This document shows, in pieces, positions 1 through 64,000 of a stretch of 64,000 nucleotides of DNA (within the stretch, counting starts at the first letter, position 1; the number at the start of each line of letters is the position of its first letter). The notes under the pieces are model-generated. The model was not told where the DNA came from. It saw only the letters and a list, made by a program, of their open reading frames with translations, and did not search any database. The position numbers and the translations under genes were made by a program. The stretch covers positions 1,152,001 through 1,216,000 of the forward strand of contig CAXXSR010000001.1 in assembly GCA_963662615.2 (NCBI GenBank). The letters are read 5' to 3'. This DNA comes from Dehalococcoidia bacterium (GTDB lineage Bacteria; Chloroflexota; Dehalococcoidia; Bin125).

Positions 1-22033: not shown

Positions 22034-23956
22034 GTGACGACATCCCTCTCGGCTCAAGTCCAGGCGCTGCCGGAGCGACCGGGCGTCTACCTCTTCCGCA
22101 ACCAACGCGGCGGGGTCATCTACGTTGGCAAGGCCGCCAATCTGAAGGCGCGGGTGCGCTCCTATTTCGGCTCGCCGCGCTCGCTAGAAGGCAAGACACG
22201 CAATCTCGTCGCGAAGGTCGCCGACCTGCAATATGTCGTCACTAACACGGAGCAGGAGGCGCTCCACCTAGAGGCGACGCTGGTCAAGCGCCATCAGCCG
22301 CTTTTCAACGTCCGCCTCAAGGACGACAAGCACTACCCCTACCTCAAGATCGACGTCGACGAGCCGTGGCCGCGCGTCTACATCACGCGGCGGGTCGAGC
22401 GCGACGGGGCGCGCTATTTCGGGCCCTACGCCAGCGCCAAGTCCGTACGCACCACCCTGGACCTGGTGAAGAAGCTCTTTCCCTGGCGCTCCTGTACCAA
22501 GACCATCACGGGCACCGACCCCCGTCCTTGCCTGGACTACTACATCAAACGCTGCATTGCCCCCTGCACCTCCTTCTGCACGCCACAGGAGTACCGGGCG
22601 GTGATCGATCAGGTGATCCTCTTTCTGGAGGGGCGCACGGACATTGTGCTGCGAGAGCTCAAGCGTCAGATGTCGGAGGCGGCGGAGGGGCTGGCGTTCG
22701 AGCAAGCCGCTCGACTGCGGGACCAGATAGCCGCCGTGGAACGCGTGACCGAGACGCAGGTCATCGCCACCACGGAGGAGGCCGACATTGACGTCTTTGG
22801 CCTGGCGCAGGACGGGAATGAGGCCGTGGGGCAGGTCTTGTTCATTCGCGGGACGAAGATGACGGGCGGCGACCACTTTTCGCTCGTCGGTACCGATGAG
22901 GAAGCGCCTGAGAACGTCCTGAATTCACTCCTGACACAGTTCTACGAGAGCGCCGCGACGGTCCCCCGCCAGGTGCTGCTGCCCCACGACGTCGCGGAAC
23001 GTCCCCTGCTGGCGGCCTGGCTCAGCGCCAAGCGGGGACGCGCCGTGGAGCTGCGGGCGCCCACGCGAGGGGAGAAGCGCCGGCTGGTCGCGATGGCATC
23101 CGACAACGCCCGCGAGGCGCTAGAGATGACGCGGGTGAAATGGATGGCCGATGCCGGCAAGATCAGCGCTGCCCTGGCGGAGCTGGAGGAGGCGCTGGCG
23201 CTGCCCGCGCAGCCCCGTCGCGTGGAGTGCTACGACATCTCCAACACCCAGGGCAGCAACTCGGTCGCCAGCATGGTGGTCTTCCTGGACGGGCAGCCCG
23301 CGCCGCGAGAGTACCGGCGCTTTGAGATCAAGACGGTGGCGGGAGCCGACGATTTCGCCTCCATGGCCGAGGTGCTGGAGCGGCGGTTCAAGCGGCTGGG
23401 CAAGGATCGCCAGGCAGCGCGCGACGCGGCTGCGGCCGTTGCCGCCGACGGGGGCGAGGCCAAGGCCGCGCCGGAGCGCGAGAGCGAAGCGGACGACACG
23501 GAGGCGCCACGCCGTCTGCTGGGTTGGGGAGCGGTGCCGGATCTGGTCATCGTCGACGGCGGCAAGGGGCAGCTGTCCGCAGCCCACGACGTCCTCCGCA
23601 ACCTGGGCGCGGACGACGTCCCCCTAGCGGGGCTGGCCAAGCGCGCGGAGGAGCTTTTCGTCGTGGACAGCAAGGAGCCGATCCGGCTCGATCGCCGCTC
23701 GCAGGGGCTCTACCTCGTCCAGCGCATCCGTGATGAGGCGCACCGCTTCGCCATTGGCTACCACCGTACCTTGCGCAGCAAACGCGGTATGCGCAGCGCT
23801 TTGGACTCCGTGCGAGGCGTGGGCCCGACGCGCAAGAAGGCCCTGCTGCGCCGCTTCGGCAGCGTCAAGGCGATCCGCGAGGCAGAGGTGGATCAACTAG
23901 CGGCCGTCCCAGGCCTGACGCGGCGCGTCGCCAACGAGATCAAAGAGCAGCTGTAG
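22034..23956 (+). CDS. uvrC: Excinuclease ABC subunit C
   Basis: GVY..IYVGKA.NL..RV.SYF, DDKHYPY, ECYDISN, VDGGKGQL, RDEAHRFA, HhH. Confidence 0.97.
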   Translation: MTTSLSAQVQALPERPGVYLFRNQRGGVIYVGKAANLKARVRSYFGSPRSLEGKTRNLVAKVADLQYVVTNTEQEALHLEATLVKRHQPLFNVRLKDDKHYPYLKIDVDEPWPRVYITRRVERDGARYFGPYASAKSVRTTLDLVKKLFPWRSCTKTITGTDPRPCLDYYIKRCIAPCTSFCTPQEYRAVIDQVILFLEGRTDIVLRELKRQMSEAAEGLAFEQAARLRDQIAAVERVTETQVIATTEEADIDVFGLAQDGNEAVGQVLFIRGTKMTGGDHFSLVGTDEEAPENVLNSLLTQFYESAATVPRQVLLPHDVAERPLLAAWLSAKRGRAVELRAPTRGEKRRLVAMASDNAREALEMTRVKWMADAGKISAALAELEEALALPAQPRRVECYDISNTQGSNSVASMVVFLDGQPAPREYRRFEIKTVAGADDFASMAEVLERRFKRLGKDRQAARDAAAAVAADGGEAKAAPERESEADDTEAPRRLLGWGAVPDLVIVDGGKGQLSAAHDVLRNLGADDVPLAGLAKRAEELFVVDSKEPIRLDRRSQGLYLVQRIRDEAHRFAIGYHRTLRSKRGMRSALDSVRGVGPTRKKALLRRFGSVKAIREAEVDQLAAVPGLTRRVANEIKEQL

Positions 23957-24342
23957 GGCGCTCGTGCGGCCGCGTCAGGCGCCGCAGCGGCTCTCTCTCG
24001 GCGCTGCGCCCCGGCATCCCCAGCCCGCCCAAAAGGGCTCGACCCTGACGCCAATTTATGTATGTTATGGTCGGCGGAGCGGCCGGTTTGGCGCCAGTGA
24101 TCGGGAACACGCCGCATGCGTTTGAACCGCTCGCTGCGCGGCCGGCGCGGCCGGGGGCACCGTGCGGAGGGCTCTTGCCGGCGCGATGCCCGTGGCGCGG
24201 GTGTCGTGGCCCCAGAAAGATTTTCCGGGGAAAGTGTGGATAGCCCGTGCACATCGGCTTGTGAGTCTGGAAGGGCCATGCGTATGATGCCGCCGATTAT
24301 CCCCGGGGCGGATCCTCCATCCGAATTTGAGGTAGCGCGCTG

Positions 24343-26711
<2,369 letters not shown>

Positions 26712-26785
26712 CGAGGGTCGCGGAGCGCTGCCCGTAATCCGACGCGCGAGGGGCGGCGGAAGGGCGCGCTCATGCTGACGGTCGC

Positions 26786-27709
26786 ATGACGGGCGACGCA
26801 GGGAACGAGGCGGACTCTCCACCCGCGGCCGGCGACACGGGCGCCGCGCTGCCGCGGGTCTCCCCGATCACCTTCCCAAAGGCCGATCCGGCCGTGGGCA
26901 AGCCGGACGAGACGCAGCCGCAGGCGGTCCGGGATGCCTACCGCGAATGCACCTTCGCGCTGGGGCCGGAGATGGGCTGGCTGCTGGACGCCCTGCGTCT
27001 CCAACGCCAGATCGTGGAGCAGAGCTACCCAAGCAAGTTCCGTAGCCACCGCTACGCGGCCGCCCTTCTCTACTGGTCACGCATCTACAACACCGCTGTA
27101 GAGCTGCTGCGCCTCACCTCCTGGGCGGCGTACACCACCGCGCCGCCCTTGGTGCGGGCCTCGCTCGACTGGCTGGCGGCTGAACACGCGGTCGTGGGCA
27201 GCGAATTTTCGGAATTTGAGGCGTGGTTGCGAGCGGCATACGAGCCCGACCGCGAGCACTCCGCCACCAACGTCGGCATGGGCCAGTACATGGCCGGCCA
27301 GCAGATCGCGATGCGCAAGGAGTTGGCGGCCATCTATCGGGCGGCGGCGGATCTGTCGCGTCCGCACTTCGGCGCCTCCGCGCTGGTGGTGGCGCCCGAG
27401 TCGGACCGGAGGAAGCTGGCGGTGCACTGGGGGGACCAGTCCTTCCACTTCGGCTGGGCACAACTCCTCTTCGGTTGGCAGGTGGCGATCCAGCAGCAAC
27501 AGTTGCGCTTTGCCGTGGGACGACGCCTGTTCGCAGTGGAGCGCGAGGAGCGAGAGCGCTTCCAGGCGCTGGGCCGGCAGTCCGACACCCTGCTCGGGGC
27601 TCGCGACCGCTGTCGCGCCGAATGGGTCAGCGAGGGCGGGCGCCAGCGGCTCTTGATCCACAACTTTCGGCGCCAACCATCGGGCGCGCCCCGGCGGATC
27701 TTGCTCTGA
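26786..27709 (+). CDS. Hypothetical helical protein
   Basis: 307 aa ORF with host-like codon use between eno and gap. Confidence 0.75.
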
Positions 27710-27789
27710 GGCCCCGGCCGAGCGACTGCTCCCGCTTGTTGCGAGAGGGCAGGCATTCTGGGACGCTGCAACGCGTGGAGGGGAACGCC

Positions 27790-28812
27790 ATGGCCACGAA
27801 GATCGGCATTAACGGCTTCGGCCGCATTGGCCGGCAGGTCCTGAAGGGCATCCTGGATTTTCACCGCGACGATCTGCAAGTGGTGGCGATCAACGACCTG
27901 ACCGATCCCGAGACCAACGCGCATCTTTTCAAGTACGACAGCAACTACGGCCGCTACCCCGGCGAGGTCGCGGTGGAGAGCGGCGACCTTGTCATCGACG
28001 GCGACCGCATCGTGGTGCTGGCGGAGCGCGACCCGGCGGCGATTCCCTGGGGCGATTACGGCGTCGAGATCGTCGTCGAGTCGACCGGCTACTTCACGGA
28101 CGGCGCCAAGGCGCGCGGTCACCTCAACCGCGGGGCCAAGAAGGTAATCATCTCCGCGCCCGCCAAGAACGAGGACCTGACCGTGGTGCTGGGCGTCAAC
28201 GACGACCGTTACGACCCCGCTCAGCACGACGTGATCTCCAACGCCTCTTGCACGACCAACTGCCTGGCGCCCGTCGCGAAGGTGCTGGATGAGACTGTTG
28301 GCATCAAGAGCGGCGTGATGTCCACCATCCATGCCTACACGAACGATCAGGTGGTCTTGGACACGGTGCAGAAGGACCTGCGGCGGGCGCGGGCCGCCGC
28401 CCTGAACATCATCCCCACCAGCACCGGGGCGGCGCGGGCCGTGGGGCTGGTGCTGCCCCACCTTGACGGCAAGCTCAACGGGATGGCGTACCGCGTGCCC
28501 ACCAGCACCGTCTCCGTGGTTGACCTGACCGTGGACGCTGAGCACGGCACCAGCGTGGAGGCGGTCAACGAAGCCTTCCGCAAGGCGGCGACGGACCGCG
28601 AATCGCCCCTCTACGGCATCCTCGCCTACGAGGAAGAGCCGCTGGTCAGCAGCGACTTCAAGGGGCACCCGGCCAGCGCCATCGTCGACGGACTCAGCAC
28701 CATGGTAGTGGGAGGCACCTTGGTAAAGGTCGTGGCCTGGTATGACAACGAATGGGCCTACAGCGTCCGCACCGGCGATCTGTGCGCCAAGATCGGCGAG
28801 CTGGGGCTGTAG
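27790..28812 (+). CDS. gap: Glyceraldehyde-3-phosphate dehydrogenase type I
   Basis: [28 protein letters not shown]; RBS GGAGGGG. Confidence 0.98.
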
Positions 28813-28885
28813 GTCCGCGCGCGCCACCGCGAATGGGGCGGCGGGCAGATCGCCGGGCCCGCGACGCCCGCGTACACTACGACTG

Positions 28886-30220
28886 ATGTTCGAGAACCTG
28901 ACCGACAAGCTACAGGGCGCCTTCGGCCGCCTGGGCCGGCGGGGCACGCTGAGCGAGAAGGACCTGGACGAGGCGCTGCGCGAGATCCGCCTGGCGCTGC
29001 TCGAAGCCGACGTCAATTACAAAGTCGCGCGCGACTTCGTCAAGGCGGTGCGGGAACGCGCGCTCAGCGAGGACGTCCTCAAGAGTGTGACGCCCACGCA
29101 GAAGGTGATCGGCATTGTCAATGGCGAGTTGGTGCGGCTGTTGGGCGGATCGGCGCCCAAGCTCCAGCGATCGTCGCAGCCGCCAACCGTGATCATGCTG
29201 GTGGGGCTGCAGGGATCGGGGAAGACGACTACCGGCGCCAAGCTGGCCCTGCGGATGCGCCGCGGCGGCGACCGGCCGCTGCTGATCGCCGCGGACGTGT
29301 ACCGGCCCGCGGCCGTTGAGCAGTTGCGGCAGTTGGGCAAGCAGCTCGACATCGCCGTGTACGACGAGGGCACGGACGCGTCCCCGGCGGACATTGTTGC
29401 CAATGGCCTCAAAGAGGCGAAGCGCATCGGGGCCGCCGTCGTCATCATCGATACGGCCGGCCGCCTCCACATCGACAAGGAGATGATGGCCGAGATCGCG
29501 GACCTCAGAGAGCGCTTTCAGCCCAGCGAGGCGCTGCTGGTGGCCGACGCGCTGTCCGGGCAGGACGCCGTCAGCGCCGCCCAGGCGTTCCATGACGCCG
29601 TGAACATTAGCGGGGTGATCTTGACCAAGATGGACGGTGACGCCCGCGGCGGCGCGGCGCTCTCGATTCGCGCCGTCACCGGCGCGCCGATCAAGTTCCT
29701 CGGCACCGGGGAGAAGGCGGACGCACTGGAGCCGTTTCACCCCGACCGGCTGGCCTCGCGGATCCTAGGGCAAGGCGACATGGCCACGCTGGTGGAACGG
29801 GCCCAGGAGGAATTCGGGCAGCAGGACGCCAAGAAGATGCAGCGCCGGATGCGCGACGGCACGTTTGGGCTGGATGACTTCGTTGAGCAGGTGGAGAAGG
29901 TGCGGAAAATGGGGCCGCTCAGCCAGGTGCTGGGGATGATCCCAGGGCTCGGGAACCTCCGCCACCAGCTGGACAGCGAGGATATGGACGGCGAGTTCTT
30001 CACGAGAGTGAATGCGATGATCTCGTCCATGACGCCGGAAGAGCGGCGCAAGCCGGAGATCATCAACGGGAGCCGGCGCCGGCGCATCGCGGCGGGCAGC
30101 GGCGCCACGATCCAAGATATGAACCAGCTGTTGAACCAGTTCAAAGAAGCCAAGAAGATGATGAAAGCGATGGCCGACGGACGTTTGGGCCAGTTCGCCG
30201 CGCCCGGCGCCCGTGGTTAG
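28886..30220 (+). CDS. ffh: Signal recognition particle protein Ffh
   Basis: MFENLTDKL, ALLEADV, GLQGSGKTT, DTAGR, TKMDGDARGG, SRRRRIAAGSG. Confidence 0.97.
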   Translation: MFENLTDKLQGAFGRLGRRGTLSEKDLDEALREIRLALLEADVNYKVARDFVKAVRERALSEDVLKSVTPTQKVIGIVNGELVRLLGGSAPKLQRSSQPPTVIMLVGLQGSGKTTTGAKLALRMRRGGDRPLLIAADVYRPAAVEQLRQLGKQLDIAVYDEGTDASPADIVANGLKEAKRIGAAVVIIDTAGRLHIDKEMMAEIADLRERFQPSEALLVADALSGQDAVSAAQAFHDAVNISGVILTKMDGDARGGAALSIRAVTGAPIKFLGTGEKADALEPFHPDRLASRILGQGDMATLVERAQEEFGQQDAKKMQRRMRDGTFGLDDFVEQVEKVRKMGPLSQVLGMIPGLGNLRHQLDSEDMDGEFFTRVNAMISSMTPEERRKPEIINGSRRRRIAAGSGATIQDMNQLLNQFKEAKKMMKAMADGRLGQFAAPGARG

Positions 30221-30243
30221 TCGCGCACCCGCGAGGGACTGCA

Positions 30244-30275
30244 GCGCCGCATGACAGTGGCGCCGCATGACAGTG
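30244..30275. repeat. 16 bp tandem duplication upstream of rpsP
   Basis: GCGCCGCATGACAGTG x2. Confidence 0.9.
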
Positions 30276-30324
30276 GCGATAGCTGGTGGCGGCCGTGCCC
30301 AGCCGCACGAGAAGGAGTGACGAC

Positions 30325-30675
30325 GTGCTGAGGATACGACTTACTCGGACCGGCCGGCGGAAGCAGCCACGCTATCGCGTCGTGATTGCGGAGAGCGCCG
30401 CGCCGCGTGACGGCCGCTTCCTGGAGATCGTAGGGCACTACGATCCGATGGCCGATCCGGCGGTCGCGGAGGTGAAAGCCGACCGCGTGGAATATTGGCT
30501 CTCCAAGGGAGCACAGCCCAGCGAGACCGTCCACCGGCTGCTGGCGCGGCAGGGGCTGATGGCTCCGTACCAGTCCAGGCGGCGTCAGCCGGGCCCAACG
30601 GCCGAACGGGAACGCCCGCAGAAAGCGGAGGCCGCCGCCGAAGTTGTGGCCGCATCGGACGAGGCTGGGGAGTAA
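30325..30675 (+). CDS. rpsP: 30S ribosomal protein S16
   Basis: LRIRL.R.G...P.YRVV...PRDG..LE.VG.Y.P, W...GAQPSETV; RBS AAGGAG. Confidence 0.96.
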   Translation: MLRIRLTRTGRRKQPRYRVVIAESAAPRDGRFLEIVGHYDPMADPAVAEVKADRVEYWLSKGAQPSETVHRLLARQGLMAPYQSRRRQPGPTAERERPQKAEAAAEVVAASDEAGE

Positions 30676-30681
30676 GCAAGC

Positions 30682-30909
30682 ATGCGGGAACTCATTGAGT
30701 ACATCGCCAATTGGGTCGTGGACGATCCCGAGGCGGTGCGTGTGGAGGAACGGCAACGGAACGATCGCGTCGTCATCCACCTTGAGGCGGGTCCGCAGGA
30801 CATGGGCCGCTTGATCGGCCGCGAGGGCCGCACCGCCAACGCAATGCGGACACTCCTGAAAGTCGCCGCCAATATGCGCGATCGTACGGCCTCGCTCGAG
30901 ATTCGCTGA
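30682..30909 (+). CDS. khpA: KH-domain RNA-binding protein KhpA
   Basis: DMGRLIGREGRTA..RTL; conserved rpsP-khpA-rimM order. Confidence 0.92.
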   Translation: MRELIEYIANWVVDDPEAVRVEERQRNDRVVIHLEAGPQDMGRLIGREGRTANAMRTLLKVAANMRDRTASLEIR

Positions 30910-31463
30910 TGCCGCTGCGCGCCGCGAAGCGCCCGCGGCCGTTCGTACAGCCGCGAGAGGGGTACCGCGCCGTTGGCCGCGTGGAACGGCCTTGGGGGCT
31001 TCGGGGCCATGTCAAAGTGCTGCCCCTCACGGACTTTCCCGAGCGCCTCACCGTGGGCGCACGCGTCTTCATCGCCGGGACGCCGCGCGAGGTGGTCGAC
31101 GCTCGCTGGCAGAAGGGACGCGCGTACGTCCTCATGCAAGGCATCGCGGACACGGAGGCGGCGGAGGCGCTGCGCGGTGCCTTGCTGGAGATCCCGGACG
31201 ACGAGCATCCTCACTTTGCCGCAGACGAGTTCTACGTAGACGACATTGAAGGGTGCGCGGTTCGCACACTCACGGGAGAGCTCCTGGGCACCGTTCGCGA
31301 GGTGCTCCAACCGGGCGCGAACGACGTTTACGTGGTGTCGCGGCCGGGCAAACGTGATCTCCTCATCCCCGCCGTCCGCGACGTGGTGCGGCGGGTCGAC
31401 CCGAAGGCGCGGACGGTGACCGTCGATCTCCCCGACGGGCTCGATCCAGATGCCGGCGATTGA
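30909..31463 (+). CDS. rimM: Ribosome maturation factor RimM
   Basis: VG....PWGLRG.VKV...TDFPER, EFY..D..G, GANDV.VV, LLIP. Confidence 0.95.
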   Translation: MPLRAAKRPRPFVQPREGYRAVGRVERPWGLRGHVKVLPLTDFPERLTVGARVFIAGTPREVVDARWQKGRAYVLMQGIADTEAAEALRGALLEIPDDEHPHFAADEFYVDDIEGCAVRTLTGELLGTVREVLQPGANDVYVVSRPGKRDLLIPAVRDVVRRVDPKARTVTVDLPDGLDPDAGD

Positions 31464-31523
31464 CCAGCTTCGGCGGCGGTCTGTAGCCTGAAAATGCGGC
31501 CGGAACCGGGCGCGGGTTCCCGT

Positions 31524-31599
31524 GGGGATATAGCTCAGTTGGGAGAGCGCGGCGTTCGCAACGCCGAGGTCGGGGGTTCGAGCCCCCCTATCTCCACCA
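31524..31599 (+). tRNA. tRNA-Ala(CGC)
   Basis: GGGGATATAGCTCAG...TTCGCAA...CCACCA, G3:U70. Confidence 0.96.
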
Positions 31600-31726
31600 T
31601 CCCTGCTGACGCCCGCGACCCGTGCAGGTCCGCTTGGCTCCCACGCATTGGATCTTTGTCCGGCAGGGTCGCATAACGGCCACGCCAGTTCGCCGCGCTG
31701 TCCGACGCGGACACGGGAGGGCGGCC

Positions 31727-32767
31727 CTAAGCGATCAGCGCGAGCCCCACCACTGCGATCACCGTGCCCACCGCAACCCAGAGCGTGATCCGCTCTTTGA
31801 GAAAAAGCGCTCCCAGGGGGAGGGCGATGAGCGGGGAGGCGGAAAAGATCACGACCGTTTGACCCGTTCCAACCTCGTCCAAGGCGAAAATGAAGAGGAT
31901 GCCTGCGAGACCCTGCGCCATCATCCCCGACAGGACGAGCACCAGGAGGGCGCGTCGCGAGAGGCTGCGAAGGCGCACCCGGGACTGTGGCCGCGCGGCG
32001 GCGATCATGCCAAGAAGGGCCGCGGCCACAGGGAGCCGGATCATGGTCGCCGCCACAGCATCAAACCCTTCCGCGGCGCTGCGAAGCCACACGGTGCCGG
32101 ACCCCCAGACCAGCCCCGCCGCGATCGCCAACGTCACGCCCAAGCCCAGCCCGGTTCTGACCGCGGGCAGAAAGGGCAACCGTACCTCCCCGCTGCCGTG
32201 GGGAGCGTTCGTCGCTGCCTGCCCCGCCGGGTTCACCCTCTCCTGTCCGAGGCCAACGGGCCGGATTCGCGGCTGGGGCAACCGCCATCCGCGCCGTGCG
32301 CCGGGGGCGGCGTCCGGCGAACGGAGCAGTCGCGGCCGACCGTAGAGAGTGACCAGGTAGACGCCCAGCAAGACCAGAGCGGCGCCGAGGCCCACATCCC
32401 AGGTCACCTCTTCGCCGAGCAGGATCGCGGCGAGAAGAAAGGCCGAGGTGTTGTAGATCCCCACCACCGTAGTGAAGGCACGCGCCATGCCGATCACGGC
32501 GACGGCCGCCACGAAGAGGGGCTCGCCGATCGTGAGCGTAACGAGTCCGGTCGCCGCCAACTGCAGGAGGTCGCTGGCGTTCATGCGCCCCACGTCGCCG
32601 GCGGCGCCCAAGGCAAACAGGGCGACGACGAGGAAGATGACCGCGGCGAGCCCACGCAGTGCACTCGCCGAGAGCGCGTCCGTGGCCCGCACCTGTGAGG
32701 CGAGCAGCACGTTTGAAACCGCCCAGGCCACGGATCCGGCGATCGCCGCGATGATTCCCACAGTCAC
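31727..32767 (-). CDS. DMT/EamA family transporter
   Basis: Two 5-TM EamA repeats ending LLGEEVT and FLKERIT. Confidence 0.88.
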   Translation of the reverse strand: MTVGIIAAIAGSVAWAVSNVLLASQVRATDALSASALRGLAAVIFLVVALFALGAAGDVGRMNASDLLQLAATGLVTLTIGEPLFVAAVAVIGMARAFTTVVGIYNTSAFLLAAILLGEEVTWDVGLGAALVLLGVYLVTLYGRPRLLRSPDAAPGARRGWRLPQPRIRPVGLGQERVNPAGQAATNAPHGSGEVRLPFLPAVRTGLGLGVTLAIAAGLVWGSGTVWLRSAAEGFDAVAATMIRLPVAAALLGMIAAARPQSRVRLRSLSRRALLVLVLSGMMAQGLAGILFIFALDEVGTGQTVVIFSASPLIALPLGALFLKERITLWVAVGTVIAVVGLALIA

Positions 32768-32932
32768 CTCTCCCCCGCCGAGATGTCCTCAACGTGCGCC
32801 TGGGCGGGCGAGCGGCGGCGCGGGGCATCCGGCGGCAAGGAGGGGTCGCGGGACGTCCACCGTCAGCTTAGTAGGCGGTTTCTGGCAGGCGCCAGCGGGC
32901 GCCGCGGGCGTTCCATGGAGATCGGCGCGGCT

Positions 32933-33901
32933 CTAGAACCAGTTCGCCTTGTCCACAACGTTGCGAAGCGGCTCGCCGGCGTCAAAGCGGCGACAGTTGT
33001 CGATGAGGAGGTCAATCCGCCGCTCGTCGAGGAAGGGGCCATGCCAAGCCACATGCGGGGTGAGGATCACATTTGGCGCCGACCAGAGCGGGTGGTCGGG
33101 CGGCAGCGGTTCGATCTCGAACACGTCTAGTGCAGCGCTGCCGATCTCGCCCGCGCGCAGCGCCTGATTCAGGTCGTCCAGCCGCACCGTCGCGCCGCGG
33201 CCGATGTTGATCAGAAAGGCGCCACGCTTCATCCGTCCGAGACGCGCGGCGTCGATCATTCCCTCAGTCTGAGGCGTATGCGGCGCCGTCAGAATCACGA
33301 AGTCGGCGTCGGGCAGGAGGCGGTCGAGCGCTTCCGGTCGGTGAAGCGCCGCCACCCCCTCGGGCGCATCCTCCCGGCGCGGATCGACGCCCAGCACACG
33401 CATGCCGAAGAGCGCGCAGAGCCGGGCCGCTTCAGCGCCGATGCCGCCCACGCCGACGATCACCGCGAGGGACTCGGGCAGGTACACCGTGGTGGCGTCC
33501 CGGGGCTGAGGATTCCATTGGTGGGCGAACTGCTGGGGGAAATAGATGTGCAGCCCGCGCGCGAATGCCAGGACGAAGGTCATAATCTGCACGCCAATGT
33601 GGTCGCTAAAGATCCCGCGCGGGTTGGTGACGACCACGGGGTGGGCGAGCAGCTCCGGCGAGTAGTAGCCGGCAGGTGGGCCGGCCAGCGCCGAATGAAG
33701 CCAGCGGAGTTTTTCGGCGACCGCCAGGGCAGCCGCGGGAACCGCTCCGTAGGCGGCATCCGCGTCCACGATCTCGCGTCGCGCTTCCTCGTCCGTTGCG
33801 GGCGCCACAACGGCGATGCCGGGGACAGCGGCCTCAAGACGCGAGAGCCAGCCAGGTGTGACCTCGCTTTGAGGCGGCATCATTACCAACTTGAACGCCA
33901 T
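32933..33901 (-). CDS. D-2-hydroxyacid dehydrogenase
   Basis: GVGGIG, NIGRG..V, LDVFEIEPL, TPHVA. Confidence 0.93.
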   Translation of the reverse strand: MAFKLVMMPPQSEVTPGWLSRLEAAVPGIAVVAPATDEEARREIVDADAAYGAVPAAALAVAEKLRWLHSALAGPPAGYYSPELLAHPVVVTNPRGIFSDHIGVQIMTFVLAFARGLHIYFPQQFAHQWNPQPRDATTVYLPESLAVIVGVGGIGAEAARLCALFGMRVLGVDPRREDAPEGVAALHRPEALDRLLPDADFVILTAPHTPQTEGMIDAARLGRMKRGAFLINIGRGATVRLDDLNQALRAGEIGSAALDVFEIEPLPPDHPLWSAPNVILTPHVAWHGPFLDERRIDLLIDNCRRFDAGEPLRNVVDKANWF

Positions 33902-34123
33902 CACCCGTCCCTTTCCTTCATTACCGCTCCCGATGAAGAGTGAGCGGGGCCGCCCAATGATCGCGCCGGCGACGCCCGAATGCCAATCGTCCTTGTTCCT
34001 CGCTTTGCGTGATCGGCGTCACCCCAGCGAATCGCGGCGAGAGACGGGGGAGACGGGGGAGCCGGGCGGCCGGACGGGCCGTCGCAGGCGGTTCGAGGTG
34101 GGATCGGAAACGCGCGAGTCCGA

Positions 34124-35890
34124 CTATTCCGTGGCGGGGGCGGACAGGACCTCGATCCGCACGGGAATCACCCCTTCAGCGAGCTGACCGAGCTGTAGGA
34201 AGGCGGCTTCCGACAGATCGAGGCGATTCGGCGCCAACTGTCCGGTGTCTCGCACCACGACGTCCACGGAGCGGTCGCCGCGCCAGACGCGGAGGTGAGT
34301 GCCGCAGGGCCAGGCCGTCGCCGCCGCGATGGTTGGATCTAGGCGATCGTAGGCACCACCGCAGTACATGGGGCGGCCCAGCAGCCCTGGATGATAGAAG
34401 CTGGCGCTGCCGGCGATAGTGTCCCCCACGGCGAAGGCGGCGATGAACTCCGCGAAGACCCAGCCGACGTAGATGTCGCTGCGGACGTAGAGCCAGGTAT
34501 CCCCGTTCGCGTCCAGCGCCGTCTCGCCCGTGGGCTCTACGACCGTGCCCTCTGGGAGGCAGGCCAGCGGCGGGGCATTTTTCGTCGTCGGTGCGGGTCG
34601 GATGTTGAGACAGCCAGGCCCCAGCACGACCGCCTGGAGTTGCGAGGCAAGGGCGGACTCCACGGGCGTCCAGAGCGTCGCCCCACGCACTTGGACCCAG
34701 ACCCCCTGCCCCGGCTCCAGGATCTCGAGGTCGTTCAGAAACTCCAGCCCCTGCGGCCGGTAGACGTGGTATTGCTGGCTCTCGCCGTCAAGGGCGTAAA
34801 CGCCGAGCAACACCTCCGCCAGACCGATCACCGCTTGGCCCACCGCTTGCCGCGGCCCCGTCCAAGCGACCAAGTTCCAGCCCGCCGTGAGCGCTACTAC
34901 CTGCGATTGGGCGACGCGGGGAGGGAACCACTCCACTCCGTCCGGCGCCGTCACGTGGACGAGGAGGCCGTCACCGGCTTGCAGCGTCGTGAGCGTGTTC
35001 GTCTGAGGAGACCCGTCCGGCGCATAGCGACGAAAGCTCTGCGCCGCCGCGTCGTAGGCGAATACGACGTCAATGCTTCCCGCGAGCGGCGCCACCGCTT
35101 CCCCGATCGCAGTGTTGCCGGTCCAGCCGACGAGGTTCCAGCCGGGATGGAGGAACTGCGGCTCCGGGGGCGGGGGGGGCGGCGCCTCCGGCTCGGCCGG
35201 GGCGACCTCCTGCGTCTTGTCGGGGCTGACCTCCTCCGGTTCAGCGGGATCAGTGACGCTCTCCTGCACCTTCACGCTGTTTGTGGAGATGAAGGTCTCG
35301 CCGAAGTAGGCGTGGGACGCGTCGGTCGCGGGCAGTTCGCGGCCCTCGAGTGCGTATGCACCCGTGAAAGGAACCGTGCTCTGCAGCTGGCCGTCGCCAA
35401 GAGTGCGGTGGACCGCCATGTGAATGTGGGCAAGGCCGTTGTTCTCGGCGAATCCGGCTGGCGCCACCGCTCCGATGATCTGGCCTGCCACCACTGGAGC
35501 GCCAGCCTGTAGGCCGGAGGTGGGGAAGATGTGGCAGAGCAGCACGGCGAAGCCGTCCCCGGCGCTCAGTGTGACGCAGCTTCCAGAGAGCCAGGTGACT
35601 GTCCCGGTGATGGGCGACAGGACCGGCGTGCCAGCTGTCAGGGCGTCGTCACGGACGATGTCGATCGCGTGTGGATCGATGCCTACATGGCCCCCAGTGT
35701 TGTAGCCGGCCACGATGCGCCATTCGGTTCCCGCGGGCGCGGGCAAGGGAATGCCGCTCTCGGCGGCCCTTACTCCAGTGGGCGAGGCGGACGATCCCGC
35801 GACAGCGAGCAACACAACGAAGAGGACGGCCGCGGTCGCCGGCCTTCTGAGGCGACACGCCGGCCGGAGGAGCCGACACATAGCCAGCAC
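34124..35890 (-). CDS. Secreted multidomain peptidoglycan hydrolase (M23 + GWNLV repeats + SH3b + RlpA/DPBB)
   Basis: Signal peptide; H...AID / HIH; two L..GWNLV.W repeats; LNIR..P..GWV; ASFY...PCGT..V...V.V.V.D.G...LDLS..AF. Confidence 0.8.
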   Translation of the reverse strand: MLAMCRLLRPACRLRRPATAAVLFVVLLAVAGSSASPTGVRAAESGIPLPAPAGTEWRIVAGYNTGGHVGIDPHAIDIVRDDALTAGTPVLSPITGTVTWLSGSCVTLSAGDGFAVLLCHIFPTSGLQAGAPVVAGQIIGAVAPAGFAENNGLAHIHMAVHRTLGDGQLQSTVPFTGAYALEGRELPATDASHAYFGETFISTNSVKVQESVTDPAEPEEVSPDKTQEVAPAEPEAPPPPPPEPQFLHPGWNLVGWTGNTAIGEAVAPLAGSIDVVFAYDAAAQSFRRYAPDGSPQTNTLTTLQAGDGLLVHVTAPDGVEWFPPRVAQSQVVALTAGWNLVAWTGPRQAVGQAVIGLAEVLLGVYALDGESQQYHVYRPQGLEFLNDLEILEPGQGVWVQVRGATLWTPVESALASQLQAVVLGPGCLNIRPAPTTKNAPPLACLPEGTVVEPTGETALDANGDTWLYVRSDIYVGWVFAEFIAAFAVGDTIAGSASFYHPGLLGRPMYCGGAYDRLDPTIAAATAWPCGTHLRVWRGDRSVDVVVRDTGQLAPNRLDLSEAAFLQLGQLAEGVIPVRIEVLSAPATE

Positions 35891-36123
35891 TTTGCCTGGT
35901 TTCCCTCCTACGTGGAACCCCCGAGAGCTTGAGGATGTGCGGACGGCCGGGTGCGTCGCATGTATTTAGAGCATCCGTTCGCATACAGATCGCCGTGGCG
36001 CCAGAGACGAGAGGGGCAATGCGGAGGTCGGAGCGCGACCCACGTCGTCAGGCGCGGCGGGCCGGCAGACCCGAGGGGTGGCCTGCCTGGGACAGCGCGA
36101 ATCGGCTCGCAGCTTGCGGGAAG

Positions 36124-37005
36124 CTACTCCGCCAGAAAATCGGAGGCCATCTGGAGGAACGCCGTCAGCTGATCGTGATGGACCCAGTGCCCCGCCCCAT
36201 CGACCGTGACGACGCGCGCGCTGGGAAAGTCACGGGCAGGGCCGTCCGGATCGCGACCGTGGACACCGCTCTCCTGGCCGCGAATCAGGAGGGTGGGGCA
36301 GGTGATCCGCCGCCAGAGCGCGCGGGCTTCCTCCTCGTTGAAGAGGTACGGCGAGAAGCCACGACTATAGTTGTCGAACTTCCAACTATGAGTGCCGTCT
36401 TCGTTCTGGTTCGTCCCGTGGACGGTGAGGTGACGCGCCTGCTCCGCTGAGAGACGCGGGTTCGCCTCTCTCATCCTGGCAATGGCCGCCTCAATCGTGT
36501 CGTAGCGCCGCGGCGTGCGACCCGCCATGCCGCGCAGCATCGCAATCCAGCTTCGCATGCGCTCATGCGCAGGCTCGCGGGCACGCTGCGCGATCCGATT
36601 CGGCGCTGGGCCCAGCCCTTCGATGGCGATGAGCTTGCGCACCTTCTCCGGGTAGGCGCCGGCGTACTGCAGGCCGATCGCCCCGCCTAGCGAGTGGCCG
36701 ATGATCGCGACGGGCGCCAGGCGCTCCTGATCGATCAGCTGGGCGAGATCGTAGACGTAATCGACCAGCGCGTAGCCCGACCCGATCAGCCACTGCGAAT
36801 CGCCATGGCCGCGCAGGTCGGGCGCGACGATGTGAAAGCTGTCCCGCAGTGCTTGTGCCACCCAGTCCCAACTGCGGCAGTGATCGCGCCCGCCGTGCAC
36901 CAAGACGAGGGCGGGCGCCGTTTCATTCCCCCAGTCCACATAGTGCAGGCGCAGGCGCTGGGCGAAGTAGGTGTGCGAGGTGGGTCCGAGGACGCCGAGG
37001 GGCAT
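36124..37005 (-). CDS. Alpha/beta fold hydrolase
   Basis: HGG, DLRGHGDS, GHSLGG nucleophile elbow, GAGHWVH. Confidence 0.93.
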   Translation of the reverse strand: MPLGVLGPTSHTYFAQRLRLHYVDWGNETAPALVLVHGGRDHCRSWDWVAQALRDSFHIVAPDLRGHGDSQWLIGSGYALVDYVYDLAQLIDQERLAPVAIIGHSLGGAIGLQYAGAYPEKVRKLIAIEGLGPAPNRIAQRAREPAHERMRSWIAMLRGMAGRTPRRYDTIEAAIARMREANPRLSAEQARHLTVHGTNQNEDGTHSWKFDNYSRGFSPYLFNEEEARALWRRITCPTLLIRGQESGVHGRDPDGPARDFPSARVVTVDGAGHWVHHDQLTAFLQMASDFLAE

Positions 37006-37178
37006 GGCGCCATCCTAGGCGACGGCGCGGCAGGCGGGGAGGCGGCGCGCCGCGCCGCGATGGTGCCGCGGGCCGAGTCACTCGGTCGTTCCGTGGTTGA
37101 GGCGCGTGGGGCGGCAACCTATCATGGGGCGGCGCTGCCTTCCTACCCGGCGCCGCAGGGTCCTCACGGAGGTGCTCA

Positions 37179-37904
37179 ATGGAAAACGCAAGCCGCATGC
37201 CGGGGCCGCAGATCTGGATTCAGGGCGACCCCGAAGAGCTGCGCGATCTGATGCCGCTCGGCATCGCCGGGATCATCACGAACAACCTCATCCTCCGCGA
37301 CATGGCGCAGCGGTACAGCGACCTGCGCTCGCTTCTGGACCGCTACCTGGAGCTGGATCCGAACCACCTGGTCGTCGAAGTGGATGGCGACACCGACGAA
37401 GACTTCATGTACGCCGCCGAGGCCGCCGTCGCGCTGTCCGACAAGGTCATCGTCAAGGTCGTCACCAAGCCGGTGGGGATTCGCGCTCTGGCTACGCTCC
37501 ACGCCCGCGGCGTCCGCTGCATGGCCACGACGGTCTTCTCGCTCAACCAGGCCATCTTGATGGCGGCCGCGGGCGCGACCTGGGTCGCCCCCTTCGTGGG
37601 GCCCATCCACGCCGCCGGCGGCGACGCCTTCTCCTTCGTGCGCCAGGTCGCCGAGGCGTTCCGCGATCGCCCCGGCGCGCCCGGGATCATGGGCGGCATC
37701 ATCCGCGATGCCTCGCACGCGCACATGGCCTACGCCGCCGGCGCCGACGCCATCATCACCTTCCCCCCCATCTACTGGGAGATGCTGCAGCACCCCGGCA
37801 CGGACGAGTGGAACCGGACGTTCCTCGGCGCCTGGGCCGAGATGGAGTCACGCGGCCAGCTGAACGGGTTCCTGCGCACGCCGGCCGCCGCACACGTCAC
37901 CTGA
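37179..37904 (+). CDS. Divergent transaldolase/fructose-6-phosphate aldolase family protein
   Basis: GIITN, VIVKV Schiff-base Lys, T.VFS.NQA..AA.AGA..VAPFVG, GAD.IT.PP, HP.T. Confidence 0.82.
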   Translation: MENASRMPGPQIWIQGDPEELRDLMPLGIAGIITNNLILRDMAQRYSDLRSLLDRYLELDPNHLVVEVDGDTDEDFMYAAEAAVALSDKVIVKVVTKPVGIRALATLHARGVRCMATTVFSLNQAILMAAAGATWVAPFVGPIHAAGGDAFSFVRQVAEAFRDRPGAPGIMGGIIRDASHAHMAYAAGADAIITFPPIYWEMLQHPGTDEWNRTFLGAWAEMESRGQLNGFLRTPAAAHVT

Positions 37905-37934
37905 CGGCGGCCCGGTCCCGGTGGCGCGGCGGTG

Positions 37935-38084
37935 GTGACCGCGTTGAGGGTGCCGCCGCGCGGGGTGATGGAAGTGCTGGGGCACGCGCAGATCAGCACG
38001 ACCATGGAGGTGTACACGCACGTCCCGTCGGAAGTGAAGCGAGAGGCTGTGGACCGCCTGGCAGCAGCGCTCTGGGCGCGATGA
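37935..38084 (+). pseudogene. C-terminal 50-codon remnant of a tyrosine integrase
   Basis: VPPRGVMEVLGHAQISTTMEVYTHV..; closely similar to 45999-46148. Confidence 0.9.
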
Positions 38085-38105
38085 GCACTAGATGTGCGGC
38101 CATTG

Positions 38106-38750
38106 TCACTGCTCCGGCTGAGCTTGTTCGGACAGCCAGCGGCTGCGCCAGTCGTGCCGAAAACCGTAATCAAGCAGTCTATTTGTTAGCTCTCGCCACA
38201 CATCTCGCGCTTGGACACGGTCCCTCAGTTCGCTTGGTGATGCCTGAGCCAAGCGCGCCACGAATGCGGCGAGATCGAGGAGCCCGGCGACACCTGTTGG
38301 CTCTCGCCCACCTTGCGAATGTTTCCTGTCCCAGTCTTCTACGAATTCAGCGTCGTTCGCATAATCTCGAATCTCCTGCGCGCGTTCCCTTTGTTTCGCT
38401 TTATCCCGAGCGTACCCCCCTGCCGAGTCGTCGAACTGGTCGTCGATCAAACGCACAAGGCCGGTGACGAGGAGCTCTTCATCGATCCGCTCACTGTAGA
38501 CGAGGTGCTTTATGTGTTCGATGAGCTGGTCGAGGGTGTGGTGCCCACGCAACTGTCCAAAGGATAGCTTTTCGCGCTGCGCTTTCGACATCGCCGACGT
38601 GTCCACCGCCCCAACGGTCGAATAGCGGTACATGGCCCCCGTGTAAATCATGCCCCAGAAGACGATACTCGAAGTTTCCGTCTCGCCAGTACGCCGGGCC
38701 CAGCCCTCGGCAGCCTTCTCGAACTCATCGATCAACTCGTTGCTGATCAC
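38106..38750 (-). CDS. Hypothetical protein (island cargo)
   Basis: 214 aa ORF with natural composition, no recognised motif. Confidence 0.6.
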   Translation of the reverse strand: MISNELIDEFEKAAEGWARRTGETETSSIVFWGMIYTGAMYRYSTVGAVDTSAMSKAQREKLSFGQLRGHHTLDQLIEHIKHLVYSERIDEELLVTGLVRLIDDQFDDSAGGYARDKAKQRERAQEIRDYANDAEFVEDWDRKHSQGGREPTGVAGLLDLAAFVARLAQASPSELRDRVQARDVWRELTNRLLDYGFRHDWRSRWLSEQAQPEQ

Positions 38751-39014
38751 TCGCTACCACCAGTCTCGAAGTAGGTGGACCCTCCCAACGAAGGCTCCTT
38801 CACCAATGGTAGCGGTGCTCTCTGAAGATGCCCTGATTCCGGCTAGCAAGGTCCACAGAACCAGCTGCTCCCGGAAGACGACCACCGGATCCATCCACGT
38901 CCTTGCCCATGCCCCGACGCGGAGCGCGCACGCGCAGGACAATATTCAAGGTCGAGGATCTACGCTTGACTCGCCACAGCGGAAAGCGACGGTGCGGGAG
39001 GAGACATTCAAGGC

Positions 39015-39571
39015 ATGGCCGTGACCCAGTCGCCTCCACAAGTGTTCATCTCGCACAACGCGAAAGACAAGCCGCTCGCGCGTGAGATCGCTGTCTATCT
39101 GGTCGCAGCCGACTGCGGCGTCTGGTTCGATGAATGGGAGATACGAGCTGGCGATTCGATAGTTGGGAAGGTGGATAACGCCCTTGCCGCCTGTACTGAC
39201 GTCCTGATTGTTTGGTCGGAAGACGCCGCAGGATCGGAATGGGTTACGGCAGAGCTGGAGGCGGCGCTAGCGCGAGCCATGGACAACGAGCACCCTCGAA
39301 TCATCCTGATCAAGACAGACGAGACTGCGCCTCCGGAACTCTTACGGGCGCGTCGTTACATTGACTGGTCCGACAATCCTGAGGCGGCCTTCAACGAAGT
39401 CGTCCGCAGCATCACGGGGGAGAGCCCTGGATCGTCGCTCCGAAGGGCTGTGGTTCAGAAGTACCGCGATCTAATCTACGACGACAGCCCGCCATTTGGT
39501 CTGGCGGCCTGTCCCACATGCGGTAGCGAACGGCTGCGTGGCTCGACCATGTATGACAAACGGGACGATGT
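39015..39571 (+). pseudogene. TIR-domain protein with CxxC motif, interrupted by IS3 insertion
   Basis: VFISHN..DK, VWFDEWEI..GDSI, SEWV..EL (catalytic Glu), CPTCGS; IS end TGACCTGCCCCC begins at 39572. Confidence 0.88.
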
Positions 39572-40391
39572 TGACCTGCCCCCGATCGTTGTACCAGTCG
39601 TTAAGTTAGTCCGATCGCCGGGACGAGCGTCAGGGGACGTTCCCGGGGTTGCTGCGTTTCCGGGGCGGGGGGGCGGTAGCCGAGGGCACGGTGGGGGCGG
39701 ATCTGGTTGTACTCCCGCCGCCAGCCCTCGATGAGGATCTGGGCTTCCAGCAGGGTGTCGAAGCGCTCGCGATTGAGGCACTCGTCGCGCAGCTTGCCGT
39801 GGAACGATTCCACATAGCCGTTCTCCCAAGGACTGCCCGGTGCGATGAAGAGGGTCGTGACCCCGACCCGGTGCAGCCAGTCCCGCACCGCGGTGGCGGT
39901 GAACTCCGGGCCGTTGTCGGACCGCAGCAACGTCGGCGGCCCGCGCTCGACGAACAGCTGGGCCAACCGCGCCAGGACGTCGTCGCTGCGCAGTCGGCGG
40001 GCGACGTCGAGACGCAGGCACTCGCGGGTGGTCCTCATCCACGATGGCGAGGATCCGCACCGGGCGCCCATCGGCGGTGCGGTCGAAGACGAAGTCGTAG
40101 GACCAGACGTGGGACGGCCGCTCGGCCCGCCGCCGCACCAGCGAGCCGGCCGCGAGCCAGAGGCGGCCCCGTTGGGGGTGCTTCCCGGGGACCCGCAAGC
40201 CTTCCTGACGCCAGCGCCGCTCGACCCGCTTGTGGTTCACCCGCCAGCCCTCCTGGCGCAGCAGGGCCGTGATGCGACGGGAGCCGTAGCGGCCGAAGCG
40301 GGTGGCCAGCGCGACGATGCGCGCGATCAGCGCCGGCGCATCCGGGGACGGCCGGGGCACGTAGCGCTGTGTCGCCCGCGCCTGGCCGGTG
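39572..40391 (-). mobile_element. Truncated IS3-family element (right end plus frameshifted orfB)
   Basis: Terminal TGACCTGCCCCCGATCGTTGTACCA; WSYDF, SDNGPEF, PWENG..ESF; +1 shift near 40031; 5' part cut by second IS. Confidence 0.9.
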
Positions 40392-40420
40392 TGACCTGCC
40401 CCCGATTGTTGTACCAGGGC

Positions 40421-41263
40421 TTAAGTTAGTGCCAGAACCATCCGGTCTGCCAAAGGGGTGGGGTGGGGAGGTCCGACCTCCAGGGTCTCTGGGGCGGGGG
40501 GGCGGTAGCCGAGGGCGCTGTGAGGCCGGACTTGGTTGTACTCCCGGCGCCAGCGATCGACCAGGATCTGCGCTTCCGTGAGCGTGGTGAAGATCTCGGG
40601 GTTGAGGCACTCGTCGCGCAGCTTGCCGTTGAAGGATTCCACATAGCCGTTCTCCCAGGGGCTGCCGGGCTCGATGAAGAGTGTCGTCACGCCGAGGCGA
40701 CGCAGCCAGGAACGCACCGCCGTCGCCGTGAACTCGGGGCCGTTGTCGGAGCGGACGTAGGTGGGCGGGCCCCGCTGCACGAAGAGCGCCGTCAGCCGGG
40801 CGAGGACGTCGTCGGACCGCAGGCGCCGGGCCACGTCAATGCTGAGGCACTCCCGCGTGTACTCGTCGACGATGGTCAGCAGGCGCAGGGGCCGGCCGTC
40901 GTGGGTCCGCTCGCTGACGAAGTCGTAGGACCAGACGTGGTTCGGGCGCTCCGCCCGGCGCCGCGTGCAGGATCCATCGGCCGCCCAAAGCCGCCGCCGG
41001 CGCGGGGCTTTCCGGGGCACCCGCAGCCCTTCCTGCCGCCAGAGCCGCTCCACCCGCTTGTGGTTCACCCGCCAGCCCTCGGCCCGCAGCAGCGCCGTGA
41101 TGCGCCGGGAGCCGTAGCGCCCGAAGCGGCGGGCAAGGGCGATGATCCGGGCGATCAGAGCCGGCTCGTCCGCGGGCACCTGCACGGGGTGCCGCTGCGT
41201 GCTGCGCGGCTGGGCGAGGGCCCGGCAGGCCCGACGCTCCGAGACGGCCAGCGCGGTTCGCAC
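40421..41263 (-). CDS. IS3 transposase OrfB (DDE integrase core)
   Basis: RYGSRRI, VNHKRV, WSYDF, DEYTRE, SDNGPEF, PWENGYVESFNGKLRDE. Confidence 0.9.
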   Translation of the reverse strand: MRTALAVSERRACRALAQPRSTQRHPVQVPADEPALIARIIALARRFGRYGSRRITALLRAEGWRVNHKRVERLWRQEGLRVPRKAPRRRRLWAADGSCTRRRAERPNHVWSYDFVSERTHDGRPLRLLTIVDEYTRECLSIDVARRLRSDDVLARLTALFVQRGPPTYVRSDNGPEFTATAVRSWLRRLGVTTLFIEPGSPWENGYVESFNGKLRDECLNPEIFTTLTEAQILVDRWRREYNQVRPHSALGYRPPAPETLEVGPPHPTPLADRMVLALT

Positions 41264-41287
41264 GTGCGCAACCGCCTGCCGCCGGGC

Positions 41288-41566
41288 TCAGAAGTTTCCC
41301 GACGCCACCTCTTTGAGGATGGCGTGGTCCAGCGCCTGATCGGCCACCAGCCGCTTCAGCCGCGCGTTCTCCTGCTCCAGCTCCTTGAACCGCTTCGCCT
41401 GATCCAGCCGCAGGCCGCCGTACTCCCGCCGCCAGCGGTAGTAGGTCTGCTCGGCGACGCCGAGCCGTCGTGCCACTTTGGCCACACTCTCGCCCTGCGC
41501 CAGGGCCACCTCCGCCTCCCGCAGTTTCCCGATGATCTGCTCTGCCGTGTACCGCTTCCGCGCCAT
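41288..41566 (-). CDS. IS3 transposase OrfA (HTH)
   Basis: KRYT.EQII.KLREAE, QTYYRWR..YGG, LE.EN.RLK.LVA; ends at G-GGA-AAC slippery site. Confidence 0.92.
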   Translation of the reverse strand: MARKRYTAEQIIGKLREAEVALAQGESVAKVARRLGVAEQTYYRWRREYGGLRLDQAKRFKELEQENARLKRLVADQALDHAILKEVASGNF

Positions 41567-41701
41567 GCCGACTCCCTCCTCCCAGCCCGGATCCTCGCAT
41601 AGGATCTGGACCGGTTTTGGGGGGGCAGGTCACTTCCTGGCTCGATTCTCGACGACCGCAGACCAGTGGCGCGTCATCAGCGAGTTCCCCAATGGAGAAT
41701 C

Positions 41702-43096
41702 TTAATCGTCACGCGAGCCGCTCGTGGCTGCCGCTAGTGTTCCCGACTCAATCCGATGTGAAAGCTCAGTCGCATTGACCCGCTGCACCGGACTGGCGAC
41801 GCCGTCAGTCGTGAAGTGCACGCCCTCAGCCTCCAAAACCGATTGGGGATCGTCCTTGCGATTGGGATCCGCCCAGGCAAATTGCGATGCGATTCGACCC
41901 GCAGCCGTGAGCACTCGATAAGCAGCGACGCAGTCAGTGCAAGTTGCGACGTGTCGGCCAACGGGTACTGGAGCGCTTCCGACGACGGCGGCAAGGTCAC
42001 TGTAGGTAGTCCAGTCACCCTGTTTGAGTGCCTTGAGGGCTTCGTGGAGTATTGACCAATCACGCGCACCGCGAGCGCCGAACCCGGCGAGGCGAGATAG
42101 TGTTTGACCATCATCGGTGATCCACAGCCGAGGACCACGGACGACCGGTGGCGGTTCGTCCGTCGCGCGCTCGATCATTTCCCGTGCGAGGCCGGTCGGA
42201 GTCCATCCCTGCTCGTCGATCTCCCAAACGAGAGGACCAGAAGAATCGTTCTGCCAGGTCACCCGTCCACGCTTCTCGTCTTGCAATAGCCAATGCTCAA
42301 CGCCGTCGCGAACGGACGTAGGCAGAGACGTGCAATCAAGATGTAGCGGCGCACCATCGTCGAGGACGCCATCAGCAATAAGACGATCGACCGCCGTCGT
42401 CTCCCGACGCCTGTGGCTGCGCGCATCAGCAGCGCGGATGCTGGCCTGGCGCGGCGAAACTGTGAAGTCCTCGATGTCCTGCGGAGGCCAAAGCTGTGAA
42501 ACGGTCAGTACGATATCGTGTTCGGCCCGGTATGCGCCAAACTGCACGAGCGAAATATCCAGCCCCATCTCGGTCAGCCAGACCGCCGTGGCTGTCACTT
42601 GTGGCGGGAACCGGGCCGCCATCAGGACGATTCGAGGTTGTCGGAGGAGATCGGGATCGAATTCGCCGTCGATGTGATTCTCGAGAGCGGAGCGCGCTTC
42701 GTCCAGCGAGACTGGCGCACTCTTCTCATTCGAAAGGTACTTGGCGTGGGTTTCAGACAGGGTCTCTTCCGTGAAGCGGGACGCGAACGCCGCGTACTTT
42801 ATCGCCTGCATCTCCACTGTCGAGGGTGCGGTCCCTCGCTTTAGTTCGGCGACCACAAGTCGTCCGTCGGAGTCGATTCCCAGAAGGTCGAGTCGGTCGA
42901 GTTCCGATCCTTCCCGGCTCCTCCACTCGCTGAACTCGAAGGTCACAATCCGGATATTCGGACCAAGTACCTGCGGGTGTTTCCGCACCCACTCCTGCAA
43001 GTCTTCTCGCTCGCGAAGACCGGCGTCCACGAGTTCGATCGGCTCACCAAGGATCGCTTTTCCTGGATGGACCGTGAAAAGGAATTGGCCGTCCAT
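41702..43096 (-). CDS. NucS/EndoMS-like PD-(D/E)xK nuclease fused to putative RAMA and alkyltransferase-like (MGMT/ATL) domains
   Basis: E..LQ.W, RLDLLGID..G.LVVAELKR, QA.KYA; middle V..LI..G.L..G..L...TPTGLA...G...W; C-terminal GDWTTYSDLA..VG...VG...AYRVL...G.I...L.AEGV.F. Confidence 0.8.
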   Translation of the reverse strand: MDGQFLFTVHPGKAILGEPIELVDAGLREREDLQEWVRKHPQVLGPNIRIVTFEFSEWRSREGSELDRLDLLGIDSDGRLVVAELKRGTAPSTVEMQAIKYAAFASRFTEETLSETHAKYLSNEKSAPVSLDEARSALENHIDGEFDPDLLRQPRIVLMAARFPPQVTATAVWLTEMGLDISLVQFGAYRAEHDIVLTVSQLWPPQDIEDFTVSPRQASIRAADARSHRRRETTAVDRLIADGVLDDGAPLHLDCTSLPTSVRDGVEHWLLQDEKRGRVTWQNDSSGPLVWEIDEQGWTPTGLAREMIERATDEPPPVVRGPRLWITDDGQTLSRLAGFGARGARDWSILHEALKALKQGDWTTYSDLAAVVGSAPVPVGRHVATCTDCVAAYRVLTAAGRIASQFAWADPNRKDDPQSVLEAEGVHFTTDGVASPVQRVNATELSHRIESGTLAAATSGSRDD

Positions 43097-43223
43097 GAAA
43101 CAGTTCCTGCCACTGTGAAGGTAACATTGTCGCGTCGGTATGGAGCGATGATGGAGCGCTACCGGGAGAAGGCGATCTTAGACTGTCAGGCCAGGGTTCA
43201 TCGTTGCCGAGGCTAGCGCGTCT

Positions 43224-43412
43224 TCAGGCTGTTAGCGCCCGAAGCACAACCGGAAGGACCAGCGCCACAATCAGCAGCAGGGTCACAACACTGAGGACGA
43301 TCGACAACACGCGGCGCCGCGGCGGCTCCCAGTCGGAATAGCCGGCTTCTTCGGTCAGGTCGGGATCGAGATCGCCCTCACGTGAGAATTCCCATTGGTC
43401 CTCGTCGCCCAT
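43224..43412 (-). CDS. Small acidic protein with C-terminal membrane helix
   Basis: 62 aa; TAAACT -10 box 6 nt before ATG; hydrophobic tail after RRR. Confidence 0.65.
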   Translation of the reverse strand: MGDEDQWEFSREGDLDPDLTEEAGYSDWEPPRRRVLSIVLSVVTLLLIVALVLPVVLRALTA

Positions 43413-43558
43413 ACCTTGAGTTTAGACGCTGATACACCGAACGCTGACCAACTTATCGCTAGGCGCGCAGTCCAGCCCTGTGGTCCAGCACCAAGGCGGC
43501 TAACGCCAGCCCGAAAGCTCAGGGGGATTACGGTCCCCATCGGGTCTTCCGAAGACGG

Positions 43559-43942
43559 CTATGTCTGCTTGACGTAGAGGGGTAGACTTCCGTGCCGCGC
43601 TACATGGCGGATGTGTAGGTCCTCTTCCGCCGTCGCAGGACGCCTCGTCGGAGCCCACCTCACCAGGAGTTCAGCTGGAGTCTCGCCCGCAATGATTCGG
43701 CGTCGGCCAGAGTGCCTTGCCTTTCCTCGCACTAGACCCTGCTTGACTCGAGACCTCAGGTTGGACGTCTTGCCGATGTAAATCGGAACACGGGTCCCCT
43801 TCCGGCGAAGCTGATACACACCTGGGACTCTATTGGGCACCGAAGTCCCGCCCGACCGCGCGTCTTGGTGCAGCTCCGACCATCCGTGCCATGGGCTCCA
43901 ATCCAACGTGATGCGTGGGATGTTGATGATCTGCTGGCTCAT
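43559..43942 (-). CDS. Small GIY-YIG nuclease family protein
   Basis: PGVYQL...IYIGKTSNLRSRV, AEEDL, LP. Confidence 0.8.
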   Translation of the reverse strand: MSQQIINIPRITLDWSPWHGWSELHQDARSGGTSVPNRVPGVYQLRRKGTRVPIYIGKTSNLRSRVKQGLVRGKARHSGRRRIIAGETPAELLVRWAPTRRPATAEEDLHIRHVARHGSLPLYVKQT

Positions 43943-44267
43943 TTTCGCCCTCCTAGGGCCACACTCCAGCTTAGGTCGCTGCCGGCAGGTAGAGCGGCGA
44001 CCAATACCCAAGCGCTTGCTCAAGAGCCCAGGTCGCCACGGGCGCACCTTGCCTGTGACCCCTAGAACCAATAGTCCTGGACTGATCCTCGCCCCCTCCA
44101 TCAAGAAAAGTCGCCCTCACCTCGCCGACGACGGTCTTCACGAGCGGCTAGGCACCCCCACGTCGCGAGCACTATGCTTCCGCGCCCGCGCGGGGCCGAT
44201 TTGGTACGCGGTAATTCCCACCCTCCAGCGGGCCCGTACGGTCGATTCCAGAAAGCGAGGTGCAGCC

Positions 44268-44957
44268 ATGAACCGCACTACTTCTGAGGCGCCTGGACCG
44301 TCAACGGTTGTAAACGGTCAATACTGGGCTTGGCGAACTGCAGGCTGTCCCAAGACAGTCAAGGGTCCCCTTCAGCTATCCCCTAATCCATTCGATCACC
44401 ACCTCCATACCGCTGGCACCGCTGGCTTCCATGAGCTCTTCGAGCAAAGACTTCGCGCTGGCGACTGGGACGGCGTACTCAGGATGTACTCGTCGGAAGA
44501 GCGGATTGGCGGCCTGCTCCGATTGTGGCCGCTGATTCCAACCGACGCGAGCGGCGAAGTGTTACTCAACAATTGGTCTCTCTGCGACCTGCCGGTCAGA
44601 TATGGGATGGCGCGCGTGTTGGCGCTCTTTCGTGAGGTGGCGTATATCGGGCACGGCCCAAAGCAGGTAGAACCAGTCCGCCTTTATCGTGGATTCTCCG
44701 CAAGCCAGTACCGACGCGGCCTTTCTTGGACGCCCCAGCTGGAAACAGCCCGCCTCTTCGCCGGTGGAGGGCGGTACGACGATGGGTATGGGTTCGTTGG
44801 CACCGTCGTAGCTCCTCCCGAAGCTGTCCTGGCATTCATCAAAAATCGAAACGAATCCGAGTACATTCTCGACCCCGCGCGGTATCCGCGGGTCCGCGAG
44901 GTAGAGGTGGTGTATCCGCCAGACGACCCTCGACGCGACAAGGGTGGGGACGCCTGA
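44268..44957 (+). CDS. Hypothetical protein with ADP-ribosyltransferase-like C-terminal domain
   Basis: LYRG...SWT....A..FA...NESEYI (R-S-E pattern); RBS GAGGTG. Confidence 0.6.
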   Translation: MNRTTSEAPGPSTVVNGQYWAWRTAGCPKTVKGPLQLSPNPFDHHLHTAGTAGFHELFEQRLRAGDWDGVLRMYSSEERIGGLLRLWPLIPTDASGEVLLNNWSLCDLPVRYGMARVLALFREVAYIGHGPKQVEPVRLYRGFSASQYRRGLSWTPQLETARLFAGGGRYDDGYGFVGTVVAPPEAVLAFIKNRNESEYILDPARYPRVREVEVVYPPDDPRRDKGGDA

Positions 44958-45017
44958 CAGAGGGGGCAGGTACGCAGTTATTCCGACTCCAGAGTCCGGG
45001 CCTACGGTGAGCGTCCA

Positions 45018-46148
45018 ATGACCAAACGCGGCAGCGGCGAAGGCAGCATCTACAGGCGCGCCACCGATGGCCGCTGGACGGCGAGCGTGAGCGTCGACGG
45101 GAAGCGGAAGACCTTCTACGGCCAGACGCAGCAGGAAGCGCGCAAGAAGCTCCGCGACCATCAGACCGCGCTGGAGGCAGGCCGGCCAGCGCGATCACCG
45201 AAGCTCAAGACCGGCGACTACCTCCGGTCATGGCTCGGGGAGCACGTCAAGCCCCGCGTGCGACCGACAACATTCAAGGCATATGAGATCCGGGTTCGGT
45301 GTCATCTCATTCCGGCGCTGGGCCACATTCCCCTCATCAAGCTCACCCCGTTTGATGTCGAGCGCATGATCGGCGAACAGCTCCTCGCGGGCATGGCTCC
45401 CCGCAGCGTGCAACACAACCGCGCCATCCTTCGCAAAGCACTCAACGACGCGAGGCGCTGGGGACTGGTGGACCGCAACGCCGCCGCCCTGGCAGAGCCG
45501 CCAGCAGTGGTGGAACCGGAGCGCACCGCTCTCACGGTGGATCAGGCACGGGCGCTGCTCGCAGCGATTCGTGGGGACCGACTCGAAGCGGCTTACATTT
45601 TGGCCTTGGCGCTTGGGTTACGGCAGTCAGAGGTGCTGGGCTTGCGCTGGAGCGACATTGACTTCGATCCGGCCGCCCTGCAAGTCGAACGGACGCTGCA
45701 GCGGGCCAACCGGCAGTATCAGTTCTTCCCGCCCAAGTCGCGGACCAGCCGACGGGCGATCCCGCTGGCAGAGCCGGTCATCGCCGCGCTCCGGGAACAC
45801 CGGATTCGGCAGCTGGAGGAGCGCCTGCGGGCAGGTGGGGCGTGGCAGGGCCAGCAGTGGGGCGATCTCGTCTTCTGCGATGAACTCGGGCGCCCGCTGG
45901 CTGGCACCCATGTCACGCGGCGTCTGCGCAAGCTGCTCGTGGCAGCCGATCTTCCTGCCATGCGCTACCACGATCTCCGTCACGGCGTGGCGTCCGTAAT
46001 GACCGCCTTGGGGGTGCCGCCGCGCGTGGTAATGGAAGTGCTGGGGCACGCGCAGATCAGCACGACGATGGAGGTGTACACGCACATCCCGTCGGCGGTG
46101 AAACGCGAGGCCGTTGAACAACTGGCGGCCGCCCTTTGGGCTGACTGA
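45018..46148 (+). CDS. Phage/ICE-type tyrosine integrase
   Basis: KRG.GEGSIY arm-binding N-terminus, GLRQSEVLGLRW.D, PKS, YHDLRH, LGHAQISTTMEVYTH. Confidence 0.95.
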   Translation: MTKRGSGEGSIYRRATDGRWTASVSVDGKRKTFYGQTQQEARKKLRDHQTALEAGRPARSPKLKTGDYLRSWLGEHVKPRVRPTTFKAYEIRVRCHLIPALGHIPLIKLTPFDVERMIGEQLLAGMAPRSVQHNRAILRKALNDARRWGLVDRNAAALAEPPAVVEPERTALTVDQARALLAAIRGDRLEAAYILALALGLRQSEVLGLRWSDIDFDPAALQVERTLQRANRQYQFFPPKSRTSRRAIPLAEPVIAALREHRIRQLEERLRAGGAWQGQQWGDLVFCDELGRPLAGTHVTRRLRKLLVAADLPAMRYHDLRHGVASVMTALGVPPRVVMEVLGHAQISTTMEVYTHIPSAVKREAVEQLAAALWAD

Positions 46149-46406
46149 AGCTGGGGCCCACCACCTCCACCTCCACGTCCACCCCTCCTTCACCGATATC
46201 TTGGGCGGCACTGCGTAGCCGCGCGTTTTGGATGGACCACGTACGCGCGAACGAGGCGATGTGGGGTCGCCGCGGCCCGTTCGCGGGATCTCGCCCACGG
46301 ACCACTACGCTGAACTGTAGTTGTCCTGCCGTGCATGAGATCGAGACGACGGCAGCGTCGGAATGCAATTGCGACTTCGCCCCACGTCGCTCATCGATCT
46401 CAGCTG

Positions 46407-46961
46407 CTACACACGGGGATCTGGCCGCGCCCCGACAACATATCCCGCCGCCTCGGCGATGGTGCGACCGATGGCTGTGACCTGGTATGCGACGCGGTAG
46501 AGAATCCCGTCCGAATCTCGCACGGCCAAATAGCCGTCGAGAACGAGCCTGTCCGTCAAATTCGCCCCCGGTTGAGACGCGCGCGCTTCCACAACCACAG
46601 CATCCACGTCCCAGCCAGCATTATTCGCCACGTTCTTGTTGTAGACGCTCGCGAGAGAGGCCATGCCGACGCCTTTATAAAGGACCGTCCACCCTGGTCC
46701 GCGATCGATGTGCGGCGTCCACTGCCGGCCAGCAATGACCTCGCCGTTCGGTCCCACGCCAGCAGTCGGGACGCGAAGGCGAAACATACCGCGCCGCCAT
46801 GCGGACGAGCTTTCCCCTCGGAAGCCCATAAGGATGGTCCCGGTGTACACGGCCATTACGTCGGCGTTGTTATTCCTGTCGGGGTCTAGTGCGACTTCAA
46901 GCGCATCCGCCTTTTCCACTCCGGCGATTTCCACCGTGTCCGGGTACTGATAGAGCGTCAT
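46407..46961 (-). CDS. Hypothetical beta-rich protein
   Basis: 184 aa ORF with strong RBS AGAAAGGA. Confidence 0.7.
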   Translation of the reverse strand: MTLYQYPDTVEIAGVEKADALEVALDPDRNNNADVMAVYTGTILMGFRGESSSAWRRGMFRLRVPTAGVGPNGEVIAGRQWTPHIDRGPGWTVLYKGVGMASLASVYNKNVANNAGWDVDAVVVEARASQPGANLTDRLVLDGYLAVRDSDGILYRVAYQVTAIGRTIAEAAGYVVGARPDPRV

Positions 46962-47715
46962 TTCTGATCCTTTCTTGTCTTGTCGCGGGAACTAGCGATG
47001 ACCCCGCATAGTGACCCCTTTCAGGGGTGTTGGGGCTGGATGCTCACCGTGCAAGACGCTGGAGTTTCGTTCGATGTTCCCGTCGAGCCATGGCGTCGCG
47101 AGGTCGCTCAAACAGCAGGTGCATCACTCGCGCGCGCACCAGGATTGGCGTGCAGAAGTCGGGCGCCGTGTTTCATGCCGTGGAACTTAATGCACGGCGT
47201 TGCCGTCTAGGGTGGTAACTGGCGGGACGGCCGGCGAGCTGCCGGAAGACGACGCCTGCGCGAAATTGTCCATTCTGAGTTTCGTAGGCATCAGGATTCA
47301 ATCAAGAACAGATCTGTCCGAGATAGAGTTGAGATTTGGAAGGCGCGGACCGTCAGGGCGAGCAACAGGAACGGGGCCGCAGCTTCGAGCTGCTGGACCA
47401 CTTCTAATCCTGTCTGGAAATCCCTAGAAGCAATACGGTTCTGGCTTAATTCTGTTGATTTCCCCAATGGCGGAACGAGCGCCGCATTTCCCAGGCAGGC
47501 CGCACAACCTCGAACGGCTGGCACCCCGGTCGATTCGGCGTGTGCGCCACCCAGAGCTGAACTCTATCTTGGATAAGACCGTTCGCCGTTGAGTCCGACG
47601 CGCCGCAGGTCGGCCACGCGAGCTCACGCGGCGCCGATCCCTTCCCGTCGTTCCGTCACCTGTCAGGTGATGGGAATGCGCCTCGTCGATTGAGGCACTC
47701 GAGCCGTGATCCTGG

Positions 47716-47735
47716 TTGCTGTCAATTTGCTGTCA
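47716..47735. repeat. Direct repeat TTGCTGTCA x2, candidate integrase arm-type site
   Basis: 11 bp period, about 70 bp upstream of tRNA-Arg. Confidence 0.6.
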
Positions 47736-47801
47736 GATGCCTCCACCCTGAACGACTTGCGGCGTCAATTATGGAACGTTCTATCTGGTAAAGTTGCAGT
47801 G

Positions 47802-47876
47802 CCCCCCGTAGCTCAGGGGATAGAGCAGTGGTTTCCTAAACCATGTGCGCAGGTTCGATTCCTGCCGGGGGGACCA
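47802..47876 (+). tRNA. tRNA-Arg(CCT)
   Basis: GTGGT-TTCCTAA-ACCAT anticodon arm, GGTTCGATTCC, CCA end. Confidence 0.93.
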
Positions 47877-47904
47877 CCTCCTCGCGCGGGGTGGCGCCGT
47901 CTCC

Positions 47905-49113
47905 CTAGGGCCGCTCGAAGAGCGCGGCGATGCCCTGGCCGCCGCCGATGCACATGGTCTCGAGGCCGTAGCGCACCCGTCGGCGCTCCATCTCGTGGAG
48001 GAGCGTGGCGAGGATGCGGGCCCCGGTGGCAGCGATGGGATGCCCGAGCGAGATCCCGGAGCCATTGACGTTCAGCTTTTCCTCCAACCCATCCTCAGAG
48101 GCGCGGCGCCACTCGGAGAGGACGGCGAGCACCTGCGATGCGAACGCCTCATTGAGTTCAATCAGATCGACGTGATCCAGGGACACCCCCGTCTTGGCCG
48201 AGAGCTTCTCCATTGCCGGCACCGGGCCGATCCCCATATAGGCGGGATGCACGCCGGTCACGGCCCAGCCGCGCAGGTACGCCATGGGCTCCAAGTTCAG
48301 CTCGGGGAGCTTGTCGGCGGCGACGACCAGGCAGACCGCTGCCGCGTCGTTCTGGGCGCTGGCGTTGCCGGCGGTGACTGTTCCCTCGGGCATGACGGGC
48401 TTGAGTTTCGCCAGTGCCTCCGGGGACGTGTCCTTGCGCGGCCCCTCGTCATGCCGGACCTCGACAGGGGCGCCCTTCCGCTGGGGCGCCAACACCGGCA
48501 CGATCTCCGCATTGAAGTTGCCCGCCTCCGCCGCCGCAACGGCCCGCTGATGGCTGCGCACGGCATATTCATCCTGCGCCTGTCGCGAGATCTGATATTT
48601 CCGCGCCAGATTTTCCGCGGTCTCAATCATGCCGTTGATGGGACCGAACCGTTCCTCGGGCGAAGCCGTCGCCCGCGCCCGCTGCAGGCGATCGTGCAAC
48701 GTGACGGAGCCCATCCGGCTGCCCCAGCGCGCGGCGGTGGTGTAGAACTCCGCGCCGCTCATGGATTCCACCCCGCCCGCGATCACGACGTCCGCATTTC
48801 CCGTCTGCACGAGCATGGCCGCGTTCAAGACCGCCTGCAGGCCCGATCCGCAGCGCCTGTCGAGCTGGTAGCCGGGAACCTCAATGGGCAGCCCCGCTTT
48901 GAGCGCCGCCAGGCGTCCCACCGCCGGCTCCTCGCCGCTGGGATAGCCCTACCCGAGGATGACGTCATCGATGCGCCCAGGGTCGACGCCGGTGCGAGCC
49001 ACCAGCGCCCCGATTACCGTGGCGGCGAGTTCCGCCGCCGGCACGTCTCGCAAAGCCCCGCCGAAGCGCCCCACGGCCGTGCGCAGCGGGCTGACGATGG
49101 CGACCTCTTGCAT
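47905..49113 (-). pseudogene. Acetyl-CoA C-acetyltransferase (thiolase) with in-frame TAG at 48951-48949
   Basis: RTAVGRFGG, CGSG, NEAFA, GHP, CIGGGQG; both ORF pieces share a frame, separated by one stop. Confidence 0.88.
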
Positions 49114-49119
49114 TGCGAA

Positions 49120-49165
49120 CCCCTCCTGCTCCGCTTTCACAGCCCCTCCTGCTCCGCTTTCACAG
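49120..49165. repeat. 23 bp tandem duplication covering the thiolase RBS
   Basis: CCCCTCCTGCTCCGCTTTCACAG x2. Confidence 0.9.
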
Positions 49166-49203
49166 CCCCGCTTGCTCGGTTCTCACTGAGGCTCTCGCCG
49201 AGG

Positions 49204-50115
49204 CTATGGCCGAGCGTCCTCCGGCGCCATCTCGTGTTGCGCTGATCGCGTGTTCGCGCCCGCCTCCAGCACTTCCAGCGCCGCCAGGTGCAACTTTTCC
49301 CCCAGCCCCGCTGCCATGGCTGCAAGGAACGTTTGGTGGGCAGCGGCCGTCATGGGCATGGGGACGGCGAGATCTTGCGCCGATTCCAGGGCCAGCCCCA
49401 CGTCCTTGGCCGCCAGCGCCAGCGCAAAGGTGGGGTTGTCGAACTTCCGCTCCACCTGCAGCGGCATCCGGCCCACGTGCGGTCCCGCGCTCCCCACTTT
49501 GAGCATTTCGTAGAGCTGCTTCGAATCAAGTCCTGCCTTCGCCCCCAGCACCAAGACTTCCGCTACGAGCACACTGGTGCAGAGGCTGACCACGTTGTTG
49601 ATCTGCTTCACAAGCGTGCCCGTACCGGGACTGCCCAGCGAGAAGATGTGGGCCCCGAACGCCTCCATGATTGGACGGGTCCGCTCCACGGCGCCTGGAT
49701 CCCCGCTGGCCAGGAGGGTCAGCGTTCCCGCTTCAGCACCAACAACGCCGCCGGTGACCGGGGCGTCCACGAAGATCACGCCGTGCGCGCGCGCGTCCGC
49801 TTCCAGGCGTTGGACGGCGGTGACGGAGTTGGTGCTGAGATCGACGTGGATGTCGCCGGGACGGGCGCCGGCGAGGATGCCATTGTCCCCATGGACCACG
49901 GCTTCGACTTCAGGCGGGCCCGGCAACGACGTGAAGACGATGCGGCATCGCTCCGCGACAGCCTTGGGCGAATCGGCCCACGCGGCTCCGAGTTCAATCA
50001 GGTTGTTCGCACGCTCTTCGCGGAGGTCGTGCACGACAAGGTCATGTCCGGCCTTCAGGATGTGACGCGCCATAGGATTGCCGATATTGCCCGTGCCAAT
50101 GAACCCCACCAGCAT
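49204..50115 (-). CDS. 3-hydroxyisobutyrate dehydrogenase-family oxidoreductase
   Basis: GFIGTGNIG.PMA, DAPVTGG..GA..GTL, K..NN, F.L.LA.KD. Confidence 0.92.
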   Translation of the reverse strand: MLVGFIGTGNIGNPMARHILKAGHDLVVHDLREERANNLIELGAAWADSPKAVAERCRIVFTSLPGPPEVEAVVHGDNGILAGARPGDIHVDLSTNSVTAVQRLEADARAHGVIFVDAPVTGGVVGAEAGTLTLLASGDPGAVERTRPIMEAFGAHIFSLGSPGTGTLVKQINNVVSLCTSVLVAEVLVLGAKAGLDSKQLYEMLKVGSAGPHVGRMPLQVERKFDNPTFALALAAKDVGLALESAQDLAVPMPMTAAAHQTFLAAMAAGLGEKLHLAALEVLEAGANTRSAQHEMAPEDARP

Positions 50116-50324
50116 TGCAGCCTCCCCTGCGCTCCTCTGTCTCATGTCTTCAGCCCTGACCGGCATCCTCTGCATCCGGCGCGAGGCGCAGCATAGTGAA
50201 CGCTGTCAAGCCGGCGTCGCCACGATGTGAAACGCATCTCATCCCTGTCCCGCCCTGTCGCCGTAGAAGGAAGCCTCCCGTTCGGCGTCTCTCGCTCGCG
50301 CACTGCGCTCAACCGTGACACGCG

Positions 50325-51119
50325 TCAAGCGATCGCTCGGACCAGGAGGACGCGCAGGGCGCAGGTCACGCTGCCGTCGGCCTGCACGACGGTATTGTCG
50401 GACTCCAGCTCTTCGCGGACCGCGTTACGCCGGGAGAGCGGCACGGCGTCCAGGCGCGCCAGGAACGCGAAGGCCCGGTTCATTGCCCACCAGTCGTCGA
50501 ATTGCGGGAAGACGATTTCGTCGTCGTGCTCCTCAATGACCACGTCACGGAGGCCGGCCCGAAAGCACCATCGCGCCACCTCTTCGGGGTCGTTGGTGAA
50601 GGGGCGAAAGAGATGGGGGACTTCCTGCCGCTCCATTATCTCGAGGAGGCGCTCGCCCGGCCGACCAAAGAAGGGCTCGCGCCAGGTCGTGCACGCGATC
50701 GCGCCGCCCGGCCTGGCGATTCGTGCGGCTTCCCGCAGAGCCCGCAACGGATCGTGAATATAAGGGAGGCCAAAGCCGCAGGTGACGGCGCTGACCGAGC
50801 GATCGGCCAGATCGAGCGCGATGGCATCCATGCGCATGAAGCGGACGCGCGTGGGGACACCGGCCAGCGCCGCGCGGCCGAGCTCCAGTTGACGCTCGGC
50901 AAGATCGACACCGATCACTGAGCCGCTCTTTCCCACCGCACGGACGATAGGCTCCACGACGGTGCCGGGGCCGGTCGCCACATCCACCACGGCATTGCCC
51001 GGACGGAGGTCCGCGCGGTCGACAAGAAGCGCGGCGAATCGGGGGAGAAAGGGCGCGCCGGTCTCGCGGTACGCAGCGCCCGCCTCATTGATCGCGCGAA
51101 GGACGGCGTCGTCGGCCAT
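50325..51119 (-). CDS. Class I SAM-dependent methyltransferase (UbiE-like)
   Basis: VVDVATGPG, GVDL, MDA, RPGG. Confidence 0.88.
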   Translation of the reverse strand: MADDAVLRAINEAGAAYRETGAPFLPRFAALLVDRADLRPGNAVVDVATGPGTVVEPIVRAVGKSGSVIGVDLAERQLELGRAALAGVPTRVRFMRMDAIALDLADRSVSAVTCGFGLPYIHDPLRALREAARIARPGGAIACTTWREPFFGRPGERLLEIMERQEVPHLFRPFTNDPEEVARWCFRAGLRDVVIEEHDDEIVFPQFDDWWAMNRAFAFLARLDAVPLSRRNAVREELESDNTVVQADGSVTCALRVLLVRAIA

Positions 51120-51219
51120 AGGCGAGGGAGACGGAGCGCCACCACTGGGATGGCGCGCGTCCGCGCTCAGTCTAGCTCTGGGCGCCCGCACGCGCGGCGG
51201 GAGGGCGAGGGTCGTTCAA

Positions 51220-51249
51220 TTGCTCTGGATAATCGGCCGTTGGTATACT
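51220..51249 (+). promoter_or_regulatory. Promoter of tRNA cluster
   Basis: TTGCTC-18 bp-TATACT with TGn extension. Confidence 0.65.
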
Positions 51250-51265
51250 GCTCCCGCGCCGACTG

Positions 51266-51341
51266 AGGAGTGTAGCTCAGTTGGAAGAGCAGCGGTCTCC
51301 AAAACCGCAGGTCGGGGGTTCGAGTCCCTCCACTCCTGCCA
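51266..51341 (+). tRNA. tRNA-Trp(CCA)
   Basis: GCGGT-CTCCAAA-ACCGC anticodon arm. Confidence 0.96.
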
Positions 51342-51360
51342 ACATGGCGGCTAAGATCGT

Positions 51361-51448
51361 GCCGAGGTGGTGGAACTGGTAGACACGCAGCGTTGAGGGC
51401 GCTGTGCTCATTCTGGGCGTAGGAGTTCGAGTCTCCTCCTCGGCACCA
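51361..51448 (+). tRNA. tRNA-Leu(GAG)
   Basis: CAGCG-TTGAGGG-CGCTG, long variable arm. Confidence 0.95.
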
Positions 51449-51467
51449 TTGGGAGAACGAAGTCCGA

Positions 51468-51542
51468 GCGGAAGTGGCGCAGTGGTAGCGCGTCTCCTTG
51501 CCAAGGAGAAGGTCGCGGGTTCGACCCCCGTCTTCCGCTCCA
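51468..51542 (+). tRNA. tRNA-Gly(GCC)
   Basis: TCTCC-TTGCCAA-GGAGA, TCCA end. Confidence 0.96.
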
Positions 51543-51561
51543 ACTTCATTGCCCGCCTCAT

Positions 51562-51636
<75 letters not shown>

Positions 51637-51813
51637 TCACACCATCTGGGACACGTTGAGAATGACGGTTCAGCCCAGCGCGATCGATCGCGGCGCCAGG
51701 ATCACCGCCGTCGCGACGGAGCCGTTGCGCTGGTCGCCGTCCTCGCGGTCCCCGGCTAAGCGCGGAACCTACCGGAAGCACGTTGGCAGTCAGCGACCGA
51801 TGTGGGCGGACGA

Positions 51814-52500
51814 CTAGCAGCTCATCACCGCCGTGGCCAGAGCCAGAGATGCCTCCCTGGCCGTAGCCTCGAAGAGAATCGGCAGACAGGTCTCTGAGAT
51901 GGAACCGAATGCTCGGTACGATACGCACGCGCCCGAGGGGATTGAGCTTCCTTCTGTGAACACTAGGCGCTTGCCCACGACTATCAGTTCGCCGAGCGCA
52001 GGGCGCGTTGAAAGCTGCGACTCCAGTTCTCGCGCCTGAGAACGCAATTCTTGCACTTCAGCGCGCAAGTCATCTGATTCGCGCCGCGCATCTACGGCGA
52101 ACCAGACCGCGCCCCCGATGGCCGCGAGTGCCACCAGAAGGACTAACAGCCGCATGATCTTTGGGGATTGCGTCGCTGGCGGGGATGCAGACCCCGTGGC
52201 ATGCGCAGATTGATCCCTTATCTCATCGACTCGCGGAGCTTCGACGGCCTCCGAAGCTTGTCGCACTGACTGTTCTGATCGCTGCAGCCTCCACTCAGGG
52301 ATGAACCAGGCTATGGGTGCATTGAGGATCGGGGTGCGGCTGAGGAGACCTCCGAATATCATCCCGGCGAATAGCCCCACAAGCCCGACCGCGGCGGGGT
52401 AAGGCACCTCCCCGAAGGCAAAACGGACTGCCAATCCCACCCAGAAGACGCCGAAGAAGCCCAGTACTCCGACCCCGATCAGCCTGCGTAACCACAGCAC
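51814..52500 (-). CDS. Hypothetical membrane protein (3 TM + coiled coil)
   Basis: Two N-terminal hydrophobic helices, a third TM, heptad stretch LRAEVQELRSQARELESQL; atypical codon use. Confidence 0.65.
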   Translation of the reverse strand: MLWLRRLIGVGVLGFFGVFWVGLAVRFAFGEVPYPAAVGLVGLFAGMIFGGLLSRTPILNAPIAWFIPEWRLQRSEQSVRQASEAVEAPRVDEIRDQSAHATGSASPPATQSPKIMRLLVLLVALAAIGGAVWFAVDARRESDDLRAEVQELRSQARELESQLSTRPALGELIVVGKRLVFTEGSSIPSGACVSYRAFGSISETCLPILFEATAREASLALATAVMSC

Positions 52501-52531
52501 CGCACACTCGCATCACGCCTCTGGGTCAGTC

Positions 52532-53665
<1,134 letters not shown>

Positions 53666-53888
53666 CTCCTTGCTCAAAAATGTGCCGAGGCGACGACGGC
53701 ACCCGCGTTCGCAGGCGCAGCCTACAGCATCCCTGCAGGCGACCGGCTCGGCCACTGCCCGGGCATCGGCCGCCGGCGTGTGGATGAACAGCGGCTCTTT
53801 CACGCTTGGGTAAGTCGCGCAGGGCGCCGTCGCCGCTACGTCGGCCCGTTCGCCTGGTATCGTGGGGCGGTCTGACACCGGCGACCGT

Positions 53889-53975
53889 GCCGGGATGGCG
53901 GAACTGGTAGACGCGGCGGACTTAAAATCCGCTGGCCGCAAGGCCGTGTGGGTTCGATCCCCGCTCCCGGCACCA
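53889..53975 (+). tRNA. tRNA-Leu(TAA)
   Basis: GCGGA-CTTAAAA-TCCGC, long variable arm, CCA. Confidence 0.96.
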
Positions 53976-54127
53976 TCTTGTCCATCTGGGATGGCGCCAC
54001 GTTCGCGGTGGCGCCGCTGGGCGTCAGCATCGCTGTCACACGAACACGCCAGCCGGCTGACGGGCGAGGAAACGCGGCGCGTTTCGGTCTCGGCGGGGCG
54101 GGCGTGCTTTCGGTTACGGGAGGATCG

Positions 54128-55411
54128 ATGGCCGAGCAACAGCCCTTTGCGGGGATCACTGTCATCGAGTTCGGTCAATTCGTATCGGTGCCGTTCTGCG
54201 CGCAGCTTCTCGCCGAGGGTGGAGCGGACGTGGTGAAGATCGAGCCGCTGGAAGGAGACGCGGTGCGCCGGCTCGCGCCGCTGGCGCCCGGGGAGACCCG
54301 GACGTTTATCTCGCGCAATCGCGGCAAGCGATCGCTCCCCCTCAACCTGCGCCACCCCGAGGCGGCGCCCATCATCCAGGCCTTGCTCGCCGACGCCGAC
54401 GTTGCCTTGATGAACTTTCGCCCCGGCCTGGCCGAAGCGCTTGGGCTCGACGCGGCGACGCTGGTGCGCCAGTACCCGCGCCTCATCGTCGGTCAGATCA
54501 CGCCGTTCGGACGGCAGGGCCCGGAGGCGAGCTTGCCGGCCATGGACGTGGTGGTCCAAGCGCGGAGCGGCCTCATGGCCGCCAACGGCCGCACGAGCGC
54601 CGGCGTCCCCACGTCTGGGGATCCGCTCAGCGCCGATTACATGTGCGCGATGACCTTGGCCTTCGGCATCGCCGCGGCGCTGCTCCGGCGGGCAGGCACG
54701 GGCCGCGGCGGAGAGGTGCAGACATCGCTGCTGCAGGCGGCGCTGACGCTCCAGAACAACCAGATGGTGCGCATCGACAGGGTGGAGCGGGCGGCACTGG
54801 ACGAGGCGCTCGGCACATTGACACGCCTTCGGGCCGCCGGCGCGCCGTATGAGGAGCAGCGAGCCGCGCTTCCCACTGGGCGGCCGGCCGGGCTGACGAA
54901 AGTCTACTTTCGAACCTACCGCACCCGTGATGCCGCCATCGCGGTCGGCTGCGCCAGCCCGGTATTACGGCGAAAGTTCCTCGCCGCGGCCGGCCTGGTG
55001 GACTCCATGCTGGAAGCGGCCGAGCAGGGTCGGACGTCGCTCGAGGATCACTACGAGGGACTTCGGGTGGCGGCAGAAGAGAGGCTTGCATCGCGCTCCG
55101 CGACGGAATGGCTTCAGCTCTTTCAGGAAGCGGGAATTCCGGCCGCGAGCGTGAAGTTTCCCGCGGAGCTGTTCGAGGACGAGCAGACCACGGCGAACGG
55201 AATGTTCCACGATCTTGACCACCCGAGCCTGGGACCCGTCCGGGTGCTGGCCCCGCCGCTGGCGCTCGATAGCGACGGCTTTCAGCCGGCGCCGGCCACC
55301 GCTGCCTTCGGCTCTGAGGCGCGGGCGATTCTGGGAGAGCTGGGCTTCGCAGCGGAGGAGACCGAGGCGTTTATTGCGAGCGGCGTCACCCGCACGGCAC
55401 CGGCGCCTTGA
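54128..55411 (+). CDS. CaiB/BaiF class III CoA-transferase
   Basis: LA..GADVVKIEP..GD..R, NRGKRS, NFRPG, QA.SG, catalytic Asp in ADY. Confidence 0.92.
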   Translation: MAEQQPFAGITVIEFGQFVSVPFCAQLLAEGGADVVKIEPLEGDAVRRLAPLAPGETRTFISRNRGKRSLPLNLRHPEAAPIIQALLADADVALMNFRPGLAEALGLDAATLVRQYPRLIVGQITPFGRQGPEASLPAMDVVVQARSGLMAANGRTSAGVPTSGDPLSADYMCAMTLAFGIAAALLRRAGTGRGGEVQTSLLQAALTLQNNQMVRIDRVERAALDEALGTLTRLRAAGAPYEEQRAALPTGRPAGLTKVYFRTYRTRDAAIAVGCASPVLRRKFLAAAGLVDSMLEAAEQGRTSLEDHYEGLRVAAEERLASRSATEWLQLFQEAGIPAASVKFPAELFEDEQTTANGMFHDLDHPSLGPVRVLAPPLALDSDGFQPAPATAAFGSEARAILGELGFAAEETEAFIASGVTRTAPAP

Positions 55412-55557
55412 ACTCGCCCGGCCCGCAGCGCACGATCGTGTCAGGTATTGCCGCGTTCGTCCGCCTGTATGTTTTGTGTCTCGGCGAGCGTTACACGCTT
55501 GCCGCATAGGTTTCGACTACAATTCCCTGGTCATCGCTTGCAGAAACGGAGGAAGAG

Positions 55558-55938
55558 ATGCCACTTGTTACATCGCTGGACGACTTCGGCGCGCGCTTTC
55601 GTGAGGCATTCTTGGCGACGGACCTGGACGCTCTCGTCGAGCTGTATGAGGAGGACTCCATCTTCTACTCGCCGCGTCGAGACACCGTCTGGAAGGGCCC
55701 TCGCGACATTGTCAAGATGTTCGGGGAACGGTTCGCCGTCTCGACGCCCATCGAACTGCTGATCATTGAACGCCAGGTGTACACCGACGGCGACTACGCG
55801 ACGACGCACGGGGTTTACGAACTCCAGGAGCGACGGAAGGACTCAGGCGAGGAGCGGACCTGGCGGGCCCGCACGACGGAGCTTCTGCACCGTGGCGCCG
55901 ATGGCGGCTGGCGCATGGTCATCGATCACGCCTCCTAG
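55558..55938 (+). CDS. NTF2/SnoaL-like (YybH/DUF4440) protein
   Basis: D.DAL..LY.ED, G...I, DGGWRMVIDHAS; RBS GGAGG. Confidence 0.85.
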   Translation: MPLVTSLDDFGARFREAFLATDLDALVELYEEDSIFYSPRRDTVWKGPRDIVKMFGERFAVSTPIELLIIERQVYTDGDYATTHGVYELQERRKDSGEERTWRARTTELLHRGADGGWRMVIDHAS

Positions 55939-56163
55939 ACCGTGCCGGCATTGTGGAAACGGGCAATCCGCTGACCGGGCGGCGTGAGGTCGGGCGCGGC
56001 CTGCACCGTTTCGTCCCTCCCGCCCAATGCGATAGGCTCGCCTGGCCACGGCGGTGAACTGCGGCGGTAGCTCGCGCCGCGCCGGCCGCTGATGCTCGCG
56101 CTTGGCGCGGCCTCGATCGCGCTGCGCGCGCTGGTACCAGACCGCTGCGAAAGGAACGCCCCC

Positions 56164-57246
56164 GTGAAGGCCGCTCTCTTCCATGGCCCGCAGCAGGACC
56201 TCACGATCGAGAACGTTGAGATCGATGCGCCCATGGAGCGCGAGGTGCTGGTGCGCACAGTCGCCTCCGGGGTCTGCCACAGCGACCTCCACTTTATTGA
56301 AGGGCTGTACGACTTTCCCGCGCCCGCCATCCTGGGGCATGAGGCGGCCGGCATCGTGGAGGCGGTGGGAGATCGCGTCAGTGACTTCCAGCCCGGCGAC
56401 CGCGTGATCGGCTGCCTCTCCGCCTTCTGCGGCAAGTGCGAATACTGCCTCACGGGACGCACCCACCTCTGCCGGAGCCCGGAGGTGCGGCGGGGCAAGT
56501 CGGACCCGCCCAAATTGACCTGGAACGGCCAGCCGGTCAATCAGTTCGCCAACCTCTCCACCTACGCCGAATTCATGCTGGTGTACGAAAACGCCTTGGT
56601 GAAGATCCAGGACGACATACCACTGGAGGCGGCGGCGCTAATCGGCTGCGGCGTCACGACGGGGGTGGGCGCGGTGCTGAATACCGCCAAAGTGGCGCCC
56701 GGATCGACGGTCGCGGTCTTCGGCTGCGGCGGAGTGGGACTGTCCGCGATCCAGGGCGCCCGCATCGCCGGGGCGCGGCAGATCATCGCCGTGGACACGG
56801 TAGAGAGCAAGCTCGCCTTGGCGCGTGAGCTGGGCGCGACGCACGTCGTCGATGCCTCCGTCGGCGATCCCGTGGAGAAGATCCAGGATCTCAGCGACGA
56901 CGGCGTCGACTACTCGTTTGAGGCGATCGGCCTGAAGGAGACGGCGGAGCAGGCGTTCCGTAGCATTCGCCGCGGCGGTACCGCCACCCTGATTGGCATG
57001 ACCCCGCGCGGGCAGAAGATCGAACTGGACGGCTACTCCTTCCTCTCCGAGCGCAAGATTCAAGGAACCTCTATGGGCTCGAATCGCTTCCGCGTGGATA
57101 TGCCGGTCTACATCGAATTTTACAAGCAGGGCCGGTTAAAGCTCGACGAGATGATCACGAAAACGGGCCGCCTGGAGGACATCAATGAAGCGTTCCGGGC
57201 GATGAAGGCGGGCGAGGTGGCCCGGACCGTGCTGACGTTCAATTAG
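56164..57246 (+). CDS. Zn-dependent alcohol dehydrogenase
   Basis: GVCHSD, GHE.AG.V, C..C..C.......C, GCG..TG, GCGGVG. Confidence 0.95.
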   Translation: MKAALFHGPQQDLTIENVEIDAPMEREVLVRTVASGVCHSDLHFIEGLYDFPAPAILGHEAAGIVEAVGDRVSDFQPGDRVIGCLSAFCGKCEYCLTGRTHLCRSPEVRRGKSDPPKLTWNGQPVNQFANLSTYAEFMLVYENALVKIQDDIPLEAAALIGCGVTTGVGAVLNTAKVAPGSTVAVFGCGGVGLSAIQGARIAGARQIIAVDTVESKLALARELGATHVVDASVGDPVEKIQDLSDDGVDYSFEAIGLKETAEQAFRSIRRGGTATLIGMTPRGQKIELDGYSFLSERKIQGTSMGSNRFRVDMPVYIEFYKQGRLKLDEMITKTGRLEDINEAFRAMKAGEVARTVLTFN

Positions 57247-57342
57247 CCGCGCGGCGGGGCGGGCGTTCAAGCCCGCCACATGCGCCACAGCGCGAGGGGC
57301 TGCTGGGAGGGTTCAGGAGGCAGGCTGCGGATGGGGGGCACC

Positions 57343-58278
57343 ATGCAACTCGTCTTGGGCACGAATGACGGCGTCTGGACGGTCCGGGACGGCGCGCCGG
57401 AGCGGGTTGGCCTGGCGGGGAAGCGCGTGACCCACGTGGCGTCGGGAGGCGAGGTCATTCTGGCCGCCCTCCCCCACGACGGCCTGTACATGTGCGCGGC
57501 CGAGGCGCGGCGCGTCTGGACCGGCGACGCGCGCTCCTGCGCCATAGGGCCGAGCGGCGCTTTCTACGTGGGCGTGGAGCCGGCCGTGGTCCATCGCAGT
57601 GACGACGGTGGAGACACGTGGCGTCGGTTCGACGCGATCGATGACTTACCCACCCGGAGTGAGTGGACGTTCCCACCACCGCCCCACGAACCCCACGTCC
57701 TTTCGATCGACTTCCTCCCCGGTGAGCCAGAGGGCCTCTTGGCCGGCATTGAGGTCGGCGGCGTCATCGTCTCCCGGGACGGGGGCACATCGTGGGGCGA
57801 ACTGAACAGCGGTGTCTACGTGGACATCCATTCGGTGCGACCGGATCCGTCGCAGCCCGGCCACCTCTACGCTGTCACCGGCGCGGGCTTCTACGCGAGC
57901 GAGAACGGCGGTACGACTTGGGAGCGCCGCATGGAGGGTGTGGGGAACTGGTACACCATTGGCATGCACATCCACCCGCGGCACGGCGGCGAGATTCTGA
58001 TGGTCGCCGGCGATAGCCCCCCGGGCGTGAACGGCCGCGCCTATTTTTCGAAGGACGGTGGCCGCGGCTGGGAGGAGCTCCAGGACGAGGGTCTCCTCTT
58101 CGGCAACGGGCACGCGCCGGTCCCCCTGTTCGCGAATGGAGATGCCTGGCTCGGCAGCAACAACGGGCAGCTGCTGCGCGCTGCGGACCCTCGCGGCCGC
58201 TGGTCCGTCGTTTGCGAGATAGGCGCGGCGATCAATGCGCTGGCAGGGGATGGAAGCCCCTCGTCCGTGATGCATTAG
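57343..58278 (+). CDS. BNR/Asp-box repeat beta-propeller protein
   Basis: SDDGGDTW, SRDGGTSW, SENGGTTW, SKDGGRGW. Confidence 0.85.
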   Translation: MQLVLGTNDGVWTVRDGAPERVGLAGKRVTHVASGGEVILAALPHDGLYMCAAEARRVWTGDARSCAIGPSGAFYVGVEPAVVHRSDDGGDTWRRFDAIDDLPTRSEWTFPPPPHEPHVLSIDFLPGEPEGLLAGIEVGGVIVSRDGGTSWGELNSGVYVDIHSVRPDPSQPGHLYAVTGAGFYASENGGTTWERRMEGVGNWYTIGMHIHPRHGGEILMVAGDSPPGVNGRAYFSKDGGRGWEELQDEGLLFGNGHAPVPLFANGDAWLGSNNGQLLRAADPRGRWSVVCEIGAAINALAGDGSPSSVMH

Positions 58279-58368
58279 CGATCACGCAAGCGATCGCGTG
58301 CGTCCTCCCGGCGGCGGCCACAGGGGCAATATCGCTCGCCGTCCCGGGCCGCCTATCATGACCTGAAG

Positions 58369-59868
<1,500 letters not shown>

Positions 59869-59978
59869 CCTCCCCACCGTCCGGCGCTCGGGAACCGATC
59901 ACGCCTCCGCAGCGTCTTGCGAGATCGGGGGAGGTTTCTGATGGTGCCTACGCCGGTGCGGCCCTATAGTGCGTCCCG

Positions 59979-61331
59979 ATGAACTGGCTGTGGGACCCGG
60001 ACACGCGCAAGTGGCTGGTCCCCGGCATGGGAGTCAAGCGCTGGTTCTTGCTCCTCTTCTTGGGGATGGCGTTCTTGGGCTTAGGCGTCTCCTATCTGGC
60101 ACGCGAGGCCTATCTGACCTGGACGCTCCCTGACGCCTTCTACTACATCACCTTGCAATTCATGCCCCAGGTGCTGCGAGGCATCGTCTTTATCGCCGTG
60201 GCCATCGGCTTCGTCGGCGTGGGGGTGTGGAGATTCAATGCCGGGCTGGTCGCCGCGGTCCGTAGCAGCAAGGGGCTGAGCGGGAACGGCGATCAGCGAC
60301 TGGTCAACCTTGTGTACCGGCACCGCTTCGCTTCGCGAGGGCCGCGCGTCGTCGCCGTAGGCGGCGGGACCGGCCTCTCCGTTCTTTTGCGAGGCCTCAA
60401 GGAGTACACGGACAACCTCACCGCCGTGGTGACCGTCGCGGACGACGGCGGCTCGTCAGGCCGGCTGCGGCGCGATCTGGGCGTCATCCCGCCCGGCGAC
60501 GTGCGCAATTGTATCGCCGCCCTCGCCGACGCCGAGCCGCTCATGACCAACCTCTTTCAGTATCGCTTCTCCGAGGAGGCGGGTCCGGGGCTCGAAGGGC
60601 ACTCGTTTGGCAACCTCTTCATCGTGGCGCTGTCGGAGGTCACCGGAAGCATGGAGGAGGCGATCCGCGAGACCGGCCGGGTGCTTGCCGTGCGCGGGGA
60701 GATCATGCCCTCCACGCTGGAGGACGTGCGCTTAGTGGGGCGCACCCGGGACGGCCGCACGATCCGTGGCGAGTCCGCGATTACGGCCGCGAAGAGCGAG
60801 ATCGCGACGGTGGAGATCGAGCCGCAACATCCGCCGGCCTACCCGGACGCCGTCAACGCCGTCCGCAACGCGGACCTGATCGTTGTCGGCCCCGGCAGCC
60901 TCTTCACCAGCGTGCTGCCCAATCTCCTGGTCCCCGACATCCGCGAGGCGCTACAGGAGACCCGGGCCATGAAGATTTACGTGAGCAACGTCGCCACGCA
61001 ACCCGGCGAGACGGACCAGTACAGCATGCAGGATCACATGACGACCATTGAGGCCCACGTGGGCGGGTCTCCGTTTGACTTCGTCGTTGCAAACAACAAC
61101 GTGAGCGCAGAACTCCCGCGGAGCTGGCACTCGCAGCCCGTGCACATCGCCTCCGACGTGGCCCAATCGGCCGACGCGGGCCAGATCGTCGCGGCGGACG
61201 TCATTGACGTCGCCAACCGCTACAGGCATGACCCGAAAAAGCTGGCGGACGTCATCTTGACGCTCTACCATGAGCGCGGTGAGGCGGCGTTTCGGCTGAG
61301 CGAGCCGGCGAAGATCCTCAGCGACGCCTAG
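59979..61331 (+). CDS. yvcK: Gluconeogenesis factor YvcK/GlmR family (with N-terminal TMs)
   Basis: GGGTGLS, VADDGGSSG.LR, PPGDVRN, GHSFGNL, GPGSLFTS, RHD. Confidence 0.92.
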   Translation: MNWLWDPDTRKWLVPGMGVKRWFLLLFLGMAFLGLGVSYLAREAYLTWTLPDAFYYITLQFMPQVLRGIVFIAVAIGFVGVGVWRFNAGLVAAVRSSKGLSGNGDQRLVNLVYRHRFASRGPRVVAVGGGTGLSVLLRGLKEYTDNLTAVVTVADDGGSSGRLRRDLGVIPPGDVRNCIAALADAEPLMTNLFQYRFSEEAGPGLEGHSFGNLFIVALSEVTGSMEEAIRETGRVLAVRGEIMPSTLEDVRLVGRTRDGRTIRGESAITAAKSEIATVEIEPQHPPAYPDAVNAVRNADLIVVGPGSLFTSVLPNLLVPDIREALQETRAMKIYVSNVATQPGETDQYSMQDHMTTIEAHVGGSPFDFVVANNNVSAELPRSWHSQPVHIASDVAQSADAGQIVAADVIDVANRYRHDPKKLADVILTLYHERGEAAFRLSEPAKILSDA

Positions 61332-61352
61332 TTCTCGCCGCGAGGCCTCGTC

Positions 61353-61580
61353 GTGGACGCCGCCGCTATCCTTAACGTCTTTCAGATCCTGACCGCGCTG
61401 CTGCTGATCACGGTCGTGCTCTTACAGGCCAAGGGCGTGGGCCTGGGAAACATCTTCGGCGGCGGCGGCGGCGGCGAGACGTACCGCACCCGCCGCGGCA
61501 TTGAGCGCCTCCTCTTCCGCGGCACCATCGTCTTGATGGGCCTCTTCATCGCGCTGTCGATCGCCGCCGTTCGCGTTTGA
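61353..61580 (+). CDS. secG: Preprotein translocase subunit SecG
   Basis: Two TMs, VLLQ.KG.GLG..FGG, RRG.E..L. Confidence 0.92.
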   Translation: MDAAAILNVFQILTALLLITVVLLQAKGVGLGNIFGGGGGGETYRTRRGIERLLFRGTIVLMGLFIALSIAAVRV

Positions 61581-61591
61581 GCCGTCCCCCC

Positions 61592-62431
61592 ATGGTGGCG
61601 CCATCCGGCATCGTCACGCTCACGACCGATTGCGGCCTGGCCGACCCCTACGTGGCGCAGCTGCATGCGGTGTTGCTCAGCGCCTATCCGCCCGTCCGCA
61701 TCGTCGACGTTAGCCACGCCGTTCCTCCCGGCAACGCCGAGGCCACCCTCTTCCTCACCGAGAGCGCCTGGCCCGCCTTCGCGCTCGGCACGGTGCATCT
61801 GGTGGTCGTGGATCCGGGTGTGGGGACGAAGCGGCGCCTGCTGGCCATTGACACGGGCGACGCCTTTCTGGTGGGGCCGGACACGGGGGTCCTCAGCAGC
61901 GGCCTGCCCGATGCGATGCGACGCCTGAGCGAGGTCGCACCCGTACCGCTACCGCCGGGCCTGATGGCGGTGGAGATCAGCTCTACGGCCGTCCGCGCCC
62001 GCGAAGTCTCCGCCACCTTCCACGGGCGCGACATCATGGCCCCAGTGGCGGCGCGACTCGCTGCCGGCGCCGCCCTCACACAGATGGGGACTCAAGTCCG
62101 GGACGTGATGACGGCACCAACGCTCGCAGCGCCCATCGAACGCGGCGTGGGCGAAGGGCGGATCATCCACATCGACCGGTTCGGCAACGCCATCACCAAC
62201 TTTCGCCTGGCGCACGCGCCCCCGCGCTTTGTGCTTAGCGTGCACGGCGCCCGTGTCGCGGGGCCCGCGTCGAGCTATCAGGCCGGTCGGGGCGGCGGCG
62301 AGGCGGGGGCGGTTGCGATTGGGGGGAGCAGCGGATACCTGGAGGTCGCGTGGCCCGGCGGCAGCGCTGCCGAGCGTCTGGGCCTCCAGCTCGGGGATCA
62401 CGTCGCGCTCCGGCCCGACGACGCCCGCTGA
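61592..62431 (+). CDS. SAM hydroxide adenosyltransferase / chlorinase-like (DUF62)
   Basis: TLTTD.G..D.YV, VVDPGVGT.R, GPD.G, TFHGRDI.AP, IDRFGN..TN. Confidence 0.9.
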   Translation: MVAPSGIVTLTTDCGLADPYVAQLHAVLLSAYPPVRIVDVSHAVPPGNAEATLFLTESAWPAFALGTVHLVVVDPGVGTKRRLLAIDTGDAFLVGPDTGVLSSGLPDAMRRLSEVAPVPLPPGLMAVEISSTAVRAREVSATFHGRDIMAPVAARLAAGAALTQMGTQVRDVMTAPTLAAPIERGVGEGRIIHIDRFGNAITNFRLAHAPPRFVLSVHGARVAGPASSYQAGRGGGEAGAVAIGGSSGYLEVAWPGGSAAERLGLQLGDHVALRPDDAR

Positions 62432-62447
62432 CCTCTATCCTCGGTCA

Positions 62448-63416
62448 ATGAGCCCGCCACGCGTGGCGTTCTTCGGATCGCCTGAGTTCGCCATCCCGAC
62501 GCTCAGGGCGCTGATTGCGAGCCCATTCCGGCCGGTGGTGGTCGTGACGCAGCCCGACCGCCCAGCGGGCCGAGGGAGGTCCCTCCGGCCTCCGCCCGCG
62601 AAGGAGCTGGCGACGGGCGCGGGCATTCCCTTGCTGCAGCCGGCCCGCCTGCGCGACGCGAGCGCCACGGCGGCGCTGGCGTCCTATGAGCCCGAGCTCC
62701 AAGTGATCGCAGCTTACGGCCAGATCCTGCGCCCGGAGGTGCTCGCCCTGCCCGCTTGGGGCACCTTCAACGTGCACGCCTCCCTGCTGCCGCGCTGGCG
62801 CGGAGCAGCCCCCATCGCGGCGGCCATTCGCGCCGGCGATCGCGAGACCGGCATTACCATCATGCTCGCCGAACAGGGCGAGGACACCGGCGAGATTCTC
62901 GCGGCCCGCCCCGAGCCGATCGACGACAGCGATGATGCCGGCGCCTTGAGCGAGCGGCTGGCCGACCTGGGCGCGGCCCTCCTGCTCGAGACGATCCCGC
63001 GGTGGCTGGACGGTGAGATCATCGCGCATTCTCAGGACGAGAGGTTGGCGACGCGCGCGCGCCGGATCACCAAGGTGGACGGCGCGATCGACTGGACTCG
63101 ACCAGCGGTGGAGATCTGGCGGCAGGTGCGCGCCTTCACGCCCTGGCCCGGCGCCACGACATCCTTACGGGGAACGCCGCTCCACGTCCGACGCGCATCT
63201 CCCGCGAGCGCCGCCCGCGACAGTGAGGACGTCCCCGGGACCATCCTCGCCGTCGACGACGCCATCGCCGTGCAAACGGGTGGCGGCGTTCTGCACATCG
63301 AGCGGGTCCAGCTGGCGGGCAAACGAGCGATGTCCGCTCGCGAGTTCGCCCGCGGGCGGCGAGAACTCCTTGGTGTCCGGCTGGGGGCGCCTGCCGCCGA
63401 GCCCGCCGGAGACTGA
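62448..63416 (+). CDS. fmt: Methionyl-tRNA formyltransferase
   Basis: FFGSPEFA, VVTQPDRP.GRG, AAYGQIL, NVHASLLPRWRGAAPI, RAFTPWPG. Confidence 0.96.
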   Translation: MSPPRVAFFGSPEFAIPTLRALIASPFRPVVVVTQPDRPAGRGRSLRPPPAKELATGAGIPLLQPARLRDASATAALASYEPELQVIAAYGQILRPEVLALPAWGTFNVHASLLPRWRGAAPIAAAIRAGDRETGITIMLAEQGEDTGEILAARPEPIDDSDDAGALSERLADLGAALLLETIPRWLDGEIIAHSQDERLATRARRITKVDGAIDWTRPAVEIWRQVRAFTPWPGATTSLRGTPLHVRRASPASAARDSEDVPGTILAVDDAIAVQTGGGVLHIERVQLAGKRAMSAREFARGRRELLGVRLGAPAAEPAGD

Positions 63417-63466
63417 TTCGCCGGCGACCCCCTGGAGGCGGCTCATCCTCGGTGCGCCGGAAGCGC

Positions 63467-64000
63467 TCAACTCCGCGGAGGCGGGCGTCCACCGCGAGGC
63501 GCGCGGGCGCCGGGTGACTCCGCAGTCTCGGCGTCTGGCGTGGCGCCCTCGGCGGGCTCGCCTTCTTCATCGGCCGGCGCTTCCGCTTCGGCCGCCGCCG
63601 CCTCCCTGGCGGCTTCTTCGGCCTCGTCCTCCGCTGACAACCGTGGTGCGAGGAGCGTGACGATCTGCACGGTCGGATCCGTCAGCACGCGGACGCCGGC
63701 CGGCAGCTCCAGATCGCTGATGTGGATGCTTTGGTGGAAATGCTCGATGCCGGAGATGTCCACCGTCAATTCGGACGGCATGTCGGACGGCAGCGCCTCC
63801 AGCGACACTTGGTCCAGGATCTGGACGAGCACCCCGCCCTGCGCCACCGCCTCGGACTGGCCCACGATCACCAACGTGGCGGCAGCCTGGATCGGTCGGT
63901 TCACGTCAATCTGAAAGAAGTCAACGTGCTGTAGCTCACGGCTGACGGGATGACGCTGAATCCCGCGGAGGACGACCGATCGCTTCTCGGACTCCCCGGC
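63467..64000 (-). CDS. rplY: 50S ribosomal protein L25/Ctc, 5' end outside window
   Basis: IQRHPV.....HVDF, GG.L, P..MP....VD.S.....IHI.DL, acidic tail. Confidence 0.92.
   Translation of the reverse strand, partial: AGESEKRSVVLRGIQRHPVSRELQHVDFFQIDVNRPIQAAATLVIVGQSEAVAQGGVLVQILDQVSLEALPSDMPSELTVDISGIEHFHQSIHISDLELPAGVRVLTDPTVQIVTLLAPRLSAEDEAEEAAREAAAAEAEAPADEEGEPAEGATPDAETAESPGARAPRGGRPPPRS

Follow-up and report, generated by a model that had tools for sequence, protein, structure and literature searches.

A predicted modification-dependent nuclease of the PDC-S11/Madara family carrying a RAMA-fold domain and an alkyltransferase-like domain without acceptor cysteine

The gene described here lies in a 64,000 nt stretch of Dehalococcoidia DNA (the window, to which all positions refer) and encodes P0001, a protein of 464 aa in which a NucS-like PD-(D/E)xK nuclease is joined to a RAMA-fold domain and a C-terminal alkyltransferase-like (ATL-like) domain. 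By analogy with characterised relatives, the most likely predicted activity of P0001 is the cutting of chemically modified foreign DNA. With slightly better than even confidence, P0001 is read as a type IV-like restriction nuclease in which a modified base is turned out of the helix and recognised by the ATL-like domain. The nuclease module is already known, being that of the PADLOC candidate family PDC-S11, an E. coli member of which has been published as the anti-phage nuclease Madara. P0001 is therefore no wholly new system, and on this point the original prediction fell.

The open reading frame occupies 41702-43096 on the minus strand, begins with ATG and has a start that agrees with the starts of its homologues. 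The full-length AlphaFold2 model (pLDDT 93.3, pTM 0.76) has the nuclease at residues 1-212 and, after a linker helix at 215-242, a small alpha/beta domain (residues 243-340) that is followed by an MGMT-like domain (346-440). This layout agrees with the three domains and ranges proposed from the sequence beforehand, and each fold was confirmed, EndoMS-like, RAMA/SAND-like and ATL-like folds being recovered domain by domain with Foldseek or structure search. The motifs picked out at that stage are all present (RLDLLG at residue 68, ELKR at 84, QAIKY at 97, WTTYSD at 362 and AAYRVL at 391). The features of the gene are as follows.

41702..43096, minus strand: whole gene, P0001; NucS-like nuclease, linker helix, RAMA-fold domain and ATL-like domain.
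42461..43096, minus strand: PD-(D/E)xK nuclease of PDC-S11/Madara type, NucS C-domain-like, residues 1-212 (PADLOC, NCBIfam, Foldseek).
42839..42889, minus strand: catalytic core, D70...E84-L-K86, with E54, Q97 and Y101 outside this span (column conservation).
42371..42454, minus strand: long linker helix, residues 215-242 (DSSP on the AlphaFold2 model).
42077..42370, minus strand: RAMA-fold (SAND-like) dsDNA-binding domain, residues 243-340 (predicted-structure match).
41777..42061, minus strand: alkyltransferase-like domain (MGMT C-terminal fold) without acceptor cysteine, residues 346-440 (Pfam, profile, Foldseek).
41930..41953, minus strand: conserved His/Cys set H382-x3-C386-x2-C389, together with H351; possible zinc site (column counts).
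41915..41926, minus strand: A391-A392-Y393-R394, replacing the alkyltransferase PCHR (HMMER alignment to Atl1).

Homologues of P0001 were recovered well beyond chance expectation. Matches at E ≤ 1e-3 were obtained for 437 of 8000 scored candidates, the best non-self match having 59% identity (E 3e-170), and a full scan of 1.84 billion representatives yielded 3154 relatives at E ≤ 1e-3. A phmmer search of PDB sequences with the single P0001 sequence gave 0 matches at E ≤ 1, and Atl1 was reached by the family profile only.

Five PADLOC PDC-S11 profiles matched P0001 with E values of 2.1e-49 to 5.5e-26. The matches were confined to residues 17-234 (21-234 for the best profile) and to profile positions up to 226 of 347, and the C-terminal third of the profile was left unmatched by P0001. 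An E. coli PDC-S11-like protein of 332 aa, which is maybe not Madara itself, aligned with the nuclease domain only (34% identity over 194 residues) and gave no match to HMMs of the RAMA-like or ATL-like domains. Since the similarity to PDC-S11 is limited to the nuclease, the published phenotypes carry over to the cutting module only. NCBIfam NucS NF003270 was matched by residues 30-102 (profile positions 130-195 of 250) at E 8e-6 and 25.1 bits against an equivalog cutoff of 216. Foldseek matches of the nuclease were EndoMS 5gke_A (E 1.2e-4), 2vld, Shedu SduA 8ps4_A (E 8.9e-3) and HamA. In 133 three-domain homologues D70 was kept in 132, E84 and K86 in all 133, E54 in 131, and Q97 and Y101 in 132 each. 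The D-x13-E spacing equals that from D63 of Madara to E77 of MdgA, each the residue substituted in the respective preprint; this is a numerical coincidence between two different, unaligned proteins. The linker helix that follows is the least conserved segment (mean pairwise identity 40%).

The middle domain had been described as RAMA-like, a description that was upheld by structure and not by the Pfam HMM. The model of this domain alone had a pLDDT of 94.8. Against 48,161 PDB representatives, rank 1 was the MPND RAMA domain (7ydt_A, Z 7.3, rmsd 2.8, 76 aligned) and rank 2 the CcrM C-terminal domain (6pbd_B, Z 6.3), Z values that are middling by the tool's own scale; these are the sole two solved RAMA domains. 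SAND domains took ranks 3 and 4 with Z values of 5.3 and 4.3, and the first unrelated chain after them had a Z of 4.1. The three best clusters in the ESM Atlas were RAMA, with scores of 0.83-0.84 that serve as a lead only. Alignment with hhalign to 26 RAMA sequences gave a P of 0.002 and a probability of 13.7%. Pfam RAMA PF18755 gave no match to P0001 at E ≤ 1 and matched 1 of 61 homologues (E 0.033); a scan of the bacterium's own genome with PF18755 found a match at another place and none at the P0001 gene. Within the domain W281 and W291 are invariant, and W269, R276 and W325 near-invariant.

The same domain had been put forward as a second modified-base reader. According to the available part of PMC9963953, MPND RAMA binds the dsDNA backbone without sequence preference, 6mA left this binding unchanged, and the contacts of CcrM RAMA are likewise backbone-only in the authors' description. 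These binding data lend no support to RAMA as a 6mA reader, and the claim of two readers was overstated. Within the family the RAMA-like domain belongs to the conserved core and only the third domain is swapped, so that it looks like a generic DNA clamp.

Pfam PF01035 matched the C-terminal domain of P0001 at E 4.3e-5 and 23.7 bits, just below the cutoff of 27, scored 27.4 bits in the scan of its own genome and was found in 40 of 61 aligned homologues. The family profile matched S. pombe Atl1 (3gva) at E 7.4e-5 and 2kif at E 9e-4, and the TMt values of the domain in Foldseek were 0.60 for 3gva and 0.57 for 2kif. The PCHR cysteine of O6-alkylguanine-DNA alkyltransferases (MGMT/Ogt/Ada) is absent from P0001, as had been read from the AAYR at residues 391-394. 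A392 aligns by HMMER with the alkyl-acceptor cysteine position, which is W56 in Atl1. Across 133 homologues this column contained A 103, G 19, V 4, R 3, T 1, P 1 and N 1, with no cysteine among these 132 of the 133. With no acceptor cysteine, the ATL-like domain can bind only, not repair.

An arginine finger in ATL and MGMT proteins fills the gap left by the flipped base, and in Atl1 Y25 and R39 serve nucleotide flipping. The position of R39 is V377 in P0001, and the column of 133 homologues contains Q 77, R 31, I 8, M 7 and V 4. With valine at this position and arginine in only 31 of 133, the domain is no plain copy of an O6-alkylguanine binder, and base flipping in the P0001 family stays a proposal. 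The non-conserved finger also fits a different account, which we consider unlikely, of P0001 as a modification-independent defence nuclease in which the RAMA-like and ATL-like domains serve for general DNA binding or for autoinhibition. As with Shedu-type systems, the trigger of such an enzyme would be other than a modified base, for instance damaged DNA, a free DNA end, a replication intermediate or a phage protein, and its outcome may be abortive; the resemblance of the nuclease to SduA (8ps4_A) and HamA, and the lack of sequence or 6mA preference in the RAMA domains studied (PMC9963953, available part), point the same way. Against it stand other residues of the ATL pocket, which are strongly conserved in the 133 homologues (R394, the HRV-type arginine, in 130, Y365, the equivalent of Atl1 Y25, in 125 and F406 of the aromatic loop in 122), a degree of constraint that a simple DNA anchor would not readily account for. 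The His/Cys set is kept to a similar count (H351 in 124, H382 in 125, C386 in 123 and C389 in 124). Atl1 has Y, A, L and H at the aligned positions and so lacks the set, which may form a zinc site.

The domain composition of the family bears on both readings. Among 150 representatives, 88 contained the nuclease with the RAMA-like domain, including 46 with these two alone and 23 with an added ATL-like domain; in the same sample 19 had another C-terminal domain of at least 80 aa after the RAMA-like domain and 33 had the nuclease with an unrelated C-terminus. Ten representatives with non-ATL C-termini were scanned, of which P0131 carries DUF4268 and P0141 carries DUF5655. DUF4268, which is also present in three PDC-S11 profiles, lies in P0131 exactly at the place of the ATL-like domain of P0001. 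Judged from these sequences, the PDC-S11 family is modular exactly at the ATL position, which supports a reader role. That a proposed substrate-recognition motif takes this position in relatives tells against a modification-independent nuclease, as does the modification dependence described for both characterised relatives, Madara and MdgA, in the accessible parts of the respective preprints.

The RAMA-like and ATL-like domains also occur together on other effectors. PF13676 was combined with PF01035 in 24 clusters among the 120 listed, covering 92-100% of P0231, a protein whose TIR call rests on precomputed Pfam entries and on the match of its N-terminus to SARM1 TIR (E 5e-4). The TIR of P0231 type was fused to DUF4268 in 2 clusters among the 120 listed. 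The RAMA-like plus ATL-like module of P0231-type proteins has all of the conserved His/Cys/Trp positions and, over the common part, reaches 84% identity with nuclease-type members. By BLASTP the TIR region of P0231 has no similarity to the TIR ORF of the window (E 1.7). One GIY-YIG-like fusion, P0239, was found (Atlas 0.92, a lead only); its N-terminus had no match among PDB sequences and a weak BLAST match (E 0.039) to the GIY-YIG-like ORF of the window. Being fused also to TIR, and probably to GIY-YIG, the module behaves as a portable sensor. The occurrence of the module on a TIR domain means that the output can be abortive, which suits the modification-independent account as well. A sensor common to a nuclease and a NADase-type effector fits with immunity and not with repair.

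A broader proposal is put forward tentatively and with less confidence than the type IV-like reading: the ATL-like fold may be a new class of non-covalent, base-flipping immune sensor for hypermodified phage purines, portable with its RAMA-fold clamp across NucS-like nuclease, TIR and GIY-YIG effectors. Candidate ligands would be, for example, 7-substituted deazaguanines, O6- or N2-substituted guanine and 2-aminoadenine.

The gene is accessory, part of a mosaic of low GC3 that also contains an integrase, IS3 copies and a TIR gene. Its neighbours are as follows.

39015..39734, plus strand: TIR-domain ORF (Pfam TIR_2, E 1.1e-26; PADLOC PDC-S66, E 7e-16).
40392..41634, minus strand: complete IS3-family element, with orfA at 41288-41566 and orfB at 40421-41263 (HTH_21 on the sister copy; terminal repeats).
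43224..43412, minus strand: ORF of 62 aa whose C-terminal stretch is hydrophobic and whose end lies 127 nt upstream of the P0001 start (ORF list).
43559..44104, minus strand: weak GIY-YIG-like ORF upstream of P0001 (Pfam GIY-YIG, E 9e-4, 19.9 bits, cutoff 22.6); no PADLOC match.
45018..46148, plus strand: tyrosine integrase (Pfam Phage_integrase, E 4.6e-25).

The GC3 of the P0001 gene is 0.64 compared with 0.78-0.93 in the flanking host genes. The last 163 nt of the integrase are copied at 37915-38077 with 83% identity (direct repeat D3), and the two integrase-end copies flank 8 kb of cargo that contains the P0001 gene. Integration into tRNA-Arg (47802-47876) was considered and rejected, since the tRNA has the island on its 5' side and no direct repeat derived from it is present. 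A comparison with empty sites, meant to delimit the island, recovered the left-flank gene (37179-37904) in none of 25 relatives (E ≤ 1e-40), which are too distant for this purpose (thiolase 75% identical). The IS3 element has a terminal repeat at 40392-40430, the inverted copy of which ends at 41634. The 3' part of the TIR ORF runs into a second, partial IS3 copy at 39572-40391 (repeats D1, D2 and D4).

Such a mosaic of integrase remnant, two IS3 copies and a TIR ORF that continues into IS sequence could suggest that P0001 is a decaying passenger of a degraded mobile element, non-functional in this host, and the orthologues of other genomes at loci L004, L012, L023 and L028 appear short or split in crude gene calls. 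We regard this as highly improbable: the ORF is undisrupted over its full length and retains all of the conserved residues, and the IS3 element ends 67 nt downstream of the stop codon, leaving the gene untouched. No DNA methyltransferase was found in the 20 neighbouring ORFs scanned, as is expected for a type IV enzyme. Together with the predicted reader-nuclease architecture, this leaves the earlier description of a type IV-like, single-gene enzyme apparently sound.

Distribution and neighbourhood were compared at homologous loci. Full-length orthologues were present in 2 of 36 same-family genomes, and in 19 of 24 homologous loci the P0001 homologue had a GC3 lower than the median of its locus. 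The nuclease family was found on 353 plasmid records (PLSDB), of which 0 cover at least 80% of P0001, the ATL form thus being absent from these plasmids, and on only 2 phage records. Strong restriction or defence neighbours occurred at 5 of 26 homologous loci, with 15 large neighbours tested one by one; the five carried type III RM with a DrmD-like gene, type I, type IIG, a DruE-like gene and a DUF262-type gene. Defence-island support for the P0001 family is modest. Most homologous loci, especially those of Chloroflexota, lie amid metabolic genes, and the commonest families in 149 neighbouring ORFs were SDR, ABC permease, CoA-transferase and acyl-CoA dehydrogenase.

The housekeeping surroundings of many homologous loci, and the derivation of both end domains from repair families, would suit a DNA-repair enzyme in which the ATL-like domain finds endogenous O6-alkylguanine or a similar lesion and the NucS-like nuclease incises beside it, a self-contained alternative to ATL-directed excision repair. 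This is judged improbable. No repair family was among the 25 commonest Pfam families of the 149 neighbouring ORFs, so that a core repair setting, raised in the original prediction as the case against it, was not found. The distribution is patchy and the composition foreign. A TIR gene, IS3 copies and an integrase lie nearby, and neighbourhoods differ from locus to locus, 108 of the 152 neighbouring ORFs having no counterpart at other loci. The same sensor occurs on TIR, the nuclease module is that of a defence family already validated, and the mismatch-binding N-domain of NucS is absent. Two canonical PF01035 genes (116.6 and 114.1 bits) are present at other places in this genome and presumably cover ordinary alkyl repair, which counts toward the defence reading of P0001.

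In the preferred, type IV-like reading, a horizontally acquired islet carries in P0001 a PDC-S11/Madara-family nuclease that would act as a single protein and in a modification-dependent way. The RAMA-fold domain would grip duplex DNA by its backbone, and the ATL-like domain would bind through its helix-turn-helix and turn candidate bases out into its pocket. This pocket would retain Tyr365, use residue 377 as a plug and be lined by A392, Y393, R394 and a conserved F406-x-W loop. A non-canonical base lacking in host DNA, most likely a modified purine, would fill the pocket, and the NucS-like PD-(D/E)xK domain (E54, D70, E84, K86) would then cut the DNA, probably as a dimer; homodimer prediction with two copies and their own alignment scored 0.36, the mark for a verdict being 0.42. 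The analysis establishes the folds, the motifs for catalysis and binding with their conservation, the place of the nuclease module in PDC-S11, the accessory and mobile nature of the gene and the spread of the RAMA-like plus ATL-like module to other effectors. We infer that the ATL-like domain is what reads specificity, and likewise its ligand, the link between binding and cleavage, the dimerisation and the zinc site. Modification-dependent restriction and in-vitro cleavage have been published, in the preprint text available, for relatives with other reader domains.

Readers known from modification-dependent restriction comprise SRA, EVE/PUA-like, YTH, ASCH, winged-helix and sulfur-binding domains and possibly DUF4268, and mostly recognise cytosine or adenine marks and phosphorothioates. 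Known ATLs are small stand-alone proteins that hand lesions to excision repair. If the proposal is true, a base-flipping reader derived from repair and directed at guanine-type lesions would bring modified purines, which are used by many phages, into this repertoire, and the ATL-like domain would be a ready-made, engineerable binder for modified purine bases. The TIR fusion would make the sensor ligand directly testable by a simple NADase read-out. If the ATL-like domain is a DNA anchor only, the gene simply adds to a nuclease family that is by now validated. In open-access PMC and bioRxiv main texts, alkyltransferase-like proteins were found in no paper together with type IV restriction and in none of the papers listed for phage-defence terms; the one paper found for Atl1 with phage defence and nucleases deals, by its title and abstract, with temperature and S. 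aureus phage infection. RAMA-Mrr and GIY-YIG-RAMA fusions are named as candidates in the available text of PMC11037411, in which the terms MGMT, alkyltransferase and Atl1 are absent.

Compared domain by domain with known proteins, P0001 agrees with NucS/EndoMS (2vld, 5gke) in the fold and in the motif of their C-terminal catalytic domain; it differs in having no N-terminal mismatch-binding and dimerisation domain and in being an accessory rather than a core gene. The likeness to the RAMA domains of CcrM (6pbd) and MPND (7ydt) is one of fold, these being the best structural matches, whereas the P0001 domain is undetected by the Pfam RAMA HMM and has an inserted helix. With S. pombe Atl1 (3gva) and V. 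parahaemolyticus Atl (2kif) it has in common the fold, the missing acceptor cysteine, the Y25-equivalent tyrosine and the (P)xHR arginine; in contrast to these, the domain of P0001 is the last third of a nuclease fusion, has valine at the finger (mostly glutamine in the family) and carries the extra H/H/C/C set. The TIR, RAMA-like and ATL-like proteins (P0231 and 23 further metagenomic clusters among those listed) have the sensor module in common with P0001, and their effector is a TIR domain in place of the nuclease.

Among whole systems, the closest comparison is with Madara, the PDC-S11 protein of E. coli ECOR34, a modification-dependent anti-phage nuclease (bioRxiv 10.64898/2026.09.05.749240, September 2026). 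As described in the available part of that preprint, Madara restricts glucosyl-hmC T4 and not T4(C), the D63A substitution abolishes defence, and the C-terminal domain is distantly EVE-like according to the authors. Both are single genes with an N-terminal NucS-like PD-(D/E)xK domain and a linker to a C-terminal DNA-reading region; unlike Madara, P0001 continues with a RAMA fold and an ATL-like domain, has no EVE-like sensor and comes from another host phylum. MdgA, a DUF4268-bearing nuclease, degrades T4 and not T4-GT7 DNA in vitro, and DUF4268 was proposed by its authors as a substrate-recognition motif (bioRxiv 10.1101/2025.02.28.640651, available part). Compared by description only, MdgA is alike in being of the single-gene, modification-dependent nuclease type, and P0001 is without DUF4268. 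With the reader-nuclease type IV enzymes, such as SRA-HNH TagI and the DpnI-like winged-helix fusions, P0001 shares the same fusion logic, built from other reader and nuclease folds.

The target gene (41702-43096, minus strand, 464 codons) contains every motif quoted in the original prediction, each where it had been placed. Among 8000 candidates scored, at least 437 matched the target at E ≤ 1e-3, the best non-self match being 59% identical (E 3e-170). When 1.84 billion cluster representatives were scanned exhaustively, 3154 relatives were returned at E ≤ 1e-3, 208 of them at E ≤ 1e-30. Database labels on these proteins were 'MGMT family protein' or 'Atl1'. A model of the protein was generated with AlphaFold2 using 61 homologues as input (pLDDT 93.3, pTM 0.76) and comprised the following parts.

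Residues 1-212: alpha/beta nuclease domain
Residues 215-242: long helix
Residues 243-340: small alpha/beta middle domain
Residues 346-440: helical/winged domain, then a terminal helix

Mean pairwise identity was 59% for the nuclease, 42% for the RAMA-like and 47.5% for the alkyltransferase-like (ATL-like) domain.

The PADLOC candidate defence family PDC-S11 matched residues 21-234 at E 2.1e-49 (profile positions 18-226 of 347). The N-terminus was matched weakly by Pfam NucS_C (E 0.15), and Foldseek placed EndoMS/NucS first (5gke_A, E 1.2e-4; 2vld), with Shedu SduA and HamA next. The PD-(D/E)xK residues were near-invariant in 133 three-domain homologues (E54 in 131, D70 in 132, E84 in 133); K86, Q97 and Y101 were kept in 133, 132 and 132, respectively. 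The NCBIfam NucS equivalog (cutoff 216 bits) reached 25 bits over the catalytic part only, and identity as NucS was rejected. The N-terminus is a catalytic domain of NucS/EndoMS type that lacks the mismatch-binding N-domain of NucS.

Pfam PF01035 (MGMT DNA-binding domain) matched the target at E 4.3e-5 and 23.7 bits, just below the curated cutoff of 27, and at 27.4 bits in a six-frame scan of its own genome; 40 of the 61 aligned homologues were also matched. A 26-homologue profile run against PDB sequences retrieved S. pombe Atl1 (3gva, E 7.4e-5) and a Vibrio ATL (2kif, E 9e-4), and Foldseek returned both with many Ogt/MGMT structures. HMMER aligned Y365, R394 and A392 of the target with Y25, R58 and W56 of Atl1, W56 occupying the acceptor-cysteine position of true alkyltransferases. 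In the 133 homologues Y365 was kept in 125 and R394 in 130, and the residues listed at the acceptor column were A (103), G (19), V (4), R (3), T (1), P (1) and N (1). No Cys is listed there; the domain cannot accept an alkyl group, and the cysteine replacement originally reported is borne out. The arginine-finger column of known ATLs is V in the target and Q (77), R (31), I (8), M (7), V (4) or L (3) in the family. H351, H382, C386 and C389, kept in 123-125 of 133 homologues, are Y, A, L and H in Atl1; they may form a zinc site.

The Pfam RAMA profile gave no match to the target protein at E ≤ 1 and matched 1 of 61 homologues (E 0.033). A PF18755 scan of the whole own genome likewise did not match the target gene; its sole match was weak (27 bits, a 62-aa open frame at G000:C1:938296-938430, outside the window). 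Residues 243-343 were modelled alone (pLDDT 94.8) and compared, all-against-all, with 48,161 PDB representatives. The mouse MPND RAMA domain ranked first (7ydt_A, Z 7.3, rmsd 2.8 Å over 76 residues) and the CcrM C-terminal domain second (6pbd_B 282-356, Z 6.3), followed by two SAND domains (Z 5.3 and 4.3) and the first unrelated chain (Z 4.1). The accessible text of PMC9963953 gives the MPND and CcrM RAMA domains as the only two solved. MPND was also the top Foldseek match, but at E 0.11, and the nearest ESM Atlas neighbours were three RAMA clusters (0.83-0.84), taken as a lead only. An hhalign comparison of the 61 middle domains with 26 RAMA C-termini drawn from same-phylum genomes was co-linear over 73 columns (P 0.002) with a probability of only 13.7%. 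The RAMA-like assignment of the original prediction thus stood for the modelled fold, which is RAMA/SAND-like by structural ranks 1 and 2, and fell short at the Pfam profile; membership of PF18755 was not established at sequence level. Its view of RAMA as a modified-adenine reader has not been upheld so far: in the accessible text of PMC9963953, MPND RAMA binds dsDNA by its backbone, irrespective of sequence or 6mA, and CcrM RAMA makes backbone contacts only.

RAMA-profile matches above cutoff were separately observed in 29 of 151 same-phylum genomes (L081-L109), almost all of them forming the C-terminus of open frames ~360-400 aa long, a recurrent architecture there. The N-terminal parts of these frames had no BLAST similarity to the target.

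HMMs were built for the three domains and run on the 150 representatives listed.

Domain architectures among the 150 representatives listed
Nuclease + RAMA-like: 46
Nuclease + unrelated C-terminus of at least 80 aa: 33
Nuclease + RAMA-like + ATL-like: 23
Nuclease only, many being fragments: 23
Nuclease + RAMA-like + other C-terminal domain of at least 80 aa: 19
RAMA-like + ATL-like, no nuclease: 4
Nuclease + ATL-like: 2

Two of the other third domains were DUF4268 (P0131, E 6e-17) and DUF5655 (P0141, at cutoff), DUF4268 occupying the slot in which the target carries its ATL-like domain. Two of the four nuclease-less proteins were complete. P0231 (408 aa) begins with a TIR domain (Pfam PF13676, precomputed; SARM1 TIR match, E 5e-4), and P0239 (384 aa) with a GIY-YIG-like region, a lead only, by motif and Atlas (0.92, 24 of 30 matches in GIY-YIG clusters). 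PF13676 and PF01035 occurred together at 92-100% coverage of P0231 in 24 of 120 clusters listed; these TIR + RAMA-like + ATL-like proteins are ~408 aa and metagenomic (P0231, P0271-P0293). The same type of TIR was fused to DUF4268 in 2 of the 120 clusters listed (P0323, P0339) and to PF08751 in P0308. Among the clusters listed, nuclease-type members were up to 84% identical to P0231 across the common module, and the sensor positions (W, H, C) were invariant in all three effector types. The fusions suggest a network in which sensors and effectors are shuffled around these domains. Effectors are swapped on one sensor and sensors on one effector, the strongest argument in the analysis that the RAMA-like and ATL-like pair would be the detection module of a conflict system.

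The target lies in an 8-kb stretch with the following features.

37915-38077: left copy of a 163-nt direct repeat
39015-39734, plus strand: TIR-domain ORF (TIR_2 E 1e-26; PDC-S66-like E 7e-16)
39572-40391: partial IS3 copy, orfB fragment only
40421-41263 and 41288-41566: orfB and orfA of a complete IS3
45018-46148: tyrosine integrase gene, right edge of the stretch
45979-46141: right copy of the repeat, the 3' end of the integrase gene

The repeat copies are 83% identical; the left one is an orphan remnant that adjoins a transaldolase-like gene and, with the integrase, brackets the stretch. The repeat may be a trace left by an earlier element or by a tandem one. The two IS3-family copies (39572-41634) lie head to tail and are 77-81% identical, the complete one ending 67 nt past the target stop codon. 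The last ~50 codons of the TIR ORF are read from the partial, diverged copy, and the TIR gene was probably truncated by IS3 insertion. A weak GIY-YIG-like ORF and ORFs without family match are also present; no DNA methylase was found near the target among 20 ORFs scanned. Target GC3 was 0.64 against 0.78-0.93 in flanking housekeeping genes, and G+C was lower across 42-48 kb of the window (0.60-0.63 against 0.67-0.70).

Several other features of the window were recorded. An ORF upstream of the integrase (~44268-44957, plus strand, inside ORF 43833-44957) had no Pfam or PADLOC match; visual inspection suggests an Arg ... Ser-x-Thr ... Glu-x-Glu pattern, an ADP-ribosyltransferase-like motif resemblance only. 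Upstream of the target and likewise on the minus strand, a 62-aa ORF (43224-43412) ends 127 nt before the gene; its N-terminal half is acidic, its C-terminal half hydrophobic and transmembrane-like, and it may or may not be co-transcribed with the target. A thiolase ORF (47905-48921, minus strand) begins at Pfam profile position 64 and is closely preceded on that strand by a 63-aa ORF (48949-49140); a frameshift in this housekeeping gene, or an assembly error, may be the cause. A tRNA-Ile/Ala pair of the kind usual in rRNA spacers and two four-tRNA-gene clusters lie at 10616-10794, 21468-21835 and 51266-51636.

Full-length orthologues were found in 2 of 36 same-family genomes (55% identity), the remaining matches there being distant nuclease-only paralogues. 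The nearest named relatives were from Chloroflexota MAGs (Tepidiformaceae, Dehalococcoidia; 51-58% identity; L001-L010, L012, L020), followed by Actinomycetota (~47%). Neighbourhoods were taken from 26 of 80 loci listed, with a match covering about 428 residues or more on a contig with flanks; L019 (1.7-kb contig) and shorter matches were left out. A crude GC3-based gene caller gave three ORFs per side, 152 in total. It split or shortened the orthologue at L004 (220+214 aa), L012 (292), L023 (358) and L028 (258) and called none at L005; either pseudogenes or indel errors from long reads could account for this.

For 108 of the 152 neighbours the other loci yielded no counterpart, and conserved neighbours were confined to close relatives. 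The commonest Pfam families in 149 neighbours, the three longest ORFs being scanned separately, were metabolic (SDR 7, ABC permease 7, CoA-transferase 5, acyl-CoA dehydrogenase 5), with Fic 3, N6_Mtase 2, RES 2 and ResIII 2; no repair family was among the 25 commonest at the 26 loci. PADLOC gave SoFic 3, type I, II and IIG methylase models 2 each and ZacA 2. Individual scans of 15 large neighbours identified strong defence neighbours at 5 of the 26 loci, all Actinomycetota.

L022: type III REase and MTase, DrmD-like helicase
L021: type I REase
L013: type IIG
L016: DruE-like 2203-aa helicase and UvrD-like protein
L017: DUF262/HEC-06-like protein

Chloroflexota copies were mostly single-gene islets amid metabolic genes. 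At the 24 loci with one called ORF, homologue GC3 was below the locus median at 19, equal at 1 and above at 4. The nuclease family occurred on 353 plasmid records (Klebsiella 219, Escherichia 41), none covering 80% of the query, and on 2 phage records. A repair role for the target is improbable, since its distribution is patchy, mobile and compositionally foreign, TIR fusions exist, and the genome has ordinary MGMT genes (two PF01035 genes elsewhere, 116.6 and 114.1 bits).

The target is likely to be a defence-type nuclease of the PDC-S11/Madara family. The most economical reading, slightly favoured, is a type IV-like enzyme: the NucS-type module would cut, the ATL-like domain would read a modified base and the RAMA-fold domain would clamp the DNA backbone. 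The ATL fold is made for flipping a purine out of the helix and holding it in a pocket; for the ATL-like domain as specificity reader the chances are about even. Defence islands lend the type IV-like reading modest support, and the apparent loss of the arginine finger would weaken it. Its main rival, a defence nuclease with a trigger other than base modification, is rather unlikely. No paper connecting restriction or phage defence with an alkyltransferase-like domain was found in open-access PMC and bioRxiv main texts.

The nuclease family is already known, as a PADLOC candidate since 2023 (PADLOC-DB v2.0.0) and validated in 2026, and has two published modification-dependent members. According to the accessible text of a September 2026 preprint, the PDC-S11 gene of E. 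coli ECOR34, renamed "Madara", restricts Tevenvirinae and wild-type T4 (glucosyl-hmC) and not T4(C), and defence is lost in D63A (10.64898/2026.09.05.749240). In that of a 2025 preprint, MdgA is a nuclease bearing DUF4268, its proposed recognition motif, that in vitro degrades T4 DNA much more effectively than T4-GT7 DNA and loses its activity with E77A (10.1101/2025.02.28.640651). Compared by description rather than sequence, Madara shares the target's family through the PDC-S11 profiles, and MdgA is tied to PDC-S11 nucleases through DUF4268, which forms part of three of those profiles.
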